This document shows, piece by piece, positions 1 to 64,000 of a DNA stretch of 64,000 nt. The stretch covers positions 16,355 through 80,354 of the forward strand of contig JAGAOO010000006.1 of assembly GCA_017623675.1 (NCBI GenBank). The letters run 5' to 3'. Position 1 is the stretch's first letter. Every line of letters starts with the position of its first letter. The DNA is from Lachnospiraceae bacterium. GTDB lineage: Bacteria; Bacillota; Clostridia; Lachnospirales; Lachnospiraceae. Both the position numbers and the translations under genes were made by a program. The notes under the pieces were generated by a model that was not told the DNA's origin, made no database searches, and was given only the letters and a program-made list of their open reading frames with translations.

Positions 1-492
1 CGTCATCAACTCTTCCTTGGTTGCCTGATTCAAATGAACCAGTCCGTCAGTTTCCACAGAATTCATTACAATCTTAGAATAATCCTCACCAATAGCCGGA
101 ATATATACCATACTTCCATCCAGCAACTTCTCAGCCTGATTCACCGCACAAATATCGGCAGTCTCCAGACAACCTCCTGCTGCTTCCAATGCATCACAGA
201 TTCGTGCATCACTCTCCAAATAATACACATCCGGGCAAACAACCTGACCACAAACAAAGACACAAATCTGCTCATGTAAATCTTCTTCCAAGCTATCAGA
301 ATCCATATTCTCTTCTGAATCCTGTCTGGTTGTACCGGATTCCTGCGTACAATCTTCTTGTGAATATGCGGAGGAATCTTCCGTAGCATCTACTAACAAA
401 AAAGTATCCTCTTTCCCTGTACAGCCAGTAAAAGCAGATACACTTGCCAATAGCATTATTCCAAACAATAATTTTTGTAAAACCTTGTGCAA
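1..492 (-). CDS. comEA: ComEA-like competence/DNA-binding lipoprotein, partial (C-terminus lies beyond the window edge)
   Basis: Own translation of the minus strand in frame from pos 492 (TTG start after AGAGGT). It gives HKVLQKLLFGIMLLASVSAFTGC (lipobox), then an SLBB-like VCGQVVCPDVYYLESDARICDALEAAGG...DGSMVYIP, then the start of the HhH part LVHLNQATKEELMT. It is absent from the ORF track because it is open at the edge. Confidence 0.6.
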   Translation of the reverse strand, partial: MHKVLQKLLFGIMLLASVSAFTGCTGKEDTFLLVDATEDSSAYSQEDCTQESGTTRQDSEENMDSDSLEEDLHEQICVFVCGQVVCPDVYYLESDARICDALEAAGGCLETADICAVNQAEKLLDGSMVYIPAIGEDYSKIVMNSVETDGLVHLNQATKEELMT

Positions 493-621
493 TTTCTACC
501 TCTTTCCATTACACAATGTTTATAATATCACACAAAAACATTTTACCATAATTCCTCTTTAATACAATAGGTTTTTTTTTATTTATTTCTTAATTTATTT
601 CTTTTTACCATAAAATATTTT

Positions 622-1059
622 TTACTTCCACTTAAAAATTACTATCCCTACAATCGCCACAATAACACCAATTAATTTGCTCCATTGGAAGCCCACCTTT
701 TCCACTGCGAACAAGCCGAATACTTCAATCAAATACGCCACGACCACCTGGGCTATTACAATTAATAAAACTGCCTGAGCCGGTCCCAGATTCTTCATAC
801 TAAGCATTACGGTTAAAGTAATAAATGCACCTATCACCCCACCTAACAACATATACTTGTTGTCAATCTGGAACAAATCAGAAATTCCCACCTCCTGACG
901 TTCCTTTACCAGCCAAACAATGATACACAGAATCAAACCTGTCAATTGTACCCAGCTATTGGTAAGCCAGGTCCCTGTCTGTTTTGAAACCCCCGTATTG
1001 AATACTCCCTGAATTGCCATTAAAGCTCCTGAAATCAAAGCAATAAGAATGCCCCACAT
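622..1059 (-). CDS. Small DMT-like membrane protein (YdcZ/DUF606-type)
   Basis: 145 aa with about 5 hydrophobic helices. The N-terminus LIALISGALMAIQGVFNTGVSKQTG resembles the DUF606 family as I recall it. Confidence 0.5.
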   Translation of the reverse strand: MWGILIALISGALMAIQGVFNTGVSKQTGTWLTNSWVQLTGLILCIIVWLVKERQEVGISDLFQIDNKYMLLGGVIGAFITLTVMLSMKNLGPAQAVLLIVIAQVVVAYLIEVFGLFAVEKVGFQWSKLIGVIVAIVGIVIFKWK

Positions 1060-1140
1060 AGCTTTGTCCTCCTTTCATAATACGGGTAGTATATGCAGGA
1101 TTTCCCAATCTATACGGGGCAAATCTCTATTTCAATATCT

Positions 1141-2442
1141 CTATTTTAATCGTTCTGTCATTTTCTCCTGTAATCCGTTTAATTCCGTAACCACATCATT
1201 ACCATTCCAGATATTCTTGAAGCAAATTTCTGTATATATCCAGAAATCACCATTTTCTAATGCCTTTGGCACAGGAACTGATTGACAGTATTGACTATAC
1301 ACAACACTTTCATTCCCATCCGCTCGCTCTAAATCAGAACGCACCGCCACTCTCTGAATCAAACCAAATTGATTCTCTGCATACTCATATGACAAATAAG
1401 CAGCAAAAAGATTCGCATATTCTGAATGATGACTAAAGGAGTTCACAAATGCAGCATAGGTAACCGAAAGATTCTGTACCGATAGTTCATCTGACAATAC
1501 CGGCACAGGGCACAATGCATAGGCGCTTCCATAGGTATTTAATTCTTCCAGAACATCTGTCTTTACAATACCATACACTAATGTTCCGTTGGTCAATTCT
1601 GCTTTTACCTGTTCATAGGTACTAGTATCAACATCCATAGAAAAGTATTCATGTAGTGACTGATAATAGGTCATATTCTGAATAACACTTTCATTATTTA
1701 CATTAAATACCGTTGTGTCCTCACCATATTCTCCTAGAATTTCAGCTCCGTTTCCTAAAAATAAGTAATCGTAAAACGGGTCCGCAATGTCCCACCGAAA
1801 AATCACTTTCGTATTTGTCTCATCCTCAAAATTCACCGCAAAATCTGTAATACTGCCAAAACTCCCCGGTTGACCGGTTACTGCTGTATCATAAATCATC
1901 ATAGTAGTATCCAGATAAATTGGATAACCATACTGCTTTCCATCTGAAGTCATTGCAGATTTCGTTACTGCAGGATAATGATTCTCCCAAAATGCTTCCG
2001 TGTATAAAGAATTCTCATCTGCAAAACCGGCAAGATGCAGCTTTCGCACCTCATCATTCGAAGCAATATATACATCCGGTCCATTTCCATTAATATTGGC
2101 TTCATTAATGGCTTCTAAATAGTTTACTTCATCTACATAGGTACAAATCACTTCTACTCCATACCGATTATGAAAATCTACTGCTGCAGCTTCATAATAT
2201 GGTGCTGCTGTCTCATCATCATACCAGAAATTCAGCTGTAGTGGCACCTCTGTACCATCTTCTAAGACGGTAGTCTTCTTTACAGATGCAACGGTTTCCT
2301 CAAAGGTTGCATAGGTCACTTCCACCTCCACCGGTTCTTCTTCCGGTTTACAACCGGAGAATGTGAAGGCAAGCAATAACAATATCACTGCAATGAATAC
2401 CTTGTTTTTCCGTTTTTCCAATGTTTGATTGGCTGTTTTCAT
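1141..2442 (-). CDS. Extracellular solute-binding lipoprotein (ABC substrate-binding, family 1-like), orphan
   Basis: Start moved to the ATG at 2442 (SD AGGAGA upstream). Signal peptide plus lipobox LLAFTFSGC. MalE-like composition. No permease or ATPase genes adjacent. Confidence 0.6.
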   Translation of the reverse strand: MKTANQTLEKRKNKVFIAVILLLLAFTFSGCKPEEEPVEVEVTYATFEETVASVKKTTVLEDGTEVPLQLNFWYDDETAAPYYEAAAVDFHNRYGVEVICTYVDEVNYLEAINEANINGNGPDVYIASNDEVRKLHLAGFADENSLYTEAFWENHYPAVTKSAMTSDGKQYGYPIYLDTTMMIYDTAVTGQPGSFGSITDFAVNFEDETNTKVIFRWDIADPFYDYLFLGNGAEILGEYGEDTTVFNVNNESVIQNMTYYQSLHEYFSMDVDTSTYEQVKAELTNGTLVYGIVKTDVLEELNTYGSAYALCPVPVLSDELSVQNLSVTYAAFVNSFSHHSEYANLFAAYLSYEYAENQFGLIQRVAVRSDLERADGNESVVYSQYCQSVPVPKALENGDFWIYTEICFKNIWNGNDVVTELNGLQEKMTERLK

Positions 2443-2490
2443 AATAATCTCTCCTGTTAATACTTTGGATCGCCAACGCAATATTACCAT

Positions 2491-3414
2491 TTAGAATAAT
2501 GGTTCCTTCAAAATTGCAGTACCAATACCCTTTGTGGTAAAGAATTCCAACAATAGGCAATGTTCCACTCTGCCATCCAATACATGGACTCTTGCAACAC
2601 CATTATTAATGGCATCAATACAATTGGTTAATTTCGGCAGCATTCCGCCGCCAACAACACCCTTTTCAATAAATTCTTCAGCTTCCTCTACTGTCATTTC
2701 AGAAATTAAGGTATTCTTATCCATTGGATCTACAAAAACACCTTCAATATCAGTTAAGAATACCAGTTTTTCAGCCTGAATTGCACGTGCCACGGCACAA
2801 GCGGCATCATCTGCATTAATATTATAAGATGCAAAATCCTCACCTAAACCAATTGGTGCAATAACCGGAATAAAATCATTTTCCAATAAAGTATCAATGA
2901 GATGGCTGTCCACTTTGGTAACCTCACCTACAAATCCAATATCCTTGCCACCCGGTAATTTCTTTTCACAGGTCATCAAACCACCGTCTTTTCCACTGAT
3001 ACCAACAGCCTTTAAGCCCAGCTTCTGCATCATCTGTACCAGACCTTTATTTACTTTAGACAAAACCATTTCTGCAATTTCCATGGTTTCAGCATCCGTT
3101 ACCCGAAGACCATTGACAAATTGAGGCTCCTTACCGGATAATTGTACCCATTTGCTGATTTCCTTACCACCGCCATGAACAATAATTGGTTGTAATCCTA
3201 TTAACTTTAATAATGCCACATCCTTAATTACATTATACTTTAAGTCTTCGTCTAACATGGCACTACCGCCATATTTTACTACAATTTTCTTACCACGGAA
3301 TTTCTGAATAAACGGCAATGCCTCAATCAGCGTCTGTGCTTTAATAATTACCTGATCCATACTGTTTTCATTGTTAATCATCTTTTTAAACCTCATCTTT
3401 CTTTCAATATCCAT
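2491..3414 (-). CDS. argB: Acetylglutamate kinase
   Basis: [18 protein letters not shown] and NINAD motifs. Sits immediately downstream of argJ. The true start may be an internal Met (MINNEN.../MDQV...). Confidence 0.9.
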
Positions 3415-3435
3415 ACATACAGCTCATACTTGATC

Positions 3436-4674
3436 TTATGAACGGTAATCTGCATTAATTTTTACATAATCATAGGTTAAATCGCAGCCCCATGCTGTAG
3501 CTGTTGCCTCGCCACCATTCACGTCCGCTGTAACAATAACTTTTTGGGGCGACAAAATCTTGGTTGCAAGTTCTTCATCATAATCGGTTGCCATTCCACC
3601 TTCCACAAGAGTTAAGGTTCCTACCTCACTGGAAATTTGAATTTTCACCTGATTAGGGTCAAATTCCGCTCCGGAATATCCCATTGCACACAGGATTCTG
3701 CCCCAGTTAGCATCTGTTCCAAATACTGCTGCTTTCGTCAAATTAGAAGTAATAATAGACTTTGCCAGTATCTTTGCCTGCTTTTTGTCGGACGCATGAA
3801 TTACCGTTGCCTCCAGTAAACGAGTGGCTCCTTCTCCATCTGCCGCTATATTTTGTGCCAAAAATGTCATAACCTGCTTCAATGCAGTTCGGAATACTTC
3901 AAAATCTCCATCCTCTGTTGTTAAAATATCATTTTCTGCTAATCCATTTGCCATCAGAATCACAGTATCATTCGTAGACGTATCTCCATCTACCGATACC
4001 ATATTAAAGGTATCTTCTACGAATTCCTTTAAGCTGGCTTTTAAAAGCTCCTTTGAAATCATAACATCTGTTGTAATTACGGAAAGCATGGTTCCCATAT
4101 TGGGATGAATCATACCAGAGCCCTTACAAATACCTGCAATTCTTGCTGTCTTACCCTTGATTTGGAATTCTAAAGCAATTTCCTTCGGATGGGTATCTGT
4201 TGTCATAATCGCTTCTGCAGCGTCATGAGCAGCCTGTTCTTCGGAGCTTAAGGCTCCCCGTAACGCTTTGACACCTTTTAACAATACCTCCATTGGCAAT
4301 GGCTGTCCGATGACACCTGTTGACATTACCATGACCTGCTCTGGTTGAATTGCTAACTCTGCTGCAACTGCTTCTGCTGTCTTTTTCACATTTTCATATC
4401 CGTCGGAACCGGTACACGCATTTGCAATACCACTGTTCACTACCACTGCCTGTGCAACGCCATACTCCTCTAACATCTTAGCATCCCACTGTACCGGAGC
4501 CGCTTTTACCAGATTCCGCGTAAATACCCCTGCTGCTGCACAAGGTACTTCACTGACAATCATTGCCATATCTTTATTGGTTTTCCCCGGCTTAATACCA
4601 GCCCGTAAGCCGGCCGCCTGAAACCCCTTCGGTGCGGTAATACCACCGTTGATTATTGTAATTGATTCACTCAT
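3436..4674 (-). CDS. argJ: Bifunctional ornithine acetyltransferase / N-acetylglutamate synthase
   Basis: 412 aa with ArgJ-type N-terminus ...GGITAPKGFQAAG... and the autoprocessing region HPNMGTMLSVITTD. Confidence 0.9.
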   Translation of the reverse strand: MSESITIINGGITAPKGFQAAGLRAGIKPGKTNKDMAMIVSEVPCAAAGVFTRNLVKAAPVQWDAKMLEEYGVAQAVVVNSGIANACTGSDGYENVKKTAEAVAAELAIQPEQVMVMSTGVIGQPLPMEVLLKGVKALRGALSSEEQAAHDAAEAIMTTDTHPKEIALEFQIKGKTARIAGICKGSGMIHPNMGTMLSVITTDVMISKELLKASLKEFVEDTFNMVSVDGDTSTNDTVILMANGLAENDILTTEDGDFEVFRTALKQVMTFLAQNIAADGEGATRLLEATVIHASDKKQAKILAKSIITSNLTKAAVFGTDANWGRILCAMGYSGAEFDPNQVKIQISSEVGTLTLVEGGMATDYDEELATKILSPQKVIVTADVNGGEATATAWGCDLTYDYVKINADYRS

Positions 4675-4703
4675 ATGTATTCCTCCTACGAAGTTAATAT
4701 TTT

Positions 4704-5284
4704 ATTAAATTAAGGTTTAGCGCAATACCTGCGACCGCGGTTTTGTGGATATATATTCCCGCACGACACGCTTGCGCTCCAGCCAGCACGTAACGGTACG
4801 TAAGGCTGTGCATCACAATTATTATGTTCTCTCCTCACAAAGCACAGCCTAAGTACCGACGTGCTTCTAAGGTCGTTGCGGAAACATATACCCTCAAAAC
4901 CGCTGCTGTAGGAATGGACAAACCTATAATTTATATTGGGGAAAGTAGTATGGCTCCGCGAGGATTAAACGTTACCACAAACGTTATTGTTTACGTAATT
5001 ATACGCATTGTCAACATTATGGTATCATTGTTTTCGTATGCATTGATACCTTACGCGGAGCAGTACTTTGCTTCCTATATAAATTATGGGTCATTTCGTA
5101 CAGTTGGCTACCGGTTTCTGGTGATAGATAGTTGCAAGCAGACCTTAAAAGCACGTTGGTGCTTAGGTGCGGTGTTGTCGCACCTTATGCACCATTACGT
5201 GCTGACCGGAGCGCAAGCGTGTCTGCGGTAACTATCTGTCATCAGAAACCGATAAAGCGACTAAACCAACAAACCATAATTTAT
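4704..5284 (+). ncRNA. Large structured non-coding element, copy 1 (unclassified; candidate ornate ncRNA or structured MITE)
   Basis: Second copy at 38439-38991 (reverse-complemented). Nested long helices: 4923-4941/5072-5090, 5113-5133/5230-5250, 4765-4780/5208-5223. G-T wobble positions occur only on the + strand. Compensatory substitutions separate the two copies. The overlapping ORF is not conserved in copy 2. Confidence 0.65.
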
Positions 5285-5365
5285 TGCATTCTCCTCTCAA
5301 TAGCGATACAATAGAGCCAGTGTGACAGTCTATGACTGCAAGTATTAAAAATAAGGAGATTACAT

Positions 5366-6553
5366 ATGTTATCACAACACTATATTGATATGACTTCTCA
5401 AAAGTCAGCGATTCGTGAACTTTTTGATTATGGCTCCAAGCGGGCACAGGAAATCGGTTATGAAAATGTATTTGATTACAGCTTAGGTAATCCAAGTGTA
5501 CCGACTCCACAGGCATTTACCGATGCTTTGTTAGATTTAATTCAGAACACAGACCCGGTAAAGCTTCATGGCTACAGCCCAAGCCTTGGTATTCCTTCCG
5601 TTCGTCAGGCAGTTGCAGATTCCCTGAACCAACGGTTCGATATGAATTTTAAAATGGAAGATATCTTCATGGCAGTGGGTGCCGCCGGTGCCATTGCACA
5701 TGCGGTTCGTGCAGTGACTGTACCGGGGGACGAGGTCATTACCTTCGCTCCATTTTTCCCGGAATATTATCACTATGTTAATCAGACCGGTGCTGTTCTA
5801 AAGGTGGTTCCTGCTGACATTACCAGCTTCCAGATTAACTTCGAGGCCTTTGAAGAAATGATTACACCAAAGACCATGGCAGTCTTAATCAACACACCGA
5901 ATAACCCGTCCGGCATTGTGTATTCCACCGCCACCATTGATAAGCTGGCAGCTATTTTAACCGCAAAATCAAAAGAATACGGTCATGAGATTTACATTAT
6001 TTCCGATGAACCTTATCGTGAAATTGTTTTTGCCGGTGTAGATGCACCATTTGTTGCCAAGCACTATGACAACACGATTATCTGCTATTCCTTCAGCAAG
6101 TCCATCTCCCTCCCCGGAGAACGTATTGGCTATGTTGCCGTTAATCCAGCCTGCAAGGATGCTGCATTAATAGTAGACATGTGCGGACAGATTTCCAGAG
6201 GAATCGGGCACAATTGTCCACCTTCTCTGATTCAGCTTGCCGTAGCAAGAGTATTGGATATGACCTCTGATATTTCTGTATATGAGACAAATAAGAACAT
6301 TCTTTATCGGGAATTAACCCGAATTGGTTTCGAGATTGTAGAACCGGGCGGAACCTTCTATATGTTCCCGAAGGCATTGGAAAAAAATGCGGCTGCCTTC
6401 TGTGAACGGGCAAAGCAGCATGATTTGTTACTGGTTCCGAGTGACTCTTTCGGATGTCCGGGACATTTCCGCATCTGCTATTGTATTCCTACAGAAAAGG
6501 TAGAGCGTTCCATTCCGGTATTCGAAGCATTGGCAAAGGAATATTTGGGATAA
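5366..6553 (+). CDS. Class I/II pyridoxal-phosphate-dependent aminotransferase (aspartate/aromatic type)
   Basis: 395 aa with NTPNNPSG and the PLP-lysine motif SFSKSISLPGERIGY. SD AAGGAGA upstream. Confidence 0.8.
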   Translation: MLSQHYIDMTSQKSAIRELFDYGSKRAQEIGYENVFDYSLGNPSVPTPQAFTDALLDLIQNTDPVKLHGYSPSLGIPSVRQAVADSLNQRFDMNFKMEDIFMAVGAAGAIAHAVRAVTVPGDEVITFAPFFPEYYHYVNQTGAVLKVVPADITSFQINFEAFEEMITPKTMAVLINTPNNPSGIVYSTATIDKLAAILTAKSKEYGHEIYIISDEPYREIVFAGVDAPFVAKHYDNTIICYSFSKSISLPGERIGYVAVNPACKDAALIVDMCGQISRGIGHNCPPSLIQLAVARVLDMTSDISVYETNKNILYRELTRIGFEIVEPGGTFYMFPKALEKNAAAFCERAKQHDLLLVPSDSFGCPGHFRICYCIPTEKVERSIPVFEALAKEYLG

Positions 6554-6560
6554 ATGCACT

Positions 6561-6771
6561 CCTTTGTGGCTCCTCGAGCCATGCCATCTCGTCTCGGCTC
6601 TGCCTCGACTCGATGTAGGGCTGTCGCCCTATAAGTAGATACGAGCCATGCTTCAGCTCGATTCCGCTTCGCTCCATCTCGCTGACGGGCTGTCGCCCCT
6701 TTGTGGCTCCTCGAGCCATGCCATCTCGTCTCGGCTCTGCCTCGACTCGATGTAGGGCTGTCGCCCTATAA
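6561..6771 (-). repeat. Tandem intergenic repeat array (3 units of about 65-74 nt; same family as 28050-28239, opposite orientation)
   Basis: 6561-6634 and 6698-6771 are identical (74 nt). The 63 nt between them is a diverged copy sharing GAGCCATGC...GGGCTGTCGCCC. The reverse complement matches the GGGCGACAGCC...GCATGGCT unit of the PFL-locus array. Confidence 0.85.
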
Positions 6772-6838
6772 AAATGGAAAGAACTGCATCGCCATGAGAG
6801 CAATTCTGTTCTCTGACGATGCAGTTCTTTCCATTTTT
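6770..6838. terminator. Bidirectional intrinsic terminator between convergent genes
   Basis: AAAAATGGAAAGAACTGCATCG ... CGATGCAGTTCTTTCCATTTTT is a perfect 22-nt inverted repeat with an A-run and a T-run. Confidence 0.75.
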
Positions 6839-6846
6839 GCATGGCT

Positions 6847-7488
6847 CTATAGTTTCATGTATCCATAGCTATTAACAATAGCATCCAGTTTTTGTCCTGC
6901 TTTGCAGTATGGGCATTCGGTATGGGAATAGGTCTGATATTCCGGGAAATCACTCATCTTAAATATGGAATGAATGGTGTGACCGCTAATTTCATCTGCT
7001 GCTGAGAACAGAGATGATACACCGGCTACACTGCCACCATAGTATTCAATGCATTCCAACGCCCGCTCAATGGTACGTCCGGTAGTCGCAGTTGCCAACA
7101 ACAACAATACATGCTTATCCCTAATCATAGGCTGTAAATTGTCACGGAATACCAACTGTCCCATTGAATTCATTTCCGGTGAAATTACATATATTGTCTG
7201 ATGGGAATTCATAGACATAAAGCCTGCTGCCGATAGTTCTTCGGCCAAATATGCACCAATCACTTCTGTTCCGTCCATACATACAATGGTATCCACAACC
7301 GTGCTATTTACATATTCATGTACAATGGACTTTGCTGCAGCAAGTGCCATACTCTGTCTGGTCTTTAATGTAGTCATATCCATATAGTAATTAATATGGG
7401 AATGGTTCGTAGCAAAATGTCCCGGTATAATTTTTACGGACAAAAAATTGTTATATTGGGAATATACTTTCATTGCTCTATCTTCCAT
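6847..7488 (-). CDS. Phosphoribosyltransferase-domain protein (PRTase family, function unclear)
   Basis: Start moved to the ATG at 7488 (SD AAGGAGG). PRPP-loop-like VLLLLATATTGRT. C-terminal CPYC. Confidence 0.5.
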   Translation of the reverse strand: MEDRAMKVYSQYNNFLSVKIIPGHFATNHSHINYYMDMTTLKTRQSMALAAAKSIVHEYVNSTVVDTIVCMDGTEVIGAYLAEELSAAGFMSMNSHQTIYVISPEMNSMGQLVFRDNLQPMIRDKHVLLLLATATTGRTIERALECIEYYGGSVAGVSSLFSAADEISGHTIHSIFKMSDFPEYQTYSHTECPYCKAGQKLDAIVNSYGYMKL

Positions 7489-7647
7489 AATATCCTCCTT
7501 AGCTGACAGCAGTAAAATCATGCTGTTCTATATTAAGATATGCTTATTTTAACTTTTTTTTCTTTCTTTGTAAAGCATAATACAGATTGACAGCTTTCGC
7601 CATTTTCTCCTATAATTAGATTAAGATTTTACATAAGAGGGATAAAC

Positions 7648-9768
7648 ATGGAACAAACACAGGACAATACAATTACAACAACAGGGCATTTACACAGCAC
7701 CGTTTTTTTTATTTTAGTAGTTCTATACTACGAGTTATTATTTCACGGATACCATTTCGGTTTATTCAATATGAATACCATTAATATCATTCTGTTTTCC
7801 ATTGCTTTTGGTGGTGGATTGAGTATTCTGACCAATTTATTGCCGAAACGGGTAAATCAGATTTTAGCCATTGTTATTACCTTTCTTTTGGGCATTATTT
7901 TTATTATTCAATTTTTATATTATGCAGTTTTCGGCAACTACATGTCCTTTGTGGGAACCCTGCAATACACCAATCAGGCGGCAGATAACTTTGACACCGT
8001 TCTATTGAACATGCAGCAGAATATCCCTATGATGTTCCTGCTTTTATTGCCAATTATCCTTACTTCCGTACTGGTCTGGAGAATCGTTGACTTTGAACCA
8101 CGGAAATGGAACATAAGTCTGGCACTTCTTGGTGGCTGCCTTGCCGTATACGGAATCAGCATCCTCGTTTTAAAAATACAGGATAACGATACTTACAGTG
8201 CTTTTCAAATGTACAGCAGATATATTTCCGTTGATATGACCGTAGAAAAACTGGGCGTATGTGAAACGTTGGAAGTCGATATTCGAAAAGGAATTGCCGG
8301 CAAACTTGGCAAAGAAGATTCCTTACAATTCCAGCAGGCTTCCAATAATGCTGCCACAAATGAGAATCCGAGTGACTTAGAGGGTGGCACCAAAACAACA
8401 AGTACCAATACCACACAGTCCACAACAGAAGAAGCAACAACCGAGGCTCCAATTGATACCTCTCCAAATGTAATGGACATTGATTTTGAACAAATTGCAG
8501 AAGAATCCGGCAATGCAAATGTGGCTTCATTATGTGAGTATTTTTCTTCTTTAGAGCCAACTAATAAAAATGAATACACCGGGATGTTTGAAGGCTATAA
8601 TGTAATCTGGATTACCGCAGAGGGCTTTTCCGGTTACGCATTGGAATCGGATTTGTATCCAACCTTATCCATGATGGCTGAGGAAGGTTTTGTCTTTGAA
8701 AACTATTATTCTCCTCTCTGGTATGGTTCCACTTTAGGCGGCGAATATGCGAATTTAATGGGAAGCATGCCGAAAAATGGTGGCTATCTAAGCATGAGCC
8801 ATGCGGCACACAACGGCAATGCATTTCCATTTACGCTAGGGAATCAGTTACAGGATTTAGGCTATCACACTTATGCGTTCCATAACAATTCCTATACCTA
8901 CTATGACCGAAACATTTCTCATCCGGCGTTGGGATATACCTGGATTGCCAACGGTTCCGGTCTGGAGGAACAATGTAATGAATATGGCAGTGTCCTCTGG
9001 CCACAGTCCGATTTGGTTATGGTGCAGGATACCTTTGATACCTACACGGCAGAGGAACCATTCCATCTATATTATCTTACTGTAAGCGGGCATGTTATGT
9101 ACAATTTTGGTGGCAATGCCATGGCAAAAAAGCATCAAGACCTTGTAGCAGACCTTCCATACAGCGAAACTACAAAAGCTTACCTCGCTTGCCAATATGA
9201 GTTGGAATTGGCAGTTTCCGAATTGATAAAGGACTTAAAAGCCAATGATATGTACGACAACACAGTCATCATTCTAGCCGGTGACCATGTTCCATATGAT
9301 AGTATGGAAGTGTTAGATGAGTTGGCCGGCTATGAACTGGAGGATAATTTTGAGGCGTACAAAAGCAACTTAATTATCTGGTCCGGCTCCATGGAAGAAC
9401 CGGTAAAAGTAGATAAGGTATGCAGCAGCATTGACATTCTTCCAACAGTATCGAATCTTCTCGGACTGGAATACGATTCCCGGTTAATCATAGGCCAGGA
9501 TATCTTATCGGATAGCGACGGCTTAGTCATGTTTGCAAACCGCAGCTTTATTACAGATGATTTTTCCTATAATGCATATACCGGAGAAGCGATCAGCAGC
9601 AATGGAAAAACCATTTCGGATGAGACCATAAGCGATTGGAAATCTTATGTAGCAAATAAATTCATTGCCGCCGATGGCATAACGGAATATAATTATTATC
9701 AATACATAGAACGGGATTCGGAGAATCACTCTAACAATCATTCAAACACCAACTCCGAATCCGATTAA
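7648..9768 (+). CDS. LTA synthase family protein (membrane-anchored sulfatase/phosphoglycerol transferase)
   Basis: 706 aa. N-terminal multi-TM segment, a Thr/Ser-rich linker, then a sulfatase-type domain (VIWITAEGF..., GDHVPY). Confidence 0.75.
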   Translation: MEQTQDNTITTTGHLHSTVFFILVVLYYELLFHGYHFGLFNMNTINIILFSIAFGGGLSILTNLLPKRVNQILAIVITFLLGIIFIIQFLYYAVFGNYMSFVGTLQYTNQAADNFDTVLLNMQQNIPMMFLLLLPIILTSVLVWRIVDFEPRKWNISLALLGGCLAVYGISILVLKIQDNDTYSAFQMYSRYISVDMTVEKLGVCETLEVDIRKGIAGKLGKEDSLQFQQASNNAATNENPSDLEGGTKTTSTNTTQSTTEEATTEAPIDTSPNVMDIDFEQIAEESGNANVASLCEYFSSLEPTNKNEYTGMFEGYNVIWITAEGFSGYALESDLYPTLSMMAEEGFVFENYYSPLWYGSTLGGEYANLMGSMPKNGGYLSMSHAAHNGNAFPFTLGNQLQDLGYHTYAFHNNSYTYYDRNISHPALGYTWIANGSGLEEQCNEYGSVLWPQSDLVMVQDTFDTYTAEEPFHLYYLTVSGHVMYNFGGNAMAKKHQDLVADLPYSETTKAYLACQYELELAVSELIKDLKANDMYDNTVIILAGDHVPYDSMEVLDELAGYELEDNFEAYKSNLIIWSGSMEEPVKVDKVCSSIDILPTVSNLLGLEYDSRLIIGQDILSDSDGLVMFANRSFITDDFSYNAYTGEAISSNGKTISDETISDWKSYVANKFIAADGITEYNYYQYIERDSENHSNNHSNTNSESD

Positions 9769-9783
9769 CGAAAGGAGACCCCT

Positions 9784-10422
9784 ATGTCAACACCAAAAAA
9801 AGAATTCTATGAAAAACAAGCAGCAACTATTATCAAGAACTTAGAAAAACGAAATATGGAAGGCTACTATTGTCCGGATGCAGCTTCTGCTGTGCAAAAA
9901 GCATTATCCCTAATGCCGGAACATTCTGTTATTAGCTGGGGCGGTTCCATGACCTTAAGTGAAATCGGACTAATGGACGCTTTGAAGCAGGAAAATTATA
10001 CCTTAATTGACCGTGCAACTGCTACTACCATCGAAGAAAAGCGTGCACTTTTCTCCAAGACTGTACTTGCAGACTATTATTTGATGAGTACCAATGCAAT
10101 CACCTTAGATGGACAACTGGTAAATATTGATGGTGCCGGCAATCGGCTTGCCTGTCTGATTCATGGACCGGAGCATGTCATTATCCTTGCCGGAATGAAT
10201 AAGGTCGCTACCGATGTAGATGCTGCCATGAAACGTGTTCGTAACATCAGTGCTCCGCCTAATACTGTTCGTTTAAACTGCAAAACCCCTTGTGCAGTTA
10301 CCGGTATTTGCGGTAATTGTCTGTCACCGGAAACCATTTGCTGCCAGGAGGTTGTGACTCGATATTCTCGAATTAAAGGTAGAATCAAGGTTATTTTAAT
10401 CGGCGAAGAATACGGTTATTAA
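9784..10422 (+). CDS. LUD-domain (lactate utilization protein B/C-like) protein
   Basis: 212 aa. Resembles the DUF162/LUD family as I recall it, with a C-terminal Cys-rich CKTPCAVTGICGNC. Confidence 0.45.
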   Translation: MSTPKKEFYEKQAATIIKNLEKRNMEGYYCPDAASAVQKALSLMPEHSVISWGGSMTLSEIGLMDALKQENYTLIDRATATTIEEKRALFSKTVLADYYLMSTNAITLDGQLVNIDGAGNRLACLIHGPEHVIILAGMNKVATDVDAAMKRVRNISAPPNTVRLNCKTPCAVTGICGNCLSPETICCQEVVTRYSRIKGRIKVILIGEEYGY

Positions 10423-10431
10423 TTTCCGATA

Positions 10432-11187
10432 TTAAAAGGACTGACTGATATACGGTACCGCAAGATGTATATAGGTCATATCCTCTTCTTCATGATAGGT
10501 GATTGCAAGATTGACATTGATTTTCCTTCCATTTTGGTATATCACCCGGTCAAACTGGCTGGTATATCCATATATGCAGTAGAAATTCTCATTGTCAATC
10601 TCCTGCACCACCGATGCATGTAATTCTTCAAAGATAGAGTCCACCAACTCTTCCCGACGTTTTTCTGTAATCATTCCCGGTGTCTTCCCCTTCAGATATA
10701 CATTCAACGATGGCTCCATGCCGATTTCTTCATAGATATCCTCTAACAATTCTTTACATTCCATGGCATACTCTAAATCATCATATACAGTAATGTCACA
10801 CAGAATCATCTGCTTTGTAACGGTTTCCCGATTCTCATTTACAGTATCCATACTGACAATCTGTATCACTGTCTTTCCATATTTTCCATTCTTTGTTAAT
10901 GTACTTTCCCGATATCCGGTTCCCTCCGATGCTGTCAGCTCATAACCGTCGGTAATCCCTAACTGTCTTGCCAGATTTCGCAGCATGGTATTCTTGGTAT
11001 CACCTGCCAATTCCATCTCTCCAAAATCCCCATACGCACTGACGCAGGCTTCAACGGGTATAGCATCACTATTGCTAAATGCTTCTACCACATCACCGGA
11101 GCCTTGCAAATCATGATTAATAAGCAGTTGTACAATGAATGCCAGCCACACTAATGCAATAATTGATATTTTACCTGATATTTTCAT
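10432..11187 (-). CDS. Secreted/membrane-anchored protein, possibly YwmB-like (DUF1779)
   Basis: Start moved to the ATG at 11187 (SD AGGAGG). N-terminal signal/anchor. Proximity to the atp operon mirrors Bacillus ywmB. The similarity call is from memory only. Confidence 0.35.
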   Translation of the reverse strand: MKISGKISIIALVWLAFIVQLLINHDLQGSGDVVEAFSNSDAIPVEACVSAYGDFGEMELAGDTKNTMLRNLARQLGITDGYELTASEGTGYRESTLTKNGKYGKTVIQIVSMDTVNENRETVTKQMILCDITVYDDLEYAMECKELLEDIYEEIGMEPSLNVYLKGKTPGMITEKRREELVDSIFEELHASVVQEIDNENFYCIYGYTSQFDRVIYQNGRKINVNLAITYHEEEDMTYIHLAVPYISQSF

Positions 11188-11556
11188 ACTAACCTCCTGT
11201 ATTAACAAGACTTTCCGTTTGTACCAAGTATTGCCGGATTGAATCTAGTCTATACAAGCATCACTGCTTATTCTGTGCGCTTCGTGTTTTTCCTAATGAT
11301 ATACTTTTTATGTTTTTTCTATCTTATTTTTTAAAAGGGAGTTAAAGTTTTCTTGTTTTTCCATCTTATTTATGTTATTATCTTACCAAAGCATTTTTCT
11401 ATATCAGTTTTGGTGCTTACATTTTATATTTATATACCATGTGGCACTATCTTATATTCAGATAATCAGGAACATCAATGCTTTTAATCTCAATTTACAA
11501 AAGCAGGAGGTTCCGTGAAAATCCTCCTGTCATATTCAATCAAAGGAGGATACTAA

Positions 11557-12375
11557 ATGAAGAAACCGATTTATGTTAAGACACAGTACAAAGATACCCT
11601 GTTTCGCATGCTTTTTAGGGAGAAACAGAAGTTATTAGAGCTTTACAATGCCATTAACGGCACGGATTATAAGAATCCAAACGAGCTTGAAGTTGTCACA
11701 TTAGAAAATGCAGTTTACATGAGCATCAAGAATGACGTTTCGTGTCGGTTAATTAAACTTCCAACGCCCAAATTTGTGGTCTTTTATAATGGTGCGGAAA
11801 AGCAACCGGAACGCAAAGAATTACATCTTTCCGATGCCTTTGAGGTACAGGAAGACTATCCGGCTCTTGACCTTCATGTGACACAGTTGAATATTAACCA
11901 AGGTTACAATGTAGCATTATTAGAAAAATGTCCAACACTATTCCAATATATGCAGTACGTTGAGCAGGTAAGAAAATACCGCCAGCAATTTTCCCTTGAG
12001 AAAGCGGTACAGTTCGCTGTTGACTATTGTATCAAAAATGGAATACTGAAAGACTTCTTATTAGAGAATAAAGCGGAGGTAATTAAAATGAGTATCTATG
12101 AGTATGATGAAGAATTACATAAGAAAACTCTGCATGACGAGGGCTATGAAGATGGGTTTAATGATGGATTCAATGATGGAGAATCAGCAAATCTAATTAA
12201 GCTAATCTGTCGTAAGCTCCAGAAGAATAAGACTCCTGATACAATTGCCGAAGAATTAGAGGAAGACTTGGATACAATCAGACATATCTGTGATGTTGCC
12301 AAGTCCTTTGCACCGGAATATGATGTGAATGAAATCATGAAGGAACTAAACAGCAGTTCCCATGCTCTCACATGA
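11557..12375 (+). CDS. Rpn/YhgA-like putative recombination-promoting nuclease family protein, apparently lacking the nuclease core
   Basis: N-terminus KDTLFRMLF...LLELYNAINGT and the later IKLPTPKFVVFYNG are typical of this clostridial family. The segment that normally lies between them seems to be missing. Confidence 0.45.
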   Translation: MKKPIYVKTQYKDTLFRMLFREKQKLLELYNAINGTDYKNPNELEVVTLENAVYMSIKNDVSCRLIKLPTPKFVVFYNGAEKQPERKELHLSDAFEVQEDYPALDLHVTQLNINQGYNVALLEKCPTLFQYMQYVEQVRKYRQQFSLEKAVQFAVDYCIKNGILKDFLLENKAEVIKMSIYEYDEELHKKTLHDEGYEDGFNDGFNDGESANLIKLICRKLQKNKTPDTIAEELEEDLDTIRHICDVAKSFAPEYDVNEIMKELNSSSHALT

Positions 12376-12427
12376 AAACTGCTGTTTTGTTCCACATTGT
12401 ATTATTTCAATATGTTATATTCTTACA

Positions 12428-12826
12428 TTATTTTGCAAGTCTTTGTCTGACAATTGCCCGCTTCAATGCAAGCTCTGCCCGATCCATATCGCCATCCTCA
12501 TTCTTGATTCGGCGTTCCGCACGAATCTGAGCTTCCCTGGCACGGTTTACATCAATTTCCTCCGGCCATTCCACTGCTTCTGCAAGTATCATAACCTGAT
12601 CTGCCAGAATTTCAGCAAAACCATCCAGCAAAGCGGCTTCCCTGATGTCACCTGACGGTGTATGAATCTTTATAACACCTGGTGCTACAATCGACGTTAG
12701 CGCAATATGTCCCGGATAGATACCGATATCACCTTCCGTAGTACGAAACTCAACAAAGGCTACGTCATCCTCATAGAAGATACGCTCCGGTGCTATAATC
12801 TTTAATCGAAATGTCTTATCTGCCAT
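12428..12826 (-). CDS. atpC: F1 ATP synthase epsilon subunit
   Basis: 132 aa, last gene of the atp operon, with the typical LKIIAPERIFYEDD start. Confidence 0.9.
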   Translation of the reverse strand: MADKTFRLKIIAPERIFYEDDVAFVEFRTTEGDIGIYPGHIALTSIVAPGVIKIHTPSGDIREAALLDGFAEILADQVMILAEAVEWPEEIDVNRAREAQIRAERRIKNEDGDMDRAELALKRAIVRQRLAK

Positions 12827-12846
12827 ACTGCACCTACCTTCTTGCC

Positions 12847-14256
<1,410 letters not shown>

Positions 14257-14264
14257 TCATTTTA

Positions 14265-15125
14265 TTAACTGATTGCCTCAGAACCGGCAATAATCTCTGT
14301 CAATTCCTGTGTAATAGAAGCCTGTCTTGCCCGGTTATATTTTAAGGACAAGTCTGCAATCATGTTATCTGCATTGGTAGTAGCAGAATCCATCGCCTGC
14401 ATCCTGGCACCATTTTCACTTGCCAGTGCCTCTACAAATGCTCCGTATAACAGATTACCAATATATTTTGGAATCAAAATATCCAATGCTTCCTCTGCTT
14501 CCGGTTCATAATTCATCAATACCATATTGTCATCCTCTTCCTCAGCCGGAAGTTCATCAATATTCAGTGGAAGAAGCTTAATCAGCTTTGCTTCCTGGGA
14601 TACCGTATTCTTGAAGTTGGTATATGCCATATAGATTTCCCCAACTTCACCCTTGGTATAGGATTCCAGTACCCGATTACTGATATCGATGGCATCTTTA
14701 TATAATGGTTCGTTAATGGCTTCGGAATCATCTTCTACAATCTTGTAGCCTCTTCGTGCCAGCCCTTCTGCACCCTTTCGTCCAACTGCATAGATGTCCA
14801 CATCGGAAGGTGTGAATCCGGTTGCGATTACCTCCTTGATTACATTGGAGTTATAACCACCAGCCAAACCCTTGTTAGAGGTAATGACTATCATTGCCTT
14901 CCGCTTGCTTCCATTTTCAATCAGATATGGATGCTCCATATGCTCTGTCTTGGAAAGAATGGAGCATATAGTCTTATATAACGCATTAAAATATGGCTTG
15001 TTCCGTTCTGCTCTTGCCTTCGCCTTCTGAAGCTTGACGGTGGCAACCAGTTTCATGGCTTTGGTTATCTGCTGCGTACTGGTGACGCTTTCTTTCCTTC
15101 GCTTTATGTCACGCATGGATGCCAT
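14265..15125 (-). CDS. atpG: F1 ATP synthase gamma subunit
   Basis: MASMRDIKRRKESV...ITKAMKLVA start, ...ITQELTEI end, operon position. Confidence 0.95.
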   Translation of the reverse strand: MASMRDIKRRKESVTSTQQITKAMKLVATVKLQKAKARAERNKPYFNALYKTICSILSKTEHMEHPYLIENGSKRKAMIVITSNKGLAGGYNSNVIKEVIATGFTPSDVDIYAVGRKGAEGLARRGYKIVEDDSEAINEPLYKDAIDISNRVLESYTKGEVGEIYMAYTNFKNTVSQEAKLIKLLPLNIDELPAEEEDDNMVLMNYEPEAEEALDILIPKYIGNLLYGAFVEALASENGARMQAMDSATTNADNMIADLSLKYNRARQASITQELTEIIAGSEAIS

Positions 15126-15140
15126 AATTCGTCACCTCCA

Positions 15141-16646
15141 TTATTTGAACTCAGCCTTAAATTCCGTAATTGCTTTTACCATCATTTCCTCTAAAGCATC
15201 ATCCAGCTTCTTATTGGTACGAATGGTCTCAAAAATCTCAGGATACTTGGTATCAATGAAATCAAAGAGTTCTTTTTCGAATCTCTGAATCTCATCTACC
15301 TCGATATCCAACAGATACTTCTTGGTTGCAGCATAGATAATGACTACCTGACGTTCTACCGGCATTGGTGCGTACTGTGGCTGTTTTAACATTTCCTTGA
15401 TACGTTCACCCTGTGCCAGCTTCTCCTTGGTATCTGCATCCAATTCGGAACCGAACTGGGAGAATGCTGCCAATTCCCGATACTGTGCCAATTCCACACG
15501 AATTGGTGCTGCAATTTTCTTCATAGCGCCAATCTGAGCCGAACCACCTACACGGGATACAGAAAGACCTGCATTTACCGCTGGACGGAAACCGGCATTG
15601 AACATCTCCGTTTCCAGATAAATCTGTCCGTCTGTGATGGAAATTACATTCGTAGGAATGTAAGCAGATACGTCACCTGCCTGTGTTTCAATAATCGGCA
15701 GTGCGGTCAGAGAACCGCCGCCTAATTCATCAGATAACCGGGCTGCACGCTCTAATAAACGGCTGTGCAGATAGAATACATCACCCGGATAAGCCTCACG
15801 GCCTGGTGGTCTACGAAGTAATAAGGAGAGTGTACGATATGCGGTTGCATGCTTGCTTAAATCATCATATACAACCAATACGTCCTTTCCTTCCTCCATC
15901 CATTCCTCACCAATCGCACAACCTGCGTATGGTGCAATATACTGTAATGGAGCCGGTTCTGATGCTGTCGATGCAACAATCGTTGTATAATCCATAGCAC
16001 CATATTCCGTTAATGTCTTAACAATAGATGCAACCGTTGACGCCTTCTGTCCGATTGCAACATAAATACAATTTACACCCTGTCCCTTCTGATTGATAAT
16101 GGTGTCAATTGCAATTGCGGTCTTACCGGTCTGACGGTCACCAATGATTAACTCACGCTGACCCCGTCCAATCGGAACCATGGCATCAATTGCCTTAATA
16201 CCGGTCTGCAATGGCGTATCAACTGATTTACGGCTGATAACACCAGAAGCAACCCGTTCAATTTGTCTTGTTTTTGTGGTCTGAATCGGACCCTTGCCAT
16301 CGATTGGCTGACCTAATGCATTTACAACACGTCCAAGCATAGCATCGCCAACCGGCACCTCAACTACTCGTCCGGTAGTCTTAACGGTGTCCCCTTCGTT
16401 AACATTGCTGGCATTACCAAGTAATACTGCACCAACATTGTCAACCTCTAAGTTCATGACCATTCCATATACATCATTCGGGAACGCCAGCAGTTCGCCC
16501 TGCATAGCATTTTCCAAACCATGAATACGAACAATACCATCTGCCACCTGAATAACCGTACCAACATCGGCGGTTTCCAAATGAACGGAATAATTCTTAA
16601 TCTGTTCTTTGATGACAGAACTAATCTCCTCTGGTCTTAAATTCAT
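15141..16646 (-). CDS. atpA: F1 ATP synthase alpha subunit
   Basis: Walker A GDRQTGKT; 501 aa. Confidence 0.97.
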
Positions 16647-16676
16647 GGAGCCTCGGCACCTTCTTTCTATCTTATT

Positions 16677-17216
16677 CTATCCTTGAGAGAGTGTAGCTGA
16701 CATTCTCTCTAACTGTCGTTTGATACTGCTGTCCACTACCCGGTCAGCAATTCTTATAATTAATCCACCGATGATTGACGCATCCACAACATAATTAATT
16801 TCCATGGACTGATATTCGGTAGTGTCAATCAGCTTCTGTTCAATCTTGGCTTTCTGCTCCGGTTTCAACTCAATGGCTGAGGTTACAGAAGCAATACCAA
16901 TCTTTTTATACTCTTTCATTTTGCCAATGACATATTCACATATACCCGGCAACTCACTGCTTCGGTCATTCTTAACCACAATCAGCAAGGTTCCCATAAC
17001 AGCATCACTGACCCTGCCTTGGAAAATGTTCTGAATCATCTTCAGCTTATCCTCCTTCAACACCTCAGGATGGACTAATAACTGAACCAAATCCTCATTC
17101 TCATTTAACACCTGAAGCAAGGCGTTCAATTCTTCCAATATAGAATCTACCTGCTGTTGTTCCACTGCTAATTCAAAGAGTGCATCGCCATAAGTAGAAT
17201 TTACCTGCTTAGCCAT
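16677..17216 (-). CDS. atpH: F1 ATP synthase delta subunit
   Basis: 179 aa, OSCP-like, operon position between atpF and atpA. Confidence 0.85.
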   Translation of the reverse strand: MAKQVNSTYGDALFELAVEQQQVDSILEELNALLQVLNENEDLVQLLVHPEVLKEDKLKMIQNIFQGRVSDAVMGTLLIVVKNDRSSELPGICEYVIGKMKEYKKIGIASVTSAIELKPEQKAKIEQKLIDTTEYQSMEINYVVDASIIGGLIIRIADRVVDSSIKRQLERMSATLSQG

Positions 17217-17764
17217 GTATCATCACCCATTTCCTTCAAGGTTTCTTCCAGTAAAGCATTCTGTTGCTCCTCACTTAAAGAAACTGTCACAATCTTAGCT
17301 GCCATAGCAGTTGCTACCTGAATGATTTCCTGACGAATCTCATCCTGTGCCTTTGCTTTTTCCAAATCGATTTCCTGACTGGCACGATTCTTGACTCTTG
17401 CAGCTTCTTCATTGGCTTCATTAATGATATCATTTTCCCGCTTCTTTGCTTTCTTTCTTGCTTCCGTTAAGATTTCCTGGACTTCGCTGTCTGCGGATGC
17501 AATCTTACTGTCATATTCTTCCTTCAGCTTTGCAGCTTCTTCCTTATCCTTTTGTGCACTTTCGATATCATTCTTAATTCGCTCTGAACGGTTATGCAAT
17601 ACTTTCTTTACCGGTTCAAACAGCACAAATGACAGAAATACAAACAACAGAAAAATTGCAATTCCCTGTATGAGAACATCTGCTGCCAGCTGAGCATCCA
17701 GACCGAATACTCGTCCTTCCAGTACCGCAACCATACCATTCATTCCAACACACAAATCTAACAC
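17201..17764 (-). CDS. atpF: F0 ATP synthase subunit b
   Basis: One N-terminal TM helix followed by a long charged helix. GTG start after SD AAAGGAGG. Operon position. Confidence 0.85.
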   Translation of the reverse strand: MLDLCVGMNGMVAVLEGRVFGLDAQLAADVLIQGIAIFLLFVFLSFVLFEPVKKVLHNRSERIKNDIESAQKDKEEAAKLKEEYDSKIASADSEVQEILTEARKKAKKRENDIINEANEEAARVKNRASQEIDLEKAKAQDEIRQEIIQVATAMAAKIVTVSLSEEQQNALLEETLKEMGDDTWLSR

Positions 17765-17806
17765 CTCTTAGCCTCCTTTCTGCGTATTTCAGAAATAAAT
17801 TCCGAA

Positions 17807-18112
<306 letters not shown>

Positions 18113-18877
18113 TTAGCCTTCCATTTTGTCGGTAATGAATACCATCGTCAACATGGTAAATACATACGCCTGAATCGCTCCTGAGAACACATCCAGATAT
18201 GCATGAAGTGCTGCCGGAATACCAATGGTTGCTACTACCGGCATCAAAGTATAGTACAAACTAATCATTACCGTACCCGCCATTACATTACCAAAAAGAC
18301 GTAACGATAACGAAATAATGTTTGCAAATTCACCAATCAGATTGATTGGGAACAAAATCGGTATCGGCTTAAATAAATTCGTAACCGCCCTGAACTTATT
18401 ATGCTTGATATTGTTGTATTGTACCATTCCAACACTAATTAATGCCAAGCACAATGTGGTACCATAATCCGCTGTTGGTGCTCGAAGCCCCACCAGACCG
18501 GAAATATTACACAGCAGAATAAACAGCATAATGGTTCCAACATAATTTACATAACTCTTCTTTTCATGGCCGCTCATGGCTCCATGGACATATTTTTCCA
18601 ATGTCTCTACCAGTAATTCTACTATGTTCTGAAATCCTCTCGGAACCGTTTCAGCATGCATAATCTTATGTCTTGCTACCAATGCAAATATCACAATTCC
18701 AATGATTATAAGCAGTTCACACACATGTGTTGTGGTAATATATACGGTTTGTCCGAAAAAGTTATACGGTATTAATTCATGTATAAAAAAATCAACCGAC
18801 TTCTCACTGGATAATACTGCCTGCATCGCACCAACGCCTGTTTGTAATTCCAAGGCATTGGCTGCCACATTCACCAT
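18113..18877 (-). CDS. atpB: F0 ATP synthase subunit a
   Basis: Polytopic membrane protein with the conserved LSLRLFGNV motif (essential Arg). Confidence 0.93.
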   Translation of the reverse strand: MVNVAANALELQTGVGAMQAVLSSEKSVDFFIHELIPYNFFGQTVYITTTHVCELLIIIGIVIFALVARHKIMHAETVPRGFQNIVELLVETLEKYVHGAMSGHEKKSYVNYVGTIMLFILLCNISGLVGLRAPTADYGTTLCLALISVGMVQYNNIKHNKFRAVTNLFKPIPILFPINLIGEFANIISLSLRLFGNVMAGTVMISLYYTLMPVVATIGIPAALHAYLDVFSGAIQAYVFTMLTMVFITDKMEG

Positions 18878-18881
18878 ACGT

Positions 18882-19307
18882 TCACCTTCTTTCCTTAAAG
18901 ATTTTTGAGGTAATGTATTTGCTTATCACCGGCTGTAGAAATGCCGAGATTTTCATGCCAAATATCATGATAATAACTGCCATAACACTAACCTTGGGCA
19001 ACCATGCCACCAGCATCAGAATTATAACAAGAATCACATATCGCAGAATATTGTTTCGGGTACTGAATTTGGATGCACTGTCCGGGTCCATATCCAGTGC
19101 TTTTTCCAATGTCAGATACATATGACATACCATAAAAACAACACAGATATATCCTACCAGAATCCCCAAGCTGTAACTCAGCCGGTTCTCCACCAGTATC
19201 AGACCAATGATTTCTACGATAATCCCATATAACAAGGCACCTGTCAGTAAATCCCTAACGGTCGGATCCAGTCTTTTCAGCATCCTTCTGATCCTCCTTC
19301 TTTGCAA
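18882..19307 (-). CDS. atpI: ATP synthase protein I-like membrane protein
   Basis: Small 4-TM protein directly upstream of atpB. The start is uncertain because it overlaps the upstream gene. Confidence 0.6.
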   Translation of the reverse strand: MQRRRIRRMLKRLDPTVRDLLTGALLYGIIVEIIGLILVENRLSYSLGILVGYICVVFMVCHMYLTLEKALDMDPDSASKFSTRNNILRYVILVIILMLVAWLPKVSVMAVIIMIFGMKISAFLQPVISKYITSKIFKERR

Positions 19308-19506
19308 TAAATTGTTTCACTAAGGAATAAACTGCCCGATAACCACCTGCCGCACCCAGAATCAAGAACACCGGAAATGTATGGATGCCAAAGCGGTTAT
19401 CGATAAAATAACCAATTAGTCCACACAAAAAAATAGACGATAACATGGTTATTCCGATTTGGGAAATCAATGATATCATCTTAATTACTTGTCCGTGTTC
19501 CCTCAT
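19255..19506 (-). CDS. AtpZ/AtpI-family small membrane protein
   Basis: 83 aa, 2 TM helices, first gene of the atp cluster. Confidence 0.55.
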   Translation of the reverse strand: MREHGQVIKMISLISQIGITMLSSIFLCGLIGYFIDNRFGIHTFPVFLILGAAGGYRAVYSLVKQFIAKKEDQKDAEKTGSDR

Positions 19507-19637
19507 GGTTTTCTCACCTCATTGAAAATTATACTAAATTTCAATAAAAAAGTCTATTATAATTGTATAAATTCACAAATAATTTAATAATATATTTATA
19601 ATTATTTGATATGAATCCTTCCCATTTCCCGACTATT

Positions 19638-20063
19638 CTATTCAAGCATGCTAATTCTCCGAACATGCCTTTCATCATTGGAAAAAGGTGTTTCTAAAAA
19701 GGTATCCACAATCTTTAAAGCAAGCCCCGGTCCAATCACTCTGGCTCCCATTGCCAGAATGTTGGCATTGTTATGTTCTCTGGTTGCCTGAGCACTGAAA
19801 CAGTCGTGACACAATGCCGCTCGAACTCCCGGTACTTTATTCGCAGCAATGGAAATGCCGATACCGGTGCCACAGATAATAATACCCTGCTCGCATTCCC
19901 CCTTCGCTACCGCCTCTGCAACTGCCTTTCCATAAATCGGATAATCACAGGATTCCTCACTGTAACAGCCATAATCCTTATACTCGATTCCTTTTTCCTG
20001 CAAGTGCTTGATAACCTCCTGCTTCAGTCCGTATCCACCATGGTCGCTTCCTAATGCTATCAT
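19638..20063 (-). CDS. rpiB: Ribose-5-phosphate isomerase B
   Basis: MIALGSDHGG..., ICGTGIGISIAANK. Confidence 0.92.
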   Translation of the reverse strand: MIALGSDHGGYGLKQEVIKHLQEKGIEYKDYGCYSEESCDYPIYGKAVAEAVAKGECEQGIIICGTGIGISIAANKVPGVRAALCHDCFSAQATREHNNANILAMGARVIGPGLALKIVDTFLETPFSNDERHVRRISMLE

Positions 20064-20127
20064 ACTGTTTTTCCTCCAAATTCTTGTTCTTGATTATGCT
20101 TTTTATTATTATAAAAGTTTATACTTC

Positions 20128-21198
20128 TTAAACGCTTGGTGCCTGTATCACCCGATGTCCTGCCGCCTTAATCAAACGATTCATAATTGCAGTTCCCAAA
20201 CTACTTCCGGCAAAGGATTCTGAATAAATATAGTCCACTCCCCGAGCGTCGAATTCCCGCAATGTCCGATACAAATTAGAAGAAATCATCAACTCATCCT
20301 TCTTGTCTCCAATGACAATAACCTCATCCGCTTCATATGCCATGGCATTATATCGGGTTGCCAGTACACCTACCTTACAGCCTGCCATCTGTCGTTCCTT
20401 CACCATACGGTTTATACAGCGAATGACAGAATTCGAAGACTCTCCTTCTACAATATACATAATTCCCTTTGGTGCGTAGTGAGTGTATTTCATACCCGGT
20501 GCTTTCGGTCTTACATGTGCAGCTTCTCCTAAAATTGCCGGATCCACTTCTACCGTTCCAATAACATCCTCCAACATTTCTCTGGTAATATATCCCGGTC
20601 TTAAAATCGTCGGCACTTCTCCGGTCATATCAATTATAGTAGATTCAATTCCATATCGACAGTCTCCGCCATCTATAATCATATCAATTTTGCCTTCCAT
20701 ATCCTCCCTTACATGAGAAGCCATGGTAGGGCTTGGTCTTCCGGAAGTATTGGCACTTGGTGCGGCAATCATGACTCCAGACCGTCGAATCAATTCATAA
20801 GCCACATTATGTGACGGCATCCGAACTGCCACTGTATCCAAACCACCGGTAGTACTATCCGGCACAATTGGTTTTTTATGAAAAATCATGGTCATAGGCC
20901 CCGGCCAGAATACATCCATCAGCTTGTATGCTGCTTCCGGTATATCTTTTGCAATTTTCTGTAAATCTGTTTCATCTGCAATATGCACAATTAACGGATT
21001 ATCGGATGGTCGCCCTTTGGCTGAATAAATCTTTCTGGATGCATCCGGATTCAGTGCATCTCCTCCCAATCCATATACGGTTTCTGTTGGAAACGCTACC
21101 AATCCTCCCTTTTTCAGAATTTCGGACGCTAATTCCAAATCCTGATTCGGTTCCTCTTCTGTGATTCCGCTGTCTACAGCTGCGATAATTGTATTCAT
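20128..21198 (-). CDS. L-threonylcarbamoyladenylate synthase (Sua5/YwlC type, with Sua5 C-terminal domain)
   Basis: VAFPTETVYGLGGDA, SANTSGRPSPT; 356 aa. Confidence 0.9.
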   Translation of the reverse strand: MNTIIAAVDSGITEEEPNQDLELASEILKKGGLVAFPTETVYGLGGDALNPDASRKIYSAKGRPSDNPLIVHIADETDLQKIAKDIPEAAYKLMDVFWPGPMTMIFHKKPIVPDSTTGGLDTVAVRMPSHNVAYELIRRSGVMIAAPSANTSGRPSPTMASHVREDMEGKIDMIIDGGDCRYGIESTIIDMTGEVPTILRPGYITREMLEDVIGTVEVDPAILGEAAHVRPKAPGMKYTHYAPKGIMYIVEGESSNSVIRCINRMVKERQMAGCKVGVLATRYNAMAYEADEVIVIGDKKDELMISSNLYRTLREFDARGVDYIYSESFAGSSLGTAIMNRLIKAAGHRVIQAPSV

Positions 21199-21351
21199 TT
21201 TTACTCTCTTATACCCCGCACATATATTAGTCGCTTATAGTCTAACTCCTTCTACAACTCCTTATAGAATGTCTGGCATACAAGTGCATGAAAATTATAA
21301 CACAAGAATATACTATAACGACAGTTTTTTTAATAAAATTTGAGGTTTTTT

Positions 21352-22041
21352 ATGAGAAAGCTTAGAAAGTGTGTGCTATTGGCTGTTTTTTTATTTTTAA
21401 TTGCTGTTATTCTCTATTTTCATCTTCCGATAGCAGAAGTATTCCAGACCTCTCGGGAAGCAAAAATCATTGTCATTGATGTTGGTCACGGTGGCTTTGA
21501 TCCGGGAAAAGTCTCTGCAGATGATTTGCTGGAAAAGGATATCAACCTCGCCATTGCATTACGCCTAAAGCCATATCTGGAAGCGCAGGACTGCCAGGTA
21601 TATCTGACCCGGGAAGAGGATTGCAGTCTGTGTGACGAAGCTTCTTCTGATAAGAAGCAATCCGATATGCGGAATCGTGTTGCCTATGTGGAACAAATCA
21701 ACCCGGATTTAATGATTAGCATTCATCAAAACAGTTTTTCTTCCTCTAAAGAACATGGTGCCCAGACATTTTATTATCATACCTCTGATAGCAGCCAGCT
21801 TTTGGCAGAATGTATTCAGTGTTCACTGGTTGAAATTGCCGACCCTGAGAATACCAGACTGGCGAAATCTAATGACTCTTACTATATTTTAAAAAATGTA
21901 AGCTGTCCCGCGGCGATTGTAGAATGTGGTTTTTTGTCAAATCCAACCGAATCTGCTCTATTGAATACTGAAATATATCAGGATAAAATTGCTTATGCTA
22001 TCTCCATAGGTGTAAGAACCTACTTAAACCAAATCGAGTAG
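21352..22041 (+). CDS. cwlD: N-acetylmuramoyl-L-alanine amidase (CwlD-like)
   Basis: N-terminal TM, IVIDVGHGGFDPG, ISIHQNSF, GFLSNP. Confidence 0.8.
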   Translation: MRKLRKCVLLAVFLFLIAVILYFHLPIAEVFQTSREAKIIVIDVGHGGFDPGKVSADDLLEKDINLAIALRLKPYLEAQDCQVYLTREEDCSLCDEASSDKKQSDMRNRVAYVEQINPDLMISIHQNSFSSSKEHGAQTFYYHTSDSSQLLAECIQCSLVEIADPENTRLAKSNDSYYILKNVSCPAAIVECGFLSNPTESALLNTEIYQDKIAYAISIGVRTYLNQIE

Positions 22042-22618
22042 ACTGACACCTACGATTTCGCTTGCCGGATTTTCGCAGCAAATGAAAAGCAGACACCAAT
22101 GGGAAGGTGCCTGCTTCCTTGTCAGTCAGCATACAGACTGTTTGTGTGATATTACAAACGTGTAATTATCTTATTTTTAAATTGTAAATGTAGGCATCAC
22201 CTTCTTTTATCTGCATTTGCTTGGACAAGCAACTATTGCCAGTCATTTTCTATACCGGTGCAAAGACTGTGAGACTTACTCGGCAGATGCATATTGCAGA
22301 CATGAATTCTTTTGAATAATTTGAAATTAGAGACAGACCTTATGAAAACACATGATTCTCAAGATTAGAATCCCTTAGAATATCAGAATTGACCAGGATT
22401 CAAATATGAAACCTCCTTCCCGGATTATTTGGTTATCTCTGTGTTAGAGTATAACCAATTTTTTGACATAGTTCAATGTTTTTTTTATGAATTTCTAAAA
22501 AATTTACAAATTTACCGTATAAATCCTCTTTACATATGACTAAATTGTGATAAACTAAGAATACACCTATGCACAAAAGGATATTGTTACCGTATTATAA
22601 CGAAAAGGAGATGATTCG

Positions 22619-23413
22619 ATGAAAATTGAAAAATTAAATGAGAATCAAATTCGTTGTACTTTGAACAAATCAGATTTAGCAGATCATAATATACGCCTTA
22701 CGGAGCTTGCATATGGTACTGACCGCGCAAAAGCGTTATTTCGTGATATGATGCAGCAGGCATCCGATGATGTAGGCTTTGAAGTAGGAGATATTCCTTT
22801 AATGATAGAAGCAATTCCCGTGAATCCTGACTGCTTAATATTAATTATAACAAAGGTAGAGGATCCTGAGGAATTAGATACCCGCTTTTCAAAGTTTACC
22901 AAACCCTCTTCTGACGATTATGATGATTACGATGATGAGGTTGACGAAGAGGATGAGGACGAAGATTTTGGGTCTTCTGCAAGTATCTTTGATGTTCTCG
23001 GCAACATTGTTGAGAACTTGGAAGCCGTTCGGAATGCTTCCTCTGACAAGAACGGATTTCATCCATTGTCTGCAACTGCCGAAAAAGTTGCCGTAGAAAA
23101 GGAACCAAAGAGCGGTTATGATATTTACCGTATTTTTGTTTTCTCTACATTAAGCAATGTAACTTCTGCTGCTGAACAGCTTCGAGGCTTATATAATGGT
23201 GATAATACATTATTTAAGAATCCAAAGGATTCACGCTATTATTTAATCCTAAACCGTTCCGAACATACCACCGATGAGTTTAATCTGGTTTGCAATACAT
23301 TATGCGAATTTGGCTCTAAGTTAAAGACTTCCTACGCAATGCCGTATCATATGGCAGAGCATTTTCAGCCAATTATTAAGCGGACAGCTTTGCAGACATT
23401 AGGTGAGTTATAA
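22619..23413 (+). CDS. mecA: Adaptor protein MecA
   Basis: MKIEKLNENQIRCTLNKSDL... N-domain, acidic linker (DDYDDYDDEVDEEDEDED), C-domain. Confidence 0.85.
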   Translation: MKIEKLNENQIRCTLNKSDLADHNIRLTELAYGTDRAKALFRDMMQQASDDVGFEVGDIPLMIEAIPVNPDCLILIITKVEDPEELDTRFSKFTKPSSDDYDDYDDEVDEEDEDEDFGSSASIFDVLGNIVENLEAVRNASSDKNGFHPLSATAEKVAVEKEPKSGYDIYRIFVFSTLSNVTSAAEQLRGLYNGDNTLFKNPKDSRYYLILNRSEHTTDEFNLVCNTLCEFGSKLKTSYAMPYHMAEHFQPIIKRTALQTLGEL

Positions 23414-23500
23414 AACTATAAAAGGAGTCTTCTCATTTGAGAGGGCTCCTTTTTCTTGCTTATAACTTATTAATTTAAACGCTTAAATTACACAAATCTC

Positions 23501-23800
23501 TTAAATCACTCCAAAATAACGCAATGCAGCCATTACCGCAATAATGACCAATACTGCAACCACAGCTATAATCAGAATTTTACCCACCTTTGATTCACTC
23601 TTTGACGGGTTCGATTTCTCGTAATTATACGCTGTATTGTAAACATTTGGCTCAACGCTACCTTTTAATACTCCTGTTTCCCCTGTTCGATTCGAATACA
23701 GAACACCTGTGCTTCCAATATCGTTCGGGTCCACGCCCTTCAGTATTGAAGTGCTGCCTTTCGCCAGATTAAAGCCTCCGTCGTTTTGACTTTCTCCCAT
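23501..23800 (-). CDS. Hypothetical tail-anchored small protein
   Basis: 99 aa, G/S/N-rich N-terminus, single C-terminal TM (ILIIAVVAVLVIIAVMAAL). Confidence 0.4.
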   Translation of the reverse strand: MGESQNDGGFNLAKGSTSILKGVDPNDIGSTGVLYSNRTGETGVLKGSVEPNVYNTAYNYEKSNPSKSESKVGKILIIAVVAVLVIIAVMAALRYFGVI

Positions 23801-23930
23801 TCTGTAACTCCTCCTTTTCCAATCGAAAACCGATACTATAATTGCATCATATCACAAAAGGGCAAAATTCACAAGATTTTTGCTCATTTTGCCCTTGGTT
23901 ACTTTGTACAATTTAATTTGTTAAATATGA

Positions 23931-24146
23931 CTAATTATTCTGTGCTTTTTTCTCCAGATAGTCATTAATCTGTACTAACACTTCATCTACGTTCATACCA
24001 TGAACCGCACACGCTTCTTCCAATGCTTCTCCCTGAGATGCCGGACAGCCAATACAATGCATACCTGCTGCCATCAATATTGCCGCATTTCCCGGATCAA
24101 TCGCCAAAATATCTGCAATAATCATATCCTTTGTTACCTGTGCCAT
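23931..24146 (-). CDS. DUF1858-type small redox-disulfide protein (hybrid-cluster-protein-associated family)
   Basis: 71 aa: ...MIIADIL...GMHCIGCPASQGEALEEACAVHG... Confidence 0.7.
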   Translation of the reverse strand: MAQVTKDMIIADILAIDPGNAAILMAAGMHCIGCPASQGEALEEACAVHGMNVDEVLVQINDYLEKKAQNN

Positions 24147-24313
24147 GTTTATTCCTCCTTATATTTCACTGTCTCTGACTGTCAAATTACAGTTTTCAAC
24201 AAATTAAACGAAACCATTTGTTTCTTCTATACTATAATACAGCCTGTTTTTTAACGCAAGTATAGAAATAATGTTTTTTAACTTCATAATTTACCATTCT
24301 TTTAACTGATTTC

Positions 24314-25117
24314 TTATAAATTTCCTGCTATATAATCCTTTAAAACAGCCAGAAATTCTCTGGTATAATTGGTCGGTATCAGCCACCAGACAGATTTAGC
24401 AGGATTAGCAGAAACCTTCTGATAACCACAACCTTTAGCAAGCTGCACCGCTCGAAAAATATGAAAATCCGTTGTGGTTATTACTACGGATTGCGTATCC
24501 ACTTTGAAAAGCTCTGAAGCAAATAGCAGATTCTCTTTGGTGCTGGTAGACGACTCTTCCATTATAATACGGTCCGGTGCAATTCCCTGCGCCACCAGTT
24601 CATTATAAATGCATTGTGCTTCCGAAATTCTTTCATCTGTACCCTTGCCTCCACTGGCAATTACCATTGTATCCGGATTCTGTTTCAAATATTCCACTGC
24701 CGCATCAATCCGATATTTTAATATTAGAGAAGGCTGGGTTCCGTTTACTTTGGCTCCCAATACCAACAGATAATCCGCATTTTCCTCCGGCTTTCCTTTT
24801 CCATTGTGTATGATAATGGCTTCTATCACAATAAACAGCAGGAACCCGGCACCCACTATAAGCTCTACCGGTATCACTACCCATTTGGGTGGAATCTTCC
24901 CGTTTCCGGCATACTTACATATCAACAGTATCAAACCACTGCACAGAATTGCCAATAGCAGCCAAACATAATTAAAGGTACTCGCCGGTCCCAGCATCAG
25001 GAATATAAATATGAAATATATCAGACTACACCCGCCAATTACAGCCAGCAGGCCAATCCAAAACTTATATACTTTGCCCATTTTTTCATGCTCCTTTTTA
25101 TCGATTTCATTATCCAT
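24314..25117 (-). CDS. YdcF/DUF218 (ElyC/SanA-like) membrane-anchored protein
   Basis: N-terminal TM helices followed by a DUF218-like LLVLGAKVNG...IASGGKG...TTDFHIFRA. Confidence 0.7.
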   Translation of the reverse strand: MDNEIDKKEHEKMGKVYKFWIGLLAVIGGCSLIYFIFIFLMLGPASTFNYVWLLLAILCSGLILLICKYAGNGKIPPKWVVIPVELIVGAGFLLFIVIEAIIIHNGKGKPEENADYLLVLGAKVNGTQPSLILKYRIDAAVEYLKQNPDTMVIASGGKGTDERISEAQCIYNELVAQGIAPDRIIMEESSTSTKENLLFASELFKVDTQSVVITTTDFHIFRAVQLAKGCGYQKVSANPAKSVWWLIPTNYTREFLAVLKDYIAGNL

Positions 25118-25281
25118 TATTCTAAATCAATGCTATATCTTGTGGTGAAGCTGAAGTATCACCACAACCTAATGATACCTCATTTGGAGCCTTCATGCAA
25201 ATTGCCAATATACTCCCATTTTACAAGGCTTTTCCTATAGGAATGTACTAAAAAAAGTACACAGATTTTACCTAAATTTGA

Positions 25282-25310
25282 TTGACGTGTATACAATATG
25301 CATTTATAAT
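25282..25310 (+). promoter_or_regulatory. Sigma-A-type promoter upstream of the PFL locus
   Basis: TTGACG (25282-25287), 17-nt spacer, TATAAT (25305-25310), about 70 nt before the ATG. Confidence 0.55.
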
Positions 25311-25378
25311 GAAACCATAGAAATCGAAGGGAATTACCCTTTCATTTTATACTATATTTTTAAGGAGGATTTTACAAA

Positions 25379-27418
25379 ATGGGTTCTGAATGGAATGAAT
25401 TTGTAGGTGGCGAGTGGCAGAAAGTCGTTGACGTAAGAGACTTTATTCAAAAGAATTACACTCCATATGAGGGAGACGATGCTTTTCTTTGCGGACCTAC
25501 ACAGGCAACAAAAGACTTATGGGCACAGGTACTTGATTTATCTAAGAAGGAAAGAGAAGCCGGCGGTGTTTTGGATATGGATACCAAGGTTGTTTCTACT
25601 TTAACATCACATGGTCCTGGTTACCTTGACAAGGACAAGGAAAAGATTGTTGGTTTCCAGACTGATAAGCCTTTCAAGAGAGGTATGAATGTATACGGTG
25701 GTATCCGTATGGCTATGAAGGCTTGTGAAGATAATGGTTATAAGGTAGATCCTGAAATCGTTGAGTTCTTTACAACACACAGAAAGACACATAATGCCGG
25801 TGTATTCGATGTTTATGATGATGAAATCAGAAGATGCCGTACCAACCACATCATCACCGGTTTACCAGATGCTTATGGTCGTGGACGTATCATCGGTGAC
25901 TACAGAAGAGTTGCTCTTTATGGTACAGACTTCTTAATTAAAGACAAGAAAGCACAGAAGGAATCATTTGGTAACGTTTATACTGATGATGTTATCCGTG
26001 GCAAGGAAGAAATCGCTGAGCAGATTCGTGCTTTACAGGAATTAACCAAGATGGCTGCATCTTATGGTTTTGATATTTCTAAGCCAGCTTCAAATGTACA
26101 GGAAGCAATTCAGTGGACATACTTCGGATACTTAGGAGCAGTTAAGGAGCAGAACGGTGCAGCAATGTCCTTAGGACGTACCGCTACTTTCTTAGATATC
26201 TATGCTGAGAGAGACTTAAAGAATGGTAAATTTACTGAAGAAGAAATTCAGGAAATGATTGACCATTTCGTAATGAAGTTAAGACTTGTTAAGTTTGCTC
26301 GTACTCCAGAGTACAACCAGATTTTCGCTGGTGACCCTGTATGGGTAACTGAATCATTAGGTGGTATGGGTGTTGACGGACGTACCTTAGTTTCTAAGAT
26401 GAGCTTCCGTTACTTAAATACTTTGAATAACTTAGGTACCTCACCAGAGCCAAACATGACTGTATTATGGTCTACCAGACTTCCAATGGGTTGGAAGCAG
26501 TTCTGTGCAAAGATGTCTATCAAGTCTTCTTCTATCCAGTATGAGAACGATGACTTAATGAGACCTTTACATGGTGATGACTATGGTATCGCATGCTGCG
26601 TATCTTCTATGGTTATCGGTAAGGAAATGCAGTTCTTCGGTGCTAGAGCAAACCTTGCTAAGTGCTTACTGTATGCTATCAACGGTGGTGTTGATGAATG
26701 TACCGGTGTACAGGTTGGCCCTAAGTATCGTCCAGTTGAGGGTGATGTCCTTGACTATGATGATGTAATGGCTAAGTTCGATGATATGATGGAATGGTTA
26801 GCACGTGTATATGTAAGTGCTTTGAACATCATCCACTATATGCACGACAAGTATGCTTATGAGAGAATTCAGATGGCATTACATGACAGAGATGTTAAGA
26901 GATACTTTGCAACCGGTGTTGCAGGTCTTTCCGTAGTAGCTGACTCATTATCAGCAATCAAGTATGCAACTGTTAAGCCAATCCGTAACGAGCAGGGTAT
27001 TGTTGTAAGCTATGAAACAACTGGCGACTTCCCTAAGTATGGTAATAACGATGACCGTGTTGACTCAATCGCAACTCAGATTGTAACAACCTTCATGGAT
27101 AAGCTTCGTAAGCACCATGTATACAGAAATGGTATCCCAACACAGTCTATCTTAACCATTACTTCTAACGTAACATATGGTAAGAATACAGGTGATACTC
27201 CATGTGGTAGAAAGCACGGTGCACCATTTGCTCCAGGTGCTAACCCACTTCACCAGAGAGATACTCACGGTGCTGTCGCTTCTCTGTCTTCAGTAGCTAA
27301 GATTCCATTTAAGGATGCTCAGGATGGTATTTCTAATACCTTCACAATCATCCCAGGTGCTCTTGGTAAGGAAGATCAGATTTTCGCTGGCGACATCGAT
27401 ATCGATTTAAGCAAATAA
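25379..27418 (+). CDS. pflB: Pyruvate formate-lyase core, lacking the C-terminal glycyl-radical domain
   Basis: 679 aa with active-site ...[10 protein letters not shown]... and ...PGALGKED. It then ends in a 12-aa tail and a stop where normal PFLs continue into the Gly-radical domain. Confidence 0.9.
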
Positions 27419-27463
27419 TTGGCTGACTTATAGTCCGCTATTTCAAACCAAGGAGGTTTTAAT

Positions 27464-27679
27464 ATGGGCGATAAATTAAGTACAGTCGATGACATTGTAT
27501 CAATGTTAGACAATATGATGGGGAATGGCCACGGACATGTAAATGTGTCCGTGGAAGACCCAAACGGTTCCTTAGATAAAGCAGTTGAAACCTTGGGTTG
27601 CACAGATTGTGCAAAAGGAGATCTGGCTTGTCAGGTACCAACCTTAATGGAAGGTATGGATGAGGAACTAAAAAAGTAA
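27464..27679 (+). CDS. Small protein, partial paralog of the start of the PFL glycyl-radical domain, with a Cys-containing tail
   Basis: 71 aa. SD AAGGAGG lies 7 nt upstream. VDDIVSMLDNMMGNGHGHVNVSV parallels [23 protein letters not shown] of the next ORF. The tail contains CTDCAKGDLAC. Confidence 0.55.
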   Translation: MGDKLSTVDDIVSMLDNMMGNGHGHVNVSVEDPNGSLDKAVETLGCTDCAKGDLACQVPTLMEGMDEELKK

Positions 27680-27724
27680 CAATCATATATTATTCAATTA
27701 TATTAAAATTAGGAGGTAATTATT

Positions 27725-27964
27725 ATGGCAGCAACACAGCAGGTTGATAACTTAGTAAACATGTTAGACGGATACGTTTCTAAAGGCGGATATCACTTAA
27801 ATGTAAACGTATTGAACAGAGATACTTTACTTGATGCTCAGAAGCATCCAGAAAACTATCCACAGTTAACAATTCGTGTATCTGGATATGCAGTAAACTT
27901 CATCAAATTAACTCCAGAGCAGCAGAACGACGTTATCTCAAGAACATTCCACGAGGCTATGTAG
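27725..27964 (+). CDS. Free-standing glycyl-radical domain (GrcA/YfiD-like autonomous glycyl radical cofactor)
   Basis: 79 aa. SD TAGGAGG lies 7 nt upstream. ...[35 protein letters not shown] carries the RVSGYAV radical-glycine motif. Confidence 0.9.
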
Positions 27965-28049
27965 TCTAGCTACAAGCCATGCAAAAATAGCAGCTATTGG
28001 TCAAAGAGTGTGCTTGCACACTCTTGACTGATGGCTGTTATTTTTATAC

Positions 28050-28239
28050 GGCGACAGCCGTCTACCGAGTCGTAACGAAGTGAAGACGAGGTAGTGCATG
28101 GCTTGTAGCATGTGGGCGACAGCCGTCTACCGAGTCGTAACGAAGTGAAGGCGAGATAGGCATGGCTTGTAGCATGTGGGCGACAGCCGTCTACCGAGTC
28201 GTAACGAAGTGAAGACGAGGTAGTGCATGGCTTGTAGCA
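28050..28239 (+). repeat. Tandem intergenic repeat array (3 units, 65/64/61 nt)
   Basis: GGCGACAGCCGTCTACCGAGTCGTAACGAAGTGAAGACGAGGTAGTGCATGGCTTGTAGC occurs three times with starts at 28050, 28115 and 28179. The period is not a multiple of 3. Confidence 0.9.
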
Positions 28240-28366
28240 ATCTTAGGAAGCATGCTTGCAACCAGTACCTAACAGTTGCCTTTCTCCCTTTAACAGGTGT
28301 ATAATAAACATGGTTTAAAGTTGAATAAGATCATAATTAAAATATTTTACTTTAGGAGGAATTATT

Positions 28367-29128
28367 ATGATTGGACATATACATTCTATTGAAACCTTTG
28401 GTACCGTAGATGGCCCTGGTACCCGATTCGTTGTATTTTTTAAGGGTTGTCCTATGCGGTGTGCCTACTGCCATAACCCTGACACTTGGGAATTAACTGG
28501 TGGCGAGGACAAAACCGTAGAAGAGATTTTAGATTATTATGACCAAAACAAAGAATTCTACATGAATGGTGGCGGTTTAACTGCTACCGGTGGGGAACCA
28601 TTGGTTCAGATTGATTTTCTGATTGAATTATTCACACAAGCAAAAGCCAAAGGAATTCACACATGTCTGGACACTTCCGGTATTATGTTCCGCAGAAACG
28701 AGCCAGAGGTTCTTGCCAAATTTGATAGACTTTGCAAGGTAACCGATTTAGTCATGCTGGATATTAAGCACATTGATCCGGAAGGGCACAAGAAACTGAC
28801 CAAACAGCCAAATGACAATATTCTTGACTTTGCCAAGTATCTGGCAGAACAGAATATTCCTATTTGGATTCGCCATGTCATTGTTCCGGGCATTACCGAT
28901 CAGGAAGATGAATTAACCCGTTTAGGTTATTTTATCGGCGGTTTACCGAATTTAAAGGCATTAGACGTGCTTCCGTATCATACAATGGGAGAAGCAAAGT
29001 ATAAAAAATTAGGAATTGATTACCCATTAGAGGGTGTGCCTGCATTAACCAGCAATGAAGCTATTATTGCCAAGTCACATATTATAGACGGAATCAAGAA
29101 ACGCAGAAGTGAATTAGCAGCGAACTAG
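28367..29128 (+). CDS. pflA: Pyruvate formate-lyase activating enzyme (radical SAM)
   Basis: GCPMRCAYCHNPDTW CxxxCxxC motif; 253 aa. Confidence 0.93.
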   Translation: MIGHIHSIETFGTVDGPGTRFVVFFKGCPMRCAYCHNPDTWELTGGEDKTVEEILDYYDQNKEFYMNGGGLTATGGEPLVQIDFLIELFTQAKAKGIHTCLDTSGIMFRRNEPEVLAKFDRLCKVTDLVMLDIKHIDPEGHKKLTKQPNDNILDFAKYLAEQNIPIWIRHVIVPGITDQEDELTRLGYFIGGLPNLKALDVLPYHTMGEAKYKKLGIDYPLEGVPALTSNEAIIAKSHIIDGIKKRRSELAAN

Positions 29129-29236
29129 CATGTTGGCGAAATTTTGACATTTTTCCTAAAAGTTCTACTTGCTATAATGCATAAAAAGGCTTAAAATCAA
29201 TTTATGATGATGAAAAAATAAGGAGGATTTACGTTA

Positions 29237-29407
29237 TGGCATTCGTTATTTCTGACGCTTGTTTATCATGTGGTGCTTGTGCCGGCTCTTGTCCGGTTGG
29301 TGCTATCTCTGAAGGTGATGGACAGTTTGTAATCGATGCAGATACCTGCATCAGCTGTGGTTCTTGTGCTGGTTCTTGTCCGGCAGGAGCAATTTCAGAA
29401 GAGTAAT
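29237..29407 (+). CDS. fdx: Clostridial-type 2x[4Fe-4S] ferredoxin
   Basis: Own translation (below the ORF-track cutoff): MAFVISDACLSCGACAGSCPVGAISEGDGQFVIDADTCISCGSCAGSCPAGAISEE. SD AAGGAGG upstream. Extended -10 TGCTATAAT at 29170-29178. Confidence 0.9.
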
Positions 29408-29429
29408 ATAAGCGTATTCATCAACTATA

Positions 29430-29489
29430 ACCGCCGTCTTACACTGAACTGACTGACAAAGTAACAGTATAGGACGGCGGTTGTATTTT
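29430..29489 (+). terminator. Intrinsic terminator after the ferredoxin gene
   Basis: AACCGCCGTC ... GACGGCGGTT stem (large loop) followed by GTATTTTG. Confidence 0.5.
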
Positions 29490-29507
29490 GTAAAAGGAAG
29501 AAGGATA

Positions 29508-30242
29508 ATGATTTTTCTTAAAATTCTATGTGTACTAATAGGAATCATATTATGTTATATATTGTTTTTGATAGTTTCCAGCCTGTTTATTAATCCTAAT
29601 ATGGAATATGAAATTAACAGCCGATTTTATCGTTTTTTACTAAACAGCGCTACTGCCATTGCCTTCGTTGCCACGCGTCTTAAAGTCCATACCATCGGTA
29701 TGGAACATTTACCAAAAGAAGGTCGGTTCCTGCTTGTTTGTAATCATCGTTCCAAATTTGATCCGATTATCACCTGGTATATTTTGCGAAAATATGACCT
29801 CGCTTTCATTTCTAAAGCAGAGAATTTTAATGTCCCGATTTTCGGACGATTCATTCGAAAATGCTGCTTTATGGCAATCGACCGGGAGAATCCAAAGAAG
29901 GCCATGGAAACAATTCAAAGAGCCGCAAAATTAATTGAAAGGGATGAGGTTTCTATTGGTGTATATCCGGAAGGAACACGAAGCAAAACCACGGAACTGC
30001 TTCCTTTTCATAATGGCGTCTTTAAGATTGCCCAAAAGGCTAAAGTCCCAATTGTTATCGTAGCAATACAAGGTACGGAGCAAATTAAATCCAACTATCC
30101 CTTGCATCGCTCTCATATCCAACTAAGCATCTTGGAAACCTTACCAACGGATTATGTAACCAGTCATAAAACAGCCGAAATCGGCGAGTACGTCCGTTTG
30201 AAAATGAATGAAGTTTTACAACAGGAGGAGGAACCGATATGA
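29508..30242 (+). CDS. plsC: 1-acyl-sn-glycerol-3-phosphate acyltransferase
   Basis: Start moved to the ATG at 29508. N-terminal TM, HX4D motif NHRSKFD, and PEGTRS. Confidence 0.85.
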   Translation: MIFLKILCVLIGIILCYILFLIVSSLFINPNMEYEINSRFYRFLLNSATAIAFVATRLKVHTIGMEHLPKEGRFLLVCNHRSKFDPIITWYILRKYDLAFISKAENFNVPIFGRFIRKCCFMAIDRENPKKAMETIQRAAKLIERDEVSIGVYPEGTRSKTTELLPFHNGVFKIAQKAKVPIVIVAIQGTEQIKSNYPLHRSHIQLSILETLPTDYVTSHKTAEIGEYVRLKMNEVLQQEEEPI

Positions 30243-31090
30243 ATTATGTTTTATTCAATCCCCTTTCCGGTAATAATACCGGAGAAGCAAAAGCGCAACA
30301 GCTTCACACGATTTTGGCCGATTCCCAGCTAGTGTTTCGAAATATTCTAGATATTACCAGCTATTCTGATTTCTTAAATACTCTTGCTTCCGAAGACCAG
30401 TTAATTCTCTGTGGTGGCGATGGTACTTTGAATTATTTTGCAAATGCGACGAAGGATATGGAAATTAAGAACACCATACTTTATTATGCAACCGGCAGCG
30501 GAAATGATTTTTTACATGATTTGGAGAAAGAGGAAGGTGTAGAACCATTCCCTATTAATGAGTATTTGAAAAACCTTCCTACCATTACAGCCAACGGCAC
30601 CCAGAAGCTTTTTATTAACGGAATTGGCTATGGCATTGATGGATACTGTTGTGAAGTCGCAGATATACAAAAGGAGAAATCAAACAAGCCGGTAAATTAC
30701 ACTGCAATTGCAATTAAAGGTCTTTTGTTCCACTATCACCCTACCAATGCAAAAATCACCGTGGACGGTAAGGAATATACATACAACAAGGTATGGCTGG
30801 CTCCTACCATGAATGGGCGGTATTACGGTGGTGGCATGAAGGTAACTCCAAATCAAAACCGCCTGAATCATCAGACGGTTTCGGTTGCTGTTATGTATGG
30901 CTCCGGGAAATTAAAAACTCTGATGGTTTTTCCGGGCATTTTCAAGGGTGAACATGTCAAACACACAGAAATGGTTGAAATTCTTACAGGAAAAGATATC
31001 ACCGTAGAATTCGACCGTCCAACTGCATTGCAGATTGACGGGGAAACTGTGCTCGGAGTCACCAAGTATCAGGTACAGGCGGGATTATAA
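30239..31090 (+). CDS. Diacylglycerol/lipid kinase family protein (YegS/DagK-like)
   Basis: LILCGGDGTLNY motif; overlaps the plsC stop (ATGA). Confidence 0.75.
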   Translation: MNYVLFNPLSGNNTGEAKAQQLHTILADSQLVFRNILDITSYSDFLNTLASEDQLILCGGDGTLNYFANATKDMEIKNTILYYATGSGNDFLHDLEKEEGVEPFPINEYLKNLPTITANGTQKLFINGIGYGIDGYCCEVADIQKEKSNKPVNYTAIAIKGLLFHYHPTNAKITVDGKEYTYNKVWLAPTMNGRYYGGGMKVTPNQNRLNHQTVSVAVMYGSGKLKTLMVFPGIFKGEHVKHTEMVEILTGKDITVEFDRPTALQIDGETVLGVTKYQVQAGL

Positions 31091-32029
31091 AATCTCGCCT
31101 TTTCCAAGCAAGGTTGCCATAACTGCTTTTTCTGCATGACGGCGATTTTCTGCCTGGTCTAAAATATGCTCTAAATTCTTATCCACTACTTCCTGTGAAA
31201 TCTCAAACCCAACATGCATTGGCATATCATGAAGAACAATCGCCTTACTGCCCTCTAAGAACTCATCATTAATCTGATACGGCATCATCATTTTCAAGGT
31301 TTTTTCCTTCTGCTCTGCATAGGCAGGATTGTTAAAGAACTCCATGTCTACCCAGGTGTCTGTATATAGTACATCCATATCCTTAACATATGACTTTGCT
31401 TCCTCCATGGACATGGCAGGATTTAACTCCACATAGTAGCCGGTTGCTTTCGCTTTTTCATAGAAATCAGCTTCCACTGCTGTATCATTTACCAATGGGG
31501 TTAATCCATATAAAGTTCCCATTTCCATCTTAGAAAAGAATTCCACTAAGGAATTAAATACATTGTTCTTTGCACCAATATATAAGAACTTCACATTTAA
31601 AGTGCCAAACTTTTCTAACAGAGTCAGTGCATCTGCTAATATCTGGCATGGATGATAGGTACTGTCACAACCATTGATAAATGGTACGGTAGTATTGGCA
31701 CCAAACAATTCTACGGTTTCATTTTTAATTAAACGTGCCATGATAATATCTACATTTCTTCCTACATAACGAAGTTCTGACACCGGTTCTCCCAATACGA
31801 AATTCGAATCCTTCCACAACTGATTGTAATAGGTTCCGCCTAATTCTGTGATACCTGTGGTAAATGATAAGAAGGTTCTAGTAGAAGTCTTTTCAAATAA
31901 GGTATACAATTTCTTTCCCTCTAACACCTTAGAATACTTCTCCGGATTCTTCTTCATATCTAATGCAAGATTCAAAATCTGCATTAATTCCTCTTTACTA
32001 TGTTCCTTAAAATTCAACATATTTTTCAT
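31085..32029 (-). CDS. Aspartate/ornithine carbamoyltransferase-family protein with atypical motifs
   Basis: STRTF (not STRTR), HPCQILAD present, DTWVDME in place of the SMG loop, LHDMPMH in place of HCLP. Confidence 0.6.
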   Translation of the reverse strand: MKNMLNFKEHSKEELMQILNLALDMKKNPEKYSKVLEGKKLYTLFEKTSTRTFLSFTTGITELGGTYYNQLWKDSNFVLGEPVSELRYVGRNVDIIMARLIKNETVELFGANTTVPFINGCDSTYHPCQILADALTLLEKFGTLNVKFLYIGAKNNVFNSLVEFFSKMEMGTLYGLTPLVNDTAVEADFYEKAKATGYYVELNPAMSMEEAKSYVKDMDVLYTDTWVDMEFFNNPAYAEQKEKTLKMMMPYQINDEFLEGSKAIVLHDMPMHVGFEISQEVVDKNLEHILDQAENRRHAEKAVMATLLGKGEIL

Positions 32030-32377
32030 ATGATTTTCCCCTTATTCTTTCTTTGGTTTTTTATTGTTTATTGAAATCTTATGTTAGCACACTTCCCTTC
32101 GGTTTTCAAGACTGGTATGCGTTTAGATTATTTGATTATATATCTATTTTTTACATTTTTATAAAATATATTGATTTACTCATTGTATTATGATATGATG
32201 AATATACTTCGAAGTAAAAACGTAATAGTATCATTAAAATGATATTAAAACGTGTATTCTTTTGAACCATTTCGGTTCTACATTCCATATTTTTATATCC
32301 GTTTTGTTCTAACTATTGCAATATCCATAGAACGAATCAACATTTATCATTGCACTTATTTTACGAAAGGAGTATTT

Positions 32378-33439
32378 ATGACTGAAACTTTACATACTGA
32401 TATACCAGACAATACCATTCATCATATTTATGACAAAGTATTTAAGAAAATACTGACTCTTTCTTCCACTGCAGTTATAAATCTGATTAATGGACTCTTT
32501 GATACTGACTATCCAACCAACAGCACGATTACCTATAATTGGACGGAATTCGAAGACGACCATCTGCGAAAAACACTGGCAGATACCATAATCACTATTA
32601 ACGGATACCATAGCTACCACATGGAGGCTCAGACTACTCCGGATGATGAGATTATTTTTCGTGTGTTTGACTATGGCTACAGTCACGCAGAACGCAATCG
32701 GACGCATGTTGATGACGGATGTATACTGACATTTCCAGAACCCAAAATCATCTACCTGTACTCTGAAAAACCTGTACCTGAAGTATATACTCTTACTTTA
32801 GATTTTGGCTCACAGGGAACCTTTGAATACAAGGTCTCTACCTGTAACTATCAAGCGATTCCCATAGAAGAATTAAATCGCAGAAAAATGGTAATATTAA
32901 TCCCCTTCTCCCTACTGCGTTTACGGGATGCAATTAAGCAGGAACGCACACCAGATCGATTATTGCAATTGAAAACATTAATTCAAGATGGTATAATCGG
33001 AAGTATCAATAAAAATCTGACTATAGGAAATATAACACAGAGTGATGCCAGAAGATTACGAAGCTTAACTCAGAAATTATATGACCACCTATATGCTCAT
33101 TATGAAGAAATGGAGGAGTTGAATGATATGACCGATGAATCTCTTATACTGGAATATGATATAATTGAAAAGGAACATGAAACCGAATTAGCGCAAATGG
33201 ATGCCATTATTTCTGAAAAAGAAACTACCATATCCAAGATGGATATCATTATCTCGGAAAAAGATAACATCATCTCAGAAAAGGACGATATCATCTCGGA
33301 GAAGGAAAACATCATCTCGGAGAAGGAAAACATCATCTCGGAGAAGGAAAACATCATCTCGGAGAAGGAAAACATCATCTCGGAAAAAGAGGAAGAAATT
33401 CTCCAACTCCGCCGACAATTAGAAGCATTAACAAAGTAA
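32378..33439 (+). CDS. Rpn/YhgA-like PD-(D/E)XK putative nuclease with a C-terminal heptad-repeat tail
   Basis: Start moved to the ATG at 32378 (SD AAAGGAG). D...HMEAQT core-like motif. The C-terminus is (I)ISEKENI tandem heptads. Confidence 0.5.
   Translation: MTETLHTDIPDNTIHHIYDKVFKKILTLSSTAVINLINGLFDTDYPTNSTITYNWTEFEDDHLRKTLADTIITINGYHSYHMEAQTTPDDEIIFRVFDYGYSHAERNRTHVDDGCILTFPEPKIIYLYSEKPVPEVYTLTLDFGSQGTFEYKVSTCNYQAIPIEELNRRKMVILIPFSLLRLRDAIKQERTPDRLLQLKTLIQDGIIGSINKNLTIGNITQSDARRLRSLTQKLYDHLYAHYEEMEELNDMTDESLILEYDIIEKEHETELAQMDAIISEKETTISKMDIIISEKDNIISEKDDIISEKENIISEKENIISEKENIISEKENIISEKEEEILQLRRQLEALTK
33203..33394 (+). repeat. In-frame 21-bp tandem repeat inside the CDS
   Basis: ATCATCTCGGAGAAGGAAAAC repeats perfectly 4 times (33290-33373), flanked by degenerate copies. 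Confidence 0.9.
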
Positions 33440-33538
33440 TACTATTATAATGCCCAGAGTCAAACGGATTTGCATAGCATCTATTTGACCCTGGGCTATT
33501 ATTTTTTATCGAAACAGATCTAATAGCTTCTGCCATCT

Positions 33539-34312
33539 TCAGTTTAGTACCCTAGGCTTTACTTTCGTCTTCTTTCCAAAAAGCTTCTTTTTCTTTTTGC
33601 GGCGGTTTTCTTCTAAAGTTGCCGCTGCTTCTGCATTTGCCTTTTGACGGCTTCGGATTGCTTCATCTAATTTGCGGAACCGTTCTTCCTCCCGTTCTTC
33701 ATTTTCACGCATTACATAGTCCATTTGTTTTATTACCCGTTCTGATACTTTGTCTGACACTTCGTTGCTAATCGCACCTGTCAGAGAGCGATTGTTTGCT
33801 TCCAGAGCTTTTCCGATAATCTTTGTCATGATTTCCTGGAACTGTTCCATTTTTAATTCTGCTGACATGGTATCCACCGGTGCTTGACTGGATACATTGG
33901 CTAAAGCTTGTCTCATCTCAATCACCTTACTGCCACCATTCTCGTTTTCCTGCTTGTTATGCATTTCACCCGTACTCTTTTCTGAAACATACTTTTCTGT
34001 TGTTAATCCATTTGTCATCACTGCTGCCGCCTGATTCAACAGCTCACGCTGATCCAGTAATGCATTCCAATTAAAATCCTTATTCGCGTATATTTCAGGA
34101 AGCACCTGCTTGATTGCTTTCAGTTGAAATCCCTGATCCTTCATCTCACGAACCGCATGCAGAACCCGAATATCATCAGCCGTATAATAGCGATGTCCCA
34201 TCTCATTTCGCTTAATTTTCATGCCCAACTCTTCCTCCCAATAACGAAGAACATGCGGTTCTACCTTTAACTGACGAGATGTATCGGATATCATATATCG
34301 TGTTTCGTTCAT
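33539..34312 (-). CDS. MerR-family transcriptional regulator with long charged C-terminal region
   Basis: N-terminal HTH ISDTSRQLKVEPHVLRYWEEELGM...GHRYYTADDI. Confidence 0.75.
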   Translation of the reverse strand: MNETRYMISDTSRQLKVEPHVLRYWEEELGMKIKRNEMGHRYYTADDIRVLHAVREMKDQGFQLKAIKQVLPEIYANKDFNWNALLDQRELLNQAAAVMTNGLTTEKYVSEKSTGEMHNKQENENGGSKVIEMRQALANVSSQAPVDTMSAELKMEQFQEIMTKIIGKALEANNRSLTGAISNEVSDKVSERVIKQMDYVMRENEEREEERFRKLDEAIRSRQKANAEAAATLEENRRKKKKKLFGKKTKVKPRVLN

Positions 34313-34427
34313 AAAAAATCCCCCTTAGTGTGTCATGTATTCGTTGCTAGATACATGATACACCAAGGAGGATTTCTTCCTCAATTTCTATCGTATGCGA
34401 TTTTCTTATCCTTTTTGACATGATTCG

Positions 34428-34490
34428 GTTTCGACTGAGCCCTGTGTCCGAGCCAAAAAGCAGTGAAGTGAGATGCATGGCTTATGTCTC
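34428..34490 (+). repeat. Solitary degenerate unit of the ~65-nt intergenic repeat family
   Basis: CGACTGAGCC...CCGAGCC...GCAGTGAAGTGAGATGCATGGCTTATG aligns by eye with the 28050 unit. Confidence 0.5.
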
Positions 34491-34541
34491 TTATACAATC
34501 TGGAAGCTGCCGGGTTCTCCATTTAGAAAAAAACGTCATAT

Positions 34542-34881
34542 TTAAACATAACAAATCATTTGTAAATCATATGGTTCAGTTTCTGCAAATTCTTTTATTG
34601 GACAGTCTGTCAGTTCAGCTCCCATAGCTTCATAAAAAGCAATAGTTTCTTCAGATGAGCATGCTGAAATATACAAAGCCTCTGCTCCGGCCTTTCGGGC
34701 TTCTCCCTTTCCTGCATCAAACAGTCTCCTTCCAAATCCCAGTCTTCTGTATAAACACAGTCTACCAGAACATATTCTCCATTATGCTTACGATAAACGT
34801 TTTTACATCATGTTTTCTTTGGTAATTGTCCAAAGAATCTAGTTTAAAATTTTCTGTTGATAATAATTCAATTCTAATCAA
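34542..34881 (-). pseudogene. GNAT-family N-acetyltransferase remnant (frameshifted, internally deleted)
   Basis: Own translation finds fragments in three frames: (L)IRIELLSTENFKLDSLDNYQRKHDV / KNVYRKHNGEYVLVDCVYTEDWDLE / RRLFDAGKGEARKAGAEALYISACSSEETIAFYEAMGAEL... Confidence 0.6.
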
Positions 34882-34934
34882 TTTTTTCTCTCCTAAAATA
34901 CAAATCTAATCTGTTGTAATTCATTTATTATCTT

Positions 34935-35822
34935 TTAATAATTTTTTTGCTTTACACAAATGATGACTGCCATAATAATCATTGGAATCATGCTGATAAT
35001 ACCAATATATGCCGGCCCAAGAATTGCCTTATCTGCATACTCGGGTTTAGAAAGATAAGCAAATATGGTAAATGCATTGGTTGCACCATGCATCAGTGAC
35101 GGAAGCCAGATGGTTTCTGTCTTTTCATACACATAATCAAACAAAATACCCATCATAACGGTACAGATACAGAATACAATCGGTCCGAGTACCGGTGCAC
35201 CAATATATTCTTTCCCATACTCATAGCCGGCAAAAATCATAACCGGCCAGTGCCAAGCCCCCCAGATTGCACCACCCACGATACGTCCCTTGGTGACACC
35301 AAGTTTCTCTTTAAGATATGGATACAAAGCACCTCTCCAACCGACCTCTTCACCTAACGCAATAAACATATTAATAAATGGTACATATGTAACCGCCTGA
35401 ATTGCAGAAATCAATAGATACATTGGAACCGTTAAGCCTTGTGCTTCTAACTGCTCAAGTGCGCCAGCCTCTTCTAAAAGTCCATGCAAAGTCAAAAATT
35501 CAGAATCAAACGCATCCGGGAAAATTGCAAAAAACAAAACACCACCAACAATGCTTAATAATGCAGGAACCCAAAGTGCAAAGAAAACATATCTAATTCT
35601 CCCTTTCAAATGCGGAACCCATCCCATGCCTTTTAGTGATATTCTTGCTATGAGCACTCCCAGGAAAGGCATATACATCGCAATCATTAAAATAACTTGA
35701 AATACCATTTGATTTCCTTTGTTGCTATAAATGCTTGCAATCATTTCCAAAATCCAGGCCAGGCCAAATGCCACTATCATATATATCGTAAATTGCTTTT
35801 TACTAATTATATTTTTTTCCAT
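34935..35822 (-). CDS. CPBP-family intramembrane glutamic endopeptidase (CAAX protease/Abi-like)
   Basis: Polytopic. Motifs EEVGWRG, FxxxH-like AWHW and HGATN. Confidence 0.8.
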   Translation of the reverse strand: MEKNIISKKQFTIYMIVAFGLAWILEMIASIYSNKGNQMVFQVILMIAMYMPFLGVLIARISLKGMGWVPHLKGRIRYVFFALWVPALLSIVGGVLFFAIFPDAFDSEFLTLHGLLEEAGALEQLEAQGLTVPMYLLISAIQAVTYVPFINMFIALGEEVGWRGALYPYLKEKLGVTKGRIVGGAIWGAWHWPVMIFAGYEYGKEYIGAPVLGPIVFCICTVMMGILFDYVYEKTETIWLPSLMHGATNAFTIFAYLSKPEYADKAILGPAYIGIISMIPMIIMAVIICVKQKNY

Positions 35823-36550
35823 TATGAATTAACCCCTTTTCTATATACTTCAAGACTCCATATTCTTCTCTTACAACTAGGACAAGTTAACTTTCTCATT
35901 TTTGGAGTATGATTTCCAAATACTGCTTCCATTTTCTTAGGCCGAAACCTGGTATGGCATTCAGGACAAATATACTCTATCTGTTTATACCAATAGTCAA
36001 ACATAAAAATAAGACAAATACTAACCACAGCCAAAGCTACAAAAAATGGTATCCATATTCCTTTTAGTATACCGATAACAAAAGTCACAATTTCTACAGT
36101 TTCTAGCGGAATTGCGATTACCACTATCTTTTTATACATTTTCTTTAATTTATCTTTTTCTTCCATAACCTGCGATATGTCATGAATTGTTTTTTGCGTT
36201 CCGTCCTTGAAAGAAGATAAGGCACTTCTTATACTTTTTATTTTTTCTAATTGTTCCGTTTTTCTCTTAACATCTTCCTGAATATTTTTCTCTTGTTCAT
36301 CAAGCAAAAGTTCAATTACTTTTTTTGACTCATCGGATTCCAATAATTCAGCAATATCTTTAATGGAGATATCCAAGTCTCTTAAAAAACAAATTGTTTC
36401 CAATGTAACAACATCATCTTCAGAGAAAAGTCTTCTTCCTCCCTCTGTCAAATCCGTTGGAACAAGAATTCCTCTTTCATCATAGTACTGAACAGTTCTT
36501 ACTGAAACACCACACTTCTTTGCAAGTTCTCCGGTTGTGTATAATGACAT
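35822..36550 (-). CDS. Membrane-anchored MerR-type regulator with C-terminal zinc ribbon
   Basis: Start at 36550 (SD AAGGAGG). HTH YTTGELAKKCGVSVRTVQYYDERGIL, a coiled region, 2 TM helices, then CPEC...CPSC. Its stop overlaps the CPBP start (TAATG). Confidence 0.7.
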   Translation of the reverse strand: MSLYTTGELAKKCGVSVRTVQYYDERGILVPTDLTEGGRRLFSEDDVVTLETICFLRDLDISIKDIAELLESDESKKVIELLLDEQEKNIQEDVKRKTEQLEKIKSIRSALSSFKDGTQKTIHDISQVMEEKDKLKKMYKKIVVIAIPLETVEIVTFVIGILKGIWIPFFVALAVVSICLIFMFDYWYKQIEYICPECHTRFRPKKMEAVFGNHTPKMRKLTCPSCKRRIWSLEVYRKGVNS

Positions 36551-36679
36551 ATCTCTGCCTCCTTTCAAAGGCTATATTAGTATATAACGCAGCGTGACAA
36601 GCAATATATCACGCTGCGTTATTTTTAGAATATATTATCGACCTTATCCCATTAAACTGGAATTTTCATAAATTGTTTA

Positions 36680-37321
36680 TTATATCAGATTCAACCAATA
36701 CAACACATAAGAAAGCAATATAAATAATGCAGGAATAGCTATCAGCAACAATATCCCAATTAAATGATTCTTTCTTTCAGTTCTCGATGCTGTCAATCCA
36801 TATGGCTCTTTCCACAAATGTGTGATGGTCAAAAAGATGTATATAGCCCAATATGTACATGAGGGAATTGCAGCGTATCCTGTCCATTCTGAATCAGTTA
36901 ATACAGTTCCTCTTTCAAATAATAAAAAGCTTACAATTGAAATAATGGGACAAATATAATGTAACAACAAATTGGCTTTCTTGGGTTCTAATCCTCCAAA
37001 CAAATCTGTATGAGATTTACTTTTTCCGGATTTGAACCTTGGTGCTAAAAAAAAGGCAAAAACAAACATAGTAGCCGCAAGACCACACGTTGCCGTATAT
37101 CGTAATCCTTTAATTAATTCAGGAACATTACCATATCCCAATAATTCTATAATAGCAAAACCACAGAATAAAATGCTTATAGCAAGAGCAATAAAATTCT
37201 GAAGAAAAGTATAGAACTTCAATATATTTAACTTGTTCTTTACTTTTAGAAAGGTTGCACCTTCTATTATAATAAGTAAAAAGTTAAACATTAAAGCCAT
37301 AATTAATTGAACTGTTCTCAT
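36680..37321 (-). CDS. Hypothetical polytopic membrane protein
   Basis: About 6 hydrophobic helices, AT-rich codon usage, SD GGAAGGA upstream of the ATG at 37321. Confidence 0.5.
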   Translation of the reverse strand: MRTVQLIMALMFNFLLIIIEGATFLKVKNKLNILKFYTFLQNFIALAISILFCGFAIIELLGYGNVPELIKGLRYTATCGLAATMFVFAFFLAPRFKSGKSKSHTDLFGGLEPKKANLLLHYICPIISIVSFLLFERGTVLTDSEWTGYAAIPSCTYWAIYIFLTITHLWKEPYGLTASRTERKNHLIGILLLIAIPALFILLSYVLYWLNLI

Positions 37322-37419
37322 ATATCTATCCTTCCGCAAATTCCTATTTTTCTCTACTCAACCACCTCGCCAAATTGGAAGTTGTCTATTTCTTGCAAAT
37401 CAATTAAATATCAATTTTT

Positions 37420-37683
37420 TTAATTATTCTTTTTAATTTCTTCTATCAATTCATAGCAAAACTTTTTCCATTTATCCATGTCATCATCACTTGGGAACCA
37501 TATTCTCCCACCTACGCTAAATTCTATAGATGAAGCGTCTAATGACTCAAAATATACTCGTGGTTCATATGGATGCCCCGACATACGATACTTAAAATTC
37601 TTTCCATCTATGATAGTTTCAAAAACGCCAAAGTGTTCTAAATTATAAAATTTGCATATACTATCTTGATATTTAATATCCAT
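37420..37683 (-). CDS. Hypothetical small cytoplasmic protein
   Basis: 87-aa ORF with no recognisable motif, in an AT-rich islet. Confidence 0.4.
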   Translation of the reverse strand: MDIKYQDSICKFYNLEHFGVFETIIDGKNFKYRMSGHPYEPRVYFESLDASSIEFSVGGRIWFPSDDDMDKWKKFCYELIEEIKKNN

Positions 37684-37814
37684 AACATTACCACCTTATT
37701 AATATGTAAATTGGAATTTGACACTTCACAACTTCGTACCTAAGTTTCATTTTAATAATTTATAGCATTTATTAATTCCAATAACGACTCCTGTCCATCA
37801 TCCGAACCAAGCAA

Positions 37815-38384
37815 CTAATAAGAATCACAATACTCATCATTAACTGCTTTTACTTCAAGAAATGGTTCCACTGTTAAGCCATTTATCAGCATTCTATATA
37901 ATTCACTTCGTTCTTTTGTAAATCCATGTTCTTGAGCAAATCTACCAAATACCTCTTCGTGTTCACTCTGCTCAGTTTCATCCATACTATCAAGAAAATC
38001 TTTCTCGGTTTTCAAAATACTTACATCACAGTAATCAGAAACATACTTTCCAAACGCTATTATATTCATAAAATCGTCAATGCATTTTGCTACTATTCCA
38101 CATTCACCTTCGGTACCTATATATCCAATCATTTCATCATTTATAACTACCCATAAAGCTCCCGATCCATCTCTTGCAAAAGGTTTCCTATCACTATAAC
38201 TTGAAATACCTGGCCCCATAAGATCTTCCAACCAATTGTCATCATCTTCAAGATCTTTTACCCAATTTTCATCATATATTTCAACATCACAATCATAAAA
38301 AGCATCTAATAATTCATTATCATCAGTTATTTCTTCCATATACTTTTTAAGTTTATCAGGTAAACTTGTATTATCAAATTTCAT
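37815..38384 (-). CDS. Hypothetical acidic protein, possibly SMI1/KNR4 (SUKH)-like immunity-type fold
   Basis: 189 aa, very acidic. The ...RDGSGALWVVINDEMIGY... segment resembles SUKH family cores as I recall them (weak). Confidence 0.35.
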   Translation of the reverse strand: MKFDNTSLPDKLKKYMEEITDDNELLDAFYDCDVEIYDENWVKDLEDDDNWLEDLMGPGISSYSDRKPFARDGSGALWVVINDEMIGYIGTEGECGIVAKCIDDFMNIIAFGKYVSDYCDVSILKTEKDFLDSMDETEQSEHEEVFGRFAQEHGFTKERSELYRMLINGLTVEPFLEVKAVNDEYCDSY

Positions 38385-38438
38385 TAATACTCTCCTTCAT
38401 AAAATTAGAATTCACCATCCCTACAAATCCCGATTTGT

Positions 38439-38991
38439 ATAAATTATGGTTTAACGTACCAAGTCGCCTTATCGGTTTCTGATGACAGATAGTTACCGCA
38501 GACACGCTTGCGCTCCGATCAGCACGTAATGGTACATAAGGCTGTAAAATACACAGCCTAAGTACCAACGTGCTTTTAAGGTCTGCTTGCAACTATCTAT
38601 CACCAGAAACCGGTAGCCAACTGTACGAAATAACCCATAATTTATATGGGGAGCAAAGTACCGCTCCGCGCAAGGTATCAATGCCTACGAAAGCAATGAT
38701 ACCTTAATACTGACAATGCGTATAATTACGTAAACAATAACGTTTGTGGTAACGTTTAATCCTCGCGGAGCCATACTACTCTCTCCAATATAAATTATGG
38801 GTTTTACCAGAGTAGATGTTCGGCGGATGAATATATATGCTTGAATGCAGACTCTAAAAGTACGTCGGTACTTGGATTGCATCTTTTGCAATCCTATGTA
38901 CCGTTACGTACTGACCGAAGTGCAAACGTGTCTGCATCAAGTATATATATTCGAAGCCGAACGCTAGTCAGTACGATAAACCATAATTTAT
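38439..38991 (-). ncRNA. Large structured non-coding element, copy 2 (reverse orientation)
   Basis: Collinear with the reverse complement of 4704-5284. Core is near-identical. Arm hairpins carry compensating changes. Wobble positions are G-U only on the minus strand. The track ORFs here are interrupted relative to copy 1. Confidence 0.65.
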
Positions 38992-38992
38992 C

Positions 38993-40342
38993 TCACGACC
39001 TTCTACTCTTCTCCAAATTCACGAACTTTGTATACTCTCCCTGCCAACCCAGCATCACAGTGCCGGTAGCACCATTTCTCTGCTTGGCAATGATGATTTC
39101 CGCCTTATTCTTATCCTCTTCCGGCAAATCATCCCGATATTTATCTTCTCTGTAAATGAACATAACAACGTCTGCATCCTGCTCGATAGAACCGGATTCA
39201 CGCAGGTCCGAAAGCATTGGTCGGTGATCGGTTCTGGCTTCTACTGCACGGCTTAACTGAGAAAGTGCAATAATCGGCACATCTAATTCCTTTGCCAGCA
39301 CTTTAAGCCCTCTGGAGATTTCCGAAACCTCCTGCTGACGGGAATCACTTCTTCCACTTCCACTCATCAACTGTAAGTAGTCAATGATGATTAAGCCTAC
39401 ATTATGACGTTGCTTTAATTTTCTACATTTATTCCGAATATCTCCAATGGTTACATTGGACTGGTCTTCAATAAATAATTTCGTTCCACCGATGATATTG
39501 GAGCTCTCATACAGCTTCATCCACTGGTCATCCTGTAAATTACCGGTACGAATATTCTGGGAATTTACCTGTGACTCCATGGCAATCATACGCTGTACTA
39601 ACTGCTCCTTATTCATTTCGAAATTGAAAATAGCAACAGGGACATCCGTTTTCAGAATAACATATTCTGCAATATTCAATACAAATGCAGTTTTACCCAT
39701 TGCCGGTCTGGCTGCCACCAGAATCAATTCGGAACCATGCAGTCCGGTCAGCATATCATCTAAGTCCATGAAACCTGTTGGAACACCGGTAATATTTCCC
39801 TGCTGTTTGGATGCCTCTCGAATGTTACGAAGAACATTGTCTACCACTTCCCGAATAGGAACAATATCATCGCCGGCATTTCCCTGCTGGGTCAGTTCTA
39901 ATACTTCATTTTCAATGTTACTGAGTATGTTGGTGGATGTATCTTTCAGAGAATAACAATCATTGGCAGCGGTTTCCGCCAACTTAATCACCCGCCGCAT
40001 ATTGGCACGGTCTTTTACGATACCGGCATATTTTTTGGCATTTGCCGAAGTGGGCACCACGCTCATTAATTCCTGCATGGTTTCAATGCCATAGACATTT
40101 TCCGGCACACCTTTTTCCTTTAACCGTTCCATTAAGGTAATCAAATCAATGGCAGTTCCTTCATGATACAACTCTACCATTGCTTCAAATATCGCACCAT
40201 ACTGAGGCTGATAGAAATCCTCTTTTGTCAACATATCTGCTACATTGACAACTGCTTCCCGGCTCATCAGCATAGATGCAAGCACTGCCTGCTCTGATTC
40301 CACACTATTCGGTTGTGTCTTACGGATTACTGCTTCTTCCAT
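38993..40342 (-). CDS. dnaB: Replicative DNA helicase
   Basis: 449 aa; Walker A ARPAMGKTAF; conserved rplI-dnaB synteny. Confidence 0.95.
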   Translation of the reverse strand: MEEAVIRKTQPNSVESEQAVLASMLMSREAVVNVADMLTKEDFYQPQYGAIFEAMVELYHEGTAIDLITLMERLKEKGVPENVYGIETMQELMSVVPTSANAKKYAGIVKDRANMRRVIKLAETAANDCYSLKDTSTNILSNIENEVLELTQQGNAGDDIVPIREVVDNVLRNIREASKQQGNITGVPTGFMDLDDMLTGLHGSELILVAARPAMGKTAFVLNIAEYVILKTDVPVAIFNFEMNKEQLVQRMIAMESQVNSQNIRTGNLQDDQWMKLYESSNIIGGTKLFIEDQSNVTIGDIRNKCRKLKQRHNVGLIIIDYLQLMSGSGRSDSRQQEVSEISRGLKVLAKELDVPIIALSQLSRAVEARTDHRPMLSDLRESGSIEQDADVVMFIYREDKYRDDLPEEDKNKAEIIIAKQRNGATGTVMLGWQGEYTKFVNLEKSRRS

Positions 40343-40353
40343 TGCTTTCTTAT

Positions 40354-40806
40354 TTAACCTTTACCTTCTGTAACTTTTACCTTCAATTCTGCTGTTACCT
40401 TTGGGTGCAGCTTGATTGGAACATTGTGTACACCAATTGACTTAATACTATCCTTTAACTGTATTTTCTTTTTATCAAGGTCTAAACTCAACTGGGTTTT
40501 TGCTGCTTCCGCAATTTCTTTTGAAGAAACGGAACCAAAGGTCTTTCCACCTTCTCCCACCTTCAGACTTAACACAACTTCCTTGTCCTTCAAGTCTTCT
40601 GCCAATGCCTTAGCTGCTGCCAAATGTTCAGCTGCAACCTTTTCTTCATTTGCTTTTTGAAGCTTCAAATCATTCATATTCTTGCTGTTTGCTTCCACAC
40701 CTAATTTCTTAGGCAGAATAAAATTTCTGGCATAACCATCATTTACTTTTACAACCTGACCTTTTTTGCCAAGTGCTTTTACGTCCTGCAATAAAATTAC
40801 TTCCAT
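40354..40806 (-). CDS. rplI: 50S ribosomal protein L9
   Basis: [30 protein letters not shown]. Confidence 0.95.
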
Positions 40807-40807
40807 G

Positions 40808-42886
40808 TTAAATGTCTCCTTCCACTGTCATCTTTTCCAATACATCCTGCAATTGCAATTTACCTTCCTCTAAGGTACAGTCATGTAACTGAGCACCGGC
40901 AACAGTAGCATGACCACCGCCACCCATTCGCTCCATAATAACCTGTACATTCACCTCATCTATGGAACGGGCACTGATATATATGGTATCCTTTATCTGC
41001 GTCAGCATAAAGGAAGCCTTTACTCCATCAATATCCAGCAGTTCATTGGCTATCTGTGCCGCCAGAACCGTAGGACTGTCTACACCCTCGGATGGCAGAA
41101 TTCCAATGGCATAATCATCCAGAAAGATTTCTGCATTTTCTACACCGGCAGCCTTCTGTTTATATACTTCCATTTCTGTCCGGAACATTTTCCGTACTCT
41201 CGTCACATCTGCACCACTTCTCTTTAAGAAGGAAGCTGCTTCAAAGGTTCGTACTCCGGTCTTCGTCACAAAGGTATCGGTATCCACCAGAATACCGGAA
41301 TACATAGCATCTGCCTCGATTGGACGAAGCTTCGGCTTATCAATAATATACTGTAAAATCTCTGCTACCATTTCACAGGCAGAAGATGCGTATGGTTCAA
41401 TATACGACAAAATAGCATTCTGAATAGAATCACTCATAGCTCTATGATGGTCAATTACCACGATAGATTTTGTCATATTCAACAATTCTTCACATTCCGT
41501 ATAACTTGCACGATTCACATCAACAACAATTAAGGCGGTATTCTGGTCTACCAGATTCTTTGCCTGCTCGCTATCAATAAATAAATCCTCAGGATACAGA
41601 TTGTTTCCAATAAAATTATTCATGACCGGTCGTATAGATACCGTCACATCATTAATTACGATATGGGCACGTCGTTCCATGGTGGCTGCAAGACGATAGA
41701 TACCGATTGCCGCACCAAGGGAATCCACATCCGGCATCTTATGCCCCATAATGATTACCTGATCCTTTGTTTCCAGCACTTCTCGTAACGCATGTGCTTT
41801 CACTCTGGCTTTTACACGGGTATTCTTCTCAACTCCCTGCGACTTGCCGCCGTAGTAGTAAATCTGCTCGCCATCCTTCAATACTGCTTGGTCACCGCCC
41901 CGACCCAGAGCAAGGTCAATCGCCATTCGTGCAGCGTCATAGGCCTGAAGATAGGATGGAGCATTGACACCTAAGCCGATACTTAATGTAACCGCTATCT
42001 CGTTACCAATATTAATGGCTCTTACTTCATCCAAGAGAGCAAACTTAGCCGCCTGTAATTGCTGCAAATATTTCTGTTGAAATACCACCAGGAATTTATC
42101 CTTTTCTAACTTCTTCACAATGGCATCAATATTCTGCATATATTTGTTAATCTTTCGGTCAATTAATGCCGTTAACAACGGACGCCTTACATCCTCTACA
42201 CCTTCTAAGGCTTCCTCGTAGTTATCAATATAAATTAATCCGGCAACTAATTTCTGATCCTTATTTTCCTGAATATATCGACGAAGCTCTGTTTCATCGA
42301 AAAGATACATGGCAATTAAGCCATCTTCCTTTTCAACCTCTACTTCTTCCGGGAGAATATCATTTACTACAACCCGACGAAGTTCAACCCGGTAATATCC
42401 ATCTTCATACCGCATATCGAATTCGGTCATATTATTCTTCTGTGGAAATAATTCCTTGGTAATCTCCGGGAACAACTGGGTCACAGATTTCTTACTCGGC
42501 TTATCCGTACCGATAATTCCATAGAACAATGGATTTGCCCACAGAATCCTTCCATCCAAATCAATTAATGCGTATGGTATCGCCAAATCCTTAAGCAGTT
42601 CCTTCTGTACCTGACCCTGTTCGAAGGCAAAGCTGATTAGGCTGCTCATGATGTTCGGCTTGTTATGCACATAAATGAATGTAACTATTAAGGCATATGC
42701 GATTAACCCAATGGTGAAGAAGATACCGGTTTCTACATTTGCAATATAAATGAAACCATTGAAAATAACTAATGGTATCAACAAGAAAAATGGTATCCGC
42801 AAATAACGCTCTATTTGATTTTTCAACATCACCTTTTTCGGTTTTTCCGGTTTCTTTGAAACCTCAGTTTCCTGCTCTGTACTCAT
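40808..42886 (-). CDS. gdpP: Membrane-anchored DHH/DHHA1 phosphodiesterase (GdpP/YybT-type c-di-AMP phosphodiesterase)
   Basis: 2 N-terminal TM helices, a PAS-like and degenerate GGDEF region, DHH motifs (PDVDSLG, VVIDHHR), GGGGH. yybT-rplI-dnaB synteny as in Bacillus. Confidence 0.85.
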
Positions 42887-42909
42887 GTTATCTCCTATTC
42901 ACTGCTTCG

Positions 42910-44328
42910 CTATAAATCCTCTGCTTCAATGGTAAGCAACTGTTCCTTATTCACTGCGCCAACCGTAACCAAACGATTTGCCTGCCGCTCAATCACCTGA
43001 CTTAAATAATTACGAACATCTCTGGCATTACCAAAATTCTTATCCTTCTTGGCAATCATATCATTTAACACCTCATGCAGACGGAGTTTTCCTGCATCAC
43101 TGATATGATAATCCTGTTCCTTACTCATAAATGTAAAGATAGAATACAAGTCCTCTGCATCATAATCCGGGAAATCAATGGTCTTATTAAATCGGGATTT
43201 CAAGCCGGGATTAGCATCAATAAAATCTTCCATCAAATCCGGATAACCGGCAACAATTACAATCAAATCATCCCGATAATCCTCCATGGCTTTATTCAAG
43301 GTGTCAATGGCTTCCTGACCAAAATCTCCTTCCGGTCCATGATTACTTAACGCATATGCTTCATCAATGAACAGCACGCCGCCCTTTGCCTTATCCACTA
43401 CCTGTTTCACCTTCAGGGCAGTCTGACCCATATACCCGGCAACCATGCCGGAACGGTCAACCTCTACCAGATGTCCTTTGGATAATACACCCAATGCACA
43501 ATATATCTTGGAAAGCAGTCTGGCAACCGTTGTCTTACCGGTTCCCGGATTTCCGGTGAATACAAAATGCTTTGCTACCGGTGCTTTTTTCAATCCATTC
43601 TGGGCACGCATCTCATTAATCTGAAGCAGATTAACAATATTCTTTACTTCCTTTTTCACACTTGCCAAGCCGATTAAATCATTCAGCTCATTCATCAAAG
43701 CATCTAAGTCATAGCCCTCCGGCGAAGCTTCCGTAATCGTACCTACAAATGCAATCTCCTCTTCCTCCTGATTCTGAGAAACCTCTTTTGTTCGGAACGG
43801 AAGGGTGTCCGGAACTTCTGTCCTATCATCACCGAATTTCTTATACCCGTTTATCTGACTTTCCAGCATTAAAAGATACCGGGTTAACGCCCGAATTTCT
43901 TTATCCTCTACCTTACGATTGCAGGCAATGAAATCCCGTCCCAGTTCCTGAAAGGTATGATAATAAAGACTACGGATATCATAATATTTGGACTGATATA
44001 CCACATTGGGAATATTCTTGTCCTTTAAAAAATAATGTAACGAAAGAGGTGGAGTACTCAAAAAATCTTTATCTGCCACCTTATGCCTGCGAATACAATC
44101 CACTATGGTTTCTTGGTCAAATTCGTATTCCAACAGCTTATTAATATAACGAACCTCCTCCTTTTGTACCAGACCATCTGAAATAGCCAGATAACAAAAG
44201 AAATTCCGCAAATCCATTCTTAATTGTTCTTCTGCACTAAAATCTCCTTCCAGCAAGATACCATTTGCATCCATTTCCCGGGCGATTTTCTTACAAGTGC
44301 GGAAAAGTGTAAGGCTTTCCTGTTCCAT
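42910..44328 (-). CDS. AAA+ ATPase (SpoVK/CbbX-like) with N-terminal TerB-like region
   Basis: Walker A GNPGTGKTT, Walker B VLFIDEAY; 472 aa. Confidence 0.75.
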   Translation of the reverse strand: MEQESLTLFRTCKKIAREMDANGILLEGDFSAEEQLRMDLRNFFCYLAISDGLVQKEEVRYINKLLEYEFDQETIVDCIRRHKVADKDFLSTPPLSLHYFLKDKNIPNVVYQSKYYDIRSLYYHTFQELGRDFIACNRKVEDKEIRALTRYLLMLESQINGYKKFGDDRTEVPDTLPFRTKEVSQNQEEEEIAFVGTITEASPEGYDLDALMNELNDLIGLASVKKEVKNIVNLLQINEMRAQNGLKKAPVAKHFVFTGNPGTGKTTVARLLSKIYCALGVLSKGHLVEVDRSGMVAGYMGQTALKVKQVVDKAKGGVLFIDEAYALSNHGPEGDFGQEAIDTLNKAMEDYRDDLIVIVAGYPDLMEDFIDANPGLKSRFNKTIDFPDYDAEDLYSIFTFMSKEQDYHISDAGKLRLHEVLNDMIAKKDKNFGNARDVRNYLSQVIERQANRLVTVGAVNKEQLLTIEAEDL

Positions 44329-44483
44329 TTCTTCTCTCCAAATCCGTATAATGTCTTATTTAAAATCAATCAATATATACTCCATATAAATATACTACTT
44401 TTCCATTAAATAAGCAACGAAAATCAGCAGATGGTGTTTTCATCTGCTGATTCGTTCGTATCTCGTTTTTTTACTCGCTGCTT

Positions 44484-45746
44484 CTACTTCTGAACTGCAT
44501 CAATTGGTCTTAGCTTTGCAGCCCATTTTGCCGGAAAGAACCCTGCCAATACGCCCAGAATAACCGCAAAAAAGAATGCAGATACTGCCAGCCACCATGG
44601 AATAATTGCCAATTGGGTTTCCTTCGGCAATTCCATCAGCTTTACTGCCAATTTGTTCACAAATAATTCTGTAATTCCATATGATACCAGAATTCCAATC
44701 AAGCCCCCAATTCCTCCCAGAATCCCTGATTCTAAAAGAAATAAATATAACAATTCCTCCGGGTCAGAGCCCAATACCTTCAGTATTCCGATTTCATTAA
44801 TCCGGTCATAGACTGCAGTTGTCATGGTATTGCCAATACCAATTACTGCCACAATCAGGGCAATCATGCCGATTCCCCCGAGGACAATCTGGATGATTTT
44901 TACCGTTCTTTGTACATAGTCCACCATTTCCTTGTTGCTTTCCACCTGATAGCCCATATCCTGCAAATCCTTGACCAAACCATCTACAGAATCCATATTC
45001 TCCGCATCAATAATAATGCTGCTGTAAATCCATTCATTATAGTTTTCGTTATTTTCATTGACCGGCTGCCCCGGTATTGTTCCCCCATCTGCCATCTGCT
45101 TCAAATATTGCTTTAACAAATCAATATCACAATAAATGTAATAAGAATCATCCTTGGTCATATTCCCGATTGTCAATCGACCGGAAGGGCTGTTCTCCTC
45201 CCATCCAAACTGTACTTCCACTGTATCCCCGGTAAAATCCCAGTCCTCCCCTTCATGCAATTCAGCATAGGTGTTGTCCGTAACACTATTGTATAAAAAA
45301 TACCCTGTCTGATTGCCTACCAGTAATTCCGGTTTTCTCTGACTGATTTCCTCCTGAGCTTCATGTCTCACAGGAATCCCCTCCAGATACTCCCTCGGTA
45401 CTCCCATAATACTCCAATAGCCAATATAATTCTCATAGGTAACATAGGTATCCAAAGAAATGACCGGGTATACTGCTTTTACGCCTTCCAAATCTGTGAA
45501 CGCCTGTAATTTACGGTCTGTCAACATCCGGTCTTTACGCTTTCCATCTGTAACTCCTAACACCCGAATTTCCGTTACACTGCCCTCAATGCCGGCCATG
45601 TTCAGCAATTCTTCTTTTACGCCCAGACCAATAGCAAGCAATGATACAATGGAAATAATACCAATTACCACTCCAAGAATGGTAAGCCCTGTTCGTATTC
45701 CTCTTTGTTTCATATTCGCCAGACATAAATGCCATATCCATCCCAT
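44484..45746 (-). CDS. ABC transporter permease, FtsX/MacB type
   Basis: N-terminal TM, a large extracytoplasmic domain, and a C-terminal 3-TM FtsX domain. Confidence 0.8.
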   Translation of the reverse strand: MGWIWHLCLANMKQRGIRTGLTILGVVIGIISIVSLLAIGLGVKEELLNMAGIEGSVTEIRVLGVTDGKRKDRMLTDRKLQAFTDLEGVKAVYPVISLDTYVTYENYIGYWSIMGVPREYLEGIPVRHEAQEEISQRKPELLVGNQTGYFLYNSVTDNTYAELHEGEDWDFTGDTVEVQFGWEENSPSGRLTIGNMTKDDSYYIYCDIDLLKQYLKQMADGGTIPGQPVNENNENYNEWIYSSIIIDAENMDSVDGLVKDLQDMGYQVESNKEMVDYVQRTVKIIQIVLGGIGMIALIVAVIGIGNTMTTAVYDRINEIGILKVLGSDPEELLYLFLLESGILGGIGGLIGILVSYGITELFVNKLAVKLMELPKETQLAIIPWWLAVSAFFFAVILGVLAGFFPAKWAAKLRPIDAVQK

Positions 45747-45749
45747 AGG

Positions 45750-46682
45750 CTAAAACTCCTCAAGAATCTTCTTTTTTCGCTGGTAACGCCGTATCATCAA
45801 CCAAAGGATTATTGCCAATACTGCTATTATTGCAACAATGATCAAAATGGTCTTAACTACATTCCCGGTATTCGTTTCTTCCTTTACCTTTTCCAGATTT
45901 TCATAAACAGGCTGAGCAACACTGACACCAATGGAAAAGGTTTCCTCCTGTACATTTCCCTTACGGTCCTCATAGGTGATAATCATTTCATTCACATCAC
46001 CGAATTCTTTGGATACAGCAGTTGCCTTCGACAGCACATCAACGGTGCCACTTTTCCCGGATTCAATATTACCAATATAGCTTTCTGCCTCTGTAATATT
46101 ACTGCCCTGCACTCTGGCAGTTACATTATATAATGTTCCATCTCCCAGATTATTTACTTTTGCACTGATTTCCACGGTATCGCCTAATTCTATGTAGGAT
46201 TCCGGAATAAATACATCGGTAACAGATAGTCTCTGTTCCAAGCCAACAGGAATGAATACTGCCTCATCCACCGTATACTCTATTCCATTACCATCCTCAT
46301 ATTCTGTCTTCAGAGACAGCTTATAAGACTTTTCCTCCAACCCTTCCACTGCCATCATGGAAAAAGTAAATTCTGTTTCCGTATTCCCATCAATTTTCGT
46401 AGCATAAGCCGTTCCTGCTCCCTCAACCGGCAACAGTTCTCCCTGCTCCGTAGTGATGGTAAGTTTCACATTCCTTACCGCTTTTGCTGCGGTATTCTTC
46501 AAGGTTATATGAAGGGTAAATGCTTCTCCTGCCAATACCTCTCCCTCTTCAACGGAATAATCGGATACCATTACTCTGGGATTCGCCGCCTGCACCGTCT
46601 GCACACCTGACGCGGATATAGCAATATACATACAGATGATAAATGACAGAATTCCTATCATCCTTCTTGCTTTTTGTTTCAT
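45750..46682 (-). CDS. Secreted beta-rich (CARDB/COG1361-like) protein with C-terminal membrane anchor
   Basis: Signal peptide, two repeated Ig-like segments (...FTLHITLKNT..., ...VEISAKVNNLG...), C-terminal TM plus basic tail. Confidence 0.55.
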   Translation of the reverse strand: MKQKARRMIGILSFIICMYIAISASGVQTVQAANPRVMVSDYSVEEGEVLAGEAFTLHITLKNTAAKAVRNVKLTITTEQGELLPVEGAGTAYATKIDGNTETEFTFSMMAVEGLEEKSYKLSLKTEYEDGNGIEYTVDEAVFIPVGLEQRLSVTDVFIPESYIELGDTVEISAKVNNLGDGTLYNVTARVQGSNITEAESYIGNIESGKSGTVDVLSKATAVSKEFGDVNEMIITYEDRKGNVQEETFSIGVSVAQPVYENLEKVKEETNTGNVVKTILIIVAIIAVLAIILWLMIRRYQRKKKILEEF

Positions 46683-46696
46683 GATGGTTCCTCCTC

Positions 46697-47365
46697 TCAC
46701 GCTTCTACAATTTCCCCGTCTGCAATCTTGATAATACGGTCTGCTTCTCTTGCCAAATCAATGTTGTGGGTAATTAATACTAAGGTTTGATTCAACTGCT
46801 TGACGGAATTCTGTAACAAAGCAATTACCTCACTACCATTCTTGGAATCCAATGCTCCTGTAGGCTCATCCGCAAGAATCAGAGAAGGACGGTTTGCCAG
46901 GGCTCTTGCAATGGCAGTCCGTTGCTGCTGTCCACCGGAAAGCTGATTCGGCAAATGCTTTCTCCGGTCCTGTAAGCCTAACATCTCCATGATATGTTCT
47001 ACATATTCCTTATCCGGTTTTCTATGATCCAGCAAAATTGGCATTGTGATGTTTTCTTCTACTGACAACACAGGTATTAAATGATATGCCTGAAAGACAA
47101 AACCGATTTTTCTTCTACGGAATACCGCCATCTGTTCATCATTTAACTTGGTAATATCTTTCCCATCTACCACAATTTTTCCACTGGTCGGTGCATCCAC
47201 CCCACCCATCACATGGAGCAGAGTCGACTTCCCGGAACCGGAGGCTCCTACCACCGATACGATTTCTCCCTGCTGAATGGTCAGGCTGACATCATGTAAG
47301 CCCCAGACCCTTGTATCATTCTCACCATATACTTTGGTTACATGTTCCATTGTTACAATATCCAT
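46697..47365 (-). CDS. ABC transporter ATP-binding protein (MacB/LolD-like)
   Basis: Start moved to the ATG at 47365 (SD AGGAGG). [29 protein letters not shown]. Confidence 0.9.
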
Positions 47366-47485
47366 AATCCGTTCCTCCTGATTTCCTAACTTTCCTCTAT
47401 GCCATCCTTCTTCTATCCATATCCTTCTAATATTTATATCTTTCAATTATTCATGTTTCTCTCTAACATAGCTCCCTCGTTTCCA

Positions 47486-49942
47486 TCAGTCTCCTCCGGT
47501 TGTCAAATCCTCTACCATACTCTGACTTAATTTCCGCATCGGTACATAGATGGCACCACACAGCAATAAGAATGAACCAATGATACAACCAAGGCTCGCC
47601 AGCCATGGAAAATGAAATTCCAATTTATTTATCAAATTAACAAAATAGAACACGTAGATACATAAACCGGTACCCAATAATATTCCCAAAATATTGGCAA
47701 TCACTGTTGTGATTACACCCTCTAATAATACCATTTTCACCAATCGCTCCTTGGATGTTCCGATCACTCGAAGCTGAGCGAATTCTCTTCTTCTCAAATG
47801 CAGATTGCTGGCTGTAGCATTGATGAAATTCAGTGATGCCATCAACACTACAAAGATTACAATTAAAAGTACAAAAAATATTACCTTCTTCATGTTCATC
47901 AGTTCATCTATCATCCAGACATACTCTGAATAATCCAAGCCATTGTATTCAATCTCAGAATTGATATCCATATCTCCCCACAGAATTTCATTGCATATCA
48001 CCGACAGATTCTTATCCATCGGGATTTTGTCAAAATGAAACTGCATTCCCGTATTCATGGTTTCATCCGTACCGGTCATTGCAAAATACTGTTCCAACGG
48101 AAGAATGATACGAAAATAGCTTCCGCTCCGGTTCACATCTGCATTTACGATACCTTCAATGGTATAGGTTTCATAATCCCCTTGTGAAATCAGCTCCTGC
48201 CAGCAATTATATCTGGCTATCTTTTTTTCAAGATAGATTTCTTTTTCCAATTCCTCAACCTGTTGATTGAATTCCTGTTCATTTCCAGCCAATTCCTTCC
48301 GTAGCTGTTCCTCCCGTTCCTCTGCTTCTTTGTCCAATCGTTCCCATTCCGTTTGTACCATATCACCAAATCGCTCCATGTTCACAATCTGAATGGTATC
48401 ACCAACATGATAATCGGTAATGGCAACCTGCACATACTCAATTCCCAAGGTTTCTGTTAACTCCTCAGCCTTTTCCATTTTTCCCTGATTCACAATTACT
48501 ATGCCATGGTCACTGATATCCAACGTCCCTTCCACCAGAGCAGATTCATATCTTGCATAATCGGTTTCATCGTATCCATAGCACTCAATCGCTGCCAAAG
48601 CATCTAACCTTCTGGCTTTGCCTTCTATCTCACTTGCACTCTGATAGGCTTCATGTATTCTTGCCATGGCATCGCCACCATATGTAGTTGTAAGGAATTC
48701 CTCCGTATAATGCTGGTAATAATCTTCCGTATCCGCCAGCCAGATATCGCAACTATAGATTCGTTTTGCTTCTGTCACTTCCTCTAATTGCGTCAAACGT
48801 TCCAATTGCTTTGCGGACGGCAATGTAGCTTGTACTTCCTCAATGCTTTTACCCGGTCCCAGTCTATGTTCAAAATAAATCTGGTAATATCGATACTCAG
48901 CAAGCTTCTCCTTAATAATCTCATTGATGGAGTGAACAGCTCCGGCAATTCCGATAAACATGGCAATTCCAAATACCATAGCCGCAACGGTCCGGAAAAA
49001 CCGCTTCCGGTTCCGCATTAGACTCTTATATGCATAATCACCGTCAACTCCAAATATTTTCCCAAACAAATTATGCTCCCGCAGCTTAATTTTTTCTTTC
49101 TTAATCCGGTATTCTCCCCGAATGGCACTGAGGGGTGACATACCGGTAATCAGCTTACTGTTTTCGCCCATGGTGAAATATAAATCGCCCATGAAAACAA
49201 TCAGTATTAAAATAACGCCAATCAAATGGAAGCCTATCTCCATATGGAACACTGCCCCAACTATGTAACTTACAATAGTTCCCAGCACGACACCGATTCC
49301 AATACCAATTAACTCCAAAATCGCCCCTTGGAAATAAATGATACTCTTTAACTGCCCTTTGGAGGCACCAATACACCGTAAATTTCCATAATCCCGAATG
49401 TTTTCTAAGGCACATAACTGAATCGCATTCCTTACAATTCCTACACCGAATATGGCAAAGATATAGGCAACCAGCAACACGAATAATGCTGCTGCCACCA
49501 TACCTTCTTCATCTGTTCCCTGAAAATAAAGGTTTGCCAGATATTCATTAATTTCACCCTCTACGCCATAATTTTGGCAAATATCATTAAAAATTGCATT
49601 GATGCGATAAGGCTGGGTGACATTCACATACAGGGTATTTGCATGTACTAATTCTTCATTTTGTGTGTTATAGGACCATTCATAATAAGGACCAATATAA
49701 GCACTTTTCACCCGGCGGTCACTTAGAATCTGCTCTCCCTGTTCCTCTGATTGCAGGAAGAATACCATCTCGTAATCTTCCTCTTCCCGTTCTCTTTTTC
49801 GTTCATTTTCCAAAAGACCACACATTACATTTAAAAATGTGAATAAGATTACCGTTGTAACTATCACCCCAAAAATAGCAATAGCACTTCGTCTTTTATT
49901 CATATTCAAGTAACGAATGGCAAGTTTTCTGTAATTATCCAT
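47486..49942 (-). CDS. Large FtsX-family permease (BceB-like, two FtsX modules)
   Basis: Start at 49942 (SD GGGGAGGA). About 10 TM helices with a large central soluble insert. Lies next to the HK/RR pair. Confidence 0.75.
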   Translation of the reverse strand: MDNYRKLAIRYLNMNKRRSAIAIFGVIVTTVILFTFLNVMCGLLENERKREREEEDYEMVFFLQSEEQGEQILSDRRVKSAYIGPYYEWSYNTQNEELVHANTLYVNVTQPYRINAIFNDICQNYGVEGEINEYLANLYFQGTDEEGMVAAALFVLLVAYIFAIFGVGIVRNAIQLCALENIRDYGNLRCIGASKGQLKSIIYFQGAILELIGIGIGVVLGTIVSYIVGAVFHMEIGFHLIGVILILIVFMGDLYFTMGENSKLITGMSPLSAIRGEYRIKKEKIKLREHNLFGKIFGVDGDYAYKSLMRNRKRFFRTVAAMVFGIAMFIGIAGAVHSINEIIKEKLAEYRYYQIYFEHRLGPGKSIEEVQATLPSAKQLERLTQLEEVTEAKRIYSCDIWLADTEDYYQHYTEEFLTTTYGGDAMARIHEAYQSASEIEGKARRLDALAAIECYGYDETDYARYESALVEGTLDISDHGIVIVNQGKMEKAEELTETLGIEYVQVAITDYHVGDTIQIVNMERFGDMVQTEWERLDKEAEEREEQLRKELAGNEQEFNQQVEELEKEIYLEKKIARYNCWQELISQGDYETYTIEGIVNADVNRSGSYFRIILPLEQYFAMTGTDETMNTGMQFHFDKIPMDKNLSVICNEILWGDMDINSEIEYNGLDYSEYVWMIDELMNMKKVIFFVLLIVIFVVLMASLNFINATASNLHLRRREFAQLRVIGTSKERLVKMVLLEGVITTVIANILGILLGTGLCIYVFYFVNLINKLEFHFPWLASLGCIIGSFLLLCGAIYVPMRKLSQSMVEDLTTGGD

Positions 49943-50073
49943 AGTTTCCTCCCCAATTGTTCTTCTTATCACATAAAAATAGGTATAGCCTTTCAACTAT
50001 ACCCATTATAATTCTTCCATATTACAGTTCGGTGACAGATTATCTTACAATTTTGTAAGAAAAGATTCTTAGC

Positions 50074-51105
50074 TTATTTCACAAACGTAAGCATAAACCA
50101 TGTATATTCCCCTACCTCGCTCTTAACATGAATACTGCCACCCATGCCTTCAATAATGGACTTCGTAAGGGAGAGACCAATACCCACGCTATTCGGGTTC
50201 ACCTCCTGATGCACCCGATAGAACCGTTTGAATATATTCGGTATTTCCGCCTCGGGAATACCCGGTCCTTCGTCTTTTACATAGATACGGGTATACACCT
50301 TTGTCTGTTCCACCTCCAGTCGAATGGGCTTCCCCACCCCTGAATAATCGGACGCATTTTTCAATAAATTAATGACAGCTTCTACCAGCCAATCACCATC
50401 ACAAAACAACATACTATCCTCCGGACAGTCCAGTGTAACGTTTTGGTTCCGTTCCTTTGTCAGATATTCCACACCCTGTACAGCTTCCGACAGCAATGGG
50501 AGCAATGGGGTTTCTTTTCGCTCAAACTGAATGGCACCTGCCTCGATACGGGCAAGCTTCAGCATGGACAGTACCATCCACTCCATTCGGTTTAATTGGT
50601 TTTGTGCTTCCCGAAGCATCTGTTTTCGCTTGGCCTCGTCTTCTACCTTATCCTCCACTAATAAATCTACAAACACATTTAAGGAAGCTAACGGCGTTTT
50701 TAACTGATGCGAAATATCGGAAATAATATCCCGCAGGAAAATTTTCTCCTCCATTTCCCGGTTCCTGCTGTCCTTTAATGCATATACCATTTTATAAAAG
50801 TTACTGTATAAGACTCCAATGGTTCCTTCCTTATACTCCTCGGTTGGGGGTTCGATGCCCTTTTCCATAATATCTGACATGATGCCGGATATATTCTCCA
50901 TATTTTTATAGGCAGAATTCAACATGCGATATACAATGATGTAAATAGTTGTCAGGAATACCACAGCAATACCTAAGACACCTGCCACTTCCCATGAGAA
51001 TGCTCCCCATGCCCAGACACACCATAATCCAAGTACTGCCAGAAACAGGACAGATACTATTCCATATATTACTCGAAATCTGTTTCGCTCATAATTACTT
51101 TTCAT
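50074..51105 (-). CDS. Sensor histidine kinase (short extracellular loop, BceS-like)
   Basis: 2 N-terminal TM helices, H-box SHQLKTPL, and HATPase N/G boxes. Confidence 0.85.
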   Translation of the reverse strand: MKSNYERNRFRVIYGIVSVLFLAVLGLWCVWAWGAFSWEVAGVLGIAVVFLTTIYIIVYRMLNSAYKNMENISGIMSDIMEKGIEPPTEEYKEGTIGVLYSNFYKMVYALKDSRNREMEEKIFLRDIISDISHQLKTPLASLNVFVDLLVEDKVEDEAKRKQMLREAQNQLNRMEWMVLSMLKLARIEAGAIQFERKETPLLPLLSEAVQGVEYLTKERNQNVTLDCPEDSMLFCDGDWLVEAVINLLKNASDYSGVGKPIRLEVEQTKVYTRIYVKDEGPGIPEAEIPNIFKRFYRVHQEVNPNSVGIGLSLTKSIIEGMGGSIHVKSEVGEYTWFMLTFVK

Positions 51106-51151
51106 ACGTCAACCTTCTCATGTTCTATCATTATCCTTGTCTTAATTACCA

Positions 51152-51862
51152 CTACTCTTTTCGAAACCGATAACCGATACCCCGAACCGTCTCAATTCGT
51201 TCTGCATCTTCTCCCAGCTTATCTCTCAACCGCTTCATATAAACAGACAAGGTATTATCGTCTACAAAATTCTCCCCGGTATCGTACAATCGTTCCAACA
51301 ATTGGTTGCGTGTCAGCACCAATCCTTCATTCTGAATCAGTTCCTTCAATAGGCGCAGTTCACTTGGAGTCAGCTCTACCACTTGCCCTTTGTATAACAG
51401 TCGGAGCTCCTTCATCAAAAAGCAGTGTCTGCCAAAACTATAGCTATCCGACTTGCTTTGACTTACAATACCTGCACGTCTCAGATTCGCAGAGATTCGG
51501 GATAATAGTTCCTTTACCCGATAAGGCTTTGTAACATAGTCATCGGCTCCAAGTTCTAAGCCCTGAACGATGTTAACCTCTTCTCCTACCGCGGTCAGGA
51601 ATATAATCGGAATCAATTGATTGGTACTGCGAATCTCACGGCAAAGGTCAAATCCACTTCCATCCGGCAGCATAACATCTAACAGGATTAAATCCGGTTG
51701 TTTTTTGTCTTTCCAATCTCCATCTGCCGATATTCCGGCATATTTCCTTGCTTCATCTAGATTAACCGCATGCAGCACTTCGTATCCTTCTGCTTCTAAA
51801 GCGTATTCAGTTCCCATGGCGAGAGCAAAATCGTCCTCTACCAGTAAAATTGTTCCTGCCAT
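51152..51862 (-). CDS. OmpR-family response regulator
   Basis: ILLVEDD, LLDVMLPDGSG, winged-helix C-terminus ...VRGIGYRF. Confidence 0.9.
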   Translation of the reverse strand: MAGTILLVEDDFALAMGTEYALEAEGYEVLHAVNLDEARKYAGISADGDWKDKKQPDLILLDVMLPDGSGFDLCREIRSTNQLIPIIFLTAVGEEVNIVQGLELGADDYVTKPYRVKELLSRISANLRRAGIVSQSKSDSYSFGRHCFLMKELRLLYKGQVVELTPSELRLLKELIQNEGLVLTRNQLLERLYDTGENFVDDNTLSVYMKRLRDKLGEDAERIETVRGIGYRFRKE

Positions 51863-51950
51863 ATTCTCCCTCACTGAAATTATTCTTATTACAAATTCTA
51901 ACGAACCTTGACATAAATGTAAAGACCTTAACTTGTATGCACAACTTTAT

Positions 51951-51979
51951 TTTACATATTGTATATATCTGTGTATAGT
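51951..51979 (+). promoter_or_regulatory. Candidate promoter of the small toxin-like ORF
   Basis: TTTACA (51951-51956), 17-nt spacer, TATAGT (51974-51979). Confidence 0.45.
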
Positions 51980-52031
51980 GTTAGAATAGATTTGTGGGAA
52001 CGGTTGTCCCCTTGAGAAAGGGGGGATGCCT

Positions 52032-52133
52032 ATGTATGTTACATATGATGAGCTGATTCAGCTTGGAATATTTATAGTCGCATTAATAGGTCTTGTTTAC
52101 AAGATAAAATCCGATAAAAAGGACAAAAAATAA
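52032..52133 (+). CDS. Small hydrophobic peptide, holin-like-toxin (type I toxin) candidate
   Basis: Own translation: MYVTYDELIQLGIFIVALIGLVYKIKSDKKDKK (33 aa; an alternative ATG at 52026 adds MP). SD GGGGG sits inside the hairpin CCCCTTGAGAAAGGGG. A terminator follows directly. Confidence 0.5.
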   Translation: MYVTYDELIQLGIFIVALIGLVYKIKSDKKDKK

Positions 52134-52167
52134 ACCGCCCCTCTGCAAAGTGTGCGGTTTATTTTTT
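52132..52167. terminator. Bidirectional intrinsic terminator
   Basis: AAACCGC...GCGGTTT stem flanked by an A-run (left) and ATTTTTT (right). Confidence 0.65.
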
Positions 52168-52264
52168 AACTAATCCATTGCAAGGGGTACAACTTAGTAC
52201 CACCTTTATCATTATACTATCATCCCAATACTGGAAAATCAAGTGCTTTTATAATGTTCTAAAA

Positions 52265-53620
52265 TTACTGCTCTAAACGGGCCTTTAACTTCTCACGTTC
52301 TTCCTCATAGCCCGGCTTACCAAGCAATGCAAACATGTTCTTCTTGTAGCTTTCTACACCCGGCTGGTTAAATGGATTAACACCCAATACATAACCACTG
52401 ACACCACATGCGAACTCGAAGAAGTAGAACAATTCACCCAAGCAGTACTCATCCATTTGTGGAATGGTAATCTTCAAGTTTGGAATCTGACCGTCTACAT
52501 GAGCTAAGATTGTACCGTTCATAGCCTGACGATTAATGAAATCAACGGTTCTTCCTGCAAGATAATTCATGCCATCCAAATCGTTATCTTCCTTCTCCAT
52601 GATAATCTTTCTTCTAGGATTCTGTACATCCAGTACTGTTTCAATATGATTCTTGGTACCATCCTGAATGAACTGACCTAAGGAATGCAAGTCTGTTGTG
52701 AAATCTACGGCTGTTGGGAACAGACCCATTCCGTCCTTACCTTCAGACTCACCAAATAACTGCTTCCACCACTCACCAATATAGTGTACGGAAGGGGTAT
52801 AGTTTGCAAGAATTTCCATTGTCTTGCCCTTCTCTAAGAGAATATTACGCATTGCAACATACTGTAATGCATAGTTTGTATCAAAATCATTTTCCAAACA
52901 ATACTTTCTGGAATATGCAGCACCTTCCATCAATTTATCAATATCAGCTCCGGAAACTGCAATCGGAAGAAGACCAACTGCTGTTAATACAGAGAAACGT
53001 CCTCCTACATCATCCGGAACTACAAATGTCTCATAACCTTCTGAATCTGCCAGACTCTTCAATGCTCCCTTTTCCTTATCCGTGGTAGCATAAATTCTCT
53101 TAGCTGCTTCCTTCTCGCCATATTTCTCAATTAACAGACGCTTGAACAGACGGAATGCGATTGCCGGCTCTGTGGTAGTGCCGGACTTTGATATTACATT
53201 AATAGAGAAATCGCGGTCTCCAACTACTTCTAACAAATGCTCCAAATATGTCGAACTGATATTATTACCTGCGAAAAAAATCTGTGGAGTCTTTCGCATA
53301 TCCTTATCAATTACATTATAGAAACTGTGTCTTAATGCTTCGATTGCAGCTCTTGCACCCAGGTAAGAACCACCAATACCAATTACGATAAGAATCTCTG
53401 AATCACTCTGAATCTTCTTTGCCGCCTTCTTGATTCTTGCAAACTCTTCCTTGTCATAGTTTACCGGAAGATCTAACCAACCAAGGAAGTCATTGCCGGC
53501 ACCGGTCCGACTTAACAGTACATCCTTTGCGTCCAAAACTCGCTTGCTCATAGCCTTCAAATTGTCATCTGATACCATAAACTTTGCATTACTGTAATCA
53601 AAGCTAATATTGTAGTCCAT
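52265..53620 (-). CDS. pgi: Glucose-6-phosphate isomerase
   Basis: 451-aa Firmicute-type Pgi: GIGGSYLG, ...SKSGTT(T)E... Confidence 0.93.
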
Positions 53621-53722
53621 TGCTTTCTCTCCTTATCTGTTTATCGTTTTATATTTTTCTGTATATACTCTTTCTCCGCAACCCTTAGTGTAACAAATGA
53701 TATGTGGAAATTCAAGCATTAT

Positions 53723-54679
53723 TTAGAAATGACAAAACTCATCCACTGTTCCGAACCGATATCCGGCTTCCCGTAAATTGGTGATTAATTGCGGAAGTGC
53801 TTCCGTATTGGCACCGGAAACATTATGCAGCAGCGGAACCGCACCCGGATGACAATATTTATCAAAATGCTGCAACACATAATCTACGGTTGGCTGATTA
53901 TCCACTTCATAATCCAGATATGCCATACTCCAGAATATGGTGCAATATCCCAAATCCTCACTTAATTGTAACGTCCGCTCACTATACTCCCCCTTAGGCG
54001 GACGAATAAAGGGATCCATATCATAACCGGTAACTTCCTTCATATAAGAGGCACACCCCAGAATCTCTTCTTTTAATTCGTCGATGGATTTGCCCGGCAT
54101 ACTTGGATGCGTAATCGTATGATTTCCTACCAGATGACCTTCTTCCTTCATTCGGGTTACCAGTTCCGGGTTATCCCGAATATAGGTTTGCGTCACGAAA
54201 AATACAGCCTTAACATTCTGTTCTTTTAGTGTGTCCAGAATATCGGCTGTATATCCATTTTCATAGCCACAGTCAAAGGTCAAATAAATGACATTATCCT
54301 CCGCCTCTTTGTTCACATAATATGCGTGATACTGACTAATGTCAAAATCCTCCTGACAGCCGGAAGGCAAATGCTGGTCATTCCGTTTAAACCACCATGC
54401 TTCCAACTGATTACTGATAGCATCATATTCACTTGTCTCCCGATTCACGATTTCTGTAGAAGGTGCTGTTGCAATTTCTTCTTCTATTTCCGAAGTATTG
54501 CTTCCTTCTTCACTCTGGTCATTTTCACTTCCTATCTCCTCATCACTTCCTGCCTGTTCAGAAGTGATTTCTGTCTCATGGTTCATGTCCACAACCTTAA
54601 TCTCCTTGCATCCGGTCATACCTAATAGCAGGATTCCCAGATTCAATACCAAAATACCTTGATGTATTCTTCGTTTCAC
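53723..54679 (-). CDS. Polysaccharide deacetylase (NodB-domain, PdaA-like) lipoprotein
   Basis: Lipobox LLGMTGC, acidic linker, TFDCGYE, HTITHPSM. Confidence 0.8.
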   Translation of the reverse strand: MKRRIHQGILVLNLGILLLGMTGCKEIKVVDMNHETEITSEQAGSDEEIGSENDQSEEGSNTSEIEEEIATAPSTEIVNRETSEYDAISNQLEAWWFKRNDQHLPSGCQEDFDISQYHAYYVNKEAEDNVIYLTFDCGYENGYTADILDTLKEQNVKAVFFVTQTYIRDNPELVTRMKEEGHLVGNHTITHPSMPGKSIDELKEEILGCASYMKEVTGYDMDPFIRPPKGEYSERTLQLSEDLGYCTIFWSMAYLDYEVDNQPTVDYVLQHFDKYCHPGAVPLLHNVSGANTEALPQLITNLREAGYRFGTVDEFCHF

Positions 54680-54700
54680 AACACTCGCCCTTTCTTCATT

Positions 54701-55477
54701 TTAACTTGAGAAGAAATTTCTTAAGACCTGTGCTACAACCTCTGCCTCCTGACCGGCGGCTATTTCCCGTTCTGACACCTCCCGTTCTGATATTTCCCGC
54801 ATTTTATATTCCGGTATATCATCATTTGAAGAAGAGATTTTCTCCTCTTCGGGGCGGGTGTCTGCCCGCCCTTCTGAGAGTGTTTCTCCGGAATCCTCCG
54901 TTGTAGCTGCCGCCTGCCGCTGGCTGCGGGCCTGCCTGCTTACCAATGGACGCCCTAGCCGATTTCTTAGATTATTCTCCAAATAATCTTCAATATTTGC
55001 CTGCAACCGGTCATAAGAATTCTCTATTCGAAATATATTCTCCACGCTAAGCAAACATGCACAGGAAATAATCATAGCAAATAGAATACTAAATACCACT
55101 TCTTCTCCATAATTCTGGTGAATTGCATTGATAATTCCGATTCCACCCGTAGCAACAGTCAATAGTGCTGCTTCTATGGTCATACTGTCCCATATTCGTA
55201 TGGGTAGTCCACAAAACCTTAGTTTCAGTAGGTGCTTGTCCACAAACGCCTGTATGTTATGTACCTGTAAATCCATATGCAGACTGTTTTCGTAGTGATT
55301 TCTCAGCGTCCGCATTTGCCGATGGGTCGTAGATGCCATATTTTCAGATGCCTTTAAGAGGCGGTGTAATTTCCCACGCACTAACAGTTTACTCAACACC
55401 CCAAAGAAGCATACACCTGCAATTACATATACAAAAAGACTCTGTTGTTGTAATATCGTCCATAATTCCTTCATCAT
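54701..55477 (-). CDS. Hypothetical membrane protein with acidic C-terminal tail
   Basis: 258-aa ORF, several TM helices, no recognised motif. Confidence 0.4.
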   Translation of the reverse strand: MMKELWTILQQQSLFVYVIAGVCFFGVLSKLLVRGKLHRLLKASENMASTTHRQMRTLRNHYENSLHMDLQVHNIQAFVDKHLLKLRFCGLPIRIWDSMTIEAALLTVATGGIGIINAIHQNYGEEVVFSILFAMIISCACLLSVENIFRIENSYDRLQANIEDYLENNLRNRLGRPLVSRQARSQRQAAATTEDSGETLSEGRADTRPEEEKISSSNDDIPEYKMREISEREVSEREIAAGQEAEVVAQVLRNFFSS

Positions 55478-55641
55478 TCATTCCCCCTGAATTCTCTTAC
55501 TTGAAATTATGTTTGCCCGGATTACACCAAACAAACCGGAACAGTTCTGCTGCGCTCAGTTCTGTTCCTGTCTAGTATTGCACTTATGCAGTTTTTAATG
55601 CAACTTGAGAAGGTCGACAAATGCATCCATAGAATGACAAA

Positions 55642-56994
55642 TTATCCCTTAAATTTAACCTGAAACTTTTCTACCTTTTCATATATGCTTTCCGGCTCCT
55701 CACCTACAAAAAACCGACCATCTTCATAAAGAATCTTACCGGCTATCATTGTCAACTTCACATTCTGCTTCGAACCGCTATAAACCAGATTCTTTATGAT
55801 ATTATGCTCCGGCTGCATATTCGGCTGATGTAAATCTATCACAATCAAATCCGCCTGTTTTCCCTTTTCAATACAATCACAATCCTCTAATCCCATCGCC
55901 CTTGCACCGCCTACAGTTGCCATTGCAAGTACTACATCTGCCGGACAAGCCGACGCGTCCTGCTCTCGTAATTTTGACAGCGCTGTAACCAGAAACATCT
56001 CCCGAAACATATCCAGGCAGTTATTGCTTGCCGGACCGTCCGTACCAATAGCAAGGGGAATCTCTTTTTTCAGCATCGTGGCAATCGGCGCAATACCGCT
56101 TGCCAGTTTGGCGTTACTTGCCGGATTTGTCACTACATACAAACCCTTTTCTTTTATAATATCCATGTCCGCTTCCGACACATGAACACAGTGGAAGCCA
56201 CCGCCACCATAGTCCCACATGCCCATATCCGTCAAAAACTCTACCGGACTTTTTCCATACCTCTGATAACAATCCTTTACCTCTTGCTCTGTTTCTGACA
56301 AATGAGTATAAACCGGTGCCTGAACCTGATGAGCTAAGTCAGCCACGTCTCTTAACAAACCTTCCGACGTAGTATATTCTGCATGAAATCCTAACTGATA
56401 GCGAATCAAAGGATGGTATTGATTATATTTCTTATAGAATCCTTCCAATTCCGGAATGGTATCCTTAAAATCATTAATCGTTCCGCACAAAACAGTCCGA
56501 AATCCCATATCAACATTCGCTCCGACATTGGCTTCCGGTTCCACATACATATCAAAGCTGGCAGTAATACCACTGGTCAGATATTCTAATATGGCTAACC
56601 GGGTGAATTCATAAATCATCTCCGGTGTCAGCTTGGCTTCCATAGGGAACACCTGCTGATGTAGCCATTCCTGCAAAGGAAGGTCATCTGCGTAAGAACG
56701 CAGAAAAGTCATAGGGGAATGCGTGTGGGCATTTTTAAATCCGGGCATCAGAAGATTTCCATTTAGGTCTATCTCCCGTTCAAAGATTACCTTTGGGATT
56801 TCTTCATAACTCTCTATATCGTTCCTTTTCGATTTCTCCTCAAGCCCTCTCTTCGAATTCAGCGGAGGACCTACATAAAGAATCTTGTCCTCTTCTACCC
56901 ATACTTCATAATCCGTATGAATCTCCATATCCTGATTCACGGTAAGCACCTTACCATTATAAAAACGAAGCATAATGTCCCTCCTTTCTGCCAT
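55642..56994 (-). CDS. mtaD: Amidohydrolase, 5-methylthioadenosine/S-adenosylhomocysteine deaminase-like
   Basis: NAHTHSPM metal site, HLSET, GTDG...; operon with luxS and mtnN. Confidence 0.75.
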   Translation of the reverse strand: MAERRDIMLRFYNGKVLTVNQDMEIHTDYEVWVEEDKILYVGPPLNSKRGLEEKSKRNDIESYEEIPKVIFEREIDLNGNLLMPGFKNAHTHSPMTFLRSYADDLPLQEWLHQQVFPMEAKLTPEMIYEFTRLAILEYLTSGITASFDMYVEPEANVGANVDMGFRTVLCGTINDFKDTIPELEGFYKKYNQYHPLIRYQLGFHAEYTTSEGLLRDVADLAHQVQAPVYTHLSETEQEVKDCYQRYGKSPVEFLTDMGMWDYGGGGFHCVHVSEADMDIIKEKGLYVVTNPASNAKLASGIAPIATMLKKEIPLAIGTDGPASNNCLDMFREMFLVTALSKLREQDASACPADVVLAMATVGGARAMGLEDCDCIEKGKQADLIVIDLHQPNMQPEHNIIKNLVYSGSKQNVKLTMIAGKILYEDGRFFVGEEPESIYEKVEKFQVKFKG

Positions 56995-57043
56995 AAACCC
57001 AGCCTGTACATCTGGTTTTCAACGTTGCCTTTTTCTTTATTAT

Positions 57044-57523
57044 TTATTCCGGGTATACCAATCGTTCCGCAGAAATACAATATAGCACTTCATCTAAAAA
57101 CTTCTTTGCCAGATATTTTGCCATTGGCAGATTCATATCCAAATAATTTCCGCAATCCTTTGCTGCTGCTCCCGGAACCTCTCCCTGAAAATCTGCCATG
57201 AATTCATATAAACGGGTCAGCAACGGAATAATATCATTAGAATCCCAATCTCCTGCCAACAACAGATAAAATCCGGTGCGGCAACCCATTGGTCCAAAGT
57301 AAACAATCCGCTCACCAAATTCTGTATCATTTCTTAAAAAAGTTGCTGCTAAATGTTCAATCGTGTGCACTTCTGCCGTATTCATAACCGGTTCAAAGTT
57401 CGGTCTCGTCATGCGAATATCAAAGGTTGTAACTGTCTCTGTCCCAATATGATCTTTTCTGGAAACATAAACTCCCGGTAATAATTTCAAATGATCAATT
57501 GTAAAGCTTGCTATTTTCTCCAT
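57044..57523 (-). CDS. luxS: S-ribosylhomocysteine lyase
   Basis: HTIEHLAATFLRN, GPMGCRTGFY; 159 aa. Confidence 0.93.
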   Translation of the reverse strand: MEKIASFTIDHLKLLPGVYVSRKDHIGTETVTTFDIRMTRPNFEPVMNTAEVHTIEHLAATFLRNDTEFGERIVYFGPMGCRTGFYLLLAGDWDSNDIIPLLTRLYEFMADFQGEVPGAAAKDCGNYLDMNLPMAKYLAKKFLDEVLYCISAERLVYPE

Positions 57524-58215
57524 TATACGTTCACCACCATTTCCATAATTAATTTCACTGAATTCTTAATTGCCATAGCCTCAAAGGTCGGGTAATCCAT
57601 ACCGGCACTATCATCTGCCTTATCGGAAATTGCCCGAATAATCACAAATGGTATCTGATTCAAGTATGCTGCCTGAGCAATTGCTGCCCCTTCCATCTCA
57701 CAGCAACATGCATCAAATTCCTTTAGAATTGCATCTTTTCGTTCCTTCTTTGCTATAAATTCATCGCCACTGGCAACTCTGCCTTGAAATACACCGATTT
57801 CAGGAATTACTTTTTTACAGCATTGAACTGCCAGTTCAACCAACTGACTGTCTGCATGAAATGCCAAGGTATCCATTCTTGGAATCTGTCCCAAAGGATA
57901 TCCAAATGCAACTGCATCCATATCATGCTGTACTGCATCCGTTGAAACCACAATATCACCAATGTTGATTTCAGCTCTTAATGAGCCTGCAATCCCTGTA
58001 TTTACAATTCCGTCAACCCCATAATCATCCGCTAAAATCTGCGCACAGATTCCGGCATTCACCTTACCGATTCCAGAGCGAACTACCACTACTTCCTTAC
58101 CGCCTATGACACCTCGATAAAAATCCATGGATGCTTTCGTTCGGACCTCCACCTGCTCCATATTTTCCTTCAGCTTTGCAACCTCTTCGTCCATTGCTCC
58201 TATTATTCCAAGCAT
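57523..58215 (-). CDS. mtnN: 5'-methylthioadenosine/S-adenosylhomocysteine nucleosidase
   Basis: Start moved to the ATG at 58215 (SD AGGAGG). GIIGAMDEEV, SGIGKVNA, EMEGAAIAQ. Confidence 0.9.
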   Translation of the reverse strand: MLGIIGAMDEEVAKLKENMEQVEVRTKASMDFYRGVIGGKEVVVVRSGIGKVNAGICAQILADDYGVDGIVNTGIAGSLRAEINIGDIVVSTDAVQHDMDAVAFGYPLGQIPRMDTLAFHADSQLVELAVQCCKKVIPEIGVFQGRVASGDEFIAKKERKDAILKEFDACCCEMEGAAIAQAAYLNQIPFVIIRAISDKADDSAGMDYPTFEAMAIKNSVKLIMEMVVNV

Positions 58216-58300
58216 AACTTCCTCCTGTACGTTAACATTATTATGATTTTTATTCATTACAAATTATTATATCAAATCCGTTAGTCTTTGAAAACAAAAA

Positions 58301-58347
58301 AGAGACTACCGCTCCACGATTAACAAATCGCAAAAGCGGCAGTCTCT
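58301..58347 (-). terminator. Intrinsic-terminator-like hairpin just upstream of mtnN (leader attenuator or end of an sRNA)
   Basis: On the minus strand, AGAGACTGCCGC...GCGGTAGTCTCT forms 12 bp including one G-U that pairs only on this strand, followed by TTTTTTGTTTTC. Confidence 0.5.
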
Positions 58348-58585
58348 ACCCCATCTTACGTTTACATATATGCAAACCAGTCAAATGCCCCTAGTAAAAA
58401 CAAATGACCTTGTTCAGTATAGCATTATGCTTCCATTTATTACCGTTTTTGTCATAAACGGCGGTTTTTCAGTCTTGAACGTAGGTATTTGACATGAATT
58501 ACGCATTAATATGACGATTCATACCCAACGCATTCTTATATGAATGAAATCAATATCCTACGTTATGACATATAAAATAGAGAAA

Positions 58586-58618
58586 ATGAAAAAGGAGCTG
58601 CCGACAAGCTCCTTTTCC
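58586..58618 (-). terminator. Intrinsic terminator after agrD
   Basis: Minus strand: GGAAAAGGAGCTTGTCGGCAGCTCCTTTTTCATTTTC. Confidence 0.7.
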
Positions 58619-58672
58619 ATCTTTCTCTCCCATGTTAACAACTTCAATGTTACTCCCAAACATACTTAACCA

Positions 58673-58804
58673 TTATTTCTTTTCCTTTAAGGAAGCAGGA
58701 ACCTTTGGCTCATAGAAAAACCAAGGGATGCTCTTCCCAACCGATTCCTGTGCTACACGCTCGCCAAGCTTTGCTGTTGCCTTCTTTAAATCAATCTTCT
58801 TCAT
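58673..58804 (-). CDS. agrD: AgrD-like autoinducing peptide precursor (no cysteine)
   Basis: Own translation: MKKIDLKKATAKLGERVAQESVGKSIPWFFYEPKVPASLKEKK. It overlaps the agrB stop by 14 nt. The C-terminal EPKVPxxL recognition-like motif is as in clostridial AgrD. Confidence 0.7.
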   Translation of the reverse strand: MKKIDLKKATAKLGERVAQESVGKSIPWFFYEPKVPASLKEKK

Positions 58805-59390
58805 CTGATTTCTCCTCCTTTTCCACCAATATTAACATGCTGATAACTTCTATAAGCATAGCCGTTAAAATCATGTTCATGATGTCAGTTCTTCCCCACA
58901 GAATGCCTGACACATATGCCGCTCCAAACAAAAAAAACATAACCAGAATTGCTCCGATACGTTTTCTTTTGAGAACGCTTATATTCTGGATTGGATTATT
59001 TCTAGTGGTTTGTGGTGCATATCGAACAATTGTCCAGATGATGATTCCTGCCATAACGAATATGACCGGAACCGGAATATCAATCTTCGAAACAAACAAT
59101 CCGGCCAACCATACACCAATCATACTTAAGGTACATCCGATACTGCCATGGCAATGTACGCCACCACAAAAATTCCTTAACAGCACCAGACTGCCAACTA
59201 TAATGATGGTTTCTGTCAGAGTATGCGTTAATAATGCAACTATCAGTAAGACAAGTAACTTATATGCATTTTCTAACAATAATACATATCCGTACACCAG
59301 GATTTCCTCCTGCTCGCTGCCTAATTCGCTCTGATTACTGCAACTCCAATGTACAATTTTGTTTGCTAGTTTTTCGATGATTTTCTCCAC
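58791..59390 (-). CDS. agrB: Accessory gene regulator B (AgrD-processing membrane peptidase)
   Basis: 199 aa, polytopic, with the conserved ...LLRNFCGGVHC... segment. Confidence 0.85.
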   Translation of the reverse strand: MEKIIEKLANKIVHWSCSNQSELGSEQEEILVYGYVLLLENAYKLLVLLIVALLTHTLTETIIIVGSLVLLRNFCGGVHCHGSIGCTLSMIGVWLAGLFVSKIDIPVPVIFVMAGIIIWTIVRYAPQTTRNNPIQNISVLKRKRIGAILVMFFLFGAAYVSGILWGRTDIMNMILTAMLIEVISMLILVEKEEKSDEED

Positions 59391-59515
59391 GTTCCTTTAT
59401 TTTCCTTCCAAAATATGATATAATTTTAACAATCCTAATACAATAATTTTTATTTTGACATAAAAGGAACGGATTGATACATTACTGCAATTTAGCAAAG
59501 GAGAATTGACGAATT

Positions 59516-60829
59516 ATGACTTTTTTCGAATTCAGTTATTTAGCATTTGGAGTCTTAGATTTATATATTGTATTAATTTGTCCTATTCTTGACTTTTTAT
59601 CAAATAAAAAGAAAGTTATTACTGCTATTATTCTAGTCGTATCTTCTATATTGACCCGGTGTTTTTTCCCCGTTCTTTCAACCTATATTATTTTAATATT
59701 ATTATTTACATTAATTTTCTTTTTCACAGGCAAGAAGCTGATTGCAGTTTGTCTTTCTTTATTCAATTATCTTCTATCCATTGTATTAAGCTACTTTACG
59801 CTATTTGTTATGGAACATTTATTTAAAATAACAGAAGTCGAAGCACTCGTAGATTACTATATTCCTTACTACATCTTTTTAACCATACTTTTTGTAACAT
59901 CTTCTTATGCCATTCGAATTATATATAGTTCTGCAATTGACAAACATTTGATACTCCCTAAAAGTACCAGTGCCTTACTTTTAATTTATCTGGCTATCTG
60001 TGCCATATTATTTATTTACAATTATAGTTATGAAGCAGCTCTTGGATTTCCACAGGAAGTAGTCCGAGTGAATACTATTTTATTTTTAATCTTCTTCCTA
60101 TTTACCAGTATTTTCATTGTAATTATGATGTACATTTTAAGAAGGGATGCAAAATTGCAGGCACAAAATGTTCAATATGAGAGTCTTCAACGCTATACAG
60201 AACAGGTTGAAGAACTCTATCAAAATATTCGAGGTTTTAAGCACGACTATATCAACATCCTATCTACCATGCAGTTATATATGGAACAAGAGGACTGGGT
60301 TAATTTGAAAACATACTTCAATACAGAGATTCTTCCAACCGGTGCCACCTTTCAGGATTCATCACAAACATTGGGTCAATTAAGTAATTTGCAAATTCCG
60401 GAATTAAAAAGTATACTATATAATAAATTGGTAAAAGCCATTGAATTAGGACTAAAGGTTCAGTTGGAAATTCGAAAGCCAATCACAAAGATTGCAGTAA
60501 AGAATGTGGATATTGCACGAGTCATTGGTATTTATCTGGACAATGCCATTGAGGCTTTGCTGGAACTGGACTCCGAGTGTCCACGCCAGTTATCTGTTGC
60601 GCTTATTGATATGAAAGATTCCGTTGTCATTATCATACAAAATAATTGTAAGGAACTATCTTTGAATTTACATAAGCTGGGCACTCTAAGCTACACGACA
60701 AAAGGAAAAAACCGTGGTATGGGGCTTTATCTTGCTGCCAAAACGCTTCGTTCATACAGGAACATACAGAAAGAAACAACTTACGAAAACCATACATTTA
60801 CTCAAACATTAAAAATATTCAATTGTTAA
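59516..60829 (+). CDS. agrC: AgrC-like sensor histidine kinase (HPK10/GHKL, polytopic sensor)
   Basis: About 6 TM helices, H-box RGFKHDYINIL, N-box IYLDNAIEA, G-box KGKNRGMGL. Confidence 0.85.
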   Translation: MTFFEFSYLAFGVLDLYIVLICPILDFLSNKKKVITAIILVVSSILTRCFFPVLSTYIILILLFTLIFFFTGKKLIAVCLSLFNYLLSIVLSYFTLFVMEHLFKITEVEALVDYYIPYYIFLTILFVTSSYAIRIIYSSAIDKHLILPKSTSALLLIYLAICAILFIYNYSYEAALGFPQEVVRVNTILFLIFFLFTSIFIVIMMYILRRDAKLQAQNVQYESLQRYTEQVEELYQNIRGFKHDYINILSTMQLYMEQEDWVNLKTYFNTEILPTGATFQDSSQTLGQLSNLQIPELKSILYNKLVKAIELGLKVQLEIRKPITKIAVKNVDIARVIGIYLDNAIEALLELDSECPRQLSVALIDMKDSVVIIIQNNCKELSLNLHKLGTLSYTTKGKNRGMGLYLAAKTLRSYRNIQKETTYENHTFTQTLKIFNC

Positions 60830-60841
60830 GGAGATACTGTT

Positions 60842-61594
60842 TTGCTATCCATTTACATATGCGAGGATAATCCAATTCAATTAAACCATTATAGGACTAT
60901 TGTTGAAAATATTATTCTGATGGAAGAACTTGATATGAAAATACAAGCTGCTGTTACTAATCCGGATGAACTGTTGACAATAGCGAAGCAAACTCAACAG
61001 AATCAGGAAAATGGCGGTGCATTCTATCTCTTAGATATTGACTTGAATGCAAATAAGGATGGTTTCGATGTGGCTCAGGCAATCCGTGAATTTGATTCCC
61101 GTGGTTTTATTGCTTTTATTACAACCCACTCTGAAATGGCAATGCTTACCTTTAAGTACCAAGTGGAAGCAATGGATTTTATTCTCAAAGACGATATCTG
61201 GAGCATTGGCACTCATATCCGCAGTTGTTTGGAAGTTGCCAAAAAAAGATATATTACTTATTCACAAGTGCCTATGCTAGCATTCAAAACCGGTGACCAG
61301 ACCATTTATATAGAGCAGGACCGTATTCAATATATTGCAACTTCCTCTACGCCTCATAAGGTTACTGTTGTCACAGAAAACAGCATCACAGAATTTTATG
61401 GAAGTTTAAAAAAGTGCTCTGAAGTATTACCACAAAATTTCATTCGTTGTCATAAAGCCTATATTGTAAATGTAAATCACATCACTTCTGTCGACAGGAA
61501 AACATTTGCTATTACCTTTGCAAATAATCATACCTGCTTTGCTTCTACCAGAGGAATCACCCGGGTGTTACGTGCAATCAAAATGATGAATTAG
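60842..61594 (+). CDS. agrA: LytTR-family response regulator (AgrA-like)
   Basis: Receiver domain (IYICEDN, LLDIDL) followed by a LytTR DNA-binding domain. TTG start. Confidence 0.85.
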   Translation: MLSIYICEDNPIQLNHYRTIVENIILMEELDMKIQAAVTNPDELLTIAKQTQQNQENGGAFYLLDIDLNANKDGFDVAQAIREFDSRGFIAFITTHSEMAMLTFKYQVEAMDFILKDDIWSIGTHIRSCLEVAKKRYITYSQVPMLAFKTGDQTIYIEQDRIQYIATSSTPHKVTVVTENSITEFYGSLKKCSEVLPQNFIRCHKAYIVNVNHITSVDRKTFAITFANNHTCFASTRGITRVLRAIKMMN

Positions 61595-61663
61595 CGTCTT
61601 GCAAATTTTGAAAACATTGTTATAATTTTTTCTAAATATAGACAACTCAAGGAGGATATACTA

Positions 61664-61909
61664 ATGACATATAAAACACAGGGCGTATGCTCTTCTCAAA
61701 TTACATTTGATATTGTAGATAATAAAGTATACAATGTTAAATTCACCGGTGGCTGTAACGGCAATACACAGGGTGTTGCTGCTCTAGTGGAAGGAATGGA
61801 TGTTGATGAAGTAATCAAACGTACCGAAGGAATTCGATGCGGATTCCGTCCTACCTCTTGCCCGGATCAGTTGGCAACTGCATTGAAACAAGCCATTGCA
61901 CAAAAATAA
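61664..61909 (+). CDS. TSCPD-domain small protein (TIGR03905-like)
   Basis: 81 aa: ...GVCSSQITFD...FTGGCNGNTQGV...RPTSCPDQLA. Confidence 0.7.
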   Translation: MTYKTQGVCSSQITFDIVDNKVYNVKFTGGCNGNTQGVAALVEGMDVDEVIKRTEGIRCGFRPTSCPDQLATALKQAIAQK

Positions 61910-61930
61910 ATACCAGTCAGGAGGCAGAGT

Positions 61931-62998
61931 ATGAAACGAATTATCCTTACCGGTGGCGGAACTGCCGGACATGTTACTCCGAATATTGCATTAATCCCTT
62001 ATTTACAGGAAGCCGGATATGATATTCACTATATTGGCTCCTATACCGGCATTGAAAAGAAATTAATTGAAGATATGAAGATTCCTTATCATGGAATCTC
62101 CTCCGGTAAACTACGGCGATACTTTGATGTAAAGAATTTTTCCGATCCCTTTCGTGTTATAAAAGGATATGGCGAAGCCTCCCGTCTGATTAAAAGCCTG
62201 AAACCGGATGTGGTATTCAGTAAGGGTGGATTTGTCTCTGTTCCTGTTGTTATGGCAGCAAAGAATCATAAGGTACCTGCTATTATTCACGAATCAGATA
62301 TGACACCGGGACTTGCCAATAAGTTGTGTATACCATGTGCTGCCAAAATATGCTGCAATTTCCCTGAAGCTATGGAGCATTTACCAAAAGACAAGGCGGT
62401 ATTAACCGGCACACCTATCCGACAGGAATTATTCAAAGGCGACCCGGTTGAGGCAGTTCAATTTACCGGACTGGATGCCAATAAACCGACCATACTGGTA
62501 GTTGGCGGCAGTACCGGAAGCGTAAAGGTGAATGAAGCAGTTCGAGGCTGTTTAGACGAGCTGTTACAGACCTATCAGGTTATTCATTTATGTGGAAAAG
62601 ATAAAGTTGATTCTGAATATGAAAATCGTGCCGGATATGTACAGTATGAGTACATTAAAAAGGAACTAAGTTCTTTACTGGCATTTGCAGATATTGTAAT
62701 TTCCAGAGCCGGTGCCAATGCTATCTGTGAACTGCAGGCTTTGGCAAAACCGAATATCCTGATTCCTCTTGGTTCTAATGCCAGCCGGGGCGACCAGATT
62801 CTTAACGCCGAATCCTTTGAAAAACAAGGCTTCAGTTATGTTCTTATGGAGGAAAACCTTTCGAAGGAAGCTTTGTTAGAAGCTGTCAACTATGTGTATG
62901 AGCATCGCAGTGAATATAAAAAGACCATGGAAGCCAGCCAGATGACCAATGCCATTGAAAAAATAATGAAATTGATTAATCGAGCTGCAAATCAATAA
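61931..62998 (+). CDS. murG: Undecaprenyldiphospho-muramoylpentapeptide beta-N-acetylglucosaminyltransferase
   Basis: LTGGGTAGHVTPN, ...ISRAGANAICE...; 355 aa. Confidence 0.92.
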   Translation: MKRIILTGGGTAGHVTPNIALIPYLQEAGYDIHYIGSYTGIEKKLIEDMKIPYHGISSGKLRRYFDVKNFSDPFRVIKGYGEASRLIKSLKPDVVFSKGGFVSVPVVMAAKNHKVPAIIHESDMTPGLANKLCIPCAAKICCNFPEAMEHLPKDKAVLTGTPIRQELFKGDPVEAVQFTGLDANKPTILVVGGSTGSVKVNEAVRGCLDELLQTYQVIHLCGKDKVDSEYENRAGYVQYEYIKKELSSLLAFADIVISRAGANAICELQALAKPNILIPLGSNASRGDQILNAESFEKQGFSYVLMEENLSKEALLEAVNYVYEHRSEYKKTMEASQMTNAIEKIMKLINRAANQ

Positions 62999-63010
62999 CT
63001 ATTCTAGTAT

Positions 63011-63056
63011 AAAAATGCGTCCAAGTTCTGTTATACAACAGAGTGGACGCATTTTT
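63011..63056. terminator. Bidirectional intrinsic terminator after murG
   Basis: AAAAATGCGTCCA...TGGACGCATTTTT. Confidence 0.7.
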
Positions 63057-63085
63057 GCTTTACTATATCATTTCACTGGCAGATG

Positions 63086-63412
63086 CTATATGAGATATCG
63101 GTTCCAAATATCGAAGAACCATTCCATTCCTGCCATTCCCAGAGAAAACAACGTAATTATAAATACCAGAAATATTCCCCAGCCATCATATGTTGCCTGT
63201 TCACTCCAAAATGTACTAACCAACACCTCAACTCCAAGCGAAATCATGGCACATGGCCACAGATGCCAGATTGTATTGTAGGTCAAGGTTGGAACAAAAA
63301 TGTGTGCGAGAAATATACATCCGAAAAATAACAATATCAGTCCTAATGTAATTGTTCCCACCTTATGTGTACGACGTTTTTTTACAGGTACCTGTTCCTG
63401 TTCCATTTCCAT
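63086..63412 (-). CDS. Hypothetical small membrane protein
   Basis: 108 aa, 3-4 TM helices. Confidence 0.45.
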   Translation of the reverse strand: MEMEQEQVPVKKRRTHKVGTITLGLILLFFGCIFLAHIFVPTLTYNTIWHLWPCAMISLGVEVLVSTFWSEQATYDGWGIFLVFIITLFSLGMAGMEWFFDIWNRYLI

Positions 63413-63418
63413 CTTTCA

Positions 63419-63991
63419 TCACCTCTCCTCTTCATTCTCTTTTGATTGGTCCGGCTGTGGTTGCTGCGGTGCCGGAAGTTCCTGTCTGCTCAACTCCGCT
63501 GCCTGTGCTTCCAGGCTTTCTTTCTTACCTGCTATCATTTTGATACCAATAATAATTAATACAATTGCAACTGCCAGTCTTGAAATCAAATTCGTTGGAA
63601 TCAGATTCCAGATTGCATCCGGTAACATTCGCATTGTTAAATCACCAAGCATAATTACACCCATGAAAATCAACAAACCAGCCACAATTCTGCGAAGTGT
63701 CTTGGACATGCCTTTTTCTCCTACAAATGGAAGCATATATGTATCCTCCATTTTCATAAATTCCTCCTCTGGTATTCCTCCCAGATTATTCGCATGGAAA
63801 AAGCTGTATATCCATATGATTGCCGTTACAAATAGTAATTGGTCGATGCCTGTTAAACTTGCAATACCCATTGTTCCAAAGAAACCTATCAGCAACGAAA
63901 GTCCCATTTTCATAAATCCCAGATACATTTCTCCTGCTCCCGGTAACAAGGAGCATAAAAATACTAAAAAACGATTCTTTTTTTGTTTCAT
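63419..63991 (-). CDS. Hypothetical membrane protein with Gln/Pro/Glu-rich C-terminal tail
   Basis: 190 aa, about 5 TM helices. Confidence 0.45.
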   Translation of the reverse strand: MKQKKNRFLVFLCSLLPGAGEMYLGFMKMGLSLLIGFFGTMGIASLTGIDQLLFVTAIIWIYSFFHANNLGGIPEEEFMKMEDTYMLPFVGEKGMSKTLRRIVAGLLIFMGVIMLGDLTMRMLPDAIWNLIPTNLISRLAVAIVLIIIGIKMIAGKKESLEAQAAELSRQELPAPQQPQPDQSKENEEER

Positions 63992-64000
63992 TCTTTTTTC

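Follow-up and report, generated by a model that had tools for sequence, protein, structure and literature searches.

Is a long, highly structured non-coding sequence that recurs in a bacterial chromosome the gene of one large RNA, or a repeat that spreads and recombines as DNA? The question arises in a 64-kb window (the whole stretch of Lachnospiraceae DNA analysed here), in which a sequence-only reading had placed two copies of such a sequence, at 4704-5284 and, reverse-complemented, at 38439-38991, and had taken the first for one + strand RNA of about 580 nt akin to the ornate ncRNA classes. Using nhmmer and a motif search, we recovered two copies in the window, at 4706-5283 (+) and 38440-38990 (-), shifting the earlier ends by at most 2 nt. 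The repeat is 551-578 bp long, within the span of about 50-600 bp typical of MITEs, and non-coding, and each copy consists of three hairpins, designated arm A, core and arm B. Averaged over columns, the copies are 86% identical; core and right arm reach about 97%, whereas the left arm has strongly diverged. Copy 1, with an alpha-type arm A and a gamma-type arm B, is flanked by argJ (3436-4674, - strand; assigned by its ArgJ domain) and an aminotransferase gene (5366-6553, + strand; Aminotran_1_2). Copy 2, which has a beta-type arm A and a gamma-type arm B and is oriented as the - strand of the window, begins 2 nt past the dnaB stop codon (38993-38995), and 55 nt separate its other end from the start of a 189-aa ORF (37815-38384, - strand). 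A Pfam scan of the 50 window ORFs describes the surroundings as housekeeping chromosome, and on that ground a prophage or ICE setting was rejected.

The 135-aa ORF that spans arm A, core and arm B of copy 1 (4824-5231, + strand) is spurious, as had been proposed. It is split in copy 2, reading frames vary among copies, and a comparison with 1.84 billion representative proteins yields just 6 weak relatives, all of them translations of other copies of the element. No ORF is conserved between the copies, a property shared with MITEs. Searching Rfam 15 with both copies and an insert-bearing copy gave no match at the gathering score, and at E <= 10 or 5 returned nothing but miRNA-model noise on simple hairpins; ROOL, GOLLD, OLE, HEARO and raiA were among the models that failed to match, as the sequence-only reading had surmised. 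A single ncRNA would therefore have to represent a new class. We found no similar DNA in phage and plasmid records (blastn, distant mode), no match or chance matches only in IMG/VR, and none in JGI metagenomes by pattern or by back-translated ORF. An exact-pattern search of genome contigs with a core 18-mer gave 6 chance matches (Paenibacillus, Rothia, Phycisphaerales) that share just 18-20 nt. A retron, group II intron, IStron or TnpB/IscB guide RNA was rejected as well, given the lack of an adjacent RT, TnpB or IscB gene, the lack of an Rfam match and boundaries of another kind.

To describe the fold we treat the hairpins separately. In copy 1, arm A (4706-4933; nhmmer E = 2e-51) is a hairpin of about 228 nt with a three-way junction, the core (4921-5091) is a hairpin of about 170 nt with a closing stem of about 40 bp, placed on the + strand by profile match and strand energies, and arm B (5080-5283; E = 3e-55) is a hairpin of about 204 nt and an inverted homologue of arm A. 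The corresponding parts of copy 2 are arm A at 38791-38990 (E = 3e-56), the core at 38632-38803 (- strand; E = 2.6e-61) and arm B at 38440-38644 (E = 1e-60). Arms A and B present the same unit of about 200 nt in opposite orientation, and all arms align as a single family once arm A is reverse-complemented. Across this family the unit measures about 200-230 nt and retains a three-way junction and a 2x3 internal loop. The side branch of the junction is a mini-hairpin, GC-GCAA-GC at 5211-5218 on the + strand (arm alignment columns 164-171), whose loop is GCAA or GGAA, that is GNRA, in all arm types and whose closing pair covaries; in some copies a 90-nt insert takes its place.

Pairing in the arms is strongly conserved. 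It is kept in 97.1% of alignment cells compared with 25-42% when partners are slid, and both-sided change is seen in 23 of 50 pairs compared with 1-3 under the same sliding, counts that rest on only three well-sampled arm types and therefore on few independent events. The compensating changes that had been noticed between the arms of the two copies thus hold and extend to the whole arm family, and the view of the element as non-coding, highly structured and maintained by compensatory change is confirmed. Paired changes could also arise without selection, by gene conversion between copies or by template-switch correction within palindromes. Neither process explains the G:U bias described below. 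In the core stem, none of the 43 pairs showed both-sided covariation.

The strand on which each hairpin is best preserved bears most directly on the idea of one large RNA. Folding energies are very low for both copies (-239 and -254 kcal/mol for copies 1 and 2, z = -11.6 and -19.3 against shuffles). This favours an RNA gene, yet copy 1 folds equally well on its two strands (-239.3 compared with -238.4 kcal/mol); in copy 2 the strands are 13 kcal/mol apart. Individually, 12 of 12 arms are more stable on the strand that reads outward from the core, with RNA and DNA parameters alike: -98.3 outward compared with -87.0 inward for arm A of copy 1, -95.9 compared with -85.6 for its arm B, and -89.6 compared with -78.1 and -103.5 compared with -82.8 for arms A and B of copy 2. 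The conserved strand of arm A in copy 1 is accordingly the - strand, directed towards argJ, and that of arm B the + strand, directed towards the aminotransferase gene; in copy 2 the conserved strands are window + for arm A, towards dnaB, and window - for arm B, towards the 189-aa ORF. The arm alignment contains about 10 columns with G:U compared with 1 with A:C. Strand-specific G:T pairs had been reported for the + strand of copy 1 as a whole. This is right for arm B and for the core, which has 8 G:U columns compared with 1 A:C and is 2-9 kcal/mol more stable on the + strand in 9 of 9 copies, but it is reversed for arm A, where the - strand is more stable by 5-12 kcal/mol and the + strand has A:C where the - strand has G:U. 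Because the G:U-bearing arm strand runs outward on both sides, the + strand carries arm A in antisense. As the arms are inverted copies with opposite preferred strands, no one transcript has both in conserved form; arm A prefers -, core and arm B prefer +, and neither strand carries the conserved structure from end to end.

The long helices named for copy 1 tell a similar story. All of the inverted repeats are present, but the 16/16-bp helix of 4765-4780 with 5208-5223, which would tie arm A to arm B, is not conserved as a pairing. Two other copies (L020 and L027) show 3 mismatches over its 16 positions, and in a third (L023) the 90-nt insert interrupts it; the two stretches are complementary because the arms are inverted versions of each other. 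We rejected this helix for want of covariation; the conserved fold is three local hairpins.

A single structured ncRNA gene of a new class, about 550-580 nt long on the + strand of copy 1, or in reduced form about 365 nt comprising core plus arm B, is consistent with the folding energy, the covariation, the + strand G:U bias of core and arm B, the fact that these two parts are the best conserved between copies, and the fixed sides taken by alpha arms (left of the core) and gamma arms (right). Against it stand the opposite polarity of arm A, the long near-perfect helices with a core stem lacking covariation, an arm-to-arm helix that is not maintained, modules that are swapped, deleted, inserted or solitary, occurrence in many copies with terminal inverted motifs, and the lack of any conserved promoter or terminator at the element borders in either copy scanned. 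The comparison with the ornate classes is therefore not supported: opposite arm polarity, modularity, dispersal and breakpoints all speak against one + strand RNA of about 580 nt. A shorter + strand RNA made of core plus arm B is conceivable. We consider the single large ncRNA unlikely, and of all the readings weighed here we give it the lowest probability.

If the arms are read outward, the core might be their promoter. The core interior is dispensable, with 71 nt deleted in L016 and L017 and 41 nt in L019, the latter deletion falling between direct repeats. In this interior, four direct repeats of the form ACGTWA/ACGCAT occupy 4969-5008 (starts 4969, 4981, 4993 and 5003; spacing 12, 12 and 10 nt), a possible protein-binding array, and the frequency of ACGT in the element is about 12-fold that found elsewhere in the window. 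The same interior holds a promoter-like site, TTGACA-17-AACAAT (4986-5014, - strand), which matches the consensus at 10 of 12 positions and is aimed at arm A and argJ; its counterpart in copy 2 is CTGACA-17-AACAAT. An alternative reading follows from these features, in which cis-acting RNA modules travel on a mobile promoter cassette: one or more core promoters would drive outward transcription, and each arm hairpin would serve as a 5' leader that stabilises or regulates the neighbouring mRNA, an arrangement compatible with DNA mobility that places the selected function in the RNA. The maintenance of pairing on the outward-reading strand in both arms fits this proposal, as does the side branch, where the loop on that strand remains GNRA and its closing pair covaries. 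At four junctions (argJ, L016 right, L019 left and L020 right) the element ends 20-32 nt before a start codon, leaving no space for a separate promoter, and 8 of 12 distinct flanking genes are directed away from the element. At the other 4 of the 12 junctions, however, the gene reads into the element, and the 8:4 split is not significant; the solo arm in L048 is antisense to both its neighbours. The promoter-like site is a single weak one on one strand, the count of consensus matches (5, compared with 2.3 +/- 1.7) does not exceed that of shuffles, and the site lies in the part of the core that is deleted in L016, L017 and L019, so these variants lack it. A promoter-consensus scan of the element gave no convincing rightward promoter. 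An outward promoter starting from the CATAAT of the terminal motif was rejected, as inspection by eye and the promoter scan found no -35 at usable spacing in any arm type. We therefore regard the promoter-cassette proposal as rather unlikely.

The borders of the hairpins point to a different kind of unit. Arm A, core and arm B are all bounded by the motif TAAATTATGGKTT / AAMCCATAATTTA, so that each element has four motif copies in alternating orientation. With up to 1 mismatch the motif occurs at 7 sites in the window compared with 0.18 expected by chance, all within the two copies, and an eighth site, at 4706, has 2 mismatches. Motif and inverted-repeat searches place the four sites of copy 1 at its left end (M', TAAATTAAGGTTTA, 4706-4719), at the arm A/core border (M, AACCTATAATTTAT, 4921-4934), at the core/arm B border (M', ATAAATTATGGGTC, 5079-5092) and at its right end (M, AAACCATAATTTAT, 5271-5284). 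The outer pair forms terminal inverted repeats of 13 nt, TAAATTAWGGTTT / AAACCATAATTTA, that are 92-100% complementary, as in MITEs. Each arm likewise ends in a terminal inverted motif of 13-14 nt, TA-AATTATGGKTT...AAMCCATAATT-TA. All junctions read have a TA flanking AATTATGG...CCATAATT at either end, which may be a target-site duplication or simply belong to the motif itself. Since all borders share the inverted motif, any inverted pair of motifs could delimit a unit, whether one arm by itself, the core alone or the full composite. Two other assignments were rejected. The stretch CTTCCTA...ATTATG, which we take to resemble the Bacillus dif site, has a spacing 3 nt too short for a dif/Xer site and differs in copy 2 when inspected by eye, and a DnaA box in the alpha arm, ATATCCACA, is not conserved in L019.

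Copies at other loci show that the modules are indeed exchanged. Through their spurious ORFs we reached further copies on related metagenome contigs (L016-L020), and at least six other flanks carry the element (L016-L020, L023, L027 and L048) besides the two in the window; several copies are known solely as contigs of 593-735 nt. Among the alpha, beta and gamma arm types, the combinations seen are alpha/gamma', beta/gamma' and alpha/beta'. A solo alpha arm stands between dnaB and an HD-domain gene (L048 and L049), and the 90-nt insert occurs in both arms of L017 and in arms of L018 and L023. The order argJ-(alpha/core/gamma')-aminotransferase in the window compares with argC-(beta/core/alpha')-argJ in L027 and infB-(beta/core/gamma')-aminotransferase in L023, and strain-to-strain rearrangements have their breakpoints within it. 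The same dnaB flank adjoins four or more different arms: with DnaB 100% identical, this flank is joined to a beta, an inverted gamma, a delta or an epsilon arm, the sequences diverging right after the motif. In 6 of 9 places, dnaB-bearing contigs end 28-30 nt (about k-1) inside the element.

The alternating motifs and the alternative dnaB junctions also raise the possibility of an inversion or shuffling switch, inverton- or shufflon-like, in which a recombinase acting at the four motifs would flip the core, a single arm or the entire element and thereby alter expression of the neighbours. One 14-nt motif repeated four times in alternating orientation is what such a switch would use, elements lie just upstream of genes, the core has its promoter-like site, and the dnaB flank in L004 and L009 runs into the opposite end of the element in reverse complement, the outcome expected of whole-element inversion. 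Only 28 nt of that junction are known, so that an arm swap and an inversion cannot be told apart there. The orientation of the core relative to the alpha and gamma arms is nevertheless constant in 4 of 4 alpha..gamma' composites (copy 1, L016, L017 and L019), the 50 window ORFs include no recombinase, and inversion leaves both the dispersal to many loci and the full-length covariation of the arms unexplained. A switch is thus improbable, little more credible than the single RNA.

The element belongs to a narrow lineage. In 20 sister-species loci with DnaB 91-94% identical it is not found after dnaB, and profiles of arm and core had no match in 126 kb of sister-species loci; these dnaB flanks are too diverged to align for an empty-site comparison, and no empty site turned up in a sufficiently close relative. 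The family is restricted to a lineage of gut Lachnospiraceae.

Together, our results indicate that this is probably a multi-copy, non-coding interspersed repeat, a miniature composite mobile or recombining element that acts at the DNA level, and not one large RNA gene. It is best read as a new family of modular palindromic repeats resembling MITEs, BIMEs and REPINs. The repeat is dispersed to many intergenic sites, exchanges and loses modules, joins different arms precisely to one flank and breaks within itself in rearrangements, and its structure is conserved with a strand bias. The hallmarks of a MITE- or REP-type repeat, a class that the sequence-only reading had named as its own refutation, are present, and no known IS or MITE matched. 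In the mechanism that we propose, two arms in inverted orientation flank a core of about 170 nt as motif-closed units, much as IS ends flank a composite transposon or REP units a BIME or REPIN, and an enzyme encoded elsewhere in the genome would act on the motif-closed hairpins. A Pfam scan of the 50 window ORFs and the gene tables of the fetched loci show no transposase or recombinase, and the 64 kb of the window hold just two copies; both points count against this reading. The arm hairpin would form in single-stranded nucleic acid on the outward-reading strand, either as ssDNA while the element is mobilised, in the manner of REP/RAYT or IS200/IS605, or as RNA when transcription continues through the arm into the adjacent gene, for which Correia and ERIC hairpins offer a parallel; we consider the two versions about equally likely. 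Several features sit poorly with a classical DDE-mobilised MITE and are more typical of functional RNAs, namely the full-length covariation, the three-way junction, the GNRA-type loop and the expansion segment at a hairpin tip. The arm may even be, although we hold this only tentatively and think it the less likely case, a new class of structure- and strand-specific single-stranded element: a large folded-ssDNA substrate with attC/REP-like logic, three-way junction and internal loop that is moved by an enzyme, or a mobile RNA leader transcribed outward from a portable promoter core.

Should the repeat-family reading be correct, a candidate new giant ncRNA is struck off, and the gain is a well-delimited new repeat family from an under-studied lineage of gut Firmicutes, unusual among MITE- and REP-type repeats in its arm size (200 nt with a three-way junction), its strength of covariation and its single-strand polarity. 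The element would then drive strain-level genome rearrangement and break short-read assemblies, would offer a concrete way to track down the enzyme acting on motif-closed hairpins, and would allow a test of ssDNA compared with RNA selection, a question still open for REP, ERIC, BOX and Correia. For annotation of MAGs, the spurious ORFs and contig breaks of the element should be masked. If the RNA-leader version were instead to hold, gut Lachnospiraceae would carry in this composite a bidirectional expression cassette that spreads itself and rewires the genes beside it.

Among known systems, ROOL, GOLLD, OLE, HEARO and raiA resemble the element in total size (about 550-650 nt), in being non-coding with covariation-supported helices, and in their occurrence in Firmicutes and in gut and rumen samples. 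The element differs from these large ornate ncRNAs in its two-fold symmetry, opposite arm polarity, near-perfect long helices, multiple copies and separable modules. Integron attC sites are imperfect palindromes with conserved ends, a variable paired interior and certain bases that are conserved as unpaired, and it is one strand of defined polarity, in folded form, that is recognised; the arm likewise has conserved ends and a variable yet paired interior. Whereas attC sites measure 57-141 nt, carry RYYYAAC/GTTRRRY boxes and stand in direct orientation in cassette arrays next to intI, the present units exceed 200 nt, end in TAAATTATGG / CCATAATTTA and are inverted, and the 50 window ORFs include no integrase.

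Closer parallels are found among small interspersed repeats. Like BOX, RUP and SPRITE, the element is an intergenic repeat of Firmicutes, and its module content varies, as in the pneumococcal BOX, which combines varying numbers of A, B and C boxes (PMC3049150). The modules of these families are 45-107 nt long and share no sequence similarity with it. RUP has terminal repeats like those of IS630-Spn1, which is believed to move it in trans (PMC3049150), whereas for the present element there is no known IS whose ends match. Correia and ERIC elements are small non-autonomous repeats beside genes, with terminal inverted repeats, a central protein-binding site and transcribed, RNase III-processed hairpins that modulate neighbours (PMC2649163; reviewed in PMC2229807), and for Correia elements promoter creation, IHF binding and cleavage by RNase III are all described (PMC2649163). 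The present element similarly has TA at every module border, a position 20-80 nt upstream of start codons and a repeat array in its core. It departs from Correia (of Neisseria) and ERIC in having no sequence similarity to them, a 3-5 times larger size, three separable hairpins and covarying pairing over whole arms.

The nearest likeness is to REP, BIME and REPIN, which are also palindromic non-coding units dispersed between genes as inverted pairs around a linker; here the two arms flank the core. REP units are about 20-40 nt long and have a conserved GTAG-type 5' tetranucleotide. The present units differ in being 200-230 nt long with a three-way junction rather than short palindromes, and in having a 13-14-nt motif as conserved ends in place of a GTAG-type tetranucleotide. 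The host is a Lachnospiraceae species, and unlike in REP/RAYT systems, where the repeats flank a Y1 (HUH) transposase gene present in single copy, no RAYT gene is present in the window or the fetched loci. REPIN hairpins show compensatory changes (PMC3116915), and the REP/REPIN hairpin that these changes preserve belongs to a unit thought to act as single-stranded DNA (PMC3116915; PMC8266576). Like REPINs, the elements described here are inverted doublets whose hairpins are kept by compensatory changes, with the pairing lying within each arm instead of between the two.

Pairwise comparison confirmed that the same sequence of about 550–580 nt occurs twice in the window, at 4706–5283 on the + strand (copy 1) and at 38440–38990 in reverse orientation (copy 2), as the sequence-only reading had noted. 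The core and right arm are around 97% identical between the copies, and the left arm has diverged strongly while retaining self-complementarity. Relative to dinucleotide shuffles, both copies fold stably (copy 1, −239.3 kcal/mol, z = −11.6; copy 2, −254.4 kcal/mol, z = −19.3), with the opposite strands nearly equal (−238.4 and −241.4 kcal/mol, respectively). The 135-aa open reading frame (ORF) of copy 1, previously judged to be non-coding, is interrupted in copy 2, and its relatives in two large protein libraries are only translations of other copies, with varying frames and lengths. Searching the element against Rfam 15, a step proposed with the original observation, returned no matching family at gathering score, nor any at E ≤ 10.

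Each copy contains four sites of a 14-nt motif, ATAAATTATGGKTT, in alternating orientations. With at most one mismatch, seven sites were found, all within the two copies (0.18 expected by chance); the eighth, at 4706, has two mismatches. These sites set the limits of three hairpins per copy, which in copy 1 are arm A (4706–4933), the core (4921–5091) and arm B (5080–5283). Inverted-repeat comparison identified arm A as an inverted homologue of arm B, and all arms could be aligned once each was written from its core-proximal to its outer end. Read in this direction, an arm starts with a closing stem in which the two motif sites pair, followed by a hypervariable basal stem and then a three-way junction; a mini-hairpin, its loop GCAA or GGAA, forms the side branch of this junction. 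Beyond it come a conserved 2×3 internal loop (CUUAGG/CCUUAYG) and an apical stem, the tip of which varies. In related metagenome loci (L017:388–474, L018:142–234 and L023:1259–1351), on two different arm types, this GNRA mini-hairpin is replaced by an optional insert of about 90 nt that forms additional hairpins, two CACGAAGTG mini-hairpins among them. A TTGCAT-17-TACAAT sequence (5284–5312) adjoins the right end of copy 1 and is upstream of the aminotransferase gene; its first T doubles as the final base of the terminal motif. Its −35 matches at just three of six positions, and the promoter scan did not list it.

A consensus fold of 50 pairs was built from 11 distinct arms, which fall into three types (alpha, beta and gamma). 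In this fold 97.1% of cells are paired, compared with 25–42% when partners were slid by 1–3 columns. Both sides change at 23 of the 50 pairs, bearing out the compensating changes first seen between the two copies, versus 1–3 in the slid controls, and no shuffle matched the covariation score. One-sided changes in the arms gave G:U at around ten columns and A:C at one (two-sided binomial p ~0.01, our own estimate), although sampling just three arm types limits the independence of these events. The strand reading outward from the core was more stable in 12 of 12 arms, by 1–21 kcal/mol with RNA parameters and 2–9 kcal/mol with DNA parameters, and the 'sense' of arm B therefore lies on the + strand and that of arm A on the − strand. 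None of the 43 core pairs showed both-sided covariation, because core conservation is too high; on the + strand the core has eight G:U columns versus one A:C and is more stable by 2–9 kcal/mol in every copy. The reported + strand G:U bias is thus real for the core and arm B but reversed in arm A. The 16/16-bp helix proposed to pair the arms (4765–4780 with 5208–5223) is not conserved, having three mismatches in L020 and L027 and being split by the insert in L023. A single large non-coding RNA, as proposed from copy 1, fails because no one strand carries conserved structure throughout; a shorter + strand RNA of core plus arm B is possible. The feature that the sequence-only reading described is real and largely as observed, whereas its interpretation largely does not hold.

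At the DNA level, the phage, plasmid, IMG/VR, JGI metagenome and GTDB-representative collections yielded no genuine relatives; additional copies were retrieved using the spurious 135-aa ORF as a protein query. Two of these loci (L016 and L019) have alpha, a deleted core and gamma′ (the prime denoting an inverted arm right of the core), L020 has alpha, core and beta′, L017 carries the 90-nt insert in both arms, and L018 comes from a Lachnospiraceae MAG. More strains were retrieved via the window's flanking proteins. The window has argJ–(alpha, core, gamma′)–aminotransferase at 4706–5283, L027 has argC–(beta, core, alpha′)–argJ (element at 891–1469) and L023 has infB–(beta, core, gamma′ with insert)–aminotransferase (element at 779–1418). 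Within the same species, the neighbour of argJ across the element is argC or the aminotransferase gene, and that of the aminotransferase gene is infB or argJ, depending on the strain. Chromosomal rearrangements with breakpoints within the element thus distinguish the strains.

After a 100% identical DnaB, one flank joins four different arms (beta, inverted gamma, delta and epsilon), with divergence starting directly past the motif. Where DnaB is 98% identical, a solo alpha arm lies between dnaB and an HD-domain gene. Sister species with 91–94% identical DnaB (including Clostridium sp. CAG:632) have no element after dnaB, and arm and core profiles detected neither module in 20 sister-species loci of 6.3 kb. 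Delta and epsilon, from other samples (L002:5351–5429 and L007:1838–1893), are a second, diverged arm family at the same dnaB flank and have ...TGAGCCATG... in common; their known stretch is just 56–79 nt, and the arm profile misses them. Six of nine dnaB contigs stop 28–30 nt inside the element, which, judging from the assembler's likely behaviour, would be expected of a multi-copy repeat in k = 31 assemblies.

The window is otherwise ordinary chromosome (arg genes, ATP synthase, PFL, two-component systems, ABC transporters and similar), and a Pfam scan of 50 ORFs in it found no transposase, recombinase or reverse transcriptase. Relative to L028–L047, it has extra genes between dnaB and the MerR/OTCase genes (34935–38384): three ORFs (189, 87 and 219 aa) that match no Pfam family, plus genes for a MerR-DUF2207 protein and an Rce1-like protease. 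None of these is present in sister species, where a single 239–242-aa gene takes their place. Two neighbouring ORFs of 117 and 224 aa (6489–7521, − strand) also have no Pfam match. The window's sole Rfam match at gathering score, S414 (Staphylococcus sRNA 414; 62453–62627, − strand; 48.2 bits, cut-off 45), is antisense within a MurG-like ORF (61931–62998, + strand) and is probably conserved coding sequence, not an sRNA gene.

Our results favour a DNA repeat of the MITE/BIME/REPIN kind that is dispersed, modular and recombinogenic, because terminal inverted motifs bound every module, the modules are separable, different arms join one flank precisely, many intergenic sites are occupied in one lineage, and internal deletions, inserts and assembly breaks occur. 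Because a unit can be delimited by any two inverted motifs, the composite resembles a miniature composite transposon with a 170-nt cargo between two inverted arms. It is distinguished by clear selection on its arms for pairing on one strand, which implies that they act in single-stranded form; the data fit ssDNA and RNA alike. As ssDNA, the arms would act in the way proposed for REPINs, in which compensatory changes are likewise common (PMC3116915). As RNA, they would resemble Correia and ERIC elements, in which hairpins are transcribed and processed and change expression of neighbouring genes (PMC2649163, PMC2229807). The GNRA-type loop plus expansion segment at the arm side branch, and element ends just 20–32 nt upstream of four start codons, lean towards RNA. 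Leaning towards DNA are the arm swaps at motif junctions, a 12-fold enrichment of ACGT in the element and, within the core, four phased ACGTWA repeats that resemble protein-binding sites. ACGT occurs 8–9 times per element versus 0.68 times per 581 nt elsewhere in the window, and TACGTA and AACGTT, with two each per element, are almost absent elsewhere; this bias could reflect host restriction–modification avoidance, a foreign origin of the element or protein-binding sites.

The element behaves like REP/BIME/REPIN, Correia, ERIC and BOX/RUP repeats but belongs to none of them: it lacks sequence similarity to these families, its units are five-fold larger, its architecture is unlike theirs and it has no known cognate enzyme. 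It also falls outside every Rfam family. Bacterial interspersed palindromic repeats are a known kind, of which this element, with its unusually large, covarying and strand-polar hairpin modules, is a new variant.

Follow-up and report, generated by a model that had tools for sequence, protein, structure and literature searches.

A composite intergenic element between argJ and an aminotransferase gene is a mosaic of hairpin modules placed on opposite strands

Described repeats and RNAs, and the layout of the composite

The REP, BIME and REPIN elements, mainly of proteobacteria, are intergenic hairpin repeats, often inside operons, that serve as recombination substrates and form mosaics of alternating units separated by other motifs. 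Their units are palindromes of 20-40 nt with copy numbers of tens to hundreds per genome, and the inverted doublet is the repeated unit. The ERIC, BOX and Correia/NEMIS repeats are imperfect hairpins of ∼100-200 nt that are co-transcribed with neighbour genes. BOX is modular (A-B-C), insertions at one fixed position inside ERIC give rise to longer variants, and some ERIC, BOX and Correia repeats have known effects on mRNA processing and stability.

At the RNA level, OLE, ROOL and GOLLD are large ornate, self-assembling bacterial RNAs of several hundred nt (bioRxiv 10.1101/2024.12.08.627333). The GA-cis motif (RF02987) comes from the paper on 224 motifs (Weinberg et al., 2017; PMC5737381). It is an orphan motif, typed as an sRNA gene in Rfam.

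Here we analyze a composite at positions 4705-5284 of a 64,000-nt stretch of DNA (the window denotes this whole stretch) from a genome that apparently belongs to the Clostridia. The divergent argJ (3436-4674, minus strand; Pfam ArgJ) and aminotransferase (5366-6553, plus strand) genes flank the 690-nt gap that contains the composite. Each of its two strands folds more stably than shuffles by a wide margin, with z values of -12.7 and -13.6.

The composite is a mosaic of three hairpin modules rather than one symmetric RNA. Its two arms are copies of a module on opposite strands, facing outward around a third hairpin, the central domain. The left arm (4725-4915, minus strand preferred) consists of a three-way-junction module (core, 4756-4883) and a long closing helix (4725-4763 with 4877-4915; 39 nt, 77% complementary), and faces argJ. 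Its GNRA loop lies at 4772-4775, where TTGC on the plus strand corresponds to GCAA on the minus strand. The right arm (5109-5254, plus strand) has the same module (core, 5130-5234), is closed by 5109-5133 with 5230-5254 (25 nt, 88% complementary; both closing helices come from an inverted-repeat search) and faces the aminotransferase gene. Its P3 mini-hairpin has a stem at 5211-5212/5217-5218 and a GNRA loop, GCAA, at 5213-5216. Inverted repeats connect the arms at 4765-4805 vs. 5183-5223 (41 nt, 88% complementary) and at 4848-4874 vs. 5141-5167 (27 nt, 89%). An earlier sequence-only reading of this DNA had described the arms as reverse-complement homologs that each fold locally into a closing helix and a hairpin, and both descriptions agree with these results.

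The central hairpin domain (4935-5078) is more stable on the plus strand and is the best-conserved block between this composite (copy 1) and a second one in the window (copy 2). It is closed by 4922-4939 with 5074-5091 plus 4947-4960 with 5054-5067. The domain is energetically better on the right-arm strand in all variants, most clearly in variant L010 (-46.1 vs. -36.1 kcal/mol). A type I toxin-antitoxin or small-protein gene in the centre was rejected, the ORF from 4951 having ∼93 codons in copy 1, 29 in copy 2 and 5 in L010.

A sequence of roughly 11 nt, ATAAATTATGG, is the shared base of every module. The first copy, M1 (4705-4715, plus strand), is a degenerate version that reads TTAAATTAAGG and forms the outermost base of the left-arm hairpin; its equivalent in copy 2 is exact. 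M2 (4923-4934 on the plus strand, CCTATAATTTAT) is the reverse complement of the motif with one mismatch (matched span 4924-4934, motif on the minus strand) and can partner M1 or M3; the M2:M3 pairing is the outer closure of the centre. M3 (5079-5089, plus strand) is an exact ATAAATTATGG, and homology to variant L009 stops here. M4 (5274-5284, motif on the minus strand) reads CCATAATTTAT on the plus strand, the exact reverse complement of ATAAATTATGG. The fourfold, alternating occurrence of the motif that had been noticed earlier was borne out at all four predicted sites, and the orientation alternates because the motif is the shared stem base of modules that themselves alternate. The 11-nt motif is conserved only in the composite of this species.

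Copy 2 occupies 38439-38991 (minus strand) and begins 1 nt past the stop codon of dnaB, whose product was identified as DnaB. The two copies are mutually inverted and 33 kb apart, and their identity is 93% in the centre and right arm and about 80% in the left arm. The motif is exact at 4 of 4 sites (38439, 38635, 38790 and 38981), with alternating orientation. The copy 2 arm cores at 38490-38594 (minus strand, 109 bits) and 38839-38943 (plus strand, 103.3 bits), scored with the covariance model R1 described below, face outward as in copy 1. What had been said to be retained in copy 2 is indeed present as far as the arms, the local folds and the four motifs are concerned, but the perfect complementarity of the loops is not. 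At window 38991-38995 the TGA that stops dnaB ends 1 nt ahead of the copy 2 motif. The third ATAAATTATGG of copy 2 (38634-38650, minus strand) folds by itself into a small hairpin (CCCATA-TAAAT-TATGGG), has a T-rich tail behind it and was flagged as weakly terminator-like; it could be the transcript end of the central domain.

Like the REP, BIME and REPIN elements, the composite is a mosaic of alternating intergenic hairpins separated by another motif, and its repeated unit is an inverted doublet. In contrast, its units measure 170-240 nt and have a three-way-junction core, only four arms are present in 64 kb, a REP-associated transposase was not found among 10 neighbouring proteins, and the outer helix is locus-specific. 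With the ERIC, BOX and Correia repeats the composite shares the character of a modular structured intergenic repeat, but it has no sequence similarity to them, no conserved terminal repeats and no target duplications, and its pattern of conservation is characteristic of a folded RNA rather than a transposon end. With OLE, ROOL and GOLLD it shares a length of several hundred nt, a high degree of structure and an origin in Firmicutes, and those RNAs offered a precedent for an earlier idea of homo-oligomers. Unlike them, it has arms that are read on opposite strands, so that there is no single-strand unit, and contacts between its arms are unsupported comparatively.

No family of Rfam 15 corresponds to the arms or the centre: the best matches in 4500-5500 at E ≤ 10 were miRNA and snoRNA models (≤19 bits, E > 1), and a scan of a lone arm in contig L016 had the same outcome. 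The known large non-coding RNAs (OLE, ROOL, GOLLD, raiA, HEARO and others in Rfam 15) gave no covariance-model match. A literature search for a corresponding repeat or RNA family found none. The arm module is apparently uncatalogued, and the mosaic arrangement is apparently new. Integron attC sites, hammerhead and hairpin ribozymes and the classical kink-turn were compared by eye through their consensus sequences, and none fits. The sole match in the window at an Rfam gathering threshold is the Staphylococcus sRNA S414 (62453-62627, minus strand), a borderline one with 48.2 bits vs. 45 in what seems to be a Clostridia genome, Spo0A being close by in a sister contig.

Fold, covariation and strand of the arm module

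Twenty distinct arms were aligned to build R1, and the window was scanned with filters off. In its core (∼110 nt) the module forms a three-way junction that includes G.A-rich loops and a mini-hairpin capped by GNRA; a long locus-specific helix closes this core. On the preferred strand the 5′ half runs from the outer helix (20-60 bp) through UUCUWAA, GCAGAC-CR, the UUGA side of an internal loop and AGCACGU-Y-GGUAC to a variable hairpin. The 3′ half continues with GUACC-R-(YU bulge)-ACGUGCU, the GAAC side of the internal loop, YG, A, GC[GNRA]GC, GY, GUCUGC, GUAGAA and the return strand of the outer helix. The UUGA/GAAC internal loop carries tandem G.A.

When this local fold was imposed on the 20-arm alignment, 98.2% of the cells were paired, with compensatory changes in 13 of 28 pairs. 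None of 500 column shuffles matched this covariation, and sliding the partner columns left 18-42% paired. RNAalifold independently found double changes in 16 of 33 pairs and a two-pair CR/YG extension with four pair types. The GNRA loop occurs as GCAA, GGAA, GGGA, GAGA and GAAA, its G and A being invariant. The outer helix differs wholly in sequence among loci, also between two species at secA-prfB, and its pairing is always kept. The core sequence is very strongly conserved across genera, and the peripheral helices vary. This pattern of invariant junction and loops, free helices and a GNRA loop is that of a folded RNA, and it marks a strongly covarying structured motif, without an Rfam entry, at many housekeeping operons of gut Clostridia.

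Scanning of the 64-kb window with R1 revealed exactly four arms, two per element and on opposite strands, with scores of at most 14.7 bits in the reverse orientation. In copy 1 the right core (5130-5234, plus strand) scored 104.8 bits (E = 5e-27) and the left core (4756-4883, minus strand) 71.6 bits (E = 1e-17). We show that the element is modular, that its arms have a three-way-junction fold and that it is multi-copy. A weak R1 match at 12322-12417 is merely a terminator-like hairpin and not an arm.

The arms fold better on one strand. Across 46 distinct arm sequences the mean minimum free energy was -97.7 kcal/mol on the preferred strand vs. -85.2 kcal/mol on the complement, and G.U pairs numbered 305 vs. 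105; a typical lone arm has 5-9 vs. 0-2. In copy 1 the left arm gave -103.2 kcal/mol on the minus strand vs. -92.6 (nine vs. four G.U pairs), and the right arm -106.7 kcal/mol on the plus strand vs. -96.0. In the left arms of copy 2 and of variant L005 the strands do not differ in this way (-94.4 vs. -93.9 kcal/mol). Only the preferred strand has the GNRA loop and the tandem G.A pairs, and this strand is sense for both neighbour genes in most lone-arm contexts. The GA-cis modules of Rfam that are nested in two arms, and whose orientation was curated independently, share the preferred strand of the arm. These data show that (i) the arms are strand-asymmetric; and (ii) in the composite they are arranged facing outward.

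G.T pairs and GNRA-like and GNA loops are stable in single-stranded DNA too. The sense strand of the arms is usually the lagging-strand template, with which the strand bias is equally consistent. A role as single-stranded DNA or as a mobile repeat is therefore the main rival of an RNA role, because tolerance of G.T pairs, GNA or GNRA loops and replication-linked orientation could mimic the RNA signals.

GA-cis is the closest catalogued relative of the arms. Both are multi-copy and intergenic and share human-gut Clostridia contigs as well as the strand, and the arm P3 (GA-GC-GNRA-GC-G) looks similar to cGAgcGaAagcGAg, the tip of the second GA-cis hairpin. Unlike GA-cis, the arm has no Rfam model; it is larger, a three-way junction that a long helix closes. 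The window arms are not members of GA-cis: none is at or near its gathering threshold of 34.7 bits, nor is GA-cis among the matches listed for 4500-5500 at E ≤ 10. In the arms of contigs L067 and L115, an insertion of ∼90 nt that replaces the mini-hairpin is GA-cis (73.6 and 77.6 bits), and the two insertions covary with each other. The GA-cis matches, nested in arms or alone, lie at 6651-6736 and 8014-8102 in L067, 4118-4205 in L115 and 10443-10528 in L016. This distribution points to GA-cis as either an optional domain of the larger arm fold or a guest that it often hosts, and the arm module gives this orphan motif a structural context. The insertion in the right arm of L005 resembles the 5′ half of GA-cis by eye, and the GA-cis model does not detect it. 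A TwoAYGGAY RNA (RF01731, 117.8 bits) lies at 7767-7932 (minus strand) of contig L020, which also has two arm modules. These gut Clostridia have several orphan multi-copy RNA motifs.

Complementarity between the arms

The 16-mer GGAGCGCAAGCGTGTC is present at 5208-5223 (plus strand) and, reverse-complemented, at 4765-4780, with a chance expectation of 0.18 matches. The sequence-only reading had proposed a molecule with pseudo-two-fold symmetry, whose arm loops would pair either within it, giving a pseudoknot, or between the members of a homo-oligomer, and whose four copies of ATAAATTATGG could allow a conformational switch; such a molecule would be one transcript of ∼570 nt. Such pairing is physically feasible. 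The loop duplex of copy 1 is complementary at 16 of 16 positions, the plus-strand centroid and the minus-strand minimum-energy structures include long-range pairing from arm to arm with energies near those of the local folds, and the four exact motifs of copy 2 are also in favour of a symmetric molecule.

The perfect complementarity asserted for the arm loops holds in copy 1 but not in copy 2 or the strain variants. The duplex would have 13 Watson-Crick pairs, 2 G.U pairs and 1 mismatch in copy 2, and 13 pairs and 3 mismatches in L009. In the sister strain contig L005 it is interrupted, the right-arm loop being split by a structured 94-nt insertion (2757-2850) inside the GNRA loop, at the equivalent of window 5212-5215, with CGAAG-type hairpins.

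The “complementary loop” is in fact the module's own 2-bp stem with its GNRA tetraloop plus a junction strand, and the changes seen make sense within it. The left and right arms of copy 2 differ at three loop positions, two of which turn a C-G pair of the mini-hairpin stem into U-A and so compensate each other; in the supposed inter-arm duplex the same three changes yield two G.U pairs and one A.C mismatch. In L009 the partner arm has GGAA for GCAA, a change at the free position of the GNRA loop that would place a C.C mismatch in the inter-arm duplex. Among the copies compared, compensatory changes between the arms were not observed; those seen compensate within the local GNRA hairpin. Covariation, which the sequence-only reading had named as the means to decide which helices are under selection, was found on the 20 arms for the local hairpin only, essentially the outcome that this reading had set against itself.

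The loop is also identical in lone arms that lack any partner. Moreover, the left arms fit the model on the opposite strand only, the GNRA and G.A features being lost on the forward strand, and M1 is degenerate in copy 1. The lone arms, the variants that break the duplex and the purely local covariation argue against the proposed pairing between arms, be it a pseudoknot or a dimer, and a symmetric RNA is very improbable. We show that selection on inter-arm pairing is absent. The arm loops are mutually complementary because the arms are inverted copies, and their complementarity is, to judge from the sequence comparisons, probably a by-product of the inverted placement of modules and not a designed contact. 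A seeming signal of long-range kissing or dimerisation can thus come purely from inverted module placement, and single copies elsewhere are the decisive control.

The suggestion of alternative closings survives in part. M1:M2 with M3:M4, or M2:M3 with M1:M4, are both possible in sequence, but selection for a switch was not seen and the M1 of copy 1 is degenerate.

Lone arms, strain variants and candidate roles

The inner helix of the four window arms, used as a search pattern, matched 112 human-gut metagenome contigs, in which DNA similarity to the composite was not found beyond the core. In human-gut Clostridia contigs the module stands alone as one hairpin, without a second arm nearby, at no fewer than nine intergenic sites. 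The pattern search located it at argC-argJ, aspS-gatC and secA-prfB, between a gene for 387 aa and pfkA, and in one gap between convergent genes; R1 added feoA-feoB, pth-mfd and two more. A pattern for the loop, TTGCNCTNCNNNCAGNACGTAANGGT, gave four chance matches only in reference-genome contigs, being too specific to the loop of this species.

The gaps with lone arms are mostly intercistronic and of 100-300 nt. The arms lie 30-120 nt from the neighbouring coding regions and leave the ribosome-binding site free. An arm precedes argJ both in the window organism and in another genus (ArgJ about 65% identical), and the arm position is retained across species or genera at secA-prfB and argJ. In the aspS-gatC gap, contigs L014 and L023 when compared to L016 have a deletion of the 3′ strand of the outer helix and ∼100 nt downstream, between short AATA repeats, and the core is intact.

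The genes downstream of the arms (argJ, gatC, prfB, pfkA, feoB, mfd, the aminotransferase gene and an ORF of 189 aa, itself of unknown product) have no common function, and these mixed functions speak against a riboswitch or cis-regulator of one pathway. The arm hairpins are followed by no U-tract, as an intrinsic terminator would require.

Given a core so highly conserved across genera and peripheral helices so variable, each arm, and possibly the centre, might instead be an independent gene for a trans-acting sRNA that binds a protein via the junction and G.A loops, the neighbours being incidental. The related GA-cis is typed as an sRNA gene, the arm of contig L078 is antisense to its neighbour genes and is followed by a terminator-like hairpin, and the M3 motif forms the weak terminator-like hairpin after the central domain. 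However, most lone arms are sense in their intercistronic gaps, with no recognisable promoter, terminator or U-tract of their own. Promoter scans in the composite gave counts not clearly above those of shuffles, and the best candidate (TTGACA-17-AACAAT, minus strand, in the central domain) is not conserved in the L010 variant. We consider free-standing sRNA genes quite unlikely.

The strain variants bear on the behaviour of the element as DNA. With identical flanking proteins, the partners across the element differ: infB and the aminotransferase gene in L005, asd and argJ in L009, and argJ and the aminotransferase gene in the window. Homology to the window is lost at the two margins of the central block (about 4920 and about 5091). 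Homologous recombination via the conserved centre of a multi-copy element is probably the source of the rearranged flanks, and the simplest reading is that three or more copies per genome recombine through the centre. Since the breakpoints fall on the margins of the best-conserved block, a position that homologous recombination would yield, there was judged to be no need for site-specific recombination at the 11-nt motif. Most contigs with an identical DnaB stop within about 80 nt past dnaB, as expected of a repeat that breaks assemblies; the composite accounts for such assembly breaks and for strain-specific rearrangements in this organism. In L010 (about 150-290, equivalent to window 4960-5050) the interior of the centre is unrelated and its closing helix is kept, so that the centre behaves as the arms do, its base conserved and its tip exchangeable.

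A DNA repeat of REPIN, BIME or MITE type would account for several of these findings. The arms would fold as single-stranded DNA, an enzyme encoded in trans (e.g., an HUH/Y1 transposase or a recombinase) would recognise them, and the inverted doublet with its spacer would be mobilised or recombined. The element is multi-copy and breaks assemblies, has the inverted-doublet architecture of REPINs, and shows strain rearrangement junctions at motif boundaries. It begins 0-14 nt after stop codons and supplies that of infB in L005, where the TAA sits within the first ATAAATT motif (M1; 2276-2290). The insertions carry GCGAAGC-type and CGAAG loops that are similar to mini-hairpins known to be stable in DNA. 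In contrast to terminal repeats recognised by a transposase, the outer helices are unconserved even within one genome (the feo and pfkA arms of L020). These helices, which also differ entirely between species, together with the missing target duplication, led us to reject a MITE in particular. No target-site duplication flanks copy 1, copy 2, L005 or L009, and neither a transposase nor a recombinase was found among the 10 neighbouring proteins scanned. Comparison with phages and plasmids by blastn, and pattern scans of viral contigs, gave no match. The arm positions kept at secA-prfB and argJ across species or genera point to long residence under selection and not to recent mobility. Although it is the main rival, a DNA repeat of this kind appears rather unlikely.

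The explanation that we favour, with slightly better than even confidence, is a mosaic of opposite-strand modules in which each arm acts as an RNA leader or intercistronic element within the transcript of the gene that it faces. The long helix and rigid junction would be a determinant of processing or stability, e.g., an RNase III target or a barrier to exonucleases, the conserved loops a putative protein-binding site, and the conserved centre a substrate for homologous recombination at the DNA level. As far as sequence comparison can tell, an arm is most likely a leader or intercistronic element at the RNA level, a determinant of processing or stability, or a protein-binding element. Where an arm adjoins dnaB, infB or asd, it points to the 3′ end of the gene, and a leader role would be meaningless there.

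Should the module work on mRNA, it would constitute a shared element of post-transcriptional control or processing for argJ, prfB, gatCAB, feoB and mfd in abundant gut bacteria. A broader view, which we offer tentatively, is that the arms may form an undescribed, widespread, multi-copy RNA class of human-gut Clostridia with GA-cis as an optional sub-domain, and that the composite may be a dedicated two-faced version, providing both flanking transcription units with one and the same leader module around the third structured domain, and a hotspot of chromosomal inversion.

Directly downstream of the aminotransferase gene the window has a perfect 74-nt direct repeat (6561-6634 and 6698-6771) with short GC-rich palindromes inside. 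Contig L007 is without the stretch between the two 74-nt units, and the repeat resembles another small intergenic repeat family.

Follow-up and report, generated by a model that had tools for sequence, protein, structure and literature searches.

The gut Lachnospiraceae bacterium from which this DNA comes very probably makes pyruvate formate-lyase (PFL), the chief source of its formate, in three parts that are translated separately: a catalytic body (L), a detachable glycyl-radical subunit (S) and a 71-residue Cys-bearing protein (M). Judged from sequence, the best reading, which we hold with considerable confidence, is an obligate two-subunit PFL consisting of L and S, with M as a pseudo-radical-domain accessory and with all three polypeptides predicted to be co-transcribed but separately translated. 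The same layout is found in well over 100 species and therefore represents a working design rather than a broken gene.

Layout of the locus and the point of division

The window, i.e. the whole stretch of 64 kb that was analysed, comes from a metagenome-assembled genome. The gene order at the locus is L, M, S and then pflA. A promoter-like site lies upstream of L, and a scan of the locus found no terminator-like sites between L, M and S. The features are as follows.

25282–25310, + strand: promoter-like site TTGACG-17-TATAAT upstream of L (11/12 in a consensus scan; a pattern match only)
25379–27418, + strand: L, PFL catalytic large subunit, 679 aa, without the glycyl-radical loop (Pfam, TIGR01255, PflB alignment)
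26594–26599, + strand: catalytic Cys-Cys dyad, codons TGCTGC, L residues 406–407, equivalent to E. coli C418/C419
27377–27415, + strand: conserved L tail, residues 667–679, an addition relative to canonical PFL
27464–27679, + strand: M, 71 aa, MBO5237254.1 ‘hypothetical protein’, with its own Shine–Dalgarno (SD) sequence AAGGAGG; member of a large conserved family
27479–27553, + strand: N-terminal half of M, STVDDIVSMLDNMMGNGHGHVNVSV, paralogous to the opening helix and beta10 strand of S
27596–27670, + strand: C-terminal Cys module of M, GCTDCAKGDLACQVPTLMEGMDEEL, with clade-invariant Cys and homologous to Cys-bearing L tails
27725–27964, + strand: S, 79 aa, MBO5237255.1 ‘autonomous glycyl radical cofactor GrcA’ (Pfam Gly_radical positions 51–106)
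27884–27886, + strand: radical glycine codon, S Gly54 in RVSG54YAV, equivalent to E. coli G734 in the PflB alignment
28367–29128, + strand: pflA, PFL-activating radical SAM enzyme (TIGR02493, 296.9 bits, cutoff 231.75)
29236–29406, + strand: 56-aa 2×[4Fe-4S] ferredoxin with two CxxCxxCxxxCP motifs

L matches the Pfam PFL-like domain PF02901 over residues 19–601 (718 bits) and TIGR01255 over model positions 2–664 of 744 (1094.7 bits; cutoff 994.2), and aligns to E. coli PflB 9–681. Its ACCVS motif lies at residues 405–409, and the dyad within it is invariant in 25 homologues. The coordinates and motif given for this gene in an earlier note on the DNA (25379–27418, 679 aa, catalytic ACCVS, TAA at 27416–27418) were verified. 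The barrel domain, the adjacent catalytic Cys and the nearby radical SAM activase that mark a PFL are all present; the RVSG[YF] loop is absent from the same chain, which ends at TIGR01255 position 664/744. The 120 closest homologues of L are all 679–705 aa long and so none carries the radical domain. AlphaFold2 gave L a pLDDT of 42 (56-row alignment, in which the full-length rows were all at least 91% identical), too low for the model to place the tail.

The radical domain is found on S, which aligns to E. coli PflB 683–759. L and S together thus span PflB 9–759 with nothing lost, and the Pfam Gly_radical domain is divided exactly across the two proteins, with positions 1–50 on L and 51–106 on S. 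The earlier note had reported the radical-domain ORF at 27725–27964, and this too was borne out: RVSGYAV is present in the 79-aa product and the SD sequence AGGAGG lies 8 nt before the ATG (7 nt if read as AGGAGGT). RVSGYA is kept in all 81 S orthologues. The position of the break had been equated with the start of the GrcA/YfiD alignment to PFL. It is directly after ALGK(D/E)D, at E. coli residue ∼678, which is ∼15–20 residues upstream of where the homology with GrcA/YfiD begins; S residues 20–78 align to GrcA 68–126. The proposed two-gene model was correct in separating L from S but overlooked the 71-aa ORF between them (M, 27464–27679), making the locus tripartite.

The last 13 residues of L, previously described as unrelated, are a conserved signature, ALGK[DE]D-x-[IV]F-x-GD-[IL]-[DE]. 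The sequence ALGKEDQ[VI]FAGD[IL][DE][IVL]DL[SN]K, or a near variant, ends L in 80/80 related genomes. Among 120 C-termini of more distant truncated PFLs, 107 show the pattern, and the tail aligns with that of PDB 38lb. The tail may be described as an acidic, amphipathic addition after ALGKED. Its hexapeptide QIFAGD repeats an internal L motif at residues 314–319. Short C-terminal fragments, retrieved when part of the 38lb sequence was used as a query for homologues, revealed the diversity of the tails; no full-length proteins were returned.

Conservation of the divided enzyme

The L-M-S order is kept in all 80 GTDB species loci that were fetched, usually followed by pflA. The cultured organisms with this order include Eubacterium ruminantium ATCC 17233 and Lachnospiraceae YSB2008 and C6A11. 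An SD sequence precedes 74/80 M genes and 80/80 S genes. The intergenic gaps range across the 80 loci from 10 to 227 nt and from 13 to 130 nt, and, counted against L, the reading frames vary at random from species to species (21/28/31 for M; 30/18/32 for S). S and the L C-terminus each have a dN/dS of 0.10 and M has 0.16, indicating purifying selection. The conserved order, variable gaps, unrelated frames and low dN/dS values together rule out lesion and assembly error as well as intron and recoding.

The claim that the glycyl-radical domain is a separately translated protein is therefore upheld, the same split being present in 80/80 species-level genomes and in 80 metagenome loci. The alignment to E. 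coli PflB/GrcA and to loci of related Clostridia, which had been suggested as a check, gave a split that is conserved and not strain-specific. Canonical PFLs are single ∼760-aa chains and the window derives from a metagenome-assembled genome, so one might have suspected a pseudogene, a lesion peculiar to this strain, or a mistake in sequencing or assembly. However, the architecture is identical in 80 independent species genomes, isolates included, and in hundreds of contigs; the stop codon, SD sequence and ATG of each cistron are conserved; and all three genes are under purifying selection. We regard the probability of a lesion or error as negligible.

L, M and S share one reading frame in this window, and the T4 nrdD gene, which also encodes a glycyl radical enzyme, carries a group I intron. 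A single polypeptide could in principle be restored by an intron, protein splicing, readthrough or ribosome hopping. Against this, there are five in-frame stops between the ORFs, the gaps in relatives shrink to 10–13 nt, the intervening DNA codes for a conserved protein (M), and neither the tail nor M has the length or the features of an intein. Readthrough from the shared frame was ruled out by the random frames in relatives. A search of 26800–28500 against Rfam at a permissive threshold found no intron and no riboswitch; the sole match was a sub-threshold Clostridiales-1 downstream of S. Restoration of one chain is thus scarcely credible, and with the variable gaps and unrelated frames these results dispose of both splicing and assembly error, which the earlier note had named as possible refutations.

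The NCBI name for S, ‘autonomous glycyl radical cofactor GrcA/GrcA3’, points to a different arrangement, in which S is a GrcA-type spare part for a full-length PFL encoded elsewhere and L is an inactive or differently functioning remnant. The search for such a PFL (tblastn-type) covered the 64-kb window, which is one part of the genome, and found no other PFL or radical-domain sequence there. L lacks the radical loop in all of the >160 loci and in the 120 closest homologues, yet it still has the catalytic dyad and scores above the PFL equivalog cutoff, its C-terminus is constrained (dN/dS 0.10), and the genes for L, M, S and PflA are tightly clustered. S also differs from the GrcA/YfiD proteins, which are ∼127 aa long with a disordered N-terminal half of ∼60 residues that is needed to recognise oxygen-cleaved PFL: S has 79 aa without that half and scores 99.9 bits against the GrcA/YfiD model TIGR04365, below the cutoff of 170. 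It narrowly passes the NCBIfam GrcA3 model NF038360 (160.9 bits, cutoff 158; model positions 2–78 of 78). Finally, the partner of GrcA/YfiD is cleaved at the radical glycine, a residue that the PFL of this locus does not have in >160 loci. We consider a spare-part role for S to be very improbable. The PFL body is without a radical domain of its own throughout these loci, and S would therefore be obligate to it.

The activase gene lies within 1 kb downstream of S in 56/80 loci. When the 80 loci were scanned for the ferredoxin gene, it was directly 3′ of pflA in 43 of the 63 with a full pflA match, and also in loci L086–L089. The ferredoxin is probably the reductant of PflA.

The small protein M and the Cys module

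The family of M comprises at least 130 clusters when grouped at 90% identity and 211 at 50% identity, and M is present in 122 GTDB species genomes. It has no Pfam or NCBIfam match and no meaningful PDB sequence match. By sequence comparison it is a chimera of an S-like N-terminal half and a Cys module. M residues 2–34 align with S residues 1–33 (hhalign probability 96.7%, E 3.7e-10), the two proteins cross-match by tblastn with 42% identity, and the DNA at 27485–27511 and 27743–27769, from the start regions of M and S, is a repeat that is 74% identical. M residues 49–70 align with L tails that bear Cys in other lineages (hhalign, 96.8% probability, E 3e-10). AlphaFold2 predicted only a helix at residues 5–20 (pLDDT 53; 28-sequence alignment), a model too poor to use.

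Within the clade, C46, C49, C56 and H25 of M are invariant. Across the broad family of 211 clusters the core is C-x4-6-C-x-[VI]-P-[TN]-L-x-x-G-x-D, with just two Cys kept, which makes it doubtful that one M molecule alone forms a classical four-ligand metal site. We also considered M as a complete diverged radical domain with G52 as its conserved glycine; this was rejected as G52 varies in the broad family.

In other Clostridia, e.g. Enterocloster bolteae, the Cys module is fused to the L tail and the separate M gene is then absent. This cis arrangement was seen in Enterocloster, Dorea, Faecalimonas and Oscillospiraceae. Among 80 metagenome loci recovered with a Cys-tail query, 72 have a stand-alone S downstream of L, and an M-profile search found no separate M gene in those 72 because all of its matches fell on the S ORF or the L tail. 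Three further loci (L081, L082 and L092) likewise have a stand-alone S and no separate M. The short-tail loci, in contrast, have M in 80/80 cases, with L090 and L091 in addition. M or its cis-fused equivalent is a constant partner of the PFL split.

This pattern bears on whether M belongs to the enzyme at all. On its own M is predicted to be mostly disordered; it is acidic and rich in Cys, and a radical SAM gene is close by. It could be an unrelated small protein (a metallochaperone, a regulator or a radical SAM peptide substrate, for instance) that is simply carried along in the operon. However, half of M is paralogous to the radical domain itself, its position is always between L and S, and its Cys module is found covalently on L in other lineages, mutually exclusive with a separate M gene. 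The cis/trans pattern ties M physically to the L C-terminus, where S must dock. An unrelated passenger is thus unlikely, and M is best read as a putative pseudo-radical-domain accessory of PFL.

A possible mechanism and its relation to known systems

We infer that L and S assemble and that S is activated while free. L would form the ten-stranded barrel with the Cys-Cys dyad, with S supplying in trans the helix, strand beta10, the Gly-radical finger RVSG54YAV and the C-terminal helix. PflA, probably reduced by the ferredoxin, would install the radical on S at Gly54. Once docked into L, S would complete the barrel, bringing Gly54 beside Cys406/407 and giving the active enzyme. As S would complete L in trans, it would be an obligate exchangeable radical subunit and not a spare part.

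Any function for M is more conjectural. By sequence, its first half copies the helix and beta10 of S, and its second half has a Cys...Cys-x-VPTLxEGxD module in place of the Gly finger. In our working model, M or the cis tail would occupy or guard the empty radical-domain slot of L and so control the exchange of S; M might serve as a cap or placeholder whose action perhaps depends on thiols or metal and is sensitive to redox state. In E. coli, deletion of PFL residues 696–733 weakened YfiD binding (PMC8683613), indicating that trans docking is not automatically efficient, and this inefficiency may be what the L tail and M compensate for. A bolder proposal is that the Cys module is an unrecognised regulatory pseudo-radical domain, whose Cys finger, standing in for the Gly finger, would plug the vacant slot and active site and gate the entry of activated S and the ejection of O2-damaged S through thiol, metal or redox chemistry. 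We offer this tentatively, as one possibility among others. If it were correct, the split PFL would amount to a ‘radical-cartridge’ enzyme that brings its own exchange factor.

Many gut and rumen Clostridia make acetyl-CoA and formate mainly through PFL. If it is obligately two-subunit in these abundant commensals (Enterocloster bolteae/citroniae, Dorea, Faecalimonas, Coprococcus and Eubacterium ruminantium relatives), their glycyl radical would reside on a small, separately made, replaceable protein. Such a replaceable domain might make oxygen damage cheaper to repair, as the earlier note suggested. The enzyme would also be a tractable model for the exit of the radical domain from the barrel and its re-entry during activation, for the repair of a glycyl radical enzyme after damage by oxygen and for accessory-subunit control of radical transfer. 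Annotation is affected, in that current records present L as a complete ‘formate C-acetyltransferase’, S as a ‘spare part’ and M as ‘hypothetical’; the family made up of M and the cis Cys tail (211 clusters at 50% identity) is unannotated, and its genomic association is clear. The naming of S as GrcA/GrcA3 by NCBI and the 2026 PDB structures of L-type proteins are already known. We found no description of a natural split PFL or of M in the full-text literature, including a 2026 glycyl radical enzyme review and an aminoacyl-radical-enzyme paper.

Divided radical enzymes are known in the ribonucleotide reductases (RNRs). In class I RNR, which shares the ten-stranded barrel superfamily, alpha carries the barrel and the stable protein radical is on a separate subunit, beta; there the radical is at a tyrosyl/metal site and the subunit is unrelated. 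The phage ‘genes in pieces’ RNRs are split by homing-endonuclease insertion, of which there is no sign at L-M-S.

Small subunits of glycyl radical enzymes, such as the beta and gamma subunits of benzylsuccinate synthase (BSS) and the gamma subunit of 4-hydroxyphenylacetate decarboxylase (HPAD), are credited with modulating the radical domain. M resembles these in that they are Cys proteins of 60–90 aa encoded beside the catalytic subunit. They differ from M in binding [4Fe-4S] via four-Cys motifs and in not being derived from the radical domain, whereas M has two to three conserved Cys and is half radical-domain paralogue. The four-Cys motif is absent from M, in which three Cys and one His are invariant in the clade, and no sequence similarity to BSS/HPAD-type subunits was detected with Pfam and NCBIfam. 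The BSS accessory subunit is reported to regulate thiyl radical formation (PMC12590467).

The best structural matches to L are PDB 38lb (1118.8 bits) and 38la (1084.2 bits), both 2026 entries named ‘Formate acetyltransferase’. 38lb ends ...ALGKSGNVMFGECDMCEMKELDDVSKIDFKTVDFTIENKPDCACAADASAKEGCED.. without a radical loop and is thus a natural L-type protein with a Cys-rich tail. The two are different proteins from L, with roughly 70% identity in the alignment, and the tail of 38lb is of the long, Cys-bearing cis type and not a short tail with a separate M. A PDB sequence search found no S- or M-like chain, and no paper accompanying 38lb/38la was found. S resembles GrcA3 (NF038360) in matching the whole 78-position model, and orthologues are so named in GenBank, e.g. 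in Faecalimonas umbilicata. The name implies a spare part, and the annotation leaves unflagged both the truncation of the adjacent ‘formate C-acetyltransferase’ and the existence of M; the literature searched yielded no paper on the GrcA3 family.

The closest comparison is with E. coli PflB and GrcA/YfiD (and phage T4 Y06I), where a small protein likewise carries an RVSGYAV finger and GrcA/YfiD is activated by PFL-AE. In E. coli, however, the body is full-length and GrcA/YfiD is a spare part used after oxygen cleavage, whereas here the body never has a radical domain. S also lacks the disordered N-terminus of YfiD and fails the GrcA model, and the locus adds the conserved L tail and a third protein, M. 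YfiD 61–127 corresponds to PFL 693–759, free YfiD is activated by PFL-AE, and an engineered E. coli PFL(1-695) with YfiD has wild-type activity once activated (Andorfer et al. 2021, PMC8683613). As in that tPFL(1-695)+YfiD pair, strand beta10, the Gly loop and the C-terminal helix would come in trans to a body without a working radical domain; the split PFL, if confirmed, would be its natural counterpart.

Anatomy and conservation of the split

Three ORFs, designated L, M and S, occupy 25379–27964 on the + strand, co-located with genes for an activase and a ferredoxin.

Features of the locus
25379–27418, +: L, the PFL catalytic large subunit (679 aa; Pfam PFL-like, 718 bits)
26594–26599, +: catalytic Cys-Cys of L (residues 406–407)
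27464–27679, +: M, a 71-aa middle protein between L and S, with its own AAGGAGG
27725–27964, +: S, the stand-alone glycyl-radical subunit (79 aa), carrying RVSG54YAV
29236–29406, +: 56-aa 2x[4Fe-4S] ferredoxin, directly after the activase gene pflA

The ORF coordinates, stop codon and Shine-Dalgarno site described in the earlier note were correct when checked on the window sequence. L, M and S share a reading frame here, with 2 and 3 in-frame stops between them.

L passed the NCBIfam PFL equivalog TIGR01255 (1094.7 bits, cutoff 994.2), its alignment being limited to model positions 2–664 of 744. L aligned with residues 9–681 of E. coli PflB and S with residues 683–759; the 106 positions of Pfam Gly_radical were similarly divided, with 1–50 on L and 51–106 on S. 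Together, L and S thus make up one canonical PFL in two pieces, with the cut just behind ALGK(D/E)D. The barrel and thiol dyad are on L, from which the radical glycine is absent, and the Gly loop, beta10 and both helices are all on S.

The conservation counts rest on 80 fetched loci from species-level genomes, among them cultured Eubacterium ruminantium ATCC 17233 and FB3002, Lachnospiraceae YSB2008 and C6A11, and Clostridium sp. CAG:590. The order L, M, S was identical in all 80, and a Shine-Dalgarno-like site was present 5′ of M in 74 and 5′ of S in every one. The core claim of the earlier note, a conserved and separately translated radical subunit, is thus upheld; its two-gene locus was right as to the split and overlooked M, the conserved 71-aa ORF in between. 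The gaps varied from 10 to 227 nt (L–M) and from 13 to 130 nt (M–S). Frames relative to L were evenly spread over the 80 loci (21/28/31 for M, 30/18/32 for S), so the shared frame in the window is a coincidence. Median dN/dS was 0.10 both for S and for the final 60 codons of L, against 0.16 for M, and each of the closest 120 L homologues was 679–705 aa long. An Rfam search found no intron at the locus, and no terminator-like site was found within L-M-S. As a body, these observations rule out recoding, RNA splicing, a strain-specific lesion and an error of assembly. The split is an evolved state rather than damage, and we consider it likely that the locus is a functional split PFL.

At two of the related loci the L gene was recovered as two tblastn pieces, with a frame change near residue 571 (L034) or an extra ~100 nt, inserted or duplicated, around residue 280–294 (L051). 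Either errors in MAG assembly or local lesions may underlie these breaks.

The L tail, M and the Cys module

The 13 C-terminal residues of L had been described as unrelated. They are instead conserved in 80 of 80 related loci, reading ALGKEDQ[VI]FAGD[IL][DE][IVL]DL[SN]K or something close to it, and align with the tail of 38lb, a PDB 'Formate acetyltransferase' (2026). Within the tail, QIFAGD (residues 667–672; 27377–27394) repeats a conserved internal PFL motif at residues 314–319 (26318–26335), the two copies being identical at 17 of 18 bases; we take the E. coli counterpart of the internal motif to be ELFSGDPIW. Oscillospiraceae tails retain even the GDP triplet (IFIGDPDMD). Duplication within the protein, or mimicry of a strand of the active site, could account for the repeat.

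M (GenBank MBO5237254.1, 'hypothetical protein') had no match in Pfam, NCBIfam or PDB. Its homologues formed at least 130 clusters at 90% identity, every one about 70 aa, and 122 GTDB species genomes carried M. When 1.84 billion representative proteins were searched with a profile, the family comprised 211 clusters at 50% identity, nearly all 60–90 aa. Invariant residues in the window's clade include D10, I11, V12, M14, L15, D16, G22, G24, H25, N27, C46, D48, C49, A50, K51, G52, L54, C56, P59, T60 and L61. In profile-profile comparisons, M 2–34 aligned with S 1–33 (probability 96.7%, E 3.7e-10), the common region being the opening part of the radical domain, a helix and strand beta10, and M 49–70 (CAKGDLACQVPTLMEGMDEELK) aligned with Cys-bearing L tails (probability 96.8%, E 3e-10). 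The kinship of M and S is still visible in the DNA, with 74% identity between 27485–27511 and 27743–27769. By these alignments, M is a chimera of an S-like first half and a Cys module.

A search seeded with the 38lb C-terminus gave 120 C-terminal PFL fragments, of which 107 carried the tail signature and none continued into a radical domain. They were sorted by how they end after the signature.

Endings of the 120 fragments
Stop after the short tail: 41
Longer acidic Cys-free segment: 27
Cys...Cys-x-P-[TN]-[LI] module, e.g. ending DCLNGACATPTLFEGLDGEDD: 26
Other Cys-rich ends: 24
Stop directly at ALGKED, tail absent: 2

With Cys-bearing tails as the query, a metagenome scan gave 80 loci, 72 of which had a stand-alone S downstream of L. 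No separate M gene was found in these 72, all M-profile matches falling on an S ORF or on the tail of L; the same combination of Cys-bearing tail and no separate M gene was seen at L081, L082 and L092. Where the L tail was short or acidic and Cys-free, M was present in every locus (the 80 genome loci, L090 and L091). The Cys module is thus a constant companion of the split PFL, whether provided in cis by L or in trans by M.

Cultured species of the human gut have the cis form: it is represented by the 'formate C-acetyltransferase' proteins of 702–703 aa in Enterocloster bolteae, E. citroniae, E. asparagiformis, Coprococcus phoceensis and Dorea sp. D27. In Faecalimonas umbilicata, S carries the annotation GrcA3. 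At some cis-type loci (L106, L123 and L130) S starts 1–3 nt past the L stop codon, making translational coupling likely there; naturally occurring L-S fusions may exist. On five metagenome contigs (e.g. L083, 5001–5758; also L084 and L085) L is reduced to a 118-aa C-terminal remnant with the tail ...PDCAEC; a 99-aa S comes after it, and the gene directly upstream is on the opposite strand. These are decayed or rearranged split-PFL loci, or else encode a mini-protein.

Gene neighbourhood

The gene for the PFL-activating radical SAM enzyme, pflA (28367–29128, +), lies within 1 kb downstream of S in 56 of the 80 loci. Of the 80 loci scanned, 63 gave a full pflA match, and in 43 of these the 56-aa ferredoxin gene comes directly after it, as it also does at L086–L089; the ferredoxin is a candidate dedicated reductant of the activase.

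After the stop codon of S and ahead of pflA, a 64-nt unit occurs three times in tandem (28031–28223); its 36-nt core is confined, within the window, to this interval. A 15-nt inverted repeat (GCTACAAGCCATGCA) borders the copies (flanks 27969–27983 and 28095–28238), and Rfam Clostridiales-1 RNA (RF01699) gave a sub-threshold match at 27977–28101 (30.9 bits, gathering score 48). At L086–L089 a ~70-aa protein with DUF1858, which we take to be a redox-disulfide-type domain, and MecA are conserved on the opposite strand upstream of the PFL cluster. The equivalent region here is upstream of 24314, a DUF218 gene (24314–25117, minus strand) being inserted between it and L in this lineage.

Proposed mechanism and known counterparts

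S would be an obligate, exchangeable radical subunit, activated by PflA; by docking it would supply what the ten-stranded barrel of L lacks. Oxygen cleavage would require replacement of the 79-aa S only, in line with the suggestion of the earlier note that a replaceable domain might lower the cost of repair. The loss of covalent tethering is probably offset by the L tail, in which hydrophobic and acidic residues alternate (F-A-G-D-I-D-I-D-L), in combination with M or the cis module. In M the helix and beta10 of S recur, with a Cys-containing segment at the position of the Gly finger, and a pseudo-radical domain is therefore the most economical model: M might occupy or guard the empty slot and control S exchange, possibly in a redox- or metal-dependent manner. 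Structure predictions of M and L were both of low confidence, and any particular role proposed for M is of low probability.

Parts of this scheme have precedents. The fold of YfiD (GrcA) 61–127 is that of PFL 693–759, and free YfiD is activated by the activating enzyme; E. coli PFL truncated at residue 695 binds YfiD more weakly, and has wild-type-level activity once YfiD is bound and activated (PMC8683613). YfiD and Y06I were the only validated cases as of that 2021 paper (PMC8683613). S is already recognised, under the annotation 'autonomous glycyl radical cofactor GrcA' (MBO5237255.1). It failed the classical GrcA (99.9 bits, cutoff 170) and GrcA2 (110.4 bits, cutoff 145) models and only narrowly passed NF038360 'GrcA3' (160.9 bits, cutoff 158). 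The PDB copy searched contained two L-type structures, the best structural matches to L: 38lb has 739 residues, including about 20 extra N-terminal ones, with a Cys-rich tail end and no radical loop, and 38la ends at ...LGKED. L-type proteins are evidently under study by someone. Full-text literature searches and a June 2026 glycyl radical enzyme review yielded no description of a naturally split PFL, GrcA3 or M. PFL, its radical domain and its activase are classical components; what is undescribed here is the putative obligate arrangement in trans and the accessory formed by M or the Cys module.

Follow-up and report, generated by a model that had tools for sequence, protein, structure and literature searches.

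The product of a small open reading frame (sORF) located between the core gene and the radical-domain gene of a split PFL is probably (with a likelihood of about 75%) a dedicated third, accessory part of this enzyme, which is otherwise built from a core and an exchangeable GrcA3 subunit. The third-subunit reading is based on the homology of both halves of the sORF product, the complementary distribution of its Cys motif in cis on the core and in trans on the sORF, its strict linkage to split PFL, and strong purifying selection. The locus was analyzed in a stretch of 64,000 nucleotides from a Lachnospiraceae bacterium, hereafter the window, and all features of the window described below are on the forward strand.

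The PFL core subunit of 679 aa is encoded at 25379..27418. It covers positions 2-664 of the 744 positions of TIGR01255 (1094.7 bits), matches PF02901 and carries the catalytic Cys-Cys at residues 406-407. The core lacks the Gly loop and stops just ahead of the first helix of the glycyl radical domain, ending in an acidic tail (27359..27415) for which comparison of the tails of 135 cores gave the conserved pattern ALGK-ED-x-[IV]F-x-GD-[IL]-[DE]-[IVL]-[DE]-L. The sORF (27464..27679, 71 aa), listed as the third gene of the split-PFL operon, begins with an ATG that is preceded at a distance of 7 nt by the Shine-Dalgarno sequence AAGGAGG (27450..27456). It is followed by the GrcA3-type radical subunit of 79 aa (27725..27964), which contains RVSGYAV and matches NF038360 (160.9 bits versus a cut-off of 158) as well as PF01228. 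The original prediction of a 71-aa ORF with a canonical Shine-Dalgarno sequence between the PFL core and its radical domain was thus confirmed in gene order and coordinates.

Further downstream lie the PFL-activating enzyme, a radical SAM protein of 253 aa (28367..29128; TIGR02493, 296.9 bits versus a cut-off of 231.75) whose only significant Pfam matches are Radical_SAM and Fer4_12, and a ferredoxin of 56 aa with two CxxCxxCxxxCP-type cysteine motifs (29236..29406). Of 80 related loci, 46 gave a tblastn match to this ferredoxin, a frequent neighbor that could plausibly donate electrons to the activase. No SPASM/twitch-type maturase, as used for RiPP precursors such as SCIFF, was found beside the sORF, the neighboring radical SAM enzyme being the standard PFL activase. 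An upstream DUF1858 "redox disulfide" gene was considered as a partner and rejected, since it is within reach in only 23 of 80 loci. A promoter and terminator scan of positions 25000-28450 gave nothing above the shuffled expectation and no terminator-like site between core, sORF and grcA3. In the rest of the genome (94% complete, 2.8 Mb), the only further glycine-radical match is to a frame of 709 aa located on a different contig; this frame showed no tblastn match to the PFL core query, and the split enzyme therefore appears to be the only PFL of this genome.

Three parts can be distinguished in the sORF product. The N-module (residues 1-34, 27464..27565) consists of a predicted helix and the strand-like HVNVSV, and has its homologous counterpart in the radical subunit, namely in the first helix and strand beta10. 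A linker that varies in both length and sequence (residues 35-42, 27566..27589) leads to the Cys motif (residues 43-68, 27590..27667), in which C46, C49 and C56 are followed by V-P-T-L-x-E-G-x-D. That the ORF starts in parallel with the radical domain, as had been noticed previously, was substantiated by BLASTP against the GrcA3 of the window (13 of 31 positions identical, residues 8-38 versus 7-37, E 1e-5) and by hhalign of an sORF profile (82 sequences) against a GrcA3 profile (15 sequences), which aligned the first 34 residues (96.7%, E 3.5e-10, 34 columns) and left the C-terminal half of the sORF family unaligned. The conserved positions of the N-module (D, I/L, M, L, D, G, H, N, V) are those conserved in GrcA3, and the GrcA3 model NF038360 recognized residues 7-38 as its positions 5-36 with 14.9 bits versus the cut-off of 158. 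The glycine loop is missing, in line with the original prediction: RVxG[FYW] was found neither in the sORF nor in any of its 82 aligned homologues. Pfam gave no match to the sORF, Gly_radical included, and NCBIfam only the weak GrcA3 N-terminal match. A Gly and an A...L spacing like that of G-Y-A-V-N-F-I-K-L would suggest that the Cys motif is related to the region of the glycine loop; such a relationship was considered but is not claimed, because hhalign leaves this half unaligned.

In the family alignment of 82 sequences, C56 and P59 are invariant, and D16, G24, H25, C49 and A55 are conserved to at least 90%. The three Cys and His25 are all invariant in the clade of the window, whereas C49 and C56 are the only conserved Cys in the wider family, C46 not being among them. 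Family members of 60-90 aa follow the pattern I-D-D-I-V-x-M-L-D ... G-x-G-H-x-N-V, variable linker, C ... A-C-x-[VI]-P-[TN]-L (alignment A2), which is also present in the sORF of the window (first row of alignments A1 and A2). AF2 predictions of the free protein were of low confidence (pLDDT of 54.6 and 62.2 with the alignments of 34 and 82 sequences, respectively); only the N-terminal helix (residues 4-20) was predicted, and the linker was poorly ordered. The family profile gave only chance matches among PDB sequences, the best real one being a designed protein with an E-value of 0.0028.

The sORF product is a genuine small protein that is strongly conserved among Lachnospiraceae of the gut and rumen with split PFL. 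A word-indexed search returned 130 clusters at 90% identity (67-94 aa), all named ones being called "hypothetical", and a HMMER scan of 1.84 billion representatives returned 207 matches with E <= 1e-3, of which 61 had E <= 1e-10; these are representatives at 50% identity, corresponding to about 200 clusters, and include a few coiled-coil false positives. Nearly all HMMER matches are 60-90 aa long. The long ones were rejected as homologues: P0131, P0181 and P0262 were inspected and contain Glu/Lys-rich coiled-coil repeats that produce compositional false positives, and for P0135 and P0257 such repeats were deduced from the many matched stretches (5-22 in each of the long false-positive proteins). 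No Pfam or NCBIfam family was found to cover the sORF clusters.

Among GTDB species genomes, 110 stretches encode a relative of the sORF, and 80 loci were kept for comparison. The order core, sORF, GrcA3 is found in all 80, mostly with the activase next. The sORF is intact in every one of them, with a conserved ATG, a GGAGG-like sequence upstream in most, and a length of 67-80 aa after mis-called starts were set aside. Cultured carriers include Eubacterium ruminantium ATCC 17233 and FB3002 as well as Lachnospiraceae bacterium YSB2008 and C6A11. More distant homologues (P0127, P0129 and P0134), which by tblastn share 45-52% identity with the sORF of the window, likewise lie directly behind a truncated core. 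Pairwise dN/dS values (Nei-Gojobori), which are approximate as dS is near saturation (about 1.0-1.4), were 0.15 for the whole sORF and, by part, 0.14 for residues 1-30, 0.62 for residues 31-42 and 0.07 for residues 43-66; the same comparison gave an approximate 0.09 for GrcA3. Conservation at split-PFL loci in other genomes and dN/dS had been put forward as a check on the original prediction, and with 80 of 80 loci, a ratio of 0.15 and no frame disruptions this check came out positive.

To determine how the sORF is distributed, 401 Lachnospiraceae genomes, one representative per genus, were tallied by eye. The GrcA3 cut-off was passed by 134 of them, almost always in short frames, i.e. as split PFL. 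A full-length sORF match was present in 110, and 109 of these also have a GrcA3-type gene; in the single exception the sORF match is on a very short contig. GrcA3 occurs without an sORF in roughly 50-60 of the 401 genomes. Sampling across the class (82 families) detected the sORF in Lachnospiraceae and, beyond this family, in a single genus only, where the gene order is the same.

A second small protein of 69 aa is encoded in the same genome outside the window (G000:C29:31486-31695, corresponding to L166:1495-1704, forward strand; alignment A4). It has the same kind of N-module and another tail with an invariant H-H-G-R-C-D-V-G-S-P-W-A. By hhalign, this A4 family is related to the sORF family (96.5%, E 7.5e-10, 67 columns) and to GrcA3 (88%, E 3e-6). 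It comprises 86 clusters, is not covered by Pfam or NCBIfam, and occurs in 43 of the 401 Lachnospiraceae genera, 40 of them with split PFL and two (G104 and G123) with no match to the PFL radical domain. Its gene neighbors are an epimerase and a histidine phosphatase, and no PFL genes are among them. Separately, extra GrcA3-type genes with no PFL core within about 3 kb were observed at L106, L148, L152, L157 and L158 (in G313, G290, G040, G148 and G254, respectively). Another GrcA3-type gene or a split PFL locus is present elsewhere in G313, G040, G148 and G254, and none was seen in G290. These extra genes could be true spare-part copies.

Split PFLs share the Cys tail as an element that is located on the core in some loci and on the sORF in others. 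The 46 split loci without a neighboring sORF comprise 38 in which the Cys motif is fused to the C-terminus of the core, 5 with an orphan sORF elsewhere in the genome, and 3 (L129, L145 and L146) with neither form, which indicates that the Cys element is not indispensable. The cis cores run past the acidic tail (ALGK..F.GD.[DE].[DE]L) straight into a short Cys motif, and the motif shared by both arrangements is C-x(2-8)-C-x-[VI]-P-[TN]-L-x-E-G-x-D. Some cis tails are plainly the sORF motif (C-x(2-5)-C-x-I-P-N-L-x-E-G-L-D), while others have the compact form D-C-A-C-C-E-P-N. An HMM of sORF residues 40-68 detected 12 core tails at E < 1e-3 (best 2e-10, database size 1e5), and 720 shuffled tails used as a control reached a maximum of 8.1 bits. 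Cis tails carry 2-3 Cys and no His, the Cys spacing ranging from CC and CxC to C-x5-C, and the shortened sORFs at L113 and L115 end directly after CxxC. The common denominator of all variants is thus a Cys pair with variable spacing, and neither a conserved His nor a third or fourth ligand was found across the family. In L110, a natural single-chain PFL of 774 aa, the Cys insert CGCEEVTC is located at the junction of core and radical domain, the P-[TN]-L part being absent. The original prediction of a new Cys-rich tail therefore held in that the tail exists, but not in its being new, as it is common to split PFLs.

The five genomes with orphan sORFs all have split PFL, and four of their five cores have no cis tail, the core of G040 having only a short GGCKSC tail. 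The four orphans that were inspected adjoin proB/proA, riboflavin genes or a gene for a YitT-like membrane protein. In a subgroup of loci (L105, L118, L154 and L155) the order is core, activase, GrcA3, the core has a plain tail, and the orphan sORF is elsewhere. The orphans inspected from this subgroup (L087, L088 and L093) are near proB/proA or the YitT-like membrane protein and end in P-T-[IVM]-x-[LF] and an acidic stretch, not in P-T-L-x-E-G-x-D.

A tree of 85 cores was calculated with a quick maximum-likelihood method and rooted on five ordinary full-length PFLs. The split cores formed one clade (SH-aLRT 100), in which cis and trans forms are interleaved such that each label must change 6 times or more to satisfy the well-supported branches, and an AU test rejected a single cis/trans bipartition (delta lnL 419, p 8.9e-5). 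Together, the interleaving and the AU test indicate that the motif moved repeatedly between the two polypeptides, and this repeated movement argues that the cis and trans arrangements are functionally equivalent. Four single-chain full-length PFLs with a GrcA3-like C-terminus (L109, L111, L112 and L110, from G317, G102, G162 and G132, respectively) were located inside the split-core clade, which suggests re-fusion of core and radical subunit in these lineages. A separate observation concerns Cys376 of the core (window 26504-26506), 30 residues ahead of the catalytic Cys-Cys. It is invariant throughout the split cores (76 of 76) and the full-length PFLs nested among them (4 of 4), the position being Ala in all 5 ordinary full-length Lachnospiraceae PFLs of the outgroup. 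Cys376 could be a partner for the Cys tail.

As to its origin, the sORF resembles a fusion of the ~34 initial codons of grcA3 with the Cys motif found elsewhere at the end of the core. Exactly this chimera would result from a single tandem duplication running from the core tail through its stop codon and the spacer into the first part of grcA3, and in-frame deletions would turn the trans form back into the cis form. The core tree leaves the ancestral state undecided between cis and trans. At L141, L144, L145 and L153, the acidic core tail continues with IKLTPEQ or IELTPEQ. IKLTPEQ (L141 and L145) is identical to GrcA3 residues 60-66 (7 of 7, as compared on L141), and its spacing from a conserved Gly equals that in the radical loop (G-D-I-D-V-D-I-K-L-T-P-E-Q versus [13 protein letters not shown]). 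Judged from this sequence likeness, the acidic core tail may be a relic of the glycine finger or a product of recombination with grcA3.

In PFL, the first helix and strand of the radical domain pack into a 10-stranded barrel, a fold that is shared with class I/II ribonucleotide reductases (RNRs). The equivalent strand of the E. coli enzyme (beta10 or y-beta1) completes the barrel (PMC8683613). Cofactors of the GrcA/YfiD type (GrcA TIGR04365, GrcA2 NF008341, GrcA3 NF038360) resemble the sORF product in being small and encoded with or near PFL, and residues 1-34 of the sORF correspond to the first helix and strand of GrcA3. Unlike these cofactors, the sORF product has neither a glycine radical loop nor a C-terminal helix and carries the Cys motif instead; hence a role as a radical carrier of the kind known so far can be excluded. 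A partial parallel is provided by oxygen-cleaved E. coli PFL, in which a radical-less segment (residues 696-733) with a duplicate beta10 strand coexists with YfiD (Andorfer 2021, PMC8683613) and is needed for efficient rescue by the spare part (PMC8683613). The N-module of the sORF would supply such a duplicate strand, yet the E. coli segment is the leftover of a damaged chain with no gene of its own and no Cys motif.

With respect to the tail, the closest layout known to us is the flexible C-terminal Cys tail of class I/II RNRs. In the split class II RNR of Pseudomonas aeruginosa, this tail is carried by a separate polypeptide, NrdJb (Crona 2015, PMC4520616), for which binding close to the C-terminus of NrdJa was proposed (PMC4520616). 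Both systems have a Cys pair on a flexible C-terminal tail that is found in cis or, after a gene split, on a separate polypeptide; in split PFL, the motif is at the core C-terminus in 38 loci and on the sORF in others, and the linker is variable. This likeness is one of layout. The turnover of RNR creates an active-site disulfide that is reduced by the tail, whereas PFL has no known equivalent.

Small Cys-bearing accessory proteins beside the catalytic subunit of a glycyl radical enzyme (GRE) are also found in BSS (beta/gamma), HPAD (gamma) and MASS (beta/gamma/delta), and are thought to affect the dynamics of the radical domain or to protect the radical (PMC13450708). These subunits are HiPIP- or rubredoxin-like with four metal ligands, in contrast to the sORF family with its two conserved Cys and an N-module derived from the glycyl radical domain, and a profile search of PDB sequences gave no match between the sORF family and the Fe-S small subunits. 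A 2026 review of GREs lists small subunits only for HPAD, BSS and MASS and only spare parts for formate-lyases, and does not mention split PFL (PMC13450708). No description of GrcA3, split PFL or the sORF protein was found in the literature searched.

In the third-subunit reading, the Cys motif would be the working part and would act at the core near the attachment of the radical domain, because it is the most constrained segment and is kept in every arrangement. It would lie within reach of the core C-terminus, where the radical domain begins. In the trans form, the N-module would replace the peptide bond by a non-covalent anchor, a role suggested by its being a copy of the GrcA3 helix and beta10 strand that keeps the GrcA3-conserved positions. 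The original prediction that the protein acts on the PFL core is thereby backed indirectly, by its co-occurrence with split PFL and by the core-fused motif, but a pure plug that excludes the radical subunit fits poorly with a cis tail that is always present and with L110, which has the Cys insert and the radical domain in one chain.

For the mechanism, we tentatively prefer a mobile thiol/disulfide tail, at odds clearly below even. When GrcA3 is absent or swung out, such a tail would extend to the radical-domain pocket and the catalytic Cys-Cys and would protect, re-reduce or quench, and the N-module would fill the empty beta10 slot pending the docking of an activated GrcA3. Variable spacing of the Cys pair is more in keeping with a dithiol that is redox-active or donates H than with a fixed metal site. 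To our knowledge, no active-site disulfide occurs in PFL catalysis, so that the substrate of a redox tail is hypothetical. Should the N-module use the slot of the GrcA3 N-terminus, the two would be expected to compete, which is hard to square with cis tails and with the single chain of L110, in which the radical domain is present alongside a Cys-containing segment. Somewhat more speculative still is a three-part serviceable PFL, in which a long-lived core and a cheap exchangeable GrcA3 would be complemented by a mobile Cys-pair tail, provided in cis or in trans, that guards the catalytic Cys-Cys/radical site from within the vacated pocket in an RNR-like manner.

Alternatively, the sORF product could be a competitive placeholder or inhibitor, its N-module filling the helix/beta10 slot of the core instead of GrcA3 and its Cys loop occupying the site of the glycine finger; it would then keep the apo-core folded and inactive or set the amount of active core, and the cysteines would be only structural. 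The N-module retains the residues conserved in GrcA3, the free protein shows little order in AF2, in agreement with a protein that folds upon binding, and oxygen-cleaved or truncated PFL was reported to be prone to proteolysis and in need of a stand-in (PMC8683613). However, in 38 lineages the motif is permanently fused to the core and there is no N-module, and in L110 a Cys-containing insert shares one chain with the radical domain, so that the role of the motif cannot depend on excluding GrcA3. Moreover, the most constrained part is the Cys motif (approximate dN/dS of 0.07) and not the N-module, and we consider the placeholder unlikely. A small subunit with a function like that of BSS beta/gamma, HPAD gamma or MASS delta, which binds Zn, Fe or an iron-sulfur cluster through C46, C49, C56 and H25 (or H23) and thereby controls the mobility of the radical domain, appears less probable again. 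The three Cys and His25 are invariant in the clade of the window, and Cys-rich small subunits of unclear role are known for three GREs (PMC13450708), but the conservation of only C49 and C56 across the family, and cis tails with 2-3 Cys at spacings from adjacent to x5 and no His, are unlike a fixed metal site, and the profile search of PDB sequences gave no HiPIP or rubredoxin match.

That the protein is unrelated to PFL and merely co-located with it, for instance as a redox or stress protein or as a peptide modified by a radical SAM enzyme, is very improbable. Orphan copies beside proB/proA, riboflavin genes or a membrane protein gene and the lack of PFL linkage of the related A4 family would fit such a protein, but 109 of 110 carrier genomes have a GrcA3-type gene, all five orphan genomes have split PFL with four of the five cores devoid of a cis tail, the motif is core-fused in 38 lineages, and the neighboring radical SAM enzyme is the standard PFL activase (TIGR02493, 296.9 bits). 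Least credible of all is a spurious, functionless ORF or a decaying partial duplication of grcA3, the latter having been offered in the original prediction. The architecture does resemble a truncated copy, shortened versions exist in a few lineages (L113 and L115), and three split loci have no Cys element. Against this stand 80 of 80 intact loci with conserved start and Shine-Dalgarno sequence, a length of 67-80 aa, the low dN/dS (0.15, and 0.07 in the Cys tail) and 207 representatives at 50% identity, which together rule out a decaying duplicate.

Many fermenters of the gut and rumen convert pyruvate to acetyl-CoA and formate mainly through PFL, an enzyme whose oxygen sensitivity and cycle of activation, deactivation and repair are long-standing problems. 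A GrcA3-type gene is present in about one third of the sampled Lachnospiraceae genera, in nearly all of them as a short gene of its own and hence as split PFL, and in nearly all split loci examined the core or the small protein bears the Cys motif. An element of a central enzyme that is conserved and strongly selected was thus shifted repeatedly between two polypeptides, and the case illustrates how a small protein can come about when the beginning of a gene is fused to the end of the adjacent one. None of the described GRE small subunits belongs to a formate-lyase, and the sORF product looks like an undescribed third part of one. If the three-part serviceable PFL with its mobile tail holds true, a glycyl radical enzyme of the PFL type would for the first time be seen to use a thiol-tail mechanism, and the old question of PFL deactivation and repair in strict anaerobes exposed to oxygen would have a built-in answer.
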